In this document: one piece after another, positions 1-64,000 of the stretch
How the letters are laid out: each line of letters starts with the position of its first letter
Position numbering within the stretch: position 1 is the first letter of the stretch
NCBI GenBank assembly: GCA_051294905.1
Contig: CM119371.1
Coordinates: forward strand, 34,412,001 to 34,476,000
Length of the DNA: 64,000 bases
From: Botryllus schlosseri
Lineage: Eukaryota
Direction: 5' to 3'
Notes under the pieces: generated by a model
Database searches by the model: none
What the model was told of the DNA's origin: nothing
The model's input: the letters and a program-made list of their open reading frames with translations, nothing else
Translations under genes and position numbers: made by a program

Positions 1-422
1 CAAGTTCATTAAAAAAATTTGCTTGTCAATTTTGGTACCAGATTTGTTGCGATCATACCCACATGTGTTGTCGTTGCGCGTTATTATTACATTCGCCAAC
101 CACCTATATTTGTGGAAGTAGGTTTTCGGCACTCGTTCATATCAAATCGAAGGCGCTTATTTTTAAGACACGACCACGTATTTCAAGAAATACATTTGCA
201 GGATTCGCTTTGAAATAATAGAAGTCAAACCAATTTCTACATGAATAGTATGATCTTATTTTGAAGAAAGTCATTATGTTGCTGTTTATCACTAAGCCTG
301 CACAAGACACATGAAGATTGCACGATAATCGAGCTAAATTTTAACTAAAACTGCGTGGGATCCGCGGGGGTCCGTGACGGTCCGAAAGGGGTCCGTGAAT
401 ACAAAAAGGTTGAGAATCACTG

Positions 423-780
423 TGTTAGAATGTCTTTCAATTCCCAATTTATGCGGTTCACTCGCGTAGCATAATGTAGTGGGCCTCTTTGATGTTGATA
501 TCTCACACAACACAACAAAAAGTGCTCTACAGATTCTTCTGCATTGCATTGCTGACCTAGTGGAGTCCCAGAACAACGGTTCTTATGCAAACGTTGATTC
601 AGTCTGCAATGGAGGCTTCTTAATCTCAGTAGAATTATGTCTCTTCGCCGTATTCCAATTTTAGCTATGACGTCGGTAATTGATGGTCGCAGATTCTTAT
701 ACGCTCTTCCGGTGTCAGTGATTTGGTATATCTGATCCGGTAACTTGTAGTATTCAAGGAAGGAGAAATCCCGATCCCAT
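423..780 (-). mobile_element. Non-LTR retrotransposon (I/Nimb/Ingi-like) ORF2 C-terminal fragment with degenerate CCHC zinc knuckle
   Basis: Stop-free minus-strand frame absent from the ORF track: TGRAYKNLRPSITDVIAKIGIRRRDIILLRLRSLHCRLNQRLHKNRCSGTPLGQQCNAEESVEHFLLCCVRYQHQRGPL. It matches the typical RR..il.RLRtgH..Ln..Lh....C..C...EtveHfll.C..Y...R tail. Truncated at 422 by a MITE end (GGTTGAGAATCACTG). Confidence 0.8.
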
Positions 781-2707
781 GAATTGCTATGTACCTGAAC
801 CGTTAATCTTCGCAGTGGTGGCCAAACACCATTTTACGTTGTATCAGGTGGAGCTTTGAAATGACGCTTCGACTGATCTGAATCCTTTTTGGCCGGGTTC
901 GCATTCCTCAAAGGTCGTTTTATTTTCTATTTTGAAAAATTAACCAAAATTTTCAGAAATGAGCCGCCAAGAGAATCCGATTAATTGGCACTGTCGTAAT
1001 AGTAGTTGGTATTTACTTGCCGTCTACGCGACCACCAAAGAATAGGCGAACGACCCCACGAGGGTCGCGACCACTAGATTGGGAGCCCCTGTGTTATAGA
1101 ATCGACGTGGAAGTTGGGATTGATCGTTCTTTATATATCTGGATAGAAGCCAACAGGGCTGATAATTATCGAAGTCTACGATTTAATTTTCGGTATCCAT
1201 AAGATGTGAAATTAGTTGCTATATAGCTGATCGTGCATTTAAGACCGGATGATCTAAGATGAACTCACTCCTCACGCAGTGTAATTAAGTCTCCTTGTCG
1301 TTACACCTTGGTTACATTTCCTTTATTGGAATCATTCTCTCGCAGCAATGCATTGTAAACATACACACACTCAAATAAGCACGTGCGATTTCATCACGTG
1401 GCTGTTTGAGTACCACATGACATCGCAATCGTACGCGACTGTCCTTTTATAGGAACGCCAATTCCCGCTTATTAAATGACCGCTTACCAGTGACAACATG
1501 CCACGTGAGATTTCATGGCATGGAAGAGAGCGATAAACGTAATTTATTTACGTAACCCTCAAGGCGAAACGTTTTGTTGTAAAATCACGTGGTATTTTGT
1601 TATTTACCTGGGTCACGAGACGACAACATGCCATTAAATGCCCTACCTTCAAGCTGTAGACAACTGACTCTCAACCGTCTGTCAGTGCAAATTTCCAACC
1701 AATCTTATGCCTTAATTGCAAACTTGTGCGCTTTTCCATCCATTAGAGAAATGGAACATCAAATTTTTAATTCATTTAGCAGTTTTGAACATGGTCGTTT
1801 GCATGATGTCATAACATGAAGCTCATGGTCTAATTTGGACGTCGCACTGCTACAAGTGCCGTACCAAACTGTTACCGTTTACCCGTATTCTCGTCCCATT
1901 TTATAAATTTTGTCATTTGTAGAAAGTGTCCTCTTTACTGGATCTCAAAATATGGTAATCCTATTTCAGACCATTTATACATGAACGGTAGGAAGACCTT
2001 TTCAACAAAATTCGTTGAATTTAGACATTACAATGGAGCAATGAGCATTGACGTGCGGTCACAACAGGCAAGGGGTGAGTGCCCCACTTGTCGCCAGTAT
2101 GGGTAAAGGAATATTGTGACACCTTCAAATGATTATATATACCTTCGATGTTCATGAATAACTAAATTTTCATCCAACATCACCAATTTCCATATTTATT
2201 GTTCCAAAATATATATCGCGAAATGAGAGGCGAGGCACAGGTGATGCACTAACGGGTCGTGCCTCACCTGCGACAATGCAATTTATCATAAACAGCTCAG
2301 AATTCGTAATGACTAGTAATAATCAAATGCTATTTTCTCACTGATTCCGAAAACCCGAATAGTAACAATCTTGGAAAACTGAAACCCACTCAAAATAGCC
2401 AAGGAATGCGCAATTCGGCTTTATTACGTACAATGGCAGCGCAGAGAAACAATGGTCGGGTGAGACAGAATCAAATCTGCCTCACTCACTAACAATCGGA
2501 CAATCCTAGCACAGTGAAACGCGCTATTGACTTCGGAAACCAACATTGTTGTGTGAATTTAATAGTAGCGACGGCCAATACGTAATGCAGAGCAAATATA
2601 CCTTTACTTTACTGATGTAGCTGTTATGTATTTTCCATCCGTACAGCTACCTGAAATTGTCGAATATGATCGCTACTTTCTTAACCTGCATCGTCGTTGT
2701 TTGTCGT

Positions 2708-2885
2708 CAGACTTGTAAAAACTACTGGATATTTTCAAAAAGTGCAATTAGAACTAGAATTAGAAATACTCAATTTTTAAAACTCGCAACTAGAACTAGA
2801 ACTAAAACTACCCAATTTTTAAAACCCGCAACTAGAACTAGAACTAGAACTACCCGATTTTCAAAATACGCAACTAGAACTAGTC
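2708..2885 (+). repeat. MITE fragment with tandem AACTAG-rich units; reverse-complement relative of the array at 26211-26655
   Basis: Starts CAGACTTGTA, the reverse complement of the TACAAGTCTG end at ~26646-26655. Contains repeated GCAACTAGAACTA...TTTTCAAAA units. Confidence 0.6.
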
Positions 2886-3103
2886 GAGGTCAATGCCTTT
2901 ACCAGGCATGAAACCCGCCGCACGTCACTGTAATCGAGCGATATTTGACAGTAGAAACACATCTGGCAAACAAAAATGTCGCAGTTCTTTCAATGGATAC
3001 CGACCAACTAAAATAAAGTTCGTGGTTTTAACAGGACTTCACCTTGCTGCAGAAACTTCCGCAGAGACATATATACCAACTGTAATATCGAAAAGGTAAC
3101 AGC

Positions 3104-5200
3104 TAGGGATGGTGTGAACCTCTGAAAGGTTCAGGTTCGTGTGAACGCGAACGTTTTTAAAAGGTTCTGTGTGAACGCGAACGTGAACCTCGTGACGTCA
3201 TATTGCTAATTCCAACCCTATCTTTCAATGAAGTGATAGCCTATATTAATGTACACTAGGGTTGCCATATTTTAGTGAAGCAAATTCCGGACACTCTTTA
3301 GCGCCTCTTAGTGGATTTTAAAATGAGGTGTAGCACATTGGCCGTTAATATGACGTCACACTAGCAAAGCATTGCCCATCGAGGAATGAAGAGGAACATA
3401 GGTCATGAATTGGGCCATCTGTAATGTGAGCTCTGGTGATTGCATGGGTCTCCATGGGGGACTCCATGGGTCAGATGAAATCATCTGACGGGCCGTGGCT
3501 GGCCTGTCAGGATTGTGTTTGACAGCCCTGCTATACAGTTAGGTCGATGCGGCTATCTGTTTGTGTTTTAATCAGGTCCGAAACAACATTTTTTTCTCCC
3601 CCCGCCCCCTCCCGCCCAAAAAGCACTGATCTTGGGCCCACCATAGGGTAGTCGATGTAACTTATTGGGCACTTACTGTATGCATTTGGCTGTTATATTT
3701 TAGGCTGTGTATGAATTCTGTCAATGATATTGATTCTTCGATATATAGGCTACTATAAAATGCACCAGCAGGTTGCACATCCGGTGATTTCCAACCTTTT
3801 ATGTTCGCGACCTCATCTCCCACTTGAAAATGTTCCGTGGCAAAGCTCAAATCTTGATAAGCTGATTACTAAAAAAATTCAGCTTGCCCAAACTTGCACA
3901 CGGCATAGGAAGCTGATTACGTTCAACACCATCGCGATCTCCAGATAATGGCGGACGACCCCAAGATTTGGAGCCACTGTATGTGATTGAAGCATCCAAT
4001 CGGCCTTAACCAACTCTAGGAAAATACCGTTAGCTTATAATTGCGATTACAATCAGACTTATTTCAGTAAATGATGGTTATTTATATTTATGTTGATTGC
4101 ATTTTTTTTTTGCGAGGGTGGTGCCTGAAGCCCGTACTAATATCTTTATACGTTGCAAACTCGCGCGCGGCGCGAAGAACAATTTTGAATAGCATAAATC
4201 TGCTTGAAAATAATATTGTTTATGTTGATTTACGAAAAACTTTTGAGCCTGCTTCAAGCCTTCAAAATTCCGGACATTTAGGCATATTTTAGAAATTCCT
4301 CCCGGACGCAGATTTTTCAGTGAAATTCCGGACATGTCCGGGAAATTCCGGACGTATGGCAACCCTAATGTACACGATACCTAGCGACGACTGGGATCAC
4401 ATAATGCCATAATGCTGAAGTACATTTTGGCGATTTAAACGTCGCTAAATGTATCAACTGGGGCAATCATATGATATAATACTCCCATAAAATCAATATC
4501 ATCCGTGGCTTTGCCAATAATTTGGAAGAGGGTTGCCAGGGAATATAAGCTTACGCCTTAACGGTCTTGACCAGACCAGGCAATGTATTCGTGTATGAGT
4601 ATTGCTACATTGGTATTGGGCAGAGTGTAATACAGGTTTTTATACTTGCTACCGATATTAGGCTTCCCCCTAAAGTTATACAGCTGTAGCCAACACCTCA
4701 ATCGCACGTATTTGGTTTTAATGATACAGTAAACATATGAAGTGAAGATAGACCCCGTACGCTAGCTAGATTTTTAACATCAAAAAACGACATCAATCTC
4801 ATTGATTGGTTGAATCGCTCTCTACATGTTTTGTATGTCGCTCGTGATGTTATGTGATTGCGGGTCAGCTCACAGCAGAGAGTCACTATATATTCACAAA
4901 CGGAAAGTTGGATATTTAGAGCAAAATTTTTGTAACAAAGCAAGTGAAATCTTTGAGATTGTCAAAGTGGATGCTCGTTTTGAGTTGGTTTTTTATGCTG
5001 CCGGCGTCATTGATAGAGTGGCCCGCAGTTGAAATGCAATAAATTCGAACCAAAAATGTCATCATGAAGAGAAAATTGTAATATATGAAAAAGGTTAACA
5101 GTGCAGAACCTACCAAGGTTCTGTTGTGAACGCGAACCTCCAAATTCCCGAGGTTCACACACAGAACGCGAACGTGAGCCTCGCGTTCACACCATCCCTA
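3104..5200 (+). mobile_element. Non-autonomous hAT-type element, family A, copy 1 (~1 kb plus nested insertion)
   Basis: TIR TAGGGATGGTGTGAAC / GTTCACACCATCCCTA. Perfect 8-bp TSD GTAACAGC (3096-3103, 5201-5208). Body homologous to 10808-14318 and 19129-20100. Confidence 0.92.
3257..4367. mobile_element. hAT-type MITE (TAGGGTTGCCATA family) nested in family A copy 1
   Basis: TIR TAGGGTTGCCATA / TATGGCAACCCTA. Perfect TSD ATGTACAC (3249-3256, 4368-4375). Family A copy 2 has the empty site (ATGTACACGATACC near 10963). Confidence 0.92.
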
Positions 5201-5399
5201 GTAACAGCAAATTTCCTTTCAATATTTCGTTTAAAGTTACATGCATTCGTCCTAACTACAATTTCCGCATAGATTGTTTTGATTGTTTTCTGCTCGCAGA
5301 AGCTTCAAGGTTGAGAACCACTGCTTCAGACCGTATTATACTTTCTGTGTTGCAGTAGAGGCATACGATGATAGGCCCCGACTGGATTGCTGGATTGTT

Positions 5400-5580
5400 T
5401 ATGAACACATCGATTTGCTAACCTTGCGATCGGAGATTTATGATGGCGTACCACAGGGGCAGTGTTATAAACGTAGGCCTATACTTCCAATACTTCTAAT
5501 TGCATTCTTGAATAGCATTATGATTACGTGAACACTTCTGACGTTTTGACGTAAGCGATACCTTGATTTTCGGTCAGATG
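5400..5580 (+). pseudogene. Possible highly degraded LINE reverse-transcriptase fragment
   Basis: Translation GVPQG....PILPILLIAFLNSI resembles the RT motif GVPQGS.LGPlLF.iyindl. A DTLIF-like stretch follows. Short and degenerate. Confidence 0.4.
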
Positions 5581-6666
5581 CGCCGTGATCGATATGATGA
5601 TGCGTCAGCCGGACGTGATAAAAATCTCGCTGCTCGTATCACACATCAACGTACGCCTATATTTCGATATGTCAACTCATATTACGATTTTCGTTATCGT
5701 CAGACAAACGTCACAATGTGTTGTACGAAGCGAAACCAAACCAGCTAGTCTGTACAAAGTTTGACAACTAGAAAATATTCTGCCTTTTCCTAATAATTAG
5801 ATTACCCGCCCTTCCCTCTAATTCAGTGGTTCTCAAACTTTGTTAGACACGCTCCCCTTTTTGATAGAGAAAAATCTCGCGCCCCCTTATCGGGATATCA
5901 CCAAAAATTAAAGAGAAAAATTAGAACGCTAGCGATCCCGACGGATAGTTTGATGGGATTGAAGGGGTTATGGCTATTGATGAGAGAATTCTCAAATATG
6001 AAATTCGGATAATAGACAGAGTGAATACCATCGCATGAGCTAGAGATAAATCATCACTTAACTGAGGCTTCACCTCCCCTTCGGATGCTTTCACGCCCCC
6101 AATGCGCCCTTGGCAAATACCGCGATCAGAAGCCACGATCCATAGCAAATAGCTATAGTGGTTCATCACATAAACAGCCACCAAGCAGTATATTTTGTTA
6201 TACCAAAATGTGTTTCTACTCCCTGAATGCATGTCTTCTTAACAAAGTGCGATCTCGACAACGTTGTATTGCAAATATTTTTTTCTTTTGCAAAATAAAT
6301 TTCAGTGGTACGGCGATGCTTGGTCAAGTTGCTATGACAATTTTGCTTGCACAAGTGATGCAAACATAAACCAAAACTACTTTATACTTTGCGGCTATGT
6401 TATCCGAAGTTGACAATGTAAGTATAGTGTTACTGAAAAACACGAAAAGCAAAGGTGGAAGTGTAGGAAAATCTTCCTTGAGTACTCCGGGAAAGTACAA
6501 GTACTTTGTTATTGACCACCTATGGGTATATAATTGATTCCATATAGCAATTATATCGTAAGAACATATGCCAAGTATATGATCTATCTTGATCAAACCA
6601 TCAACGATGGCAGGTTGACTCTCTATCCTACTATAGCCCTCCTATAGACGGTGTGTTGTATTCGAT

Positions 6667-7434
6667 CAGTGGTTCTCAACCCATGTGCCGCCAGTGTGCC
6701 GGTTGGATTGCTCAGGGAGTCCGTTTGAAAATGTGGTATAAACAAGACTGACGTATAACAAAAATTTAGGAATCCAAATTATGACTGCGGCATTGTCGGT
6801 GGTTCTATTATTTTTAACAGCTCAAGACACACAATGTACAATGCGATGTATTGAGCAGATGTGAAGATGCCGAAACTACCAAGTATGATTTCTCTCAATC
6901 TGGCATCGTCCTCCACCTAACATTCGATGTAACAGTGTTCGATCTAGATTTTGTTTGGCTTATTCTCGCTTTATCAATATATTTCTTGAATTCGTTCTTT
7001 TTCGATCGATTTCTGGGCCTTATTCTGGAAAGACACTGCGAACATGGCGGCGTACGGGAAAGACCTCCACCGAAGAAAGCGGTGAAACGCACACTCGCCC
7101 ACGTAACATAATGGCAGTTGGGAAAGCGGAACTGAACAAAAGGTCATCACTCTGGCAATTCGGCCGTGACGTTGAGGTTTGGCAGAAGGTGTTGGCTTTT
7201 TTATAGTCATTCCCATAAAGACCCAGGTCGAAACATCGACATGACGTAGGCGGTGACCTTTTTATATTTACTTTTTAGTCATATTCTTGCCAAATCTTCC
7301 AACTTTTATCGCGGCTCACTAACAACGGACCACTACGCTACTCAACACTCAGAGTGCTCGGAATGCTGGAGTGTAGCGAGCTATTTTTCCCTTGAGACGG
7401 TTCCACGAGGTTGAAAAGATTGTGAACTATACTG
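6667..7434. mobile_element. Old hAT/Charlie-type MITE
   Basis: Left end CAGTGGTTCTCAACC; degenerate right end ...GAACTATACTG. Imperfect TSD TATTCGAT/TATTATAT. Confidence 0.5.
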
Positions 7435-8051
7435 TATTATATCATTCGAGGGGAAATCACCTAGGCCTCTACTGAGGTAAATGTAACTTATCTCTTACCA
7501 CTTACAATCTAAGCCTGCGATAGCACTTCTGATAAGCCTTTAAAAGAGGCCACTGTGATTTCTCAATTATTATTGATAATAGCACTCAAATTCGTAACGA
7601 GCACTAGAGGGTCATTTTGGCGCCAGCACAGAAAACATTATTCTCATATGCCATAGATTCTGCAATACGTCATTCAATTGAAATAAAACGATTGGTATTA
7701 AATTTGATAACATGTGTTTCCCACGCCCAAGATCCATACGTGTTTCTACGTATCTACGTACAGAATCAGCCACGACCAGATTCACCGTAAAAGGGCGTCA
7801 CCGCAGACAGATAATAACAGACATGGTGCTATAAAAATACGTCACCTTTATTTTAGCTAAAGGATCATCGAACAAACACGATGATATAGTAAATGAGTTG
7901 TCAGACATTTGGGTAAGTGACACCATGAGACACATCAACATGGGACATTTGAGCAGGCAAATCCAGCCCAAAGACTTACCTTTGACTGTATTACTAACCT
8001 GACACTAATCCTAAGACAAGCTGTACCCTTACTCCCACGCACATGTTAAAG

Positions 8052-8215
8052 GGGGGGAGATAGCGCTGTGGTGAGCGTCGGCGCCGCTTACGCAGGCAGC
8101 CTGGCTTCAAGTCCTCCGTCGTTTCGGCATCGTGATTGGTCCATTACGTCGCATTGTGTCTTGTATATCGCATTGTACATTCTGTGAGTGTCTTGGGCGA
8201 ATAAAAATATAATTT
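8052..8215 (+). repeat. Possible tRNA-derived SINE-like repeat
   Basis: A-box-like TAGCGCTGTGG and B-box-like GGCTTCAAGTCC. The downstream segment (CGCATTG.GTCTTG..TATCGCAT.GTACATTCTGTGA.TGTCTTGGGC) recurs at ~59570-59620 and, inverted, at ~6820-6850. Confidence 0.35.
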
Positions 8216-9401
8216 GACGATATTTGGTATACCCAGTGGACAGAAAGCAGCGTCCTGACGTCTCTAAAAATTAACTATTTGTGGAGTATGACATACTAGA
8301 AGCAGAAAATTATAATGGAATGTAACTTCTGGCTTGATTTGAAGCTTTACCTTTCGGCTGATGCAAATTTCAATCTCCAAACTCATGACGCTTCTATACG
8401 CGTTTCACAAAATTGCGTTCAATTAAATTGCGTACATTCGTCAAATCTTCACCCAGCCTGTAAGCTTTGTCCAAAATTCCATGAACCTATACCGCATGGT
8501 TTCAATATTTGGTGTATAAGTTGTTATCCTATCCGATAATAATCGATTATCCGAGTGCTATCGTGTTCCTATACGTATGCCGGGTTTCGATACGTCGTAT
8601 CACTAAAATATCCAATTCTCAATTGTAATTCGATGCTGGTATATGTTGCCGTGGGGATTTTGCATCATATATCTGATGTATCTATTGATATCATTGTATT
8701 GACACTCATACGCAGTCATTGATTGATTCCGATAGTTCTTACTCCGGTACTTTCGTAGTAGCTCACCAATTACTGTTTAAACAAGTTACGGGTTGTTCCA
8801 ACTCCCTAACTTTACTGTATGCATACTCAAGAGGACGAAAATCCGTGAACACGAACCATACACGGTTTCTATAAATACAATAGTATTATCATCCGTGGAA
8901 GCGTTTAAACCTCGGTTTGTCATATCACAACGTAAGAAACAAGCACAGTACAAAGCTACTCAGCACTGTGACAACTGACAAGTGCATTGAAATAGGTAGC
9001 CTACTGTCGAAAATATCATATCATATTTAATGTGATATAGAATGGACATTATATTATTTGCGGTGGCGTTTAACCCTAATGAACGATACTCGATGCCTAA
9101 TCCTCGATTCACAATCGAAACACTCAGGTTAGCCAGGTACTTGATTTAGCCGACCATAACAATAATAATAAAAGCTTAGAACTCCAGGTGGCCGTGCTAG
9201 GAGTTGGCAGATCAGTAATCACGAGAATAACATCCGCGTGCTGTAAAATTATCAAAGTAATCGAAACATCATGAATACTAAAACAAAAACTACCGCAGCG
9301 AGAAAGAGAACCCTTTGGGCCCTTTGAACCCTTTGAGTGTTTCTTTGGAATGGAATAGAAGGAAGAGTTCCTGTGCATGATAGCGATATCCCAACATATT
9401 T

Positions 9402-9691
9402 TAGGGTTACCATACGTCATCCTGTTCTCGTTTTTCAGGAAATTTAGTGTGCGGTACTCGTTTCTGGCAATTCGTCCTCCTTTACAGCATTTACAGCTAG
9501 GATAATGGACAGGTTCAACTGAAAATCGGTATAAATGACGTTTTTTCGGTAATAAACGAGTAATAAGCGAGGGATTCGGGAGTCGAATGAAAGTGATGAC
9601 CTTTTTTTAGTCAACACAACAAAATGTCCAGTATATTTTGCAAAATTGACTGTTTTAAATGCTTTCCCGATTCCAAAATATGGTAGCCCTA
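9402..9691. mobile_element. hAT-type MITE (TAGGGTTRCCATA family)
   Basis: TIR TAGGGTTACCATA / TATGGTAGCCCTA. Perfect TSD ACATATTT (9394-9401, 9692-9699). Confidence 0.88.
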
Positions 9692-11058
9692 ACATATTTG
9701 ATATTGTCATTTCAAACAAACGTAATCGGTAATTTTGAATAATTGATTGGTGCAATGAAATTCGACGAACACCAGCACCTTTACTGGAAACCGACAGTGT
9801 TATACTTTCCACTTGCGGACGCTTTTACCTGCACCGTACACGTGCGGTGGTCGGAGCTTCCCCAATCAAGGAACACCTCTACTGCCGTTAGGTAGCATTC
9901 AAAGATTGCTTAGCATCCGGCATCATGGCTATTGTAAAGTTTCCGATTCGTTATGACGATGTTTCACGGGGAAGTGGAATTTCAAATGACACAGTTTCCG
10001 GAATATTTTAATTGATACACTTTCGTGATCTGTGTTCCTCCGTTCCGAAAACTTGAGTCACTGCTAGGCGATACGATGAATGAGTATCGTTGCATGAAAT
10101 ATGCAGTGGCCAGGGCATGGTATGGTATGGTGTGGTATGGAACGGGGAATTTCTTTACTCTATACCCGCATCAATCGTTCCATACCATACCTACAATTTC
10201 CCATACCATACCATACAAACATTCTTCACCATACTTGATACATTTTCCATATTTTCTCATAGTTGCCCAAAATCTCAAATACTTTTGTATTTTTGATGTG
10301 TGTATAGAATTAGCAGTTATCCATTTCATTTTAATCAGTCCTGACCTGATGCACCAATTCCATTGCTAATTTGTTTGTGTCATATGGCAACGATGTAGGT
10401 TGCCCATAATCATCGAAGGACGTAACGCATATAAACACAGAAAAGTAGCGATATCGACTCATTTTCACGTGTAAAACTAGTGTGCGAATGCATTACTTGC
10501 TGTAATTACATAAAACAAAGGTATTGTCGCATTAGAATTTATCTCAGAATACAATTTTACATCGCCGTGATCTTGCGATAGCGGAGTAATTGTCCAATTA
10601 ATTCACTCGAAAATGCGGGTCATACGACCCTATACCAGAGGCGGGCAACTTCTCCAGTCGGCGGGCCGAATATTGGAAAATGAAGTACTTTGTGGGCTGG
10701 ATTCCTAGATCGATACAGTATAATCGTGTATTTGTCAACCTATACAAGAAATAAATCATAATAATGTGAATTTCAAGTTGAAAGCATAGAGGCCAACAAC
10801 AATATCATAGGGATGGTGTGAACCTCTGAAAGGTTCAGGTTCGTGTGAACCCGAACCTTTTGGGAAGGTTCTGTGTGAACGCGAACGTGAACCTCATGAC
10901 GTCACGTGACGTCATATTGCCAATTCCAACCCTAAATTACAGTGAAGTGATAGCATATATTCATGTACACGATACCTAGCGACGACTCGGGCCACATAAT
11001 GCCGCAATGCTGAAGTACATATTGACGTTTTAAATGTGGCCAAATGTATCAACTAGGG

Positions 11059-13564
11059 CAGTGCTTTTCAACCTTTTTGCGCTCCGTTCGCACTTTTTTT
11101 GTAAAATAAATTTCATTCGCACAAACTAATCGAAAATTGTTATACAAAAAGTAGATGAAGATAGACCTACTTAACAACATTTTGTTCAGATGTGCAACAA
11201 ATTTGTACTATGTAGCTCAAAGGGGCACTGTGCCCTAAAAATTATGTGGTCTCGAATTGAAGGTAAAAACGAACAAAAATTTTTGGCCGCGGTCATTTCC
11301 TTCAGAACGCCACCGTAATGGAGCTGGAATTTATTGAAATTTCTACAAGACCAGCTGACGCGGCTGCTTAACCCGTTACATGGCACGATGTCTTCATCGT
11401 CGCACTTGCTCGACGCGATAAGGCATGTCACGCAGAGAAAGAAACTTGGAAACATTTCCTTCATAACATCGGCTGACAACTATCTAAAATTCGTTCTCTG
11501 CGTGACTGCCTATAATCGCATCGGGCAAGGGCGACGGCAAAGATATCGTGCGATGTAACGGGTTAAGCAGCCGCGGCAGCTGTTCTTGTAGAAATTTCAA
11601 TAAATTGCAGCTCCATTACGGTGGCGTTCTGAAGGAAATGACCGCGGTCAAAAAATGTTGTTCGTTTTTACCTTCAATTTGAGACCACATCATTTTTTAG
11701 AGCGCAGTGCCCCTTTAAGCTATAAAGTGTTTCAATAAATAGGCAACTTTTTTCGCTCGTTCTGCTTTCAATTATTTTACAGTTAAACCCTTCTCGTCCA
11801 AACAATGTTGTTGGGAATTTGTACAAAAACGTCTACTAGTGCTTGGATGGCCAGGTCTTAAAATCTGTTCTGCACTCCTATCCAAAATACAGCGCATTTT
11901 TCGCGAGTGAAAAACGTTTGCTGGCAGAAATCGTATTTAAGAGCTGACACAAAGGTCCCGCGAGGCTCCGGTTTGTCGAAAGGACGAGAAACTCACATGA
12001 TTGTGTTGCGGCTTTTGCTTTATTTCTTTGGAACATAAGGTTCAAAGCGATCATGGAGAGTAGGCACATTTCGAGCTCAATACCTGATGATACGTTGCTC
12101 CAACTTCTACCCCGCAAGTTTATGAGAAGAGCAAATAACTCACGATACTGTGAGATCTACTCTTTAACTCAATCTAACTTCAGAATTCATGACAATTTAA
12201 TAATGGTAAAGCAGCTTTTAGACTACCACCAAAATCTCAGTTTTTGTGGCATTATCGCGACCCAAGCCTCACCCATGAAAAGGATTCGTTTTTTATATCA
12301 GAGTTGTATGCTACGATTTTACGGGCATGTATGACATACAGAACGCGCACACCAGAATTCTACTCAACACAGCTCTACAAAACATGTCTGAAGCACGCGA
12401 TTTCAGATTAGGGCGAATTAAATCCCTCTGCGTATCGCAGTTGTACTACTCGTCTACTCAGATTGCAAGAACGGGACTATTCCGTGCAGGCAACGGAGCA
12501 TATCCAATCACTCACGAAAGGTTTGGCCATCCAGCATCGGTAATTTTAGACCGAGGTTTTGTCGCTGCTTATGTTTTTGGCACCGCATTTTATCAGCGGC
12601 TTGTTCACCAAAACTTTACGTCTTCATGTGCCCGACGCAGAAGGGGTTGGCCTCGAAATGAATGAGTCTCATAGGCTTGAGCTCTCACGTTGCACAGCCC
12701 TACACTAGTTCATCCCAACGGCCTTCGACCATGTTTTCCAGAAAAAACAGTCGGACAAATCTTATCATGAATTCTCGTGATGAAGCCATATTTAATGCGT
12801 GTCTCGCTTATTGGCTACAGTACTCAACACAGTGGTCTTGGATATGTAAAAACGTTTACAGGATATTTTGCAAGAAATTCAATAAATATTGCATAACAGA
12901 TAGCTCTGGCACCGTGTCGACCCAAAATTATACTCTTTGCGGTCCATACTTTAATAACCCTTGAAGGGGTGAAAATTTGTGTTACAGTAACTTGCAAATG
13001 TGAGTCTGTAATGATGGTATTTACTACTATCCTCGCGCCTCGCGCAAATCGAACAGTTATTACGAAAATATGATGATTGTTTAGCAAAGAAACCAGAATT
13101 TGACGTCTTTTTCCAGCTTGTCGCAGGCTCCGACGGGCTGATATACTGTATGCCACTATAGAGATTGTAGAGATCTCTATACCGCCACTACACCAGCTTC
13201 AAACCGGGTTTTTGGTTACGTAATCATTAGACTGCGGTAATATTAATTCACTACGGCGTGTGAGAGCTACGATTAGTGACGCGTCCTATCAAGTTTTGAC
13301 AATTGCGTCGTAACTTTAAAAGTTACACTGATCTTAAACTCCCTATTAGGTTTACTTGAATTATTCCACGTCAGAAAAGTTAACAATTAATCACGATTTT
13401 CATTCGCACTTGATCCGGAATTTCATTCGCACCATTCGCACTACCTTCGTCATTCGCACTCGATCCGGATTTTCATTCGCACTATTCGCACCACCTTCGT
13501 CATTCGCACTGCAATTTTTCTCATTCGCACAAGTGCGAACCGTCACACAGGTTGAAAAGCACTG
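11059..13564. mobile_element. 2.5-kb non-autonomous hAT/Charlie-type element (nest layer 4)
   Basis: Perfect 16-bp TIR CAGTGCTTTTCAACCT. TSD AACTAGGG/AACTGGGG. Empty site AACTGGGGCAATC in copy 1 (~4456). Subterminal CATTCGCAC repeats at 13400-13530. Confidence 0.9.
11221..11714. mobile_element. Foldback (palindromic) MITE, Kolobok-like (nest layer 5)
   Basis: Inverted arms of ~225 bp around a short spacer. Termini AGGGGCACTG / CAGTGCCCCT flanked by TCAA / TTAA. Weak symmetry extends ~10 bp further out, so the exact ends are uncertain. Confidence 0.8.
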
Positions 13565-14679
13565 AACTGGGGCAATCAAATGATATAATATTCCCATAAA
13601 ATCAATATCTTCCGTCGCTCTGCCAACAATTTCGACGAGAATTTGCAATGGAATATACGCTTACGGCCAGACCAGAAAATGTATTCGGCGTCTGAGTATT
13701 GCTACGTTGATATTGAGCAAAGTGTAAAACGGGTTTCAATACTGGCTACCGATATTACCTCATTAACAAGTTATACAGCAGTAGCCAACACCCAAATCGC
13801 ACGGATTCGGTTTTTATGATGCAATAAACATTTGAAATCAAGATTGACCCCGTGCGCCTATGTTAGATTTTTTTACATTAGTCAATGATATGTATTTAAT
13901 TGATTGTTTGAAAAAGCATCATTCGCTGACTACCTACATGTAGTGTATTTCGCTCTTGACGTTGCGTGATGGTTGCGGGTCAAGCTCACAGCAGAGAGTC
14001 ACTAAATATTCACAAATGTTAATCTGGATATTTCGAGCAAACTTTTGTAACAAAGCAAGTAAAATTTTTGAAATTTTCAAGGAACATGGTCGTATAATGT
14101 TGATTGTTTTATGCTTCCAGTGCCATGCATAGAGTGGCCCGCAATTGAAATGCAATATATTTCAACCAAAGACGTCATATAATGAAGTGAAAATTGTAAC
14201 ATATGAAAAAGGTTCACAGTGCAGAACCTATCAAGGTTCGTTTGTGAACGTGAACCTCTAAATTCCCGAGGTTCACATACAGAACGCGCACGTGAACCTC
14301 GCGTTCACACCATCCCCAGTATTTAATGAATTTATCAACGTAATATACTTCATTAGCTGTTGATGGCAATGAGATCTGTGGTCGATCAAAGTTGTCGACA
14401 AAAGTTCTTTGAATTCTGGTTGCATGTAGGACGCAGAAACCTTTGGTAAAACTGCACGTGAACAACAGCTGGATTAAAACGCGGCTTTGTCTGTTCATTT
14501 TCATGGTCTGCTTCCAATGTCTGCTCGTAAATGTATGTAGGTAGACCCGAACAGAACAATTAGTTTCAAGGCCACCTTTCTCCGGCCGCGGGCCACACTA
14601 TCATCTAAGACCGCCAACACTCTGCGAGGCCGCTTTAAATCTATTCGGGGCCGGGTCCCCGAGCCCTCCCCTGCCTATA

Positions 14680-15611
14680 GGGGAGATGTGGTACCGATGG
14701 ATCACTGGGACCGAAAATACTTTGAAAATTCTCTATGATAATTCCATGATTACACTCCGTGAACTTGTCTACAATTGCTTGCTGGTAAAATCTTTCCTCA
14801 CATACAAAAAAATTCGACGTGCGCGAGCTATGGGGTCTCTCACAGATGTTTTTTGTTTTGGGGGGTGTAAAGTAAATTTATATCGACATATACATTATTC
14901 TTTGTAACCTTCAACACAAACAAACCAGCAATCATTTTGATTGTGAAGTGTAGGGCTTGTATCAGACTATATAATGGCACCTATTATTTTGTTCAGTACT
15001 TTCCTTAAGTGGAATTTTTTTCGATTCATGTATAAAATTCGTAGGGTGAGGACCGATGATACAATAGCCAAATTAAGCAAAATAATCAAGCCTACTAATC
15101 ATAAAACAAATGAAACATGCCTACGTACAGAAAATCTTTATGTAATAATTGCATATGATGTTTTATCGCTATAACGAGGTATTTGGAAGTCACACTGTCG
15201 ATTTTCGGGCAATATTTATGTACCCTCAAATTTATAAGTCCGAGCCTAAATCGGAACGTGATTTTATGACAACATTTGAGTCAATATTTATTCTATTTTT
15301 TGACGGTTGCGATCAAACATTCTTCTTTGGCTTACTGTGGCTTAGATTATAATACTGAGCAAGAAAAGTTGTCACATCCGAGGTATTTAAGGTATATGTG
15401 TCATAGGTCCCCGGGTCTTGTGCCATTGGACCCACCGGGTGGGGACCGATGACACGTTCGAGCAACAAATTTTGTACGTCCATAAATATTTTTTGAAAAG
15501 ACGGATATTCATGTATATGTGCGCGATAGGTAGAGCTTGTATCAAAGTGCTGAGCATTTTGGGGCCAGCGATCATTTTCCAATTTTTGATCCATCGGTAC
15601 CACATCTCCCC
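14680..15611. mobile_element. Tc1/mariner(pogo)-type MITE with TA TSD
   Basis: Perfect 25-bp TIR GGGGAGATGTGGTACCGATGGATCA, TA on both flanks. Internal GGACCGATGA repeats. Confidence 0.88.
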
Positions 15612-17409
15612 TACTATAGTATCATTAGCCAACACCATCGGTATGATTATTGTTGTTTTTCTTTGTATGCGCGTTGCACGACTTTGTTGTATTCAATAAT
15701 TTTCTGACCTGGGTGGGCGAGGCTGAATTACAATTTGAGATGTGAACGATTTTCTGAGGTATATGCAATCGATTTAACAAATCGAAAGTTGGATAACTGT
15801 CATAGTTCTGGGAAAGAAAGTGCGAAAGTATGGAAGTATGGACAACAATATCCATGCCATACTTGGGAATTTCCATACTATACCATACTTGCACATTACC
15901 ATATTCCATACCGAATTTTCTTTCCACACCATACCATACCATGCCCTTGCAGCGGCGAAGAGGAAATCACATGTATATGCTCATAAATATAACACCCATC
16001 TTAGCTACCGTTAAGACGACGGATTTATGCGTATCGTGGAAGGTAGAATTGAGTTGCTATTATTTAAGACACTGTTAAATTTGTATAGTGCATACTACAT
16101 GCGAGATGCTTATTGCTTATTGTAGCATTCCTCATGTCATTGGATAACCATAATCCCTCCTCAGCTATTGACAGTAGAGAAGTATTTCTATTCTTTCGAA
16201 CTACTCGAGTATAGGTTTTGCCATACTTAACTGGATATTCTTTTAGACTACTTATGCTGCTACTGGTACTTAACAGATTTCAGTTTTTAGGCTTAACTAG
16301 ACCTATAAAACTTACTGTTGCCGCTGCTTGTACTTGTACTCGAGTAGACTTGCATGACTTCTACTTGAGTACCAACGATGACTACTTTGACCACCTCTGT
16401 CCCTACTGAAAGTAACCATGACCTGACCAATTATCAACCAAACTCTCGCATTCCTCCGCATGCATATGGATTTGTGTTGATTTTTCTGTTTGTTCATTCG
16501 CTAGTATTATGTGAGTGGTCTCTGTCGTTAGTACGATGGAGTTTCTCTGTACACTCTGCTTTATGAATTAAACTGATATTATCTAGTCTAAACGGATATC
16601 AGACCGTGGATAAAACGTTACAGATTTATACGTTTATCACGAGCGACATCTCACAACACGCCACAATGAGGTCACATCCTACGTGCGACACTGGCGGGAA
16701 CTCCCACCATCACCTTCGTAGAGGTTACAACAAATCGATTCCCGAATCTATCAAATGAAGGATGCGATAACGTCAGAGATGTTATCTGGTGCGTGTGAAT
16801 GCGAAAGAACGCTGGTTTCAAAGAATCGAATATGAAAAGAGAATATCAATCGTCAGCAAACGGGTTTCACACCCTAACACATATGTTGAACCGGCTACCA
16901 GGCAAACATGTTTTCACAAAATTGCGCAATGCAATAAATATGAGACCAATCTAAATAAAGCAGGCTATTAGTAATTGGTATTCCAATGGCTTAACGACGT
17001 CTCAGAGGTTGTATCCCGATTATTACTGTTGTTTCAGGTTGTCGAACGCTGCCGGGAGCAACGTGTCACTGCTTAATGTCATGATGAACGGTCTTTATTC
17101 GAAAATGATATATTTTTATGAGTTTAACTGTATACACGCGAGGATTCCAATTCTGAACCGACTCCAGGTCATCCCTGATTCATCGCAGAGACAACAGATT
17201 TCTCGTCGTCAGGAGATGCCATTCGTTCTTTCAATTATGTACATTGGGGTTCACTTTTGTCAAATTCCGCCAACCCATGTTATGCAAACAGAAAGAGTTC
17301 GTGTATCATCTAGAACTGGGCATTGAGCCTAAGGCTAAGCCATCTGTACGCCAATATTATTCGAATTTTTACGTTCTTGACGCCATAGTTGGTGATACGA
17401 CTGTTGACA

Positions 17410-17530
17410 TACAAAGTTCTTTTCAATTCTCGATACACTGCATTTGCTGACGATTAATCCTGAAGAGCGTCAGCCGGGAATTTTCCGGATGGTTTCAATG
17501 TGAATACACCATCCAATACTATTAAACAAC
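17410..17530 (+). repeat. Hammerhead-containing repeat, degenerate copy
   Basis: GCTGACG-ATTAATC-CTGAAGA-GCGTCAGCC-GGGAATTTTCC-GGAT. Homologous to 18872-18990, with the GAAA box mutated. Confidence 0.65.
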
Positions 17531-18911
17531 AACCACCTTTCTGTTGCGAGAGAAGCGATGAACTGTGAGAAGTGACAAAAAGTAAAAGTCATTCTTGAAA
17601 GCTGCTGAATTCCTTAATTCCCTGGTAAAGCTGAATTATATCGAGAGACATATTTATCCCCTGATCGTGTAGTAGCGGGACTCTTGAACGTAAATCTGGA
17701 AAACGAAGAATGGTAGCGTTACGGGAAACTACTGATCCCACGCCAGTTTCGGGAAATGCACCCGAACGGGAAATTGCAACCCTTGGGAATTCTCGATGTG
17801 TTTTTCTGTTGCTGTAACGTATTCCTCTTGCGTCAACTGTCGTTAATTTCCTTTTATTGGACGAACGGAACGTGATTTTTTATACGGTCAACACCATTCT
17901 TCTGGTTTGCCTTACTGATAACGGCTATCAAGGGTAGATTGAAATCGGATATCCACTTCAATCTGTGTTTTCTGACTGATTCTTGGATCCAGCAGCAATG
18001 ATGCTAGTAGAGGAAGTAAACTATTGGGTTTCTTCCACTTTCACAATAAGACGTTTCGTTCTATTTATGTCCCTGGCAGACATACCACACACCAGATGTA
18101 ATACCGCTTGAGTTTTCTCCGACACGCTATAGTATCGATCATTTCATTCTTCGCCGCAGAACAAAGCAGCAAACCGGACGTGATGGGAACTGGCCTGTGT
18201 CAACCTAGTGAACTGTACTTTCCCTTTCGACCCTTAATCTGAATCGAGTATATAAAACAATAGGGCCTGAATCCCTATATTTGTGTGCATAATATATTTA
18301 TAGTTCATATCCTGGCTGTTGGTGCGGTATATTTGCGCAAAGCAAATTCGTTTCTTTTTTGTTCGTGAAAATTACGAAACAACATACCAAGTTACTTGCG
18401 AGGTACCAGTTCCTAATACTCCTTCGTTTCACGAACGTATGTACATTTCATTATTTAATAATATTTTGTATTCATGTTGACATTGAAAGCAGTGGGGAAC
18501 GGCGTGGCAAAATACTGAAAAATGTGGCTTCTTGAAACTGGATCCAAATCCGAACTGAATTGAAGTCCCGCATCTACATTATAATCAATACAATCGTAAG
18601 TCAGTGTCACTTCGGCATTTCCCTTTCAGATACAGTTTAAAAATTCGAAGCTTCATCTTGGAAATTTTCATCGTATAGTTTGTACGAAACGAAACGGTGT
18701 GATACTAATTGTTTAATTACAAGCTGGCTACTAAATATTGGAAACAGAATTAGCATTTCAAAAGGACAAGATTTATATTTCGAACGCCAACCTTAACTGC
18801 GTACGCCACTGCACACAACCAGTGGTGGTGCTACGATTGGGGGCGCTGGGCGAGACTTCCGCGGTGATACGATTGTTGATATACAATGTTCTTTATTATT
18901 CTCTACTAGTT

Positions 18912-18955
18912 GCTGACGATTACCCCTGACGAGTGTCAGCCGAAAATATTCGGGT
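18912..18955 (+). ncRNA. Candidate minimal type I hammerhead ribozyme (Penelope-like element type) within a ~120-bp dispersed repeat (18872-18990)
   Basis: Helix I ACCC(18922-25)/GGGT(18952-55). Core CTGACGA (18926-32). Helix II G18933-C18941. GAAA (18942-45). Palindromic helix III AATATT. UUC cleavage triplet ending at 18951. Loop II TGTCAGC is complementary to upstream GCTGACG (18912-18). Confidence 0.7.
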
Positions 18956-19128
18956 TCATTACAATATGAATATACTATTCAATTGTAAACACTGAAAAAT
19001 GTTTCAAGCGACTTTTAAAAACTAAATGTTTAAGCCACTAATAGAGAATAGGCTACAGGACAGTCAATGAAATGTTTTCAAACGAATGGCCTACTCAGAG
19101 CTGCGTAAGGCAAACGAAATGTAATTGG

Positions 19129-20100
19129 TAGGGATGGTGTGAACGTGAGATACACATTCGCGTTCTGTGAGTGAACCTCCGAAATTGAGAGGTTCACGTT
19201 CACAAACGAACCTTGGTAGGTTCTGCACTGTGAACCTTTTCATGCGCTACCATTTTACGCGTCGTTATAACATCTTTAGTTGCAAATATTTGTATTTAAA
19301 CTTTCCACCACTCTAGGCACGAAGCTGGAAGCATGAAAAAAATCAACACCAAACGGGCATGCTACTTGCCAATCTCAGAAATTTCACTTGCTTCGTTACA
19401 TATTTTTGCTCGAAGAATCCAACTATCTGTTTGTGAATATTTAGTGACTCGCCCTAATGTGAGCTTGACCCACAATCACACAACATCAATAGCGAAATAC
19501 AAAACATATATAGGTGTCAGCGAATGATGCTTATTCAACCAATCAATGAAATTCATTTCATTGTCTGATGTAAAAAATGTAGCAGACGTATGGGGTCAAT
19601 CTCAATTTCATATGTTTAATGTATCATAAAAAAAACAAATCCGTGCGATTGGGGCGCTGGTTACTGATGTGTAACTTGTTAAAGTAATGTCGGTAGCAAG
19701 TACAGAAACCAGTTTTACATTCTGCATAATATCAAAGTAGCAATACTCACACGTCGAATACGTTGTTCGGTCTGGCCTAGACCGTTAAGGCATAAGCTTA
19801 TATTCTCTTGCAATTGCAAGTATCCTCGTCGAAATTGTCGGCAAAGCGACAGAAGATATTGATTTAATGGGATTATTATATCATTTGCCCAAGTTGATAT
19901 ATTTGGCGACGTTTAATACGTCAATATGTATTTCAGCATTGTGGCATAATGTGGCACGAGTCGTCGCTAGGTATCGTGTACATTAATATAGGTTAGCACT
20001 TCACTGTAATGTAGGGTCGGAATTAGTAATATGACGCCACGCGACGTCATGAGGTTGACATTCGCGTTCACGCGAACATGAACCTTTCACACCATCCCCA
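19129..20100 (-). mobile_element. Family A element copy 3, uninterrupted, inverted orientation
   Basis: TIR TAGGGATGGTGTGAA / TTCACACCATCCCCA. TSD GTAATTGG/GTAGTTGG. Reverse-complement homology to copies 1 and 2. Confidence 0.9.
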
Positions 20101-22021
20101 GTAGTTGGTAGGGCGTCAGCGATAAGAATGATACCGATCAGACAGGGGGTGATTACTTCATGAATGTAATCGATTGCGATTACGATTACATCTGAATCAC
20201 GCGATTACGATTACGATTACGATTGCAGCAAAATCAGGAAGTAGTCGATTACGATTACGATTACATTGGAAAAGTAATCACGATTACCCACGATTACATT
20301 TATTTTGCATCGTAGTAGTTATATTGGAAGACAATACATGGATTGAGCTGAAAAGGCCTCATGATATAACAAATGCCTTTACAAAAGATGGGACATTTCC
20401 TTGTTACGTTATAATGTACCCATTGCCCATTTTATAGAGGACGCTTTATCGCACAAAACGTTTTGCATTCTTGCCAAGTCCATAACTGCCGCACCCCAAA
20501 TTCTCCAATAGGGTGGGGAGCGTGGTTGGAGGGTACTCAAAAGTATTTCGTCAAACATCATAACTTATAAATTATTTTCGAGAGATTTCATTAACTTGGA
20601 AATTCTCTTTGACCTTTGCGATTTAAATGTTTCTAGATAGCTTGATTTCGAAATGCATACGTCTCCCCCTCAATAAATAAAGCATGTATAATTCATAGTA
20701 CACTGTAAATCTAAAAGGTGGAAAAAATGGTTGGAAAATGGAGAAAGATACTTCCCCTCCAATTATCCACCGTATCTCCACCAGATATGGAGGAATTTAG
20801 AGGGTAGAAAGAGGGAGGAATCAATAGTCTACCATATTTGGTGGAAAACAATTATTGACATGGTGGAAATCAGAAATGACTCTTCGCAAACTGTCGTATT
20901 GCCCGATTAAAACATGACAGTCGATACTGGCTTATAGTTAATAACGTCATCAGACATGAATTTCGAGTCGAGTGTTGTTTTTTCACTCAATATAAAGTCA
21001 TAGTCGCATACATTTTGGAATATTGATAAAATAATAAATATTTCATTTACAAGTGGTTAAGCCAGTAGAGGGATTAGTAAATTTGAAAATATCTGAATAC
21101 TATTAATGGATTGTGATAATAATTTCGAGATCCTGCACGACCGTAGCATATCCAAAACCTTTAACGTATATTCTTAATGCCAATATCCTCACCAATGAAC
21201 CGTGACCGGCGGTAATTCAGCATCCGGGACTCTGGCAATTTCGAATGCACGGGGAATCGGGGATACGCGCTCTCCGTTGTCAGTCGATCTGAGTTAGTCG
21301 GTCGACAGAGAAAGGTATTTATATTCATTGATTGTGAGTTGATCACAATATGATTATTGTTGATTTTAGTTCATAAGTAATGTCATTTGCTTAATCGATT
21401 TCATATTAAGTACCGGTATCGCTCGTGACTAAAAATACATTGAACTTGTCATAAGCAGTTACCAGTAGGCTGATGAGAGATGAGAATGATGCATCTGATG
21501 ACCCGATACTGTTTTTCTGCTGTTATCTTGCTTGGTGGGAAGGTAATTCAAGTAAGCCAACTGGTGATTATAATGCCAGGAATTAGGTAGGAAAAGTACA
21601 TTTTCATATTCATGCATAACATAGATAGAGCTATTGGGTACCGGTATTCAAACTGGTTCTGTATTTAGTTTTACCATTATGCAGTAGCTGCATATTTATA
21701 ATTTGGATTTTCATTGTTTGAATGAAAGGAACTCTTCTGATATCTTTCTGGCGTCACAATTTTTGTAAATGTGAGAATTTACTATGAATATATTCAGTAT
21801 AATTCTGCCAATACTAAACGACATGTCACGGTCTCGGACAATGCATAACTTGTCTTCAGTCCCGCTCAGTCCGACGTTTAGTATTACAATTTCTGCGGTT
21901 AATCCTTTATAGTGTTAGACTGTCATTCAGCGCAATAACTGATACCAGTGCGTTTTAGTTGCGAATTGAACGGTAAAATCTAAAATGTATGACTTAACAG
22001 CACATCATTAGAGATATTACT

Positions 22022-22419
22022 ATGAATGTGTTGAAATGTCCTATCCTTGCATGCATAAACCAATACTTGGACAGGAAGTCTCTATTGGCTCATGTTCGGC
22101 GCTGCCACTATATATGTACAAACTTAGAGTGTAAAATCGCTCCATGCAAATATGTTGCTGCTTCTTATCATGCTTATAGAATGCACCTTTCGAGGAAACA
22201 CAGTGAAAGCTCTATGCCATCCAATGCAGAGACAGTAGTACTGATAGTAGAAGACAATGACTCATTTCGCCTTTCTTTTCTAGACAATTTCACAGTCACA
22301 TTGTGGAAAACTCTTGGGTGAAATATTTGCTTTCTCCCGGCGATGAAAAATCATTTGTACCTTTAGATGCGTACGCAGTCGATGACCACCATCATGTCCG
22401 TTTAGATCACTTGGTGTGA
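22022..22419 (+). pseudogene. Internally deleted, frameshifted transposase-like ORF1: two N-terminal C2H2 zinc fingers joined to a C-terminal tail
   Basis: 22022-22321 encodes CPILAC..HVRRCH and CKIAPC..HLSRKH fingers. A second frame, 22261-22419, reads LISPFFSRQFHSHIVENSWVKYLLSPGDEKSFVPLDAYAVDDHHHVRLDHLV*, resembling the f..hfhay.v...PL..Y.v....v.l.h ends of animal EnSpm transposases as I recall them. No catalytic core is present. Confidence 0.6.
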
Positions 22420-22468
22420 GATGTAATTGAAAACTAATTGTAATTTGTAATTTCAGTCCTAAATAATT

Positions 22469-25400
22469 ATGAGACTTTTAGTTACATTCAATACCAACAA
22501 CAAGATCATTAATGTGTGCAGAAAAGAAGATATACCATCATCTGTTGCACTGAAATTTGATTTGGCGCCGGAACTCTTGAATATTCAGTGTTATGATAAG
22601 GAGTTTACTGATTGGGTTGATCTGTCTGATGCTGATGTAAAAGACAATGATCGGATTAGAGTTCTTGTTACGGGTAAGTTTAGGCTTGGTTTCAGTTATC
22701 AATTTTTTCACCTCTATACCCCATTTTCCTAGAAAATGAACAAAGCGTTTGCGATAGCAGCATCACTAGCGACTCCCTAACTGTGGATTCATCTGAACGT
22801 AATGTGATGGGTGATTCATCTGAATCTATTGTGACGAATGATTCAGTTAAATCATTACTTTCACGTTCATACCAACGATGGCCTGTGGCCTACGACATCC
22901 CAACCTTTCCTCAATACCTGGTGCAACGCATCAAAAACCTAGTATCTGGGAGCGCTGGCAATATTGTGATTCCATCAAGACTGAGAAAAGAGATCAGGAC
23001 AATTCTCTTTCAAGATCTTTTGCGATATTCCTTGTAAGTATAATTCTATTCAATTCTATCCATCGCATTTTGTTTCAAAGCTCGCGCACACATTTTGTTA
23101 TTTGGATATATATCAGGTAACCAATGTTCCCTCTGAGCTGCGCACGTGCGCAAATGAGCAGTGCTGAAACGGTCTCTGCGCGCAGAAAATCGAAGCATGC
23201 GCAGTGCGCACAAAATATCCGACGTGATGTTTTTTTAGTCGTTGCGCACTGTTGTCCAATGGACCACGCAGGCGCGCAGACTCGTGAAAAATTAGATGGA
23301 ACATTGCCAGGGCCAAATAGTGTTATCACTGAAGTCTGAAACCGAGGTACAGGTGCGGCTCGCAAAGGTAAATATCGCGTTCCGTGAAGAAATGAGAATT
23401 TACAATCACGTGCTCCTCACGGAAGAGATTTTTTATTATGGTTTCGTTCGCGTGAGCGATATAGATAGCATTTTAATAGCGCATTCTTTTATGGGAATGG
23501 CGAAATAACATATGGTTTAACAAAGTTGTAAATAACAATGGGCTAGCTCAAAGTTGATCTGCGATAAACCAACGAATACTCTTCTCCGCGTGGCATGAAA
23601 ATTGCGTAAGATTTACTCGGGACCCTAACCCGCCAATTGGAGGGCCGAGCTCGAAGGGGTCCAAAATAATTTCGTTGAATAACATGAATCATGGTGTATT
23701 TTTTTGGAATTTTTCCGGAATTTTTTTCGCGCTATGCGCGTTTTAATATTGTACGATATTTTGATTATTGGGTACCCTTTCCCAACAGAAAATGCGCATG
23801 ATTTATAGAAATAGGCAGTAGGGCGTCGCCCATCACGGCACCATGACGCTCCGAGACATATGAAGTTGAAGGATATGTTTGCAGGTAACTATATGACGAT
23901 CTATCTAACAGGTACCCCACTGCGCATCAGTATCGAGAAGTATGCGTGGCATTATTAAGAAACTATCCGGTTTTGAAAGACAATAACGAAGAAAATTCCA
24001 GCTATGTAAGTCAGCTGCATGTAGCTGTAGTCCTGGGCAAGTGGGCAATGGGCATAATACACTAAGGGGACGCCAAATATCCATAGTAAACTGTTCTGGC
24101 CCATTACCGGTGAATTCCGGACAAATATATGTTTTCGTATCAGCGTATTATACGCACCAGAATCGACGGCTGCCAACACATACTAATTGAATTACGTGTT
24201 GACGGCAGCACAAATTTCCTTCTACGGCCGCAGGTTGGCCACCCCTGAGCTAGAATTATTTCCAGCTCCGGGCGCATGCCGTAATCTTATCAATAGAAAT
24301 CGACTGTCTACCAAATGCCCAATAGTTTAAAATTCGATATTGTTGTCCTCGATACGAGTACGTCTAGCAATCAAGATTATCGGAATGTGGAAGGTTCCCT
24401 GTTCAAACAAATCGAATAATTTCAGAGTTTGTGTCACCCATAATCTTGTGATGCATCAATATTTGACAATGGCATGGCATACTGCGCGTTAATAACGAAA
24501 ATAACACTCGTGCGGAACACTGCAATCACAGTTATTGAATTGCAACTGAATATTTGAGTTAAAATGGTCATTTCAAATGACGTTTCCGACCGGGGAATTC
24601 GAACCCCGAAAACCCTATGGTTACGCGCCTGGCACACACGTGTAGGCTATCGAAAATGAAGACGTCTCTAATGAAGTCGCTTCGATTCGCCTAATTACTA
24701 ATTACTGGTCACAAATCACTTGGGTGTTTGAGCATTTTGTACGAGGTGGCCACCACCTCGCCAATATGGCCCCATTTTGCCAAGTATCAGGACTAATACT
24801 CGAAATAACTATTCTTCAAAGTTGCATTGAAAAATTGATTCGCATGGAGTCATTTAACGTATTTAAAAAAATAAGACTTGAGTCAAGTTGAGTGACCCAA
24901 AAATCGCGACTCGAGTCCATGCAATGGAACCACATCAAAACAGCCCTCAAAGTCTGAAAATCGGCATTGTTCCGTTTCATTGTTATGTTCATTGTGTCGT
25001 GGCGCTGCCATTGTTGAAACAATGCCGATTTTTAGACTTTGCGGGCTGTTTAGGGGTTTTTCCTTGCTTTTAGTATTAGTACTCTCTGCAGAGTTGAGTT
25101 CAACAATATTTGCAATTTCTTTAGGGCTCGTGGCATATTGCCTTGAGGCAGAAGTTCAAGGACTATCGAAGACATTTGGAAGCTGAATTGGTGAATCAGA
25201 TGAAGCAGAAGTATGGTACAAAACGAAAGAATGTTGTTAAGGAAGAAGAAGAAGCCAGCAGCTCAAGATGCAAAAGAGCCAGGGTTGTAAGTCCAGTTAA
25301 TTTTTATCTTGGTTTTGAGATGAGCTAATTAAACTCTAATTTTTCAGGATAATTTCTGTCCGGATTTTGTTGAAGATCAACACAGCATTGATAATCTCAT

Positions 25401-27373
25401 AAAAGATATGCAACAAGAAGTAAAGAAGTTGGAACCAAACCAAGTCACGCTCCTAGACCGAATGAAGAGGACCCATCAACACCGCAGAAATCAGATTTTA
25501 GAAGGGGCTCAGTTATCGGATATACTCCTGATTTATCCAGCACTATGGGATGCTCAATGGGTAGGTACAATAGTCTATAGGATAAATTGTCATTGCCACA
25601 GGTGTATCATATCTTATGTATATTAAGATGTTGAAAGAGGCTGAAACCTTGATTGGGTTTGATATTTTGAAGCGCACAACACAGAGCCGCTACAATATAG
25701 CTCAGGCCAAGATAAAGTGGCCTAAAGTTCCCGAAACTATTCAAGGATTACTAGGTGAGAGTATTATTTCATGACATTGTGTGGCATTGCAAATTTTCCG
25801 CTAACAACTTTTTTCGAATGAATTCAAGTGCAGTGGCTCTCTAACTTCTGCCGTTGCGATGCAATTGTAGAAACTTGTTTGACTTGCGCCGCACCAATAA
25901 TCGTGGCTTTCACAATAACATAGTGTCGTACCAGCCAGTTGCAGTTGGATTCATTTCCGAAAATTACACGCGTTCAAAATAAATATCGGAATGCTAGAAG
26001 TGATCATCGAGGGTTCTAATAACCTGTGTCTGCTTTATAGGTGATGGAGTGGTGGATTGGCGTGCTGGTATACCAACCATGTTTGGAGAAGGATACGACA
26101 ATTTTCTTCATATTGGAGAGGTAAGCTATTCGTAGATAGATGGTGTATAATATGCTTTGTTAAAACTAAACAGTTAGTTGTTGATGGTCAACTAGCTAAC
26201 GTTTTTTGATTAGTTGTAGTTCTAATTGCTGATTTTGAAAATTCAGTAGTTGTAGTTCTAGTTGCGGATTTTGAAAATTCAGTAGTTGTAGATAGTTGCT
26301 GATATTGAAAATTCAGTAGTTGTAGTTCTAGTTGCTGATTTTGAAAATTCAGTAGTTGTAGTTCGAGTTGCTGATTTTGAAAATTCAGTAGTTGTAGTTC
26401 TAGTTGCTGATATTGAAAATTTAGTAGTTGTAGTTCTCGTTGCGAATTTTGAAAATTCAGTAGTTGTAGTTAGTTGCTGATATTGAAAATTCAGTAGTTG
26501 TAGTTCTAGTTACTGATTTTGAAAATTCAGTAGATGTAGTTCTAGTTGCTGATTTTGAAAATTCAGTAGTTGTAGTTCTAGGTGCTGATTTTGAAAATTC
26601 AGCAGTTGTAGTTCTAGTTGCGGATTTTGAAAATTCAATACTTTGTACAAGTCTGGTTTCTACGTCGCCATCTTATCCGCGTAAGCGGTGTCTTACAAGA
26701 ATCCTAGAAGTGGGCCGTGCTACAAATCGGCAAATACGGATTAAAAAATGAGGAACACCTGCCTGTTGTAAATGACCATAATGGTAAACCAGTGTTTCAT
26801 AATCAAGTCAATCCATATTTCTTATATACCTTACAACTTCTAGCAATAGAAAGTGGCAAGTTTCAGTAGACCTGGTCCAGGCGTCGCGCATAGCTTAAGT
26901 AACGGATTGGGGCTCATGAGATTGAAATATACTTCATCGCAGCAGACTGACTGGTGACAAGATATTTTTAAAAGCATAAATCAAATAAGCAACATTTTGT
27001 GACACAAATTCATGTTTATAACTTGTGCAGTGGTAATATGAATTGTCCTGTGTGCTAAGCCTATCTCGATATCATAATGATCTGAAGTCAGAAGATTACA
27101 TAGTAATATATCTTTCAGGTTTCTATCTCTCCATATCCAACGCTGGTCTACAATTCGCAATGGAGCCTGCACTTGGATGGAATCGTCTTCTCAAAAAACA
27201 TTGAAAGTTTTGATGAAGTACTTGCTCTTCTGATCGCAGCTCATTGGATATTTAACATCAAATTTCAGAAAAATATCAAGCACACTCTCACCTTCATTTC
27301 GTCCTACCTGCTAAAGCTGCCTGGCGTAGAGCTGACAAATCCTGTTGTGAGGGCTACCAATATGTTGCCATAA
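22469..27373 (+). CDS. SAMD3-like protein (no SAM domain), transposon ORF2; 8 coding exons, 478 aa
   Basis: Exons 22469-22673, 22733-23033, 23912-24005, 25125-25286, 25348-25560, 25628-25754, 26041-26120, 27119-27373. All introns are GT-AG with consistent phases; 1437 nt with no internal stop. Motifs YDKEFTDWVDL, WPVAYDIPTFP, YPTAHQYREVCVALLRNYPVL, WHIALRQKFKDYRR, MKRTHQHRRNQI..LSDILLIYPAL and LALLIAAHWIFNIKF..TLTFI are collinear with the SAMD3 family C-terminal region. AATAAA at 27675-27680. Confidence 0.88.
23122..23306 (+). mobile_element. Short MITE (CAATGTTCCCTCT family) in intron 2
   Basis: TIR CAATGTTCCCTCT / AGATGGAACATTG, TGCGCA-rich body. Second copy at ~29506-29680. Confidence 0.75.
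26211..26638. repeat. 36-bp minisatellite, 12 units, in intron 7
   Basis: Consensus TAGTTGTAGTTCTAGTTGCTGATTTTGAAAATTCAG; units 3 and 8 are 34 bp. Confidence 0.95.
26662..26750 (+). repeat. 3' fragment of the SINE-like family seen at 43376-43593
   Basis: TCGCCAT...ATCCGCGTAAGC.GTGTCTTA.AA...CCTA.AAGT...CCGTGCTACAA matches the reverse complement of 43405-43470. Confidence 0.6.
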
Positions 27374-27399
27374 ACAATGGAACTGTCATCATAGTTATG

Positions 27400-27649
27400 T
27401 AGGGTTACCATACGGAGGCTCAAGAGGGTCATTCGAAGTCGATTGTCAGTGCCGACTTTTTATTTTGATCAACACCACTAAATTTAAGTAAAAATATGGT
27501 AATTCTGGAGTCGTCACTTTCATTCAACACCAAAAGTTTTCCAGCATAAAATGAGCAAAATTGGCTGTCAACTAACTAACAAAATCAACTAACTTTCCTG
27601 AATTGGTAAAATTGTCCTCCTTTTTCGATTCCGTAATATGGTAACCCTA
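27400..27649. mobile_element. hAT-type MITE (TAGGGTTACCATA family) in the 3' UTR of the SAMD3-like gene
   Basis: TIR TAGGGTTACCATA / TATGGTAACCCTA. TSD TAGTTATG/TAGTAATG. Confidence 0.85.
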
Positions 27650-27764
27650 TAGTAATGACTGTTCGAATACGCTTAATAAAATGCCAAACTTGTATGTTTT
27701 TAATTGGATTTGTATTCAGCAGTATTGCATAAAGCAAAGATGTGTGGCAGCTGACAGATAGGTT

Positions 27765-27930
27765 GGGGTGGAAGGTATGTCCCCCATATAGGGTGGAGGG
27801 TATTACCCCATATAGGGCGGAAGGTAGTCCCCCATATAGGGTGGAGGGTATTCCTCCATATAGGGTGGAAGGTAATCCTTATATAGGGGGAGGGTATTTC
27901 CCCATATAGGGTGGAAAGTATTTCCACCAT
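27765..27930. repeat. Subterminal ~24-bp tandem repeats of the CACTA-type element
   Basis: About 7 units of CCCCATATAGGGTGGARGGTATTN directly inside the right TIR. Confidence 0.9.
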
Positions 27931-29505
27931 GATGGGGGGTGGAGTTGCATTCCACCAGAAATGGTCAAAATGGTGAACCACTTTCAATGGAGGAAATCTC
28001 CACCTTTTAGATTTACAGTGATTAGGCATCTACGTGCCAGTCAATACCGCTCCTCGACACATCAAAATACATATGCAGTTTCGGCGAACATGAGACTCTA
28101 CGAAGTGTGCTACTAAAGAAAGACTTTTGCCGAAACTTAGGGTAGGTGTCCATTGTCAATAGCCGCGTTGGGTGGGCGTGACTAACAGTCCATTTCTTTC
28201 AATCTGAGCCCACGATGCAAATGGCACCCGGGCACCCACAGAGCATTAGACATGACAATTTGTGTGTGCGTCTCACGCAAGTTATTCTTTTAGTCTGCTA
28301 TGTTCGGGCCACTACAATCAATATCTTTTGGCTATATAACAGACCGGAGGTCACGAATTAACAACATATAATAAAGTAATTATTGCAAGATACCAGATGT
28401 TATACTTATGAATTACGCGCCCCTGCTCTTCTGGTAAATCTGGCCATCGGGCGCTGAGATAGGATTAAAAATGCAATATAATGCAATCACCAATATTATT
28501 GATTAAATTATATCTTCAACTTCAAAATTGACTACTCTATGGGGGCCCAAGACCAATGTTTGGGTGGGGGAAACTTTTGCTGTTTTGATCCTGATTCTAG
28601 CTACAACCCACGCTAACATGGTATATAAGCCGATGGCTATGGCAGCAGGTCCAAATGTTCAGTAAAGAATTGTGAAATAGCGATTGGCGCCCGTTTTGAG
28701 TAGAATAATATGAGAATAAGAGAAAGTGAACATAAAATTTTGCCTTCAACTTAATGCAGATAATGTAATGCAAGCTGCCATTACGAAAACGGCAAAACAA
28801 CGGCTCAGTTATGATATATATCAGCAGCTGTTGATTTTAATGCTTCGTTGTGGAAACCGTAATATTTCATTTGATGAGTACAAAATTTCAAACGTTTGTC
28901 TGGTGTACGTTCGTACCATATAGGCCTACTTCTCGCCAAGCAGCAACGGTGAAACTGCATTTAACTGCAGAATTAGAACTATTACATTCCATAGTTTAGC
29001 TAAGCAGAACCAAACATCAATACAAAAGTTGCTATTTTAACTTAGGCAGAGAGGTGATTAATAATCCTGTCGCGAGGTAGTGGTGTCTGAAATGTATTGA
29101 TAACCCGATATACAGCACGGTGGGTTTTCTTACAATCACACTAATGTACATCGAATATCTATTTACTATGTGTGGACACTTGTCCCGCAAAGACGAGCAA
29201 AGCTAATAGGCTACCTCTGACGTAATAATGAGGAGTGGCATTTGAAAATCAGACGTTTGTGCTCACAATAACTGGTATAATACCTCTTCCTTGTTCACGA
29301 GGGTTCAGTTTATGTCACAGTCCTTGTACAAATAAAAAGTGATCGTTCTTTCACAAAGAAATCGATTAAATATGGGAAGTAGTCGAGAACGATTACGATT
29401 ACTTCGGAATTTTTTCGAATGTAATCGATTGTAATCGATCGGCTGTAATCGTCTTTATCGATTACGATTACTAATCGCGATTATCCCATGTCTGATACCG
29501 ATAAA

Positions 29506-29680
29506 CAATGTTCCCTCTAAGCTGCGCACATGAGCACATGCGCAATGCTGACACGGTCTCTGCGCACCGAAAATCTAAGTTGCGCGCAAAAAATCCGAAG
29601 TGATGACCTTTTTTTTAGTCGTTACGCACTGTTGTCTGAGGGTCTGCGCAGCGCAGCATTTCATCGAGAGAGAATAAGCT
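29506..29680 (+). mobile_element. Second copy of the CAATGTTCCCTCT MITE
   Basis: Collinear with 23122-23306; right end degenerate. Confidence 0.7.
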
Positions 29681-30544
29681 GATATGAATGGGCTTATGGC
29701 CTTACCGTGGAATGGCCCAAACAATGCAAAGAGCGAGACACTTAGAAAACGGCTTAGGGCAGTGGGTCTCAAGCTTGGAGCGCGGAGCTGTGGTCCACTG
29801 AAATTTTTTCGCGCAGTGCGCGATTTGGCTCTTATTCATAGGTATTGCTCTATGGATAGTCCGGAATTCATTATGGAATTCTCTCATCAACAGTCATAAG
29901 CTTCCATGCCATCAAACTATTCGTTCGGATTCCTATCATTCTGGTTGCATTTTGTGATATGGCCAAAAGGGGGCGCGACATTTTTCAGTATCAAAAAGGG
30001 GGCGTATCTAAAAATGTGTGAGAACCACTGGCTTAGAGTTTCCACCCACAATATCAAGCTTTACGTGGAGTTGGTGTGAGATGGTAAATCGCGTCAGGCA
30101 CGGAAAAAATTTCTGTTTATCGGAGCTTGACGCCTCCCAAGGGGGGCTCGCCTCCCCGTTCGAGAGCCTCTGGTTTAGCCTATATTGTAATTCACCAAGT
30201 TTTCTGTTGCTAGTGAAGTTGGGAAACTGTATAGCATGGCCGAATTATCTAGTTAACGAGGCACGCATAGAACACCGATGTGAATGGGCTAATTATTTTA
30301 TGTTGTGATTGTCATTTGTTGAAATTGTAATTAGGAAATTTTTTTATCAAATTACAATTACACAAAATAGATATGCTTCATTTACAATTAAAATTACAAT
30401 TACATGAAAAAATCTGATAATTACATCAGCTCAATTACAAATTACAATTGATCCAATACAGCTGCACGCAACCTACCACCACACCAGTCGCAATTCGACT
30501 ACTGACCAGACCTAATTACCCGTAACCAGTTATTGCCAGGACGG

Positions 30545-31395
30545 GCGTGTCATCACTAGAGGGAATATTTTTTACATAAAAAACGGAAGATTTTGACCTA
30601 AAAATCAAAATTTTGACAATATTCTACCTCAAAACACCTAATTTTGACCAAATTTTGACTTCATGCATGTAAATTAGGTGTTTTCCCCATAATTCGTCAG
30701 TTGTACTATACTTATCTTCATTTCTGGTTGCTACTGTCTGTTTGACTTTAAAACTGACGAATGTATACATGAAAATTTTTATTTTTACGACATATGAACT
30801 TATAAATAATTCCAGTAGTTACATCACGCCTTATGGTAGAAATAATTAACATGTGTTGCAGTGCAACGATATATACTTTCCTGCATCATCGGGTAGAAAA
30901 TATACGTCCTTACTAGGTAGCTTGCCAATAATGGAAAAAGAACGTTCAACGGCAGCAGTTGTTGGCTGGCAACACTGACGTTTTGCGTACCCTGTTGGTG
31001 ACACACCGTGTTGCTTCATTCTGACCATGTTCTCCACATCATAATCTTTCATCGTGCGCTTCTTGATATGAGAACCAATGCCCACGCACTCTTGCTTCAG
31101 TTAGGATATCGCGGTATACGTTGAGCATAACACGATGTTAACCTATTTGTTTCATTTGACCGTTTATGATTCACAATGAGCAGGCATGGGCCGTCTACAA
31201 CGGCAGGCCAATGAAAATGAATGATAAGTTCATCAATAGCTTTTATATAGGTTATGGTTCATCGACAGTGCAAACATCTACGACACATACGAAAGGCAGG
31301 TTGCAAAATATATTTGATTTAGTAAACAATTTTGACAAAATTTTGACTTATTGTGACATGTAAATAAAATCGCCGTAGTCATCACAAATCACATG
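30545..31395 (-). mobile_element. Internally deleted hAT element carrying a transposase C-terminal dimerisation-domain remnant
   Basis: Minus-strand 30846-30980 reads QCCQPTTAAVERSFSIIGKL.SKD..F.PDDAGKYISLHCN (hAT P.tsa.vERsFS motif). Ends GTGTCATCACTAG and degenerate GTAGTCATCACA. TTTTGAC subterminal repeats. Confidence 0.7.
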
Positions 31396-33055
31396 TATGA
31401 GTTAACTGTGTGTCTTGGCCTCCAGTGAACGCTGGAGACTGGGAATACGGGTTAACAATCACTGATCTACATCTACTGGAGTAGGAACTCGAGAAAATGC
31501 ATTCATTTACATTTATTTGCGTATTACGCAACTTTAAGAATCACCTCGCCCAGTTACATCCGTCCAGCGCGGGGAAACATCTCCATACAAACCCATACGT
31601 CTTTGGTCTGACCCGGGCGGAAGTCGAACCCGATACTGTAGCCGCAAAATACAATCGAAATGAATTTGCATTGAATTTAAGATTGCGTATTCAAACATTA
31701 TACGTGATATGCAAATTTCGAATATACATGTACGTTTACTCAGCGGTACTGGAAGTATATATCGACAATGCAAAGTAAACATGTGAGTTTACGTGCACCT
31801 ATAATGATAATAAGCAACAACAAAGTATTATCCTCTGCTGGTACCAAATACTGATGACTGGTTATCATACAGGGATTCAATATCGTGGACAGGAAGACTG
31901 GCTCAGTTTATCTGAAGTGGGTGGTTTTTCAGGAGATGATATTACGAGGAAATCATGTGGGATGCTCATTGTTTGTTACGTCGCTGAAATCAGCAATAAG
32001 CGTTTTACGACCTCCGCAATATTGTTTACCGATTCCTCGAACCCAGCTATATTCCCCTGCTTGTATGTAAAGTATATTTTATAATTTAGAGGTAATTCCT
32101 AGATCATATGGTAGTCATCCGAGCGAATGAATCACGAAAATCTAACATAGCATATGTTATTTATACGTATGCACAATTACAAGACGCGAAAAGTCTGAAT
32201 TGAATAGTACTATGAATAGACACTTCTGTTTAGTAATGCAGTTCGATGCACTATACTCGTAAATGCTTATATTTGGCTTCCATAATGGATATGGAGTAGG
32301 AGCATCAATTTAGAAAACACAGTATAGAGAAGAGACATAAGACGACATCCCATAAACCTACTATTATTTATTACCTCAAAACTATACCGCTGGTTTTCTC
32401 ACAAATATGCGGGAAGCTGATGTCGAATGAAACTAAACGGTTGAGTGAATAAACGGAAATTTACATGCAGAGCTATTGTTCATTAGAACAAACTACCGCT
32501 TTCTGGGGAATTTACGCGGAAAGATATCCACATTAATTGGCAAAATACGGGAAGGATACCGAGTTCAGTAGGTTCAGTAAGGAGACATGTATTGTTTACA
32601 TGTAATAATACACCCCAATATGACCTTCAACAACAGGGATCATATCGGCTATCCAGTATGGCTGGTAACACAGAACAGTCTCCATCCGTTGCCAATGCGA
32701 TACTCTTTACCGTTTAAAAAGACGACAATTATCACATCGTCGTCATAAAATCGCCCTCGTTTGACAGACTACTGATTTCGTGTTGCTTTCCTGGCTAAAA
32801 TTATTGTTCCGTGCACATACAAGCATATACGACGCTTCAGCATGCGACACTTGAGCACGTGGATTGAGGCTAGGGCTGGAGCTAACTCGGGTTAAGGCGA
32901 GGGTTAGAAGCTCGCTCAGACTCAAATACCAGACAACAAAAGTCATTTACCTCGAATAGCCGATCACCATTGGTACGTAATACATTATTAACCTTGTTTT
33001 GGTGAACGAATCCAATGCTTCTTGGAAATGAATGCTGAAACGAATGACTGTTCAG

Positions 33056-33774
33056 TGGGATGTTCAAAAATAACTTTTTTTCAAAAGTTCAGCCATTCAC
33101 TTGTTAAAACGTCAGGTTTCCTAAACAAACGTTGCACGCCACATTTCACTCGATTCCAACCAGTAGAAGCCGCCGCAGACCAATTTGAAATTTCTACCAC
33201 TTTTAGATATAATAGTATTTACGGTGGAAAATTTCGTCACCACGACATGACAAAAATCGTGTTTCATGTATGCCTATTGTAGAGTAATGCTTTTTCCATG
33301 TGTTTCTATCTTGACAAGGGTCTGTGATAGAGTTTGGATAACGACATCGCCATCCAATGAAAATTAAATATCACACTTATTTGCTGGAAATTAGTCAACT
33401 CCATCGAAATATCCGCTTTAAAATGATCGTGCTGTAATTCGCAAGTACAATACTTTCCTCTTTGAAATTAACGATCACGATGGCGATGTCGTTATCCAAA
33501 CACAGACCCTTGTCAAGATAGAAACACATGGAAAAAGCATCACTCTTCAATGGACATACACGGAACACGATTTTTAGTCATGTCGTAGTGACGAAATTTG
33601 CCACCATAAATGCTATTATTTCTAAAAATGGCCGAAATTTCAAATTGGTCTGCGGCGGCTTCTACTGTTTGGAATTGGGCCGCCAAATTTGGCGTGCACA
33701 GTTTTTTTAGGCAACTTAGCGATTCAACAGGTGAATGGCTGAACTTGGTGAGTAGTTATTTTTGAACGCCCCTG
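33056..33774. mobile_element. Foldback hAT-type MITE (GGG.TGTTCAAAAATAACT family)
   Basis: Inverted arms of ~300 bp. TSD CTGTTCAG/GTGTTCAG. Outer arms homologous to 51951-52537. Confidence 0.85.
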
Positions 33775-36161
33775 GTGTTCAGTTCATTGTCCAAAGAACA
33801 TGTTTTAAGCTTGGGGGCGGCCGGCCGACTTGGATCTTCAAGGTTGAAACGCAGCTTATACGGAGCGTTGGAAGCAGTTCCTGGGTGTGCGAACACGTGA
33901 ACTTTAGCTTCGAAGGAATACTGTTAAAGCGCATATACCAAATGAGCGTCGCGCGGCTCCCATCGACGCCACATATGTCAACCTTTGTTTTCGATCAATC
34001 TCATGCTGTGAATATGCCTCGAACAACCCTACTAGCAAAGGAAATTGTTGATGAATTTCATGTATTTGTGGGATGTAGGTTATAATAAATGCTTATAAAT
34101 GCAGCTATAAGCTGACAAACGTTTCCTACGTGTCTGAGAAAATCGATTTGGTAAATGCTCGGGAAATTGTTTGGTAGTCGAGTGGAATCATTTCCTTTAT
34201 TTTAGTTTCATTACCCTTGCTGAATTCTAAACGAGAGTGGGCTCATTTTTATTACGATGTTTTGAGGCCATGCTGGTTATTTGTTTGATGGAATGCACCA
34301 CATCGTTTCGACTTCGTCTTTTCTGTGCATTGTGTCGCAATTCTTCTTGTAATTTGAACCGAAAAAAATTATTACAGAATGATGCTGATTCTGATATGAA
34401 TTTAGCTTCTTAAATTCAATTTTTCTCGACTCCCTCACTTTCTATATTACATTGACAACTTTTCCAATTTTAATGTCTTAATCCTATAGCTGCATACTTC
34501 ATGTCACTCGCTGCGATTCGTTGAAACCCTCCGAATGTTCATGGGTGCTAAAGTGATTATATGATTACAGTAATTATATGATTCTAACCATTACCCAGTG
34601 TGAGTATCGGGCAGAAAACTTCAGTTAACCTTCTTCAAGTTCAGCAAAGAGAGTAGTAAGACAAAACCATACTAGAAGATAGAGATATTGACGGCATGCT
34701 AAGACCGGCTGAGTACATTGCCGTAAAAGTTTCCGATGGAAATTCAAATTGACGTAATCGCCTTCACTTGGTGTAATTTTCAACTGACGTCGTTAATAGG
34801 CCTACTATACGTTGATGCTGTTCACCGTGTATGGTCAGGAAATTACTACGATGGAGAATCGTTCTGAATTGAAGCACCAGGTGTATTTCAGTTACATATC
34901 AACAGCTTTTTGTCGAAATATCGTTGTAGGTTAGTCTGCGCATGCGTTCACAAATTGAGCGGTCCTATTTCACCACACCTCCTCTCCTCTCTTCGTGAGT
35001 TTCGCCATCTATATAGGAATGTTTCATAAGACGTTACTGTGGAAATTACTGCCCTGAAAGCAATCGATGATGTACATGTGCAGGTGTGCACATAAGCCAC
35101 GAAATGATGACATACGATCCGGTGTAAGTCGGCAAAGGAACAATTTGTATTACCCTGAATCATGGAACAACCGATTTAATTCTTGATCAATGTAATTTTC
35201 ATTAACCTTTCGATATCTTTGGGTGTTCGGCGAAGTTACAAGCTTCTAATGTGTCTATGTTCTTTCGTTGCGTACACATCGTGAAAGTGCGCATCATGAA
35301 ATGCGTGACTTTGTAGCCTCTATATTTGTGAGGACCGAAGTGCGAATCTGAATATTAGATTTTATCAAGTAATTTCGACAATCTTCCATTTTATCATTCC
35401 GTCCCACGAGGCTAATATGAAAATAAATCATTACTATTGCTGACTAAAATATTATCTAGTCGTCGCGAAGATGCAGAATATACATATAATATCACAATAC
35501 CTTCAGACCCACATAATAAACAGGATGTCAGGCATGGAGATACCATTTTTATTTTCTCCCACGAAACGCGATCCACGCCCCGCTAACAGTTAACCGACAT
35601 GGCTCCGCCCTTTCCCTGCCCCATTCCTGCGCCTTTCCTAATATCATCATTTTGGAAACCACCTTCTCATTATTTAGAACAGATGTATGTATAGATTTAC
35701 ACTATGTAAATCTAGTGCACCATATATCTCGACTATTTACGGCCGAAGATTTACATATGCCTGTCGCACTCACTTAGAGATAGATCTCAGGTGTGTGTTA
35801 TATACAAAAACAGGATGTTTGAATGATACAGCTGATTCCCGAAATAAAACAGCAACAAAGCATGACACAAAGAAGTCGAACGAAACTTATTGTAATGATT
35901 AACTATTTGGAGCTAGACGATACTTTATCGATTACAACAGGGAATTTCCATACCACTACCAGATAAACCTTCCATGACAAACCTGGACATTTTACTGCAG
36001 GCGGGCAATTGCGGCGCGCGACGAAAATCTGACCGGCACGTGAAAGCTTGCTTTGAATTCAGAAAATGAAAACAAATTTTGAATGGTAATGAGTGGACCA
36101 ATACGATGTATAAACTGTTCTGGAAATGCTTTTACATTAAAGCATGTTTATTCATCTAGCC

Positions 36162-37400
36162 CAGGGGTTCTCAACCCGCGGCCCGCAGACGATTCTTTTG
36201 CGGCCCGCGACATCTTTCAATATGAACGCAATTACTACTGGTACAGTATCGTTATGAAAGACCGATCTGTCACATTTGTCGAAGAACAGTTGTTGTAACA
36301 AAGCCTAGAAGCTTCAAATGATAGCACGATAGTGTCGCCTGGAGTTATACATATCGCCTGATCTTAGAGAAAACGTTGCTAGCTTGGTTTCAAGCCCAGC
36401 AATCCATATTTCGAGGCATTTTTAAAATTGCCTACGACGTGACAGACGCATTGTTCAAAATTGATTGGAATATCAATAAGCCGAGGAGTCCGCTAAAGAA
36501 TGTGTGACTTCAATAAAAATTTAACGTACTGTGCGAATATTTGCCGTTTCCGGAACTTAGCAGCAAGTTCAACATCACCTGCGAAAATTCGGGGCTACAG
36601 TTGTCTGATTCAACACTCAACGAGTCAACAGTCACCAGAAGAGTAACAGCTGTCTCAGTCGATCTTTTATCGCATGTTTTGAAACACGTTGTCCCGCAAA
36701 GACTACTTTAGCCTAGCATTGGACGAATCCATCGACTGCACACAGTGCACACTGCACAGTGCACACACATTGCATAGCTAATTATCCAGGTGCGGTTTAT
36801 CAGAGTGGACATATTTCCAGAGGAAATGCTGACGGGGCAAACGTGGGAAGGGGGCCAGTGAAAAACAACAATTTGACAAAGCTGACTTCTGTAACTATTG
36901 GTGTAAGGCTCCAGTCATGGAAGGAAAGGGGAAGAGTTGATTGGTTTACTCAGAAATGTCCCCGAACGTCTGACTTCTTATAGCACTGAGAGCTCAAAGT
37001 GATAATGAGCTCTCAACGAAAATGTCACCGTAATTTTATACTTGCTCTCTCACGCATAGAAACAGCGAGTTCGGTTCTCTGGTGGAAGGGTTTGAAGTGT
37101 ATACACATACCAACATGGTAACGAATAGAATGTACGCTCCATGAAAGGATTTAGCCTACTTGTGCCACTTGAAGATAGATATCCTTACAAAAAACAGCAA
37201 CTGCAAACTTACGAACGCTCTCCATTAATGCTTTAGAATGCATAAAAATGTACTAAATTCTCGTATAAGACTGGTAAATAGGCTACAGTAGCCTAAATTT
37301 AATAGTGGTTCACAAATATTATATTCAGATAAACTTGATCGGCACCCGATGGCCATTTGGTACAAATCGAATTTCTATTCACCACGTCGTAACATCCGCC
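36162..37400 (+). mobile_element. Degraded hAT (Charlie/SPIN, GTF2IRD2-like) element with transposase remnants
   Basis: Left end CAGGGGTTCTCAACCCGCGGCCCGC. Remnant peptides QAQQSIF (~36390), DYFSLALDESID (36701-36736, first catalytic Asp motif) and LTKLTSVT (~36873). Many stops and frameshifts; right end uncertain. Confidence 0.7.
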
Positions 37401-37635
37401 CATATTGCTCTTACTACAGTTACAGTTGAATAATAATCGCACATTTAAAAATTGAATTGAGCTGTATGGCTTAATGTTAAAGAGTACACAGTACAGTGTC
37501 AGTGTTAAAACGCCACATCATAATTTTAATGCTGCACACAGCAACGGCACGGAGTAAAGTTCGTTAGTGCAACTATGATGTTATCGACAATTGACAAGTA
37601 TTCATTATGTCGTCACAAGCCGGTACGGCGGCACC

Positions 37636-37678
37636 GGGGCCTACGATACTTATATAGTTATATCGTATCGTAGGCCCC
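37636..37678. mobile_element. 43-bp hairpin mini-element with TSD
   Basis: GGGGCCTACGATAC + 15 nt + GTATCGTAGGCCCC, flanked by direct repeat GGCGGCACC (37627-37635, 37679-37687). Confidence 0.8.
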
Positions 37679-37784
37679 GGCGGCACCTATGTCTTCGTTG
37701 CTGCATCCGATGTTACTGACGGCTGACGGACTCAAGATTAGTACAGATAACTAACCTACGGGTAAATTAGTAATCTATATAGAC

Positions 37785-38482
37785 CAGGGGTGGCCACCTT
37801 TTCGGCTAAAGGGCCACATGAAATTGACGAACGAGTGCGCTGCCCACTAGCCACGCCTGTCGCGTAAAATTTTCGAAGTTAATAATAATAATACTTGAAT
37901 ATATTGCCGGTCGACTGTATACCGCCCGTTCGACACAGTTTGCAAGGACAGGACTATTCGGCATCTGGACATATCAATATCGAAGATTTCCGCTAATATA
38001 CGACAATCATTTTGTGCCTACATTTCATCGCCGACGATCTTTCTGCGGGCGCAAACGCGAAAATACTTTTTCTCGTAATTACGAATATAGTTAGACTCAA
38101 TCGGCTAAATCAGGCGGTTTTTCATTTTCAGGTGGGGGTAGGCTACAAAGAAAGAAATCGTGTGACAATTAAACACGGGAAGCGTGAAGAAAAATTTTAA
38201 TACTATTTTAGTTTATTGTAATATACAACGATTTACTAAAAATGTGACTGGACCCTGGATCTGCCAATGCGTCGAAACTGATATTTTAGTCATCAACATC
38301 CCAAGTGTCGCTGACAGACTAATCATATTTTTGGTTGGCCTTGCAAGTTCACAATCTGAGCAATTCAATTTCGATAATATAACAGAATTTCGATAATATA
38401 ACAGAATTTCGATAATATAATGGGAAATTAGCTCGCGGGCTACTCAAAACCTTCTCGTAGGCCACATATGGCGCAACCACTG
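37785..38482. mobile_element. Old Charlie-type MITE
   Basis: CAGGGGTGGCCACC..GGGCCACAT left end; GGCCACATATGGC..AACCACTG right end. Internal 19-bp tandem triplication at ~38370-38420. Confidence 0.55.
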
Positions 38483-38559
38483 GAATTCTTGATAGGGCCA
38501 GATTTCGTTAAAATATTGGGTTTTTCATGTAAAATGTTGCCTGTTTCTATGTCAAAATC

Positions 38560-38782
38560 GCTTTCCAGGCCAAACTACTTCGTTAGGACAGCCAGTTCCA
38601 ACCAGAAATGAAGATGAGTGGTACAACTTTAACATTATGTGGGAAAACACCTAATTTGTAAACGTCAGGTCAAAATTTGGTCAAAATTCATTTTTTTAGG
38701 TCAATAGAAGTCAAAAATTTGGATTTTTAGGTCAAAATTTTCCTTTTTTCAGGTAAAAAAAACAGCCCTAGTAATGACACAT
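38560..38782 (+). mobile_element. Terminal fragment of the same hAT family as 30545-31395
   Basis: Reverse-complement match to 30547-30740 (GGGAAAACACCTAATTT, GGTCAAAA repeats, CTAGTAATGACAC). Confidence 0.7.
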
Positions 38783-38829
38783 ATAAAAAAGAAAGGTTGA
38801 CGCTAAATTATGCAAGTTCAAGACGATAT

Positions 38830-39297
38830 GGGGCACTAAATCGGTCTATTCAAGTTGTGGCGAGCCGGTCGCCGTGTTTATGAGGGATCATTTGAGTCGG
38901 CAAACCGAGGAAACTCCGCGGGAAAATACAAACTCTAGGGCTGGGTCTCAGAGAGCATGAATTTTGAAAGTCCTGCTAATGAAGCTAGCAAAATAGCAAG
39001 GATATTTTACCAAGCTATACACAGTTCGGGATACAGCGACCGAGACCAGCTTTGTAACATATCAAGGATTAAGACATTTTCGGATAGCGAGGTTTTGTGA
39101 AGGAATGCATGTTGGACTCAGCAATGCCAATATTATCTGGGAATAATGCTCCCGCTTTCCAGGCGAACTGTCAACAGTAGGACAGACGCCACTGCGGAGA
39201 TTTCGCACCTCAAATATAGTTTACACCTTTAGCTCAGCCCGCTAAATTATATTCTGCTTCTCATTTGGCCCAACGTTAAAACGATTGTCCTCCCCTG
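38830..39297 (+). mobile_element. Degraded SPIN/Charlie-like hAT transposase fragment with right terminus
   Basis: Remnant peptides QGYFTKLY (~39000) and FVKECMLDSA (39094-39123); ends TTGTCCTCCCCTG. Confidence 0.65.
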
Positions 39298-41409
39298 CTC
39301 TATGACATAGGCAGCCAATAATGTATTTTAATGGACTGTATGTGTTAAAGTTAATCTCATGGGGATATCCACTTTTGTATAATATTAACATGCGACGCAT
39401 TCTTTCTATAAAAAATCCGGGAACTGGTGATTGTAATCATTGGCGATATTTTCGGGTGTACGCTACATGCGTGTACGGAAGCTAATAAGTGTTTACATCT
39501 CAATGAGAAACAGCAAGTCGTAGGACATTGAAAGTGTGGTTTCGTTTTCGGTTAATGATAAGACATAAATTTCGTATAATGACAATTATAACATACGGCG
39601 ATGAAGAAGCGAGAAATGATTCCTATAGGAAGGTCACATACGTATGTACAATTATAGCCTATACAAGTTCAAGCAAACCGTTTACGGATAACTATCGTGA
39701 AATCCTGGGTATTTCCATCGGAAAATCCATGAGAGAATGCTCATGTTCAGCTTTGACTTATTCGTTCGGATGAGACCACTGACGACTCCATTTTATCCCA
39801 TATTATATATTTGGACGCCCCATCATTATTGGTAATTATTCCTTGTTTTGTACTGTGGCACATGTTGCATGTGCTCGTTACCCGAGATATTTCGGTTTCG
39901 AGGTCGGCGTGATCCTTGTCCATGCCGTTTTGAATCTAGCTGCAAACTATACGCGCGCATTTCGGCTGCTGTATAATTGACTAGCTTCACTCTGGTGTTA
40001 TTGTACACAGGCACATTCGATGCATTACTGCGCAGCATCAAATTGGCAGGCCACCGGATGTGGTGTACATGGTAGTGCGACTGAGATGAAGAAAGAGACC
40101 ACAGGCTTGCGGCTCATTAGCCAAATTATCAAGCGTTCACGGCATAGTCACTGCGAATCAGACTCTTACATTTAGGTACGAAACAGAAAACCTATGTTAA
40201 CTATGAATATACAAATCACATTATCATTTTAATTTCTTTGCGCCGATCATGAATGTGTAAAACAGACAGTCACAACTCATTGGTTTTGCAGCTGTGAACA
40301 TACGCTATCTCACCAATGTTGAACTTATCAAAATTGAATATAAACTCCTTGTTGATTGACAACAGTTGTTCAGCACCGGTGATGTTGTTTATACTTTAGT
40401 AAATATTATACTAGTGTCTTTCATCCAGGAGGAATTAAATGCGTTAAAACCTCTTTTCCCTACCGTCACTATGACGGGATTGCGCAAGAACGCGAACTAT
40501 ACCTACGATGTGTAGGCCTACGGTACACAGATCATACAATATAACCATAAGACGGTTATTTTTCACCAGAAAGATGAAAATCATTGACCTATGAACTAGT
40601 CGCCAGCAGATACCATGATGGGGACGCGTGGGAGCGAAAGAGACTGACGATTGACTGAGAAGAGAGCGTGAAAGTCGTCCCCAAGATCACGAAGATTAGA
40701 GAACCTATGCAGTTACAAAAATCTGTGTCGTGGTGCATATATCCGGAAAAGGCGATAAGCGCGACTGTGTTGTGCAAATAATAATAATAACCGTGGTCAT
40801 GCCTGAAGACAGACAACGCAATACAAATAGGCCGACAGTACTCTTACGAAGTACATGAATTGCAGCTATGCTATATTGCAGTAATTGTCAGTGGTGGCAT
40901 AAAACGCAGGTTAGTTTTATTTTACAGTATTTCTATACAAATCGAATAAACAAATACATATAATATATTACTGTATGCAACACTCACATATAGAGCCAGT
41001 AGTACAATAATTATTAAAGTATAGTACTAAGCTATGTGCAAAAAGAACTGAAATGGTATCTTCGCATGATAAAAGTACCACAAAACAGTAGGAATTAAAA
41101 ACGAAAAGCTTTCAACCAGGCAGAAAATCATTTGTAGAAAAGATAACCGACATTGTACCGAAGTAAAGGCGACAATGAAGCTGGCACATCGTTACATGAG
41201 CCCATTGTCAATTGCTACTGCATGTATCGTTTTTGCTTCACCATTATCACTCATCTTCTGTTAAAACGAACTATTAGGTACTTTCTTTTCGTTTTGTGGT
41301 ATTCATGGCAAACTATAGGTACTGTTTATTGTGTAACAACTCACAACCCAACGATAGGAATTGCAGACCTGTGTCCGAATTAAGCGGATAATTGTATTTT
41401 GGCCGAATG

Positions 41410-41545
41410 ATCATCATCACAATAATTTTATTAAAATTTTCATTAAATCAAAACATCAAAGGATTGCGATGAAATGAAAAGATAGGAGGGTGCCGAAACG
41501 ACTTCAAGTAGCCTTTTAATCAGACAGCCACCTTGGCCCATTATA
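41410..41545 (-). mobile_element. 3' UTR fragment of the L2/CR1-like LINE seen at 60781-61360
   Basis: TGAAAAGATAGGA.G.TG.CGAAACGACTT..AGTAG.CTTT.AA.CAGACA.CCACC is shared with 60853-60912; short (TGA)n tail. Confidence 0.65.
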
Positions 41546-41581
41546 ACATGTAAATCAGAGTTTTAGAAGGATAACATAAAA

Positions 41582-42274
41582 CAGCGGTTCTTAAACCATG
41601 ATCAACGGACTCCTTGGGTGTACGAAGCACCAAAATAGGGGGTACGAGAAGCAGTGTGCAATCATACGTTATTTAATTACGCAAATTATCTTAAAAATTA
41701 AGATAAAGTGGAATAATATAGGCGGGTTTTTTCAATTCAAACATTTTCTTTGCGCGTACGTACTTTGAATCAGGGCATTTCATTCCCTTCGACAAAATAA
41801 TGGTACACGTATAATAAAAAATACAACATAAGTTGCCGAAATAAGGCTAGACTTTTATCAATTATGAAAGAATGGTGCTCTAAGGCCGTTAGGATGCTCT
41901 AGTCGAGGGTTATGAAACCTGCTGAGGCGTGACTATCACATTCCCACATTTCATCGCTAGCCGTAACTACCCCCCCCCCCCCCCCCCCATAACACGCCAA
42001 GATCTGTGACATTTAGCTGCGGCGGCGATTTACATTGGGACCCTAAAATCTCAGCAGATCGGCAAAACCTTCCATTTTAATGTCTGCAGTCGATGAAATG
42101 TATCCCGCCCCTGAAATACAAATATGATTTGTTGGAAACACTATGGAGGCCCAAGACCAGCCTGTGGGGGTGGCTCGGCAAAGTGGTGTTTCGATCCTGG
42201 GGAGCGAAAGGGGAGCGAAAAACATTTCATGACATCTCAATGGGTAGCAGCGCTAAAAGGTTAAAAAAACACTG
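41582..42274. mobile_element. Charlie-type MITE
   Basis: CAGCGGTTCTTAAACC ... GGTTAAAAAAACACTG. TSD ACATAAAA/ATATAAAA. Confidence 0.65.
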
Positions 42275-42282
42275 ATATAAAA

Positions 42283-42688
42283 TAGAGTTGCCATATTTTG
42301 AAAATGTGAAAAGAGGACACTTTTTCAAAATTTTCATAGTTACAATACTGGCGTAAAATCCGGAAAATATTTTAAATTTTTTCCGACTTTGGGGTCGGTT
42401 GACTAAAATGAAAAAAAGTCATTTTTCCGGCTCAAAGCCCGAACTTCCGGTTTTCTATGAGTTTTTCAGTAGGTTGACTAAAAAAAGGTCAACTTTCCGG
42501 CTCAACTCCCGACATACCCGCCGGAACGTTACGTCAGTAATGATTTCCTATATCTCAGTCGAATTTCCACTTATCTTTAACCGTGCAAATTCTCAAAAAA
42601 TAGGACATTTGGGCGTCCTCCGAGGACACTTTCAAAAAAGTCAAAAAAGAGGACAAATCCTCAGAAAAGAGAACGTATGGTAAACCTA
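42283..42688. mobile_element. hAT-type MITE (TAGGGTTRCCATA family) abutting the previous element
   Basis: TAGAGTTGCCATA ... TATGGTAAACCTA, AGAGGACA subterminal motifs, flanks ATATAAAA/ACATGAAA. Confidence 0.75.
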
Positions 42689-43375
42689 ACATGAAAGGAA
42701 GAGACGAGAATGAATACGACAAGTGTCAGTCAAAGAATGTAAATGGTGTCGGGAGGCGAGTTCGATATGTCAGATTGTGGTCCGGTAATATTGAGGGCTG
42801 ACTATAGTATAGTAGTATTCTATCGGATCTCCGGTTTATCCGGTCTCCGAATTGAGGCAGAGTCGACTGTATTTATAAATTGAAATATCATGTCATGGTT
42901 GCGTAGCTATTTCATACTATGGTGTTGACATATAGCAACACGTGGGCCATCATGTGTTTGTCGAATACCTTTGGTCTAAGTCACGCATTGTGTTTGAAGT
43001 TGTTTCGCAATATTCTTTTCCCGCGTTGCGTAACATTCTAATGTTGTATAGGAGTGTCTGATTGATTTATGTAACTTTCATTCTGATCATGATTTGTGCA
43101 ATTCCTTTATTTTCTTGTATGTTGTTTTAGCGACACTGTTGTCAGGTGTTAGGCGGCACCTTTATCGTTCATGATTTATACATTGGAACTTTTACATAGA
43201 TTTCTACACATTTTTTCGCGAAACATCTTCTGGTCAATGTGTACAACTGGACGATGTTACTGTGTTTTTGTAGGTCAGATATGGCGTAACACTGGTTTGT
43301 GGGCCATGCCATCAGCTACCACATGAATTCCAGTGATCACGAGTCACCATTCACATCAGACATTACTCCAATTGT

Positions 43376-43593
43376 ATGTTGTTGTTTTTCATTCTATGGC
43401 CGCCGCCTTGTAGCACGGGTAACTTGTAGGCTTTTATAAGACACGGCTTACGCGGATGGAATGGCGAAAAAGATCTTAGAACCTAGATAAACCTCCAGCA
43501 CTTAGGTAGGAATTCTGGAGTCGATCTATGTCGGACTCGAAACCACAACCCATTGTGTTGCAGCTGGGGACTATACCACTACATTAAATCGCC
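43376..43593 (-). mobile_element. tRNA-derived SINE-like element
   Basis: Minus strand has A-box-like TAATGTAGTGG and B-box-like GTTTCGAGTCC at tRNA spacing. Body shared with 26662-26750; A/(CAA)n tail. Confidence 0.55.
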
Positions 43594-44689
43594 ACGCAAG
43601 CAAGGCTAGTCGCGCAGAGCACAATGTATCTCACTGTTTTCAATTTAGAAATAAAATTCATACGCCGCAGAATATAGACTGAAGTTTTGTCTACAACCGC
43701 CAACGTATTTTCCGCTTCACGTTTATCCCGGCGGGAAAAATGATTACCCACCCCTGTATTAGATTCACAGAATACATTGCGGTACGCGGCCGTCATAGCG
43801 TCCGTATTTGATATGATTGTCACCGAGCCTGAAGAACGTAATTCGATTCATAAACTGTAAATTTGATGGTTTCACCCGGATGCTGATTTTCGTCGGATTT
43901 TACCAAACCTTTAAACCCCGGGTGTTCTTCATATCAGGTTTCGTTAGTCTGGGAAAATATGAATTATCTCGTTAATATTAAAACTTAACGGGTATTGTTA
44001 TGTTATCGATTAAATCTAAACGTGCCGAAATCACTGACAATCATTGCCAATACTGAATTAAACTATAAAACTAGAAGCGGTATGTACCGTAGAATATGGT
44101 GTCAGGCGCCACGTGCTCTGCCGCGTGGTTATGAAACTGCGTTATCACGTGAGTGCTGAACTACGCCATATTCTAAATATGGCAAAATCTTCGAATAATC
44201 CCTATTTTGGAATGAGCAATTGAGCATATGTCACATGGTAAAGTTGGCGTGATCGTGTCATGTGATATGTCCCGTGTGAGTTCGGGCACTTATCGATAGG
44301 GGTAGGGACGCCCTATCCACGCACAAGAGCAGATTAATGTCCGATAGATCCGTTAAAAGGCCTAATCGTGCCCACAGGCAGACTCGTACGACTAGATAAT
44401 AATAATTAGAGGTGAATGCCGGTAATCTATATTGAATCTAATTTGTAAAATGTTTCTTTGCTACAATTTCTACTTCTAATCTAATTTATTGTTTTCCGGA
44501 AAATGCCGCGCGAGAACTGCGTGCAGCGAAACGAGCCAAGTTGCCGAACAGACATTAACCATGCCAATGTTCATGCTCATGATCATGATAAGTAACTCTG
44601 ATTAGATATGAACTACGCCTGATCAGATTTCTTAGTTTCCGCCAATTTAGTAATTATAATTCTAATCTAATTTGAAAAACAAACTGTGT

Positions 44690-44850
44690 AGATATATATA
44701 ATTGAAGAGCTTCCCGGAGGTACAAAACTACAACATACAATCGAATAGTATATTCATATTGAAACAAACCCAAATATTTTCGGCCGACACTCGCTAGGGG
44801 TAATCGTCAGCAATTAGTGGAGAATTGGAAATAACGTTGTATATCAACAA
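44690..44850 (-). repeat. Hammerhead-containing repeat, copy with mutated core
   Basis: Minus strand: GCTGACGATTACCC-CTAGCGA-GTGTCGGCC-GAAAATATTT-GGGTT...CAATATGAATATACTATTC. Confidence 0.75.
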
Positions 44851-46122
44851 TTTCAATTATGATCCGATTTGGAAAAGCTGTGTTGCTATAATTGTAATTC
44901 TGATCTAAATTAGAAAACCTGAAAATTTTCTAGTCGACCGATTCTACCAACAGGTAGGCTGACCTTGAACATTTCCATACCCAAACCCATTATTCATATT
45001 ATATCACAGCACCCAGCTCAAGTCCATCTATTATGGTAGCTAGTATAGGTTCAAAGGTCACGCGAGATCTGTCAAAAGCTGAGCAGTTGCTAACACAGTT
45101 TTGCAAATGTCTTAAATCATAATTCCACATGATCTCGCCAGCATTGGAAAGTCGCGTTATTCAAGTCTAAATTCGAATCAGCACACATATCCGACCTTGA
45201 TAACTGATATAATCGTCACTCTCCAGCGTCTGAAGCAATGTATGCCAAATGAATACATTGATCAAGTAAATCATTCTTACATAGCCAGGAAATTGTGCAG
45301 TATTTATTGAGTGAAATTATTTAAAATAGTTTATTCATTCGACGATCGACGTCTCAACCACAACCAATGCCAATTCATTTACACATTTATAACATTCCAG
45401 TTAGCTCTGTGGCAACTACATTTCTACACACCAGTTCCTATGCTTGGAAAATCCCTATCGGTCACAGTATATTGAGTGCATAGCAACTCTCATTTCCGGT
45501 GCTAAATTGTGAATTTGATCATGTAACGACTTCGCAATTTGTATAACCAGGAGCATATAACTCTGGAATGTATTATCTATGATAACTCTTTATATTATGC
45601 TCTATATATACAGTTGTACTTTGTTGTGGCCATAGGTAACACGGATAAGTATCGTGCAACTTGCATTCTCATTTATATGTCATAACCATGACCATCATCT
45701 ATTAGAGAAATCATGGAGCAGTGATGCAATCCTATGACATTACACACCCAGAGAATAAGAAGTATCCGAAACGAATACATGACAAACGCAATACGTATTT
45801 ACTACGTACATGATCCACTTTCAGTCGTTCAATCGTCACGTTTCGGAAGGGAAGACATTGCGATGCCAGCGAAGTAAGCCACATGAAGTATATACAATAA
45901 ATACATATCATACGTCTTCAAAAAGATACGGTTACTAGTAATTCAATAAAGGGGTGTCATGTATTGTCCATGTAACTAAAGTCGAGTCCTGTATTAGCAA
46001 CACCCAGGCGCAATTTCGTAGCCCGGGGTATTACCCCGGTATTATTTTGATTGCTCATTAAAATGCATGGTCATGTGATTGTTGATCTTATTATGTTTCA
46101 ACCACTGTCTCAGCGGCAGCAT

Positions 46123-46130
46123 TATAAAAG
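46123..46130 (+). promoter_or_regulatory. Candidate TATA box of E2 gene 1
   Basis: Consensus TATAAAAG beginning 52 bp upstream of the ATG at 46175. Confidence 0.6.
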
Positions 46131-46174
46131 AAGCATATCAATATATTTACATTATAACCAAGAATTCGGGTTTT

Positions 46175-46633
46175 ATGGCAAAGACTCGACTTCAATTCGA
46201 GTGCCGCAAAATCACTCAGGAAATACAAGAAAACCCTGAAATCGTGCACGCCGCACCGTTCGACGATTCGGATCTATATTTTTGGAAGGCCATAATCCGC
46301 GGACCACCCGGGTCGCCTTACGAAGGCGGAAAATTCCATCTTAGCGTGCGATTCACGACAGAGTATCCCTTCAAGCCGCCAAAAGTGAAGTTCGAAACGC
46401 GAATTTTTCACCCGAACATCAGTCGAAAAGGAACCGTGTGTGTTGATATCCTAGCTGGCGAGTGGTCGCCTGTGATGACTTTGGCGACTGTTTTGGTGTC
46501 TATTTCGTCGTTGCTTGGTTCTCCTAACCCAGACGATCCGATGGACCAGGAAAGTGCTGCGCTACATCGAGAGGACTACCCCGCCTATTTGAAGACAGCG
46601 ATAAGATGGACGGAACAGCACGCGAAAACGTGA
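46175..46633 (+). CDS. UBE2D-like: Ubiquitin-conjugating enzyme E2, UBE2D/Ubc4-like, intronless, 152 aa (copy 1)
   Basis: Complete UBC fold: GPPGSPYEGG, YPFKPPKV, HPNIS...VCVDIL with catalytic Cys, WSP, PNPDDP. Start set at ATG 46175 by alignment with copies 2 and 3. AATAAA at 46819-46824. Confidence 0.95.
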   Translation: MAKTRLQFECRKITQEIQENPEIVHAAPFDDSDLYFWKAIIRGPPGSPYEGGKFHLSVRFTTEYPFKPPKVKFETRIFHPNISRKGTVCVDILAGEWSPVMTLATVLVSISSLLGSPNPDDPMDQESAALHREDYPAYLKTAIRWTEQHAKT

Positions 46634-47326
46634 CCACCTGGCGTTACGAATTCCATTCTCACTGCACAATGCACATGCCCGTACTGTTATTTGAATAATG
46701 CGAACGGTCATTTTCATAGCTTTAGCTGTATGATTTTAACACCATTTACTGTACTTATCATTGCCTGTGGTACGCTGCAACATTTATGAATTATGGTTTT
46801 GTATTAATTTTATGTTATAATAAATTTCCATTGCGATCGCATGATTTGTTCAAAAGTTTTCTCGCGATAATCTACTAAATATTTTGTGACTGCCGATACG
46901 ATTTTTCAATCGACAATATACTGTCTTATATCTAAAAAAAATAGATAAATCTTCAAGTAGCCGAATCTATATCAGAAACCAGACGGGTGTCATAATGTGT
47001 TTTTGTTTTCTGTTACTGATGCATTTTAGCATGGAGTAATGTACTAAGTTTGTAAAGTACATCTTGAAATCTAATTTTATAAAATGCAGAAAGCTGAGAG
47101 AATTTATTACCGTAAAAACGTTGAGTGGAAAAATATTCGCTTTAGTACAGTACGATTTTACCATATTCAAGTCTTATAGTATTCAGTAACATATGTATAA
47201 GCGCGATCTTGGCAAATAGCGTATGGTTTATTGGTCCGATACCAATGGTCGTAAGTGCTTGAGGTTTATAAGGCTCAGGCTCATTATCGTCATTACTCAT
47301 CTGCAACCTACAGTTTTATAAACACC

Positions 47327-48432
47327 TATACGCAGGTCGTGTTATTTTGGCATATGCCAAGAATATCAAAAACAGCTTATTTTGGCATTTTTCAGATTTT
47401 ATTTTGGCAGTTTTGGCATCGGCACGAATTCATATGTGTATGCTTTGATTAACAATGTAAAACGCTGTATAGTTTCGATATGCGTGCATAATCAGGCCTA
47501 CCTGCATTCACACAGATTACAATACCACTTATTGTACCAATTCGAAATCGAGGCTGACACGTTTGGATCGCAGATTCGCAGCCCTTCACTCGCTAACCAA
47601 TGGTTAGAAATCTCGAGTGGCTTTAAGATTCAATATAATATGAAAAATATCCAACCGGCAAACAAACAAGAAAACGGTGAAGGACTGAATGTTTGTAGGC
47701 TTGTGTATGGTACGCATTGATGACGGTTACTTCTTGGCGACTGAGGCATTTTATACTGTGTAAGTGTGTATGTTCAATTGGTAATTGATGAAACTATATC
47801 CCTGTTGTCCAACGGGACACAGCACTCTATCAGTGATTGCACCATATGATGACACTTTCATTATCAAGTTATAAGTAAATGGAATCACGTATACGCAAGA
47901 AGCTAAATGCCGCATGGGTCGCGCGTGTCGAATACATTACGCAACAAAATGCAGGAGCGGTGACAACAGGAAAATGCCTATAGTCATTGAGTTACATCTA
48001 AAAATAACGGCTCTCAATCACGGTTCCAAAATATGCTAATTACTAACGAAAACCCTGCTGTTGCGGGCAAAGATCATCTTTTTCCTATTCGCTGGATATC
48101 ATCTGCTACCCGGGTTGATCAATCCACAGTATATCGTAAATCCATATTTCAGTACTCGAGTTTTTGGCCTCGACCCTACGATTTTCATTTTCATTACATA
48201 GATCCTTTGGACGGTAGACAACAGCCTTCCGAAGGTTTAACGGACCTCAATTTAGGAATTTAGCATCACACACTTGTTTTGTCGCTTCATGCAGACTCAT
48301 TCCAATACTTTCTAAAACTTTCATAAAAATACATGTTTTTAAAAGACCTTAATTTTGGCATTTTTAAATTTTTAGTTTTGGCAGTTTGGGCATTTGGTTC
48401 CAGAAATGCCAAAAATAGCACGGCTTGCCTAT
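47327..48432. mobile_element. MITE with TTTTGGCA subterminal repeats
   Basis: Imperfect ~27-bp TIR TATACGCAGGTCGTGTTATTTTGGCAT / ATGCCAAAAATAGCACGGCTTGCCTATA. Confidence 0.6.
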
Positions 48433-48584
48433 ACATCAAAGTGCGGCACGCTAATCGTAAGTGGAGAATCATCAACAAACGTATGGATCTGGTAAGAATG
48501 ACCACAGTTACTGTAACACCACGATGTGAAGACAACGGAACTGGAACACAGTTCGTACCCGAATAATCCGGCTACACTATAGCC

Positions 48585-49223
48585 CAGCGGTTCTGAACCG
48601 ATGCTCCACGGGACACTAAGGGTTCCATGAGACAGTCTCAGGCGTTCCGGGGAGGTGAAGACACAGACTCAACTCATAGATATAATTTGTGACCATGCAT
48701 CCGTCTTGTCCACCATTGGTTGCAGGCAATTAGGCCCGATCGCTAGTCGAATTGTGCCTGTTCTGGTGGTACGTCCTGCGCATACCAGTACGCAGGAGGT
48801 CGGGGTTCGAAACCGAACCCCGGCCCTCTGAAATTCCAATTATATCTCCCATATACATGAGGAATTCGTAGTTATGCAATTGGTATCACGCTGTTGCGCT
48901 TCGGCGGAAAAATACCATGACACTTTCCAAGGTAAAGCCCCGCAATTCTGAATTGGCATCTAAAAGTGACCAGCAAAAGTCACACTGATTTGCGATAAAT
49001 ATTGATTTTAATGTTTTCGTTTTGTGTGAAAATTTTATTTAAATGATTTTGATCTTTTGACGCTCTGTTGATATGCAGTTCGTTTTGTGCACAAGTAAAC
49101 TACAGTAATGTATTTGATGTGAGGTAAATTTTTGATTTATGACTTAGTGAAGATTTGGGGTTCGGCGAAGGTATGCGGATCAGCGTACGTGTTTTGCAGG
49201 TTAGCAAAGGTTCACAACCACTG
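48585..49223. mobile_element. Charlie-type MITE
   Basis: CAGCGGTTCTGAACC / GGTTCACAACCACTG. Perfect TSD CTATAGCC (48577-48584, 49224-49231). Confidence 0.85.
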
Positions 49224-50594
49224 CTATAGCCTCTCTATTGCAATCATGAGAGAGAGAGAGAGAGAGTCGATACAAGAAGGCGTGGGCTGGGCATTCTGGG
49301 CAACGAGCGTGTGTCTTCTGTGTCAGTCACACGGCGATAAATTGTTGAAAACGAATTCAGTGCTGTTAGATCATATATGGAGAGGTAGGAGGCTGACGCA
49401 TTCCAGTACATCACCCAAAAGGCATGTCAATCGTCTGCGTATAACTTATAAGTCATTAGGCTTTTATTCTGAAGACAATAACACTTCGTCGACTGACAAA
49501 CTCGGTTGACATATATAAGCAGGTAATTTACGTTCAATTTACAAGCACACAAAGCTAATTCACACGCCTCGCATTGTCAACTTCTCTGATTGCAAGAATG
49601 GCGTACTCCATGTATAACTGTAGTAGCTTCACGTCCAAATATAGCAAATATTGTGACAGAGAGGTGTCACATATTGCACCATTCACAAGAAATATTCCTA
49701 CTTTTCTAGGATTTAGAAAATGCCTAGTCATGGGTCAAGTACGCTCGGGAAAATTACCCGCATTATGTAAAGCAAAGTCAGCAATATTCGCGATCGGCAG
49801 TGGTCGAGTGTAAATATTTATATTAATGATGTTCCATTACTTTCCTAATTCAGGGAATCGATTTATCATCCACTTGATTTAACTTAACTTGGACCTGCTG
49901 ATGTCGATTGGTTTTCGATATACATACAGCAAGACAGGGCATCCTGCGTTGTCATTGAAATTTTATTTTCTGTAAACGGTGTCAATAATACAATAATGCT
50001 GCCTCCGGCATTGTGAAAATGATACGAAACGGTGACTAGAATTTTCGTATATGCTTATTATTAGATGCAGCCTTTCGAAAACGTTCTTGCATAATCCACG
50101 AGAGATTGCGCAATATTTACAAACGTTGCCATCGTGCAGCGCAAGCACGCTGTGCGTTGCCGTCAATACAATTGCATTTGTGTCGTATTCGTGGCGTCAC
50201 TGAATAGCAACAGAAAGCTGTTATGCCTGATCTGATTGGTATTAACCAGGCTTATTGAGAATAAAGCGGTTTCAAGCGGATGTTATATTCTGACTACACT
50301 ACACAAGACAAAACCGTGTCTCAAATCGAGCAAGAACTACAGTTGTGTGAGTGAATGATCAGTAATCCTCTGGCTGAATCTACTTGAGCCTTCAAAACAT
50401 ACTCTGCTCGAAAATGATATCTGTTAAACTTTGAACATACCGGCTGTGTCTGCTCTGAAGCTCTGATTGATATGAATTGCTAATTGCTATTGCAAGTACT
50501 CGCCCGCCAGTACTCGCTCGTGCTGGCTCATTCGAGAGAAATTCGGTACGACACACTACCTGGGTATTCCCCATTTACGTAAATTGTCCCGGCA

Positions 50595-50602
50595 TATATA
50601 AA
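50595..50602 (+). promoter_or_regulatory. Candidate TATA box of E2 gene 2
   Basis: TATATAAA beginning 85 bp upstream of the ATG at 50680. Confidence 0.55.
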
Positions 50603-50679
50603 TGAGTTGCTTCTGATGTCGACATCACGTTATAGCTGAAAGTCAATAATTGGTCGCAACGAGAGAGGGTTGATATTTT

Positions 50680-51135
50680 ATGGCGAAGAATCGGCTGCAG
50701 TTCGAGTGTCGAAAGATCGCTCAAGAAATACAAGCGAATCCCGAGATCTTACAAGCAGGGCCGCTGGACGACTCGAACATCTACGTTTGGCAAGCAATAT
50801 TGCGAGGACCATCTGAAACACCATACGAGGGCGGAAGATTCCAGCTTAGAGTCGAATTTCCAACGGAATATCCATTCAAGCCCCCCAAAATTAAGTTCGA
50901 AACCAAAATTTTCCATCCGAATATAAGTCGACGGGGTACAGTCTGCGTTGATATCCTCGCCAACGAGTGGTCTCCTGCTTTAACTTTAGTGAAGGTGCTG
51001 GTGTCGATTTCATCATTGCTAGCTTCACCGAATCCAGACGACCCAATGGATGCAGAAAGCGCTCGATTGTACCAAGAGAATTTCGCGCATTATCAGACAA
51101 TGGCGAGGAATTGGACGGATGCGTATGCCAGATGA
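50680..51135 (+). CDS. UBE2D-like: Ubiquitin-conjugating enzyme E2, UBE2D/Ubc4-like, intronless, 151 aa (copy 2)
   Basis: Complete UBC fold with HPN motif and catalytic Cys (HPNISRRGTVCVDIL), YPFKPP, WSPAL, PNPDDP. Confidence 0.95.
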   Translation: MAKNRLQFECRKIAQEIQANPEILQAGPLDDSNIYVWQAILRGPSETPYEGGRFQLRVEFPTEYPFKPPKIKFETKIFHPNISRRGTVCVDILANEWSPALTLVKVLVSISSLLASPNPDDPMDAESARLYQENFAHYQTMARNWTDAYAR

Positions 51136-51950
51136 ATCCGACGACACCGTTACTGGGGAGAAGATTTAGGCATAGAGAACTGGATTGCAAATCAAACGCA
51201 GAATATCCATATCAAGATACACATGAAGCAGCTAATTTATTTCGCAGCATTTCTGGTTGTCTCATCCTTGTAACGCTGCCTACCTCAATTCTTACACAAG
51301 CTTCTCTTTCATTTCTTATTGCATTCAATTATTTATATGCTTTGTTAGGCAAATTTCTTATTCAACTGTGTGCACATGATAAATCATACATTATAAATGC
51401 AATACATTTTTGGCTTACAATCGTATATTTGAAACTTGATTTTACTATGGGAGAGATTCGGTTAACAAGTCCGATGGAAGATCAAACCACACCATTAATT
51501 CATGCGCATATCGTTGCGCAAGGAACTAAAAATGATACTTCCCATTTCAGTTAGTCATTTAGGGGAACTGTACTTCGTAATATAGAATGGATCACGTAAA
51601 ATGTTGAAAGGGTATGACTTAATACGTGGGAAGCACGCCTGGTTATGTATGCATCACATGCCGTAATGATTTAGGGAGAAAACCGACAATACTGTGTCCT
51701 CATTTATTGCCTGCAGCTGGGTTGCTGTCTCACTGGTCTCTTACTGGTAGCAGAGTAGGATATTACGAGTCGTTGCTTAATGCAGATAACCCAGGGATTT
51801 CTAAAACTTTTCTTCTAAAACTTTTTTAGAAATCCCTTGGATAACCGCATGAAGTCATATCCAGCCATCCTATAACATGCACTGGATTCTCTCACTCATA
51901 AGATAGCCGCAGTGCTATTCAACCTTTTTCATCGTTGTACAGATGTACAC

Positions 51951-52537
51951 TAGGGCTGTTCAAAAATAACTTTTTTTTCCGGATTCCAGCCATTCACTGA
52001 TTAAATTGTCAGGTTACTTAAAAAAACGCTGCACACCAAATTTGGTTACATTCCAACGAGTATAGGACTCCGCAGATCCAATTAAAAATTTTAATTTATT
52101 ATGGAAAATTAAAAAAAAAAATTCAAATTTTTCTGCCAACCCCATGAAATTGTTGAGCTGTCTTCAAAGTCGTTGCAAAACAAATTTGAGTCAATTCCGA
52201 CCAGTAGAAGCGGAGTTATGTGAGTTTTTCGATAACAATCCTCGGATTATCTTTGATCGGTGGATTATCCGCGATTTATCAACGAAAAACTCACATAACT
52301 CCGCTTCTACTGGTCGGAATTGACTCAAATTTGTTTTGCAACGTCTTTGAAGACAGCTCAACAATTTCACGGGGCTGGGAAAATTAAAATTAAAAATTTT
52401 GATTGTTTCTGCGGAGTCCTTTACTTACTTGGTAGAATTGAACCAAATTTGGTGTGCAGCGTTTTTTAGGGTAACCTGACAATTTAATCAGTGACTGGCT
52501 GGAATCCGAAAAAAATAGTTATTTCTGAACAGCCCTA
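51951..52537. mobile_element. Foldback hAT-type MITE (TAGGGCTGTTCA family)
   Basis: Inverted arms of ~280 bp. TIR TAGGGCTGTTCA.AAATAACT. Perfect TSD ATGTACAC (51943-51950, 52538-52545). Inserted into another MITE that starts CAGTGCTATTCAACC at 51910. Confidence 0.92.
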
Positions 52538-53120
52538 ATGTACACCCTTTTAACTTTTATTCGAAACACGTAGACCCCTGAGCACATAACACGCTGATTC
52601 CGTAGCAAGCCTAATCCAGGGGTGTTCAACCTTTTCGCTATTCACGGGCTTTTTCGATTCATACAACCACCATGGCATCTCGACGTCATACATATATACT
52701 TACGATAAATTAGCTACTGGAAACTTGGCATCGCGGATAGCCCTTGCGTATGAAAGCTTTTAACTGTGCCGTGGGCTTACTATATCGATACACCGAAATC
52801 GTGAGTTTAAATGCTAGGGAATGTTATCTGGATCGTCGACACTATTGGTTGGTTCATATAATACTGTCAAATCCATTATTCGCCCACGTGATCAGATTAA
52901 CTAACAAAGCTGATATAGGGGTGTCTTCACAAAATTTGGGCACAAAATTAATGATGATCCATCTTTCGGTTTTTATTAATCACTTTGTTGCATGTTGTTA
53001 ATTTTGACGTCCCACCAGGATTGTAGGCATAGTCGAAATATATATTAGAATCGCCCAAACGTAACAGAAATACCTTCATTCGTGAAACGCACACGATTCT
53101 GACTTGATATTTATTTATGG

Positions 53121-53561
53121 CAGTGGTTCCCCACCTTTTTCCAATCACTTACCATTTCGAGGTTTTATGCAGTGGTCGCGCACCGCCTACATAAGTTACG
53201 CGCGCCGAAGACGGTCAAAAATGTTTCCACCGTGTTGAGCTGCCGACGTCAGCGAAACAGAAAATAAACTGCGTATTTTAACGCGCAGTAAATGATTTTT
53301 GTAGTGGATCCATTGGAAATTCTTGTGGGTAAATATATTAACACGGAATCCCAATAGTTTACGACTGTAAATCTATTACCCGTAAGCCGTCTTTGGTGGG
53401 ATCTCCCCGACCCACGACGACGACGGCTTCAAAAAAACTCAAAATCAACCCCACCTAAATTAATAGCTCCATTTGGTCGAAAAAAGAACAGAATCTACTT
53501 GCGTACCAGAAGAACTTCACGTACCACTAGTGGTACGGTTACCACGGGTTGGAAACCACTG
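53121..53561. mobile_element. Charlie-type MITE
   Basis: CAGTGGTTCCCCACC / GGTTGGAAACCACTG. Perfect TSD ATTTATGG. Confidence 0.88.
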
Positions 53562-54280
53562 ATTTATGGGGTGCATCATTTTCCTCTGCGGTTCGCTTAT
53601 GGACGGTGTGGCGCAGATTACACTATTATACTAAAAACGAAAAATCACCTTGAATCGCACCAAACGTGAATAGGATTTTCAAGTTTAAGTAACTTCTCTC
53701 GTAGATTTAGGAACCAATTCGTAATTCAAATTGCATATTGACGGCGGTCAACACACGCTAATTTAATTATGTGTAGAGGACCGCATAATTATTGTTTAAC
53801 GGCTGCATGCGACCGTAACCCTGCAGATTTCCACCTCTGCACGGCCTGTTGAAATATGGATGAACAAGGCTGCAACGTATTGGGAATGCTAAATACTAAT
53901 TAGGGCTCTAGGTTACCGGACCACCACCTAATATAGTGTTTCGCAAACTCGACCCATTACCAAGGAATGCTGAACCAATGATGAGCATAAGCATTTGCTT
54001 ATGACATCACAAACGGAATGTAATTTACAAGCTGCGCGCAGCTGATATGAACATTGTATTATATTGCACAACCGGTCAACATGTTCTGAGGCATAGACTT
54101 GCCTATTCATTATGATAGCTAGTCATTGGTCCATTTCAATGCGGGTCTGGCACACTCCAGTACACCCGATCTGACTAGTACACCCTTTTATAATTTTGGT
54201 ACACCCCAGGGTGTACGAAACACCCGGTCGAAGAGCTAGGAGATAGGCTACAATTTGGATCGCGCAAAGTCAGATACAGA

Positions 54281-54519
54281 AATGTCCATTCTCGGTAATG
54301 TCCATTCTAGTTAATATACATTCTCGGTAATGTCCATCCTCGGTAAAATCCATTCTCGGTGGTGTCCATTCTCGGTAAAATCCATTCGCGGTGGTATCCA
54401 TTCTCGGTAATATACATTCTCGGTAGTGTCCATTCTCGGTAATGTCCATTCTCGGTAGTGTCCATTCTCGGTGGTGTCAATTCTCGGTAATGTCCATTCT
54501 CGGTAATGGCATTCTCGGT
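54281..54519. repeat. 16-bp minisatellite, ~15 units
   Basis: Consensus AATGTCCATTCTCGGT, head-to-tail with no spacers. Confidence 0.95.
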
Positions 54520-55271
54520 CATGAGAATTAGAAAAAGGTATTACCAAATCTGGCTATGCGCACCGGAGGAAAAACAAAAATCAATTTAAAACAAACATGT
54601 TTAAAAGATGGCGCATGTTTCAAACTTATTTTCAGCCATTTCGTCACGAATCGTTAATTTCGACGTCTTAATGGATTGACATTGACAATTAAAATGATAG
54701 GGTCGATATAACTCCTTTGACGAAAAAGTCTTCCGACCCCTGTCTTAAACGAGCCGAAAACTATCTTTCACAAGGACTACATCGTTATGCAGCATTTTTC
54801 TGCCGTCAGGAGATGTCCAAAGTCATGATATAATATTTTCTAATCTAAGCCGAACACCAAATTTTTCAAACCCTGATTTCGACTGTTATCAAAGCCAATT
54901 TAAACCCACATTCGATAACAAGACAACAAATGAGTAAATAAAAAGCTGATTATATCCGATATTATCAGAATGCTATTTGCAACCTAATTCAGCTTTACAA
55001 ACATCGTAAATCCAAATGCAGATCCCTTACTGGGAGTTACCCTTGAAAGTAGCTTGGATCAGACTCCACAATTAGTCAGTCTGATAGTGGCGTTATCATA
55101 CTGGTCCGTATCAACTGAATCCACATATTATAGAAGTGACATTTCTGATACTAATAGCAAGGAATGTCTGACAACCTTTTAACCGAAGAACGCGGTAGCT
55201 GAAGTGAGGACGTCATTCAACATGCCGATAAATGGCGGTCGGAATTGGCAGATACTAATGTCACTCTGTAG

Positions 55272-55764
55272 CAGTGGTTCCCAACCTTTTTGGATGTCGG
55301 AGTACTTAAGAAGCCGCATGAAAACACTCGAGCAGGCTACTTATAACAAAAATTTAAAGGTAACTATAGCCTACCTCTGGATCTCACCATCCAGCTAATT
55401 CAAAACCGTGCACAACTGCAAATAGACTTCTATAGATTCTTGATCGGTAATGTTAGCATTGATATGCGCAGATTAGCGAGTGCTATGCATTGAAATAAAC
55501 TGAAAATGCATATCATTGCTACAACATAGTATTATGTCGTTATGTGATAGTTCTTCGTACATTCCAGTACTTGATGTACAAGTTTGCGGGTGGTTATACG
55601 CTGAGTAATATTGAGCTTATTGCAATTTGTACTTGTCTGACGGGTATTCACTATTCATCCATGCCTTTGACGCTAGTGTTCAAGAATTCTCTTTCCCGGA
55701 TTTCTGGGGCGGCCTTGGACATGCGCATGCGGCTCCGAGATCCGCGGTTGGGTGGTAATCACTG
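55272..55764. mobile_element. Charlie-type MITE
   Basis: CAGTGGTTCCCAACC / GTAATCACTG. TSD CTCTGTAG/CTCTGGAG. Confidence 0.7.
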
Positions 55765-55847
55765 CTCTGGAGGCGTATACCGACAGGCACATGATTGGAC
55801 TATATTCCTAAAACTGAATGAAGAGCTTCATGGAGGTACAGAACTTT

Positions 55848-56050
55848 AATATACAATTGAATGGTGTATTCATATTAAAATAAATCGTAATATTTCGGCT
55901 GACACTCGTCAATCGTCATAGGTAATCGTCAGAGACTAGTAGAGAATTGAAGATAATACTGCATATCTACTTATTGCTGACGATTGCCCATGGCGAGTGT
56001 CAGCCGAAAATATTTGGGTTCAATTCAATATTAATATACTATGCAACTCA
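55848..56050. repeat. Inverted pair of hammerhead-containing repeats
   Basis: Minus copy ~55848-55967 (core region with a TGACGA duplication) and plus copy ~55972-56050 (GCTGACGATTGCCC-ATGGCGA-GTGTCAGCC-GAAAATATTT-GGGTT). Confidence 0.75.
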
Positions 56051-56946
56051 ATGACAATCTCACTGTGAAACTGTGCTATTCAGATGACTAGTCATGTCAG
56101 GTTATATTGGTGACTGGGCTTATTGTGAACGCGACTGACCCTACTGTGAACGCGAGTGAACTTATTGTGAACGCAGCGATCTGAGCGTCGCGTTACGTAC
56201 AATATGGATAGCGCGCAATGCGCACACGATGAAGAGCTAACCTCTAACGCAGTGGTTCCCATTTTTTTTCCAAAATAAACGTATCAAAAATGCGCAGGTT
56301 TGAAATAAAGCAGTTTGGGTAGAACGAGCTGCACACTGATGTTGAGAAATGTTTGCTTTACCTTTATTGCTTTTGTAATCTTGCGCAATTTTAGACAGCG
56401 ACAGCGGTAGCGGCAGTGATCAATGTCATGGATACTGGATTATCTGCTTCGGTAAAGTTACATTTCGCTAAGGAATATCTGGAATATCTATATAACACTC
56501 CCATACATTGTGTAACTACTTTTGGTCCGCGTAAATTTAGAAAAAATATGACGAAACTTCGCTCTCGCGCGAGATACGTAATACTGCGTTTGATTATTTG
56601 AGACGTCCGAGTTGCGTCACTCTATTGTCATAACTGTCACACGATTGCAACACGTATCAGAACATTAAATATTTCTGTTGTGGTATAAGCCTGACAATTC
56701 TAGCAAAATTCAGGAGAAACAAGGTGCTCGACCATTATGATTTCAATTTTTCAATAATAGTCGAATCATTTCTCTAGTTCTATCGCTCTCTTTTTCTCTG
56801 TTAGTGCACTGCATGTATATGTATAATCGTATATATTACTACTTCGTCCACGAAGCCAAGAAAGCTGCTGTAGAGCATCGGTAGATAAACTTTACTAAAC
56901 TATAATGGGATGACGAAGTCAGTTGATTTCGCAGATTCTCCATTGA

Positions 56947-57402
56947 ATGGCAAAGAACAGGCTGCAGTTCGAGTGGCGAAAGATTGCTCAAGAAATCCAA
57001 GCGAATCCCGAGATTTCACAAGCAGGACCGCTGGACGACTCGAATATATACGTTTGGCAAGCCATATTGCGCGGACCATCGGAAACACCGTACGAGGGAG
57101 GGAGATTTCATCTGAGAATTGAATTTCCAACGGAATATCCATTCAAGCCTCCGAAAATCAAATTCGAAACCAAGATTTTCCATCCAAACATAAGTCAAAG
57201 GGGTACCGTCTGTGTCGACATCCTCGCCAATGAGTGGTCGCCAGCTTTGACTTTGGTAAAGGTGCTGGTGTCGATTTCATCATTGCTAGCTTCACCGAAT
57301 CCGGACGATCCAATGGATGCCGAAAGCGCCAAGATGTACCAAGACGACTACATTCGTTATCAGAAGACGGCACGAAATTGGACGGATACGTATGCCAAAT
57401 GA
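56947..57402 (+). CDS. UBE2D-like: Ubiquitin-conjugating enzyme E2, UBE2D/Ubc4-like, intronless, 151 aa (copy 3)
   Basis: Complete UBC fold (HPNISQRGTVCVDIL); 135/151 residues identical to copy 2 by manual count. Confidence 0.95.
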   Translation: MAKNRLQFEWRKIAQEIQANPEISQAGPLDDSNIYVWQAILRGPSETPYEGGRFHLRIEFPTEYPFKPPKIKFETKIFHPNISQRGTVCVDILANEWSPALTLVKVLVSISSLLASPNPDDPMDAESAKMYQDDYIRYQKTARNWTDTYAK

Positions 57403-60400
57403 ATCCATGGATGTTCTTTTCGGGAGTACGAATCACGCGAAGCGCTGAAAAATTCGCACACTGAGCCGATGTTGAGCGCATACATAAGCTGATCTGTTTA
57501 TTGCATGCCTATGTCATTTTAGCATCCGTTATTTAATACCGCGGTCAATCGCGTACTTTTGATGTTTTTTTAACATGAAGTTAAATCATTCTCATCGTGT
57601 ATATATTTAACATCAAATGTGTCTATATTGTTTAAATAGTAGAATGTTCCATCGCATAAAATATGATGTTATACATACCACGTGCATACCACGAATAGAT
57701 CATAGTCGATTCAGGATCCATTCATAATTTGGGAAGGACTGTCAGATATGGCGATGGGGACTAAAGTCTTTAAACAACGGCGCAATATCGTGGGTTCATG
57801 GGGACGTATTGAGTATTGACGACGTCACGGTGAACATGTAAATGCGTCTAGACTAGATTGTTCCAGAACCATCATGATGACGTGCAAAGTTCTTAGCAAT
57901 ATAGGCTCAACGTAATTAACGCATTCATCTCGTGACCTGACCTTACAAAGCGCAATATTGCGAAATCGCAGCCGCACGCAACGTGGAATGTTGATTGTTG
58001 CTAGAGAGTATGTAGCTCATCGGCGCCGACGGCCGTTGGGAGAAATACACATGTTATTGAAATTTAGGCTCTAGCGCCATCACACGTATTCATTTCAAAA
58101 CGACATCCACCGTATCCCACTGGATAGCACACTGGTCTCGCAATCGCGACTCGACTCTCGCCGGCGGCCTAATGCGTAACCCACCAGCCACCGGTGAGCC
58201 AAATTGTTGCCAACAAACGGTCGTTTAGAACTTCAGACTAACGATCCGTTGTGGCAAACTCGATACGGGCAAAGTAAAGTGATGAGAAAGAGCTCTGCTG
58301 AATCAATACTAGTAAGCTTTCGGAGTTACCGGACTTCGATGTGATATATCGACTTTTCATTCAGTGTACAATGTACATGCCTGCTCTTTACATTGGCTAT
58401 AGTCAGTTTGGCGACTCTATCAGCTAATCCAGTCAGCTATTTACCGTTAATATTTCATACTTTACCAAATCACCCCACCCCACCACCCCGTTTCTTAAAT
58501 TGCATCGCCATTCTTGTGATAGACCTGTATTGAATCGAATAAATTTATCAAGAAAGGGATATTAGTTCTGTATCAATCATCACGTCGTGATTGTTTAGTT
58601 TACAATAATCGGCTGGTTTCCTTTCAGTAGTTCTTGAAGAGTCAACTTTTCCGGACGGTGTTCCCGAATCCTGACGATGCCGTGATATTGATGCTGATGC
58701 CGGCGATTATCATGTGGGTGGATGGATAACGATCTGATTACGCGGTTATATCCTCACTTGCCAAAACCGCGACATATTGCCTTTTACCCTTACAGCAACT
58801 TGCGTCCCGCGAAGAATTACTTGAGTGCCTGACTGGAATCGCTGGCCGTTTTGCCTGATATATCAGGTGAGCAGCGATGATTTTTCAAGGTAAAGTAATT
58901 TAATAAAAAATGATAAAGAAATAAAACATAGTGTGAGCACAGGACACCGATTCCATACAGGCTTGAGTGGTGTTCGGTCAACGCAATGGGTCTCGAATTT
59001 AAATGAGTATGGTGTGTCTCCACTATGGTCGCGTGGGCTAAGTGAATGCTAGAAAACACTATAATTAATTAAACATTCGTATGCTGACTTGGAACAAAAT
59101 ATTTGTGATAAATTTATTCCCTTTGTCTTAGTCGTAATCTGGCGCTAGCCCTGCGCTGTGAGGAACAGGCCTACAAAAGATTATACTGTAAACACCAGCG
59201 TTGGAATTTGGTTTACTAGTATGAAGTCGCGAATTGGGTTAATTTGAAGGCCGGGGACCTTTCGAGTCAGAAGTGCTACAGCAGTGCAACCACATATATT
59301 TGAATTGTATTTTCGTGTAGACTAAGTAATCCACGTAACCTGCACAGTGCACATAATACTTCCGCATTGACGTTTTCGCTACTGTGCTCTACTACTTTTC
59401 CGTACATTAATAAACTCAGTGCGCACTTTTTCGCCATCTCGGAGTATCATCAACTTGTTCCCAACAGTAACTAGAGAGAAACTTTAGAGCAGATAGTTAT
59501 AACGTGGCCTATGAGATGCCAGATCAAAAGAACGCAACTGGTTGTTTAGGCATCCTATCTGGTCATTACATCGCATTGGGTCTTGCATATCGCATGTACA
59601 TTCTGTGAATGTCTTGGGCAGATGGGAATATAATCCGACTATTATTGAATATTCAATAGAAATATTCCTTACTAAAAATCTAAAAATTTGTTTAAATGTG
59701 CTGGATGACACAAATATTTTTCAATCTAATCGGAATTGCTTCGCGGGCCGGATGCGGTCCGCGGGCCATATGTTTGACACCTTTGATCTAGCCGGAGTAG
59801 ATGCCTACCGTGTATTTCAGCGGTTCCCAAACTTTTTTCGACACGCCCCCCGTGATGATAGTGGAAAATTTCGCGTTCCTCTCATCGCCGCTATATTCAT
59901 TTATACCTACTTACTTACAAACAAGAATGTTTGCGATCCCAACGCATAGATTGACCATACCCTTTATAAATGCTATGCGGTTATGACGATTAAGATACCT
60001 CTCAAACATGACATTATAGGACTATACACGGGGTGATAATTATCAGCTGGAGGTAAATCGCGCGGAGCGAGAAAATATTTATAGTCGAATGATTTGTGAA
60101 AATTATTCATGTTCAATGATAACACGTATCATAGCAATTCTGGTGTCAACTACCATTTATTTCCTGACTTGGGCTTGGCTCAGGTGTACCTGACCAGAAG
60201 TTAAATAAGAAACCCATAGCGTGTAGCCCCGTTCTATACCACTTCGATTTAAATCCTCAATTTCTAAGATCCAAATGCATGTTACAATGACACATCGCAT
60301 GACCTTATAAGGAAATATTTTATTTCTTCATAGAGTTGTCTTATCACACGTTCAGCACAGATGCTTCACAGACAGTCAGATCATAAAAGCATCAGCTAAC

Positions 60401-60780
60401 ACCTACACGCGCAATCACCAGTTACTCCTAATTCAGAGAATATTCTGACTGGTATACAAGGTCCGGTTTCAGTTACAATCAAGCTTCGGTGTATGTATGG
60501 TACGACGCGGCCATGACATTTAAAATCATACTATAATTCGGATTATTGCCGTTGTTCAAACTTGGAAGTTTCAGCACATATTGAATTCATACAGAGTTCA
60601 AGAAACTTCATTTCTCTTAGGCGGCTTCGCCTCCCCCATCAGATGCTGTCAAGCTCTCAAGGAGGCGCCCCGCAGTTTGACAACTACCTACCTTTACGTA
60701 CTGTTTTATGTCCTAGGTTTCGAACAATTTGGTGCAAGAAAATGGCAACTGATATAGATGCGTATGCAATTGCCCTACGT

Positions 60781-61360
60781 GTTCAGTTCAGTTCGGGTTA
60801 TTTTTGATAATTTTATTGTTTCATAAACACCACAAGACAAGATAGGCCTACAGTGAAAAGATAGGATGATGTCGAAACGACTTGGAGTAGTCTTTGAAAA
60901 CAGACACCCACCCGGGCTTAGGCGATGTAAAGAGGATCGAGGCATGCGCTGTTGCACACTGAATGAAGAGTGAAAGAAAATAATATAAAAAAACAAGCGA
61001 AGAAATGAGGTGGCGTGTGACGGAAGGCGAGATCAATATGTCAGGTCGCTTTCCGGTAAACTTGCTGGCTGACTAGCATTTATTCAGTAGAAAATGCTTG
61101 TATTTCGACTTGAATGAGGACAACTGGACATGCTCGATGACTGTCGGATTCGGATAGCCGGCGAGATACTGTTCAACAATTCAGGTCCACCATATTTGAT
61201 AGAACGATGAGCTTTCCTGTCCACCATATGACAGTTGGGCGAGGAGGACGCGCGGATGATGTACATGTGCACTTTTGATTCCGAGGTAAAGAAATCATTG
61301 ACATTTTCAGGGGCAGTTACAGCAATGGATCCGATACATAAACTTGGCAAACTAGTTACG
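60781..61360 (-). mobile_element. 3' end of an L2/CR1-group LINE (ORF2 C-terminus, 3' UTR and tail)
   Basis: Minus strand APENVNDFFT....VHMYIIR....HRSIKYGGPELLNSISPAIR, then after a frameshift LSSFKSKYKHFLLNKC*. Followed by a 3' UTR, AATAAA and a (GAACT)n tail. Confidence 0.8.
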
Positions 61361-62533
61361 CAAGTCTTTTACTCAAAATATGTAAATCGCTCACACGTAC
61401 CAGACCACTTAAAACTAAAAGAAAACTCATTTGGTGCGGATGCACACGATTCCAAATCGCATTTCTTCCCGAGCTGCATATTTTTTTTTGCGTATTTTTC
61501 ATTTTTATTTTTCGGGAGGGGGTACCGACTACCCATAACAATATGGAAAGAAATTAAGTGACACTGAATGGCTCGAAGCGCGAAGAAAAATTCAAGTTGA
61601 ATAAATCTGCCCATAATACTTTACTATACATTAATTTTCGAAAGCAAGTCATTTTAAAAATTACGTCGCGGGCCACTTAAAACCTTCTCGGCTCGCGGAC
61701 CACGGGCTGGCCACCCCTGGCCCAGGGTTGCCAGATCGGCCCTTTTGGGGCGACATTTGCTAAATTTGACCCTTTTTAGAGGCAGTTGGCTCCAAAAAAA
61801 TTTCTTTGGCCCCTTGGCGAATTGTTTTCAATATTTAGCCCTTTTTGAAAGCAGTTAGCATGTAGTGTCAAACTAGCTATCTTTGGTGAAAAATCCAAAA
61901 AATTAAACATGTAAGTTGGATGCGTTTCAAATTTTTCCTAAAATTTCAAAAAATTTTATCATTAAAATTTTCATAGTTTTATTTTACGATTTTATATTCA
62001 GTTGTAAAAGGCTTGAAATATTAGCAGGTATTGAAGTTGAATTCGGTATCCCACAATACTATCAACAGTTGTAGTGGATTTGGGGTCCAACAGTATCAAC
62101 AATATAGATCTGGAATTCCCGCTGATTGACAAAAGGTCTCTATGGCAGGAGTCACCAACACGCGGCCCGCGACCTGCTGATTTCATATTTCGGAAGAACG
62201 CTTAAGCAATACTAAATAGATTACGTACAGGCGCGTAGGGGGGTTTCGGGGGTCGAAATCGCTTCTTTTTCAAACTCGAATCACTGTCCGTTTGAAATGT
62301 CCGTTCCATCTCCAATATTCAGTTGCAATTCAGTACCGTAATTCGTATTATCAGTGTTGTGTGCCGCCAATTATCGAGAATCGACTCTGCACAACAGCAT
62401 GCGATCTCCAGCTGAGATTGTCATTGATTGCTGCTATCGTCGCTGACGCCTGAAGTATCGCATCTGCAACAGGCCCCGCATGCTTTGGCTCCTATCTCTC
62501 CATGGTTTTGAAGCAATGTTTATACGTGTATAG

Positions 62534-62745
62534 CAGAGTTGGAGTAATTGTAATTTGTAATTGAGCTGAATGTATTTCATTACATTTCTTCATGAAATTG
62601 TAATTGTAATTGAAGCATTTTCATTTTGTGTAATTGTTATTGTAATTATAATTATATCAAATTTTTGCCTAATTACAATTTCAGTTATAGTACATTGTTA
62701 TTGAGACCTGACAAGCACAACACAAAATAATTGACGCTTCTTCGT
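62534..62745. repeat. (AATTGT/ACAATT)n-rich MITE terminus; same family at ~30310-30460 and 63871-64000
   Basis: Starts CAGAGTTGGA at 62534 and 63871; multiple AATTGTAATT / AATTACAATT units in all three copies. Confidence 0.65.
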
Positions 62746-63139
62746 TTTGCGATCAACAGCCAACCAGTGTTCATCGTGACACTAATAACTGTTTCCCATC
62801 AACATGTATACACTTTCCATTACCATTTACACTTTCGGAAACTGCCATACAACTTTACAAACGAAACTGGGACAGATTTCACATGCATATCACAATGCGA
62901 AACTGCAGCAAGAAGTCCGCCGCAACCTTTACTACTGCCAAATGTCGATTTGTACCTCAATGTAGCCTACATCGCCACGCTGACGCAATAGCTAAGATCA
63001 AGAACAATGGATTACTCGTATGTACCTGGCTTTAAACTATGGCATTATCTTTAGCAATAAAAATTTGGTCGAGTAAATAACAATCTCCCGTCATCATAGA
63101 GTAGCTATTTCGTAATGTGGTTTTAAAATACGTAGGAAC

Positions 63140-63581
63140 CAGTGCTGAGCGGATATTGCTTTCTGAGAATCCGAATCCGTCCGACGGCTCGAGTCTCTAC
63201 GGAACTATCCGTCCGAATCCGAACAATATCAAGCAAAAATTCATAGGAATTCGAATATTGTCGTCCAGAATCCGAAAATACCGAATCGAATAACTTGTTC
63301 GAAGAATCCTGCTGAGCTGCGAGTAGTTTATAGGTTAGGGTTAGCTGATATATATTTGCTTGAACCTTTTACAGAACAACTCTAGACTGTCGCCAGTCTT
63401 ATCAGAACATGTTTACTGTTGGAGTTTGGTTGTCGAGCTGAAACTTTTTTCTTTTGGCATTAAATCACGTCACGTCTGGTCAGAACTATCCAATGATATC
63501 CGACGCAGAAGTTACAGCTATCCGAAAATATCCGGAACAAAGTTTGCAATAGAATCCGAATCCGTCCGATGCTCATCACGG
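63140..63581. mobile_element. hAT-type MITE with ATCCGA repeats
   Basis: CAGTGCTGAGC / GCTCATCACGG. Perfect TSD GTAGGAAC (63132-63139, 63582-63589). Confidence 0.85.
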
Positions 63582-64000
63582 GTAGGAACACGACGCCGTC
63601 CATATGTTTGATTTCGAAATACCCATGGTTCGCATCACGCTTTGCTCGGGGAATAGTCATAGACCGCAAAGTTATCTTTTTGTTTTTTTCTTGTTACGTC
63701 GTATAAAAGGCTAATATTGTAGAGGACGGTATGATCGATTGATTGGGTCTCTATTACCATTTTAATGGCACTATTCATTTATTCTCAAGCGTTGTTTTAG
63801 CGACTGTGGTGGCCGGTGCATGTATAGGGCGGTGGCGTGACCTGTCTTTAATATTTGCGTAGCTCAGGATCAGAGTTGGATCAATTACAATATTTTAATT
63901 CAATTACAATTGCAATCACAATTACTTCCTTGCATGTTTCAATTACATTACAATTACAATTACCCAATGCTAAAAATATCAAGTTGCAATTACAATTACA

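What the first reader, a model, noticed from the sequence alone, without database searches (positions are those of the whole stretch)
18912..18955. Pseudoknotted minimal hammerhead ribozyme in a dispersed ~120-bp repeat (5 copies)
Seen: ACCC-CTGACGA-G[TGTCAGC]C-GAAA-ATAT-TC-GGGT has every conserved hammerhead nucleotide in type I order, with a 1-bp helix II, a palindromic helix III (AATATT) too short to fold alone, and a UUC site. Loop II can form 7 pairs with GCTGACG just 5' of helix I. Loop II variants in other copies keep the pairing: CGTCAGC at ~17468 turns G-U into G-C, and TGTCGGC at ~44785 turns U-A into U-G. Established: minimal type I hammerheads with palindromic helix III occur in Penelope-like element terminal repeats and cleave as dimers. 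Inference: these are solo Penelope-like terminal repeats or a small ribozyme-bearing retro-element family, with a pseudoknot replacing the usual loop-loop contact. Only this copy has a complete core.
Basis: partly seen in the sequence, partly recalled or inferred. Interest (0 to 1): 0.8.

Follow-up and report, generated by a model that had tools for sequence, protein, structure and literature searches.

The report
Pseudoknotted hammerhead ribozyme of Penelope retrotransposons
The motif is the small self-cutting RNA carried at the end of a very abundant Penelope-like jumping gene; that kind is known, but here its second stem is replaced by a pseudoknot kept by matching changes across many related jumping-gene families, a form we did not find described for these elements and not yet shown to cut.

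Summary
Observation confirmed. The repeat is the 3' end (pLTR) of a Penelope-like element: an intact 848-aa RT plus GIY-YIG-like ORF lies between two 99.6%-identical copies. The 44-nt motif occurs letter for letter 2,539 times in the genome, so the intact core is the family norm. Eight PLE families of this genome and one from metagenome contigs (endonucleases 39-80% identical) keep a 1-bp helix II. In nine aligned representatives, 53 of 54 cells of pairs 1-6 are Watson-Crick, with two-sided changes at four pairs. The seventh pair is an invariant G opposite any base, like the G:A cap of the crystallised PK hammerhead (8YDC), but helix IV is absent and helix III is a minimal palindrome, implying dimers. 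Cleavage is untested; RNA reads show no ends at the site. The scan noted a knotted stem in this genome's UUGAAAA-core family before (e1-7786987). Verdict: new variant of a known kind; Lünse 2017 could not be read.

The parts
18864..18989 (+). Solo, 5'-truncated 3' end (pLTR piece) of Penelope-like family A, short-ended form without the ~38-nt tail
   Evidence: 96% identical over 126 nt to the end of the intact element in L011
18912..18918 (+). Pseudoknot 5' strand GCTGACG; positions 1-6 pair Watson-Crick with loop II, position 7 (G in all families) faces loop nt 1
   Evidence: covariation
18922..18925 (+). Helix I 5' strand ACCC (4 bp in this family; 6-7 bp in A3, B, D, E)
18926..18932 (+). 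Catalytic core C3-A9 (CTGACGA); the C3-G8 pair is U-A in families B, C and A4
18933..18941 (+). One-base-pair helix II (G10.1-C11.1) closing the 7-nt loop II TGTCAGC, the 3' strand of the pseudoknot
   Evidence: a 6-nt loop is at background, 7 nt and 7+1 nt are enriched
18942..18951 (+). G12-A14, palindromic minimal helix III AATATT (A15.1-U16.1), and C17; predicted cut after 18951
   Evidence: helix III is a palindrome or near-palindrome in 8 of 8 representatives
18952..18955 (+). Helix I 3' strand GGGT
18966..18968 (+). Likely start codon of the PLE ORF, 14 nt after the predicted cut; here followed only by the first codons
   Evidence: the same ATG opens the 848-aa ORF in L011
44698..44851 (-). 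Decayed copy of the same element end, long-ended (tail) form; core broken (CTAGCGA)
   Evidence: 88% identical to the element
55819..55970 (-). Left arm of an inverted head-to-head pair, tail form, with a 7-nt insertion before the core
55966..56042 (+). Right arm of the inverted pair, short-ended form; core broken (ATGGCGA)
17188..17512 (+). Decayed 3' end of a more distant PLE copy or family, with endonuclease C-terminus and ribozyme remnant (GAAA read as GGGA)
   Evidence: 68.6% DNA identity; tblastn 59% over 44 aa

Best explanation
The motif is the type I hammerhead ribozyme in the pseudo-LTR of an EN+ Penelope-like retrotransposon (shown). It belongs to a group of PLE families whose hammerhead has traded the usual hairpin helix II for a pseudoknot. 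G10.1-C11.1 closes a 7-nt loop that pairs, over 6 Watson-Crick pairs plus a G-N cap, with the 7 nt lying directly 5' of a 7-nt helix I segment (shown by covariation). This helix probably stacks on G10.1-C11.1 and stands parallel to helix I, doing the job of helix II and the loop-loop contact at once, as in the crystallised PK hammerhead but without its helix IV (inferred). Helix III is only a 6-8 nt palindrome, so cleavage should need two ribozymes, as on a transcript spanning both pLTRs of a full-length element (inferred from published PLE hammerheads). The cut after C17 would free a unit-length RNA whose 5'-OH end lies 3-23 nt before the first ATG (distance shown; role inferred). Thousands of 5'-truncated integrations left solo ends such as the 18912 copy; alone they are predicted to fold into inactive hairpins and are read through in host RNA.
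For: Intact ORF between two 479-nt repeats at 99.6% identity; RVT_1 E 7.8e-9; GIY-YIG E 0.015 in family A and 1.3e-4 in family D. Inverted truncated pairs and two 3'-end classes about 38 nt apart (21 and 21 of 45 ends), as described for PLEs (bioRxiv 10.1101/2021.04.23.441226, passages). 2,539 exact 44-mers, control 0. Nine representatives: pseudoknot pairs 1-6 standard in 53 of 54 cells, two-sided changes at pairs 1, 2, 4, 5; 0 of 500 shuffles reach the covariation score; slid registers pair 19-40% against 89%. Helix I and C3-G8 covary in the same rows. Six families: 35 of 36 Watson-Crick pairs, reached by 1 of 720 loop permutations. Sister families D and E (80% identical endonuclease) differ by two double changes; family A5 changes pair 3 from U-A to C-G. 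In family E, 3 of 3 AGTTAGT loops among 86 hits carry the matching A in the flank. A 1-bp helix II with a 6-bp pseudoknot is active in print (PMC3088659 section 7; PMC11300833).
Against: No cleavage data. RNA reads cover the ribozyme deeply, show no place where many molecules begin or end, and are nearly absent over the ORF's 5' part. Family A has the weakest parts: helix I of 4 bp and a helix III dimer duplex of only -0.2 kcal/mol, and its monomer minimum-energy fold is two inactive hairpins. Published PLE hammerheads are slow even as dimers (PMC4209133), and viral type I hammerheads with a 1-bp helix II cleave at about 0.01 per minute (PMC13725137 section 12). Family B, with many copies, has a mismatch at pair 1. 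Rfam gives no hammerhead hit. Representatives were chosen by me and are related; three pairs were fixed by the metagenome search pattern. Other repeated core-like families in the genome do not show the pairing.
Confidence: 0.8

Rival explanations
1. The fold is kept for another job (binding of the PLE protein, priming, translation) and cleaves negligibly, at least in family A.
For: Weak helix I and helix III dimer in family A; no read ends at the site; low in vitro activity of published PLE hammerheads; some PLE clades lack hammerheads altogether.
Against: All catalytic positions are kept across families with 39-80% identical endonucleases, including the C3-G8 to U-A swap; non-coding derivatives lose core, helix III and pseudoknot together.
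Confidence: 0.12
2. The pseudoknot stabilises the core enough for cleavage as a monomer, so solo copies could cut host transcripts.
For: The pseudoknot duplex is strong (-7.8 to -10.7 kcal/mol); families B and C could close a 2-bp helix III with a 3-4 nt loop.
Against: In A, A3, D, E and M helix III is a perfect 6-nt palindrome that leaves a 2-nt loop; RNA reads span the site in abundance; 2,539 perfect copies are tolerated.
Confidence: 0.1
3. The flank:loop II helix is an alternative, inhibitory hairpin (or a DNA hairpin) that excludes the active fold rather than being part of it.
For: Nested folding programs form this helix without helix I in several families, and loop II can also pair with the core itself in A, A3, E and M.
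Against: Without it helix II is one base pair. It spares every catalytic base, keeps a fixed register to helix I (0-1 nt linker) and copies the G:A-capped geometry of an active crystal structure. The core:loop hairpin is absent in B and C while the flank:loop helix is kept.
Confidence: 0.06
4. Chance look-alike at the end of a MITE or Helitron.
For: No Rfam hit; MITE-like non-coding derivatives of related ends exist in the genome.
Against: The repeat flanks an intact RT-endonuclease ORF and follows its C-terminus in many loci.
Confidence: 0.01

Closest known systems
Minimal type I hammerheads in the pLTRs of Penelope-like elements (Cervera and De la Pena 2014, PMC4209133; Lünse et al. 2017, seen only through reviews)
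   Same: Place in the pLTR, type I order, minimal palindromic helix III, short helix I, the U3-A8 core variant, mostly solo copies and some on opposite strands.
   Different: All 56 representatives in its Fig. S3 have a hairpin helix II of at least 3 bp, most with an extra base after A9; reviews say PLE hammerheads lack tertiary contacts. Here helix II is 1 bp and loop II forms a covarying pseudoknot.
PK hammerhead (Zhan et al. 2024, PMC11300833, PDB 8YDC; first found by Weinberg et al. 2015, not held)
   Same: A single G10.1-C11.1 pair closes a loop wholly used in a pseudoknot helix capped by G:A; core order CUGANGA-G-loop-C-GAAA.
   Different: There the loop is 6 nt, the partner strand sits in the loop of helix IV joined to helix I by an A-rich triple-helix linker, and helix III is long. 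Here the loop is 7 nt (or 7+1), the partner runs straight into helix I, there is no helix IV, and helix III is minimal.
Pseudoknotted hammerheads of types I-III (Perreault et al. 2011, PMC3088659)
   Same: A pseudoknot between stems I and II replaces the loop-loop contact; a 1-bp stem II with a 6-bp pseudoknot cleaves above 1.2 per minute.
   Different: The tested 1-bp case is a metagenomic type II ribozyme with a full stem III; highly repetitive type I ribozymes were left out of the stem-length analysis.
Short-helix-II type I hammerheads in 5' UTRs of fungal and plant RNA viruses (PMC13725137)
   Same: Type I, helix II of 0-2 bp, cut site a few nt before a start codon; cleavage reported to drive cap-independent translation.
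   Different: Long helix III, monomeric, viral; no pseudoknot described in the passages read.

Membership tests
Hammerhead ribozyme, type I | Core C3-U4-G5-A6-N7-G8-A9, G12-A13-A14, A15.1-U16.1, H17 in type I order | tested here: met
   conserved in 9 of 9 representatives, with U3-A8 in two
Hammerhead ribozyme, type I | Helix I next to the core and G10.1-C11.1 | tested here: met
   helix I 95.6% paired with two-sided changes at 4 of 5 pairs; G10.1-C11.1 in 9 of 9
Hammerhead ribozyme, type I | Helix III able to close in one molecule | tested here: not met
   a 6-nt palindrome leaves a 2-nt loop; complete only as a dimer
Hammerhead ribozyme, type I | Match to an Rfam hammerhead model | tested here: not met
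   no hammerhead family among 6 matches at E<=5
Hammerhead ribozyme, type I | Self-cleavage after position 17 | not testable with these tools
   RNA-seq reads show no pile of ends, which fragmented cDNA libraries need not show
Minimal PLE hammerhead (Cervera 2014) | Located in the pLTR of a PLE | tested here: met
Minimal PLE hammerhead (Cervera 2014) | Minimal palindromic helix III | tested here: met
   8 of 8 representatives palindromic or with a central mismatch
Minimal PLE hammerhead (Cervera 2014) | Hairpin helix II of several base pairs, usually with an extra base between 9 and 10.1 | tested here: not met
   1-bp helix II and no extra base against 56 of 56 listed with at least 3 bp
PK hammerhead (8YDC type) | One-pair helix II whose loop forms a capped pseudoknot helix | tested here: met
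   7-nt loop here, 6-nt there
PK hammerhead (8YDC type) | Helix IV and A-minor linker carrying the partner strand | tested here: not met
   the partner strand is followed by 0-1 nt and then the 7-nt helix I segment, leaving no room for the 3' strand of a helix IV and its linker
EN+ Penelope-like element | Single ORF with RT and C-terminal GIY-YIG endonuclease | tested here: met
   848 aa, RVT_1 E 7.8e-9; GIY-YIG below Pfam's cut-off in A (E 0.015), at the cut-off in D, not found in B
EN+ Penelope-like element | Pseudo-LTRs, inverted 5'-truncated partner, 30-40 nt tail at one end | tested here: met
   against the description
EN+ Penelope-like element | Assignment to the Penelope/Poseidon clade | tested here: inconclusive
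   DKG motif present and no linker zinc finger by reading P0001 (criteria); no tree with named references was built
EN+ Penelope-like element | Intron in the pLTR or 5' UTR | tested here: inconclusive
   a pyrimidine tract and AG precede the pseudoknot strand in families A and B, not in C, D or M; no splice joint among the 15 joints shown of 190
Non-LTR retrozyme | Non-coding tandem repeats with one hammerhead per unit | tested here: not met
   copies are dispersed ends of a coding element; definition

The most novel reading that the evidence does not exclude
A clade of animal Penelope-like elements uses a stripped-down pseudoknot hammerhead (no helix IV) that is fast once two copies pair through helix III. 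It would act as a sensor for full-length, two-pLTR transcripts: only those are cut, and the 5'-OH end 3-23 nt before the AUG licenses translation or circularisation of the RT-endonuclease message, while thousands of solo copies stay silent in host RNA.
Probability: 0.3. Interest if true: 0.72.

Novelty: new variant of a known kind. Interest (0 to 1): 0.5.

Why it matters
The role of hammerheads in Penelope-like elements is an open question, partly because those tested were slow and are said to lack tertiary contacts. This group has a covariation-supported tertiary helix of a type that gives fast cleavage elsewhere. It comes in a natural series of at least nine families, with an intact young element and decayed derivatives as controls, so the activity and the dimer gate can be tested directly. 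Descriptors that require a hairpin helix II, and Rfam, miss it, so some PLE families scored as lacking hammerheads may carry this form. As an RNA it would be a very compact pseudoknot hammerhead of about 47 nt. Both ingredients are known separately, which limits the surprise.

Tried and rejected
Rfam scan of the window: no hammerhead. Viral contigs: no relative of the endonuclease, one pattern match without helix I or III, taken as chance, none for a second pattern. A 6-nt loop II: 274 matches against 464 for the control. My first reading that the loop is exactly 7 nt was dropped after (780 against 147 for 8 nt; families A4 and A5 add one U). My first idea that loop nt 1 is an unpaired linker was softened after the G:A cap in 8YDC; the two readings are not separated. 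Repeated core-like families with loops GTGGACT, TCCTCGT, CCCAGAC/A and CGACACCG were checked in L034, L074, L075, L079 and L210: no 4-bp helix I with U16.1/H17 and no PLE protein nearby; those with loops TAGAGAC and AGAATTC/A were seen only in the listing and not checked. Of 228 core matches in the loci then held, 180 passed my helix I test and 48 failed. Families F, H and I were left out of the final alignment as non-coding and decayed; with F and H included the result was similar (87.5% paired, 0 of 500 shuffles). RNA reads: no RNA holder listed by the index; laid reads gave no cleavage signature and no splice joint among those shown. The tree of nine endonuclease ends has 1 of 6 well-supported inner branches and a long branch for M, so it supports only the D-E pair firmly. 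DNA-type searches of the genome returned no answer, so copy numbers are exact-match counts, that is, lower bounds.

Full report
What is there. The window lies at G000:C1:34412001-34476000 in a 495.5-Mb genome of 219 contigs. Blastn finds five copies in the window. A covariance model returns the same five and nothing else under E 0.04. Rfam has no hammerhead match. Genome-wide, the first 22 nt match exactly 4,746 times and the whole 44-mer 2,539 times, with 0 matches for the reversed controls. The intact core is therefore the family norm; the four other window copies are decayed.

What it belongs to. I fetched 20 regions chosen for neighbouring matches among the first 100 listed. Three of the 20, and three of the first eight loci, hold long RT or endonuclease frames; one, L011, holds a complete frame. 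[quoted passage not shown] The frame lies between two direct repeats of 479 nt at 99.6% identity, each holding the ribozyme, and its first ATG is 14 nt after the predicted cut. Most other loci are inverted, 5'-truncated pairs. Of 45 mapped 3' ends, 21 stop about 23-39 nt after the cut site, 21 about 67-76 nt after it, one between, and two run on into the frame (the query lacked 5 nt at a join, so positions are approximate). This is the pLTR, inverted-copy and 30-40 nt tail pattern described for Penelope-like elements (bioRxiv 10.1101/2021.04.23.441226, passages). In the window, 55819-55970 (-) with 55966-56042 (+) is such a pair, 44698-44851 (-) is a tailed end, 18864-18989 a short end, and 17188-17512 a more distant copy. 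By reading, the protein has the DKG motif and no linker zinc finger, which points to the Penelope/Poseidon type; no tree with named references was made.

Is the pseudoknot real? I searched the genome for the core with a free 7-nt loop, excluding the main family at position 7: 2,185 matches against 100 for the control. A 6-nt loop is at background (274 against 464); an 8-nt loop is enriched (780 against 147). The listings (first 100 each) and fetched loci gave further families next to PLE endonuclease ends: B (TGTGCCG with AGGCACC), C (CGTGCCG with AGGCACG), D (TCTGGCG with AGCCAGA), E (ACTGACG with AGTCAGT), A3 (GCTGACG with CGTCAGC), A4 (as A, with U3-A8 core and one extra U) and A5 (GCCGACG with TGTTGGC). 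Of 47 such matches with at least 280 nt upstream, 19 follow a PLE endonuclease end. M did not appear among the first 100 matches, which cover contig C1, so it is probably from another host; the host was not determined. Endonuclease ends of the nine families are 39-80% identical.

In an alignment of nine representatives (A, A3, B, C, D, E and two E subfamilies, M), pairs 1-6 of the pseudoknot are standard in 53 of 54 cells, with changes on both sides at pairs 1, 2, 4 and 5. None of 500 shuffles reaches the covariation score, and slid registers pair 19-40% against 89%. Helix I (4 of 5 pairs) and C3-G8 covary in the same rows, so both helices are kept together, which is a pseudoknot. Dealing loops among six families gives the observed 35 of 36 Watson-Crick pairs in 1 of 720 permutations. 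Relatedness inflates such numbers, but separate events are visible: sisters D and E (tree support 97/93) differ by two double changes; A5 turns pair 3 from U-A to C-G; and in family E all 3 AGTTAGT loops among 86 hits carry the matching A. Three pairs were fixed by the metagenome pattern, so for M only pairs 1, 2 and 5 are free evidence. The seventh position is a G in every flank, facing U, C, A or G; it is non-canonical in 6 of 9 rows. Against: family B has a mismatch at pair 1, and several repeated core-like families lack the pairing, though those checked also lack helix I and a PLE neighbour. Non-coding, MITE-like units made of two inverted arms (families F, H, I) have lost core, helix III and pseudoknot pairs together.

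How it most likely works. The local signature equals that of the crystallised PK hammerhead: one G10.1-C11.1 pair closing a loop wholly used in a helix capped by G:A (PMC11300833, parts 1-2 and passages). There the partner strand sits in the loop of helix IV; here it runs, after 0-1 nt, straight into a 7-nt helix I segment that pairs over 4-7 bp. I infer a parallel pseudoknot and helix I joined by a direct crossover. Helix III is a 6-8 nt palindrome or near-palindrome in 8 of 8 representatives, which by the published model needs a second ribozyme (PMC4209133 parts 1-2; PMC6765202 section 11 part 2). A transcript across both pLTRs supplies it; an inverted pair or a solo end does not. The monomer of family A folds by minimum energy into two inactive hairpins, and its helix III dimer is the weakest of the set at -0.2 kcal/mol, so this family may be slow. 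The first ATG lies 3-23 nt after the cut in all eight representatives; cleavage-driven translation is reported for viral type I hammerheads (PMC13725137 abstract, section 12 and passages), which makes a role in defining the message plausible but untested.

RNA. Three RNA runs (3-6% of each read) and one DNA run were laid on L011:5300-6500. Reads pile over the pLTR part in both directions (depth up to about 600-2,700) and fall to 0-2 over most of the ORF's 5' part; 68-98% run on into unrelated sequence. They are passengers in host transcripts, and the full element looks nearly silent in these samples. No place shows many molecules beginning or ending. This neither shows nor excludes cleavage of dimers.

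What is in print. Hammerheads in pLTRs are known. All 56 representatives of Cervera and De la Pena's Fig. S3 have a hairpin helix II of at least 3 bp (supplement parts 1-2 of 3), and two reviews say PLE hammerheads lack tertiary contacts (PMC6155905 and PMC7761336, passages). Pseudoknotted hammerheads of all three types, and an active one with a 1-bp stem II, are known (PMC3088659, passages and section 7). Searches combining hammerhead, Penelope, pseudoknot, dimers, retrotransposon, stem II and pLTR listed 2, 15, 12, 6 and 6 papers; those I opened (also PMC10085705, PMC12192606, PMC6466107, passages; bioRxiv 10.64898/2026.07.22.740005, part 1 and a word search) did not describe a pseudoknotted PLE hammerhead; the rest I saw as listings only. 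Lünse et al. 2017, Weinberg et al. 2015, Hammann et al. 2012 and Arkhipova et al. 2017 are not held. From recall, not from a call, Lünse's abstract says most earlier hammerheads have a pseudoknot or other contact between nucleotides before stem I and loop II; its alignments could hold this form. Supplements of the preprints and Perreault's alignment file were not seen. This scan noted a knotted second stem in the UUGAAAA-core family of this genome before (e1-7786987); that is probably my family B.

Verdict. It is a Penelope-like pLTR hammerhead (about 0.97), with a real pseudoknot in place of helix II (about 0.9), probably active as a dimer (about 0.7). Both ingredients are known; the combination, without helix IV and gated by a minimal helix III, was not found in print. 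New variant of a known kind; interest 0.5.

Noticed in passing
L031-L033, L036, L037, L045, L063, L064, L077, L078: Non-coding units of about 550-600 bp built from two inverted, decayed pLTR and ribozyme arms; copies are 90-96% identical over the whole unit and have no PLE protein match, so an inverted PLE pair seems to have been amplified as a MITE-like unit.
   Followed up: partly
L031, L032, L036, L037, L045: In family I loop II reads GGAAACC, which could close a 3-bp hairpin helix II with G10.1-C11.1 while the pseudoknot pairs are lost; helix III is broken there.
   Followed up: partly
L080-L202: In metagenome family M the first ATG lies inside helix I, 3 nt after the cut site, and 44 of 124 matches have U3 opposite G or A8 (43 TTGAAGA or similar U3-G8).
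   Followed up: partly
L011:6126-6145 (minus strand); L030, L046: A pyrimidine tract ending in AG lies just before the pseudoknot strand in families A and B, like the intron end next to helix I reported for D. virilis Penelope; absent in C, D, M; no splice joint seen.
   Followed up: partly
window 46079-46633, 50674-51135, 56947-57402: Three paralogous ubiquitin-conjugating enzyme (UQ_con) frames, each covering nearly the whole domain in one exon, 72-86% identical in DNA.
   Followed up: partly
window 4366-5203, 13565-14321, 19129-19985: A dispersed repeat of about 800 bp, three copies at 78-80% identity, one starting 140 nt after the ribozyme copy.
   Followed up: no
window 26211-26643, 27766-27965, 54281-54523, 2708-2883: Short tandem arrays (self-matches offset by about 72-73, 80 and 84 nt), the first related to 2708-2882.
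   Followed up: no
G000:C2:688390, C1:16115156, C1:21964256, C2:29142996 and others: Repeated families that match the core pattern with loops TCCTCGT, CCCAGAC/A, TAGAGAC and AGAATTC/A but lack the flank pairing; nature unknown.
   Followed up: partly
L016; L025: A tandem cluster of BTB-kelch-like frames in L016 and a LINE-like RT frame of 673 aa beside a ribozyme copy in L025, both named by reading only.
   Followed up: no
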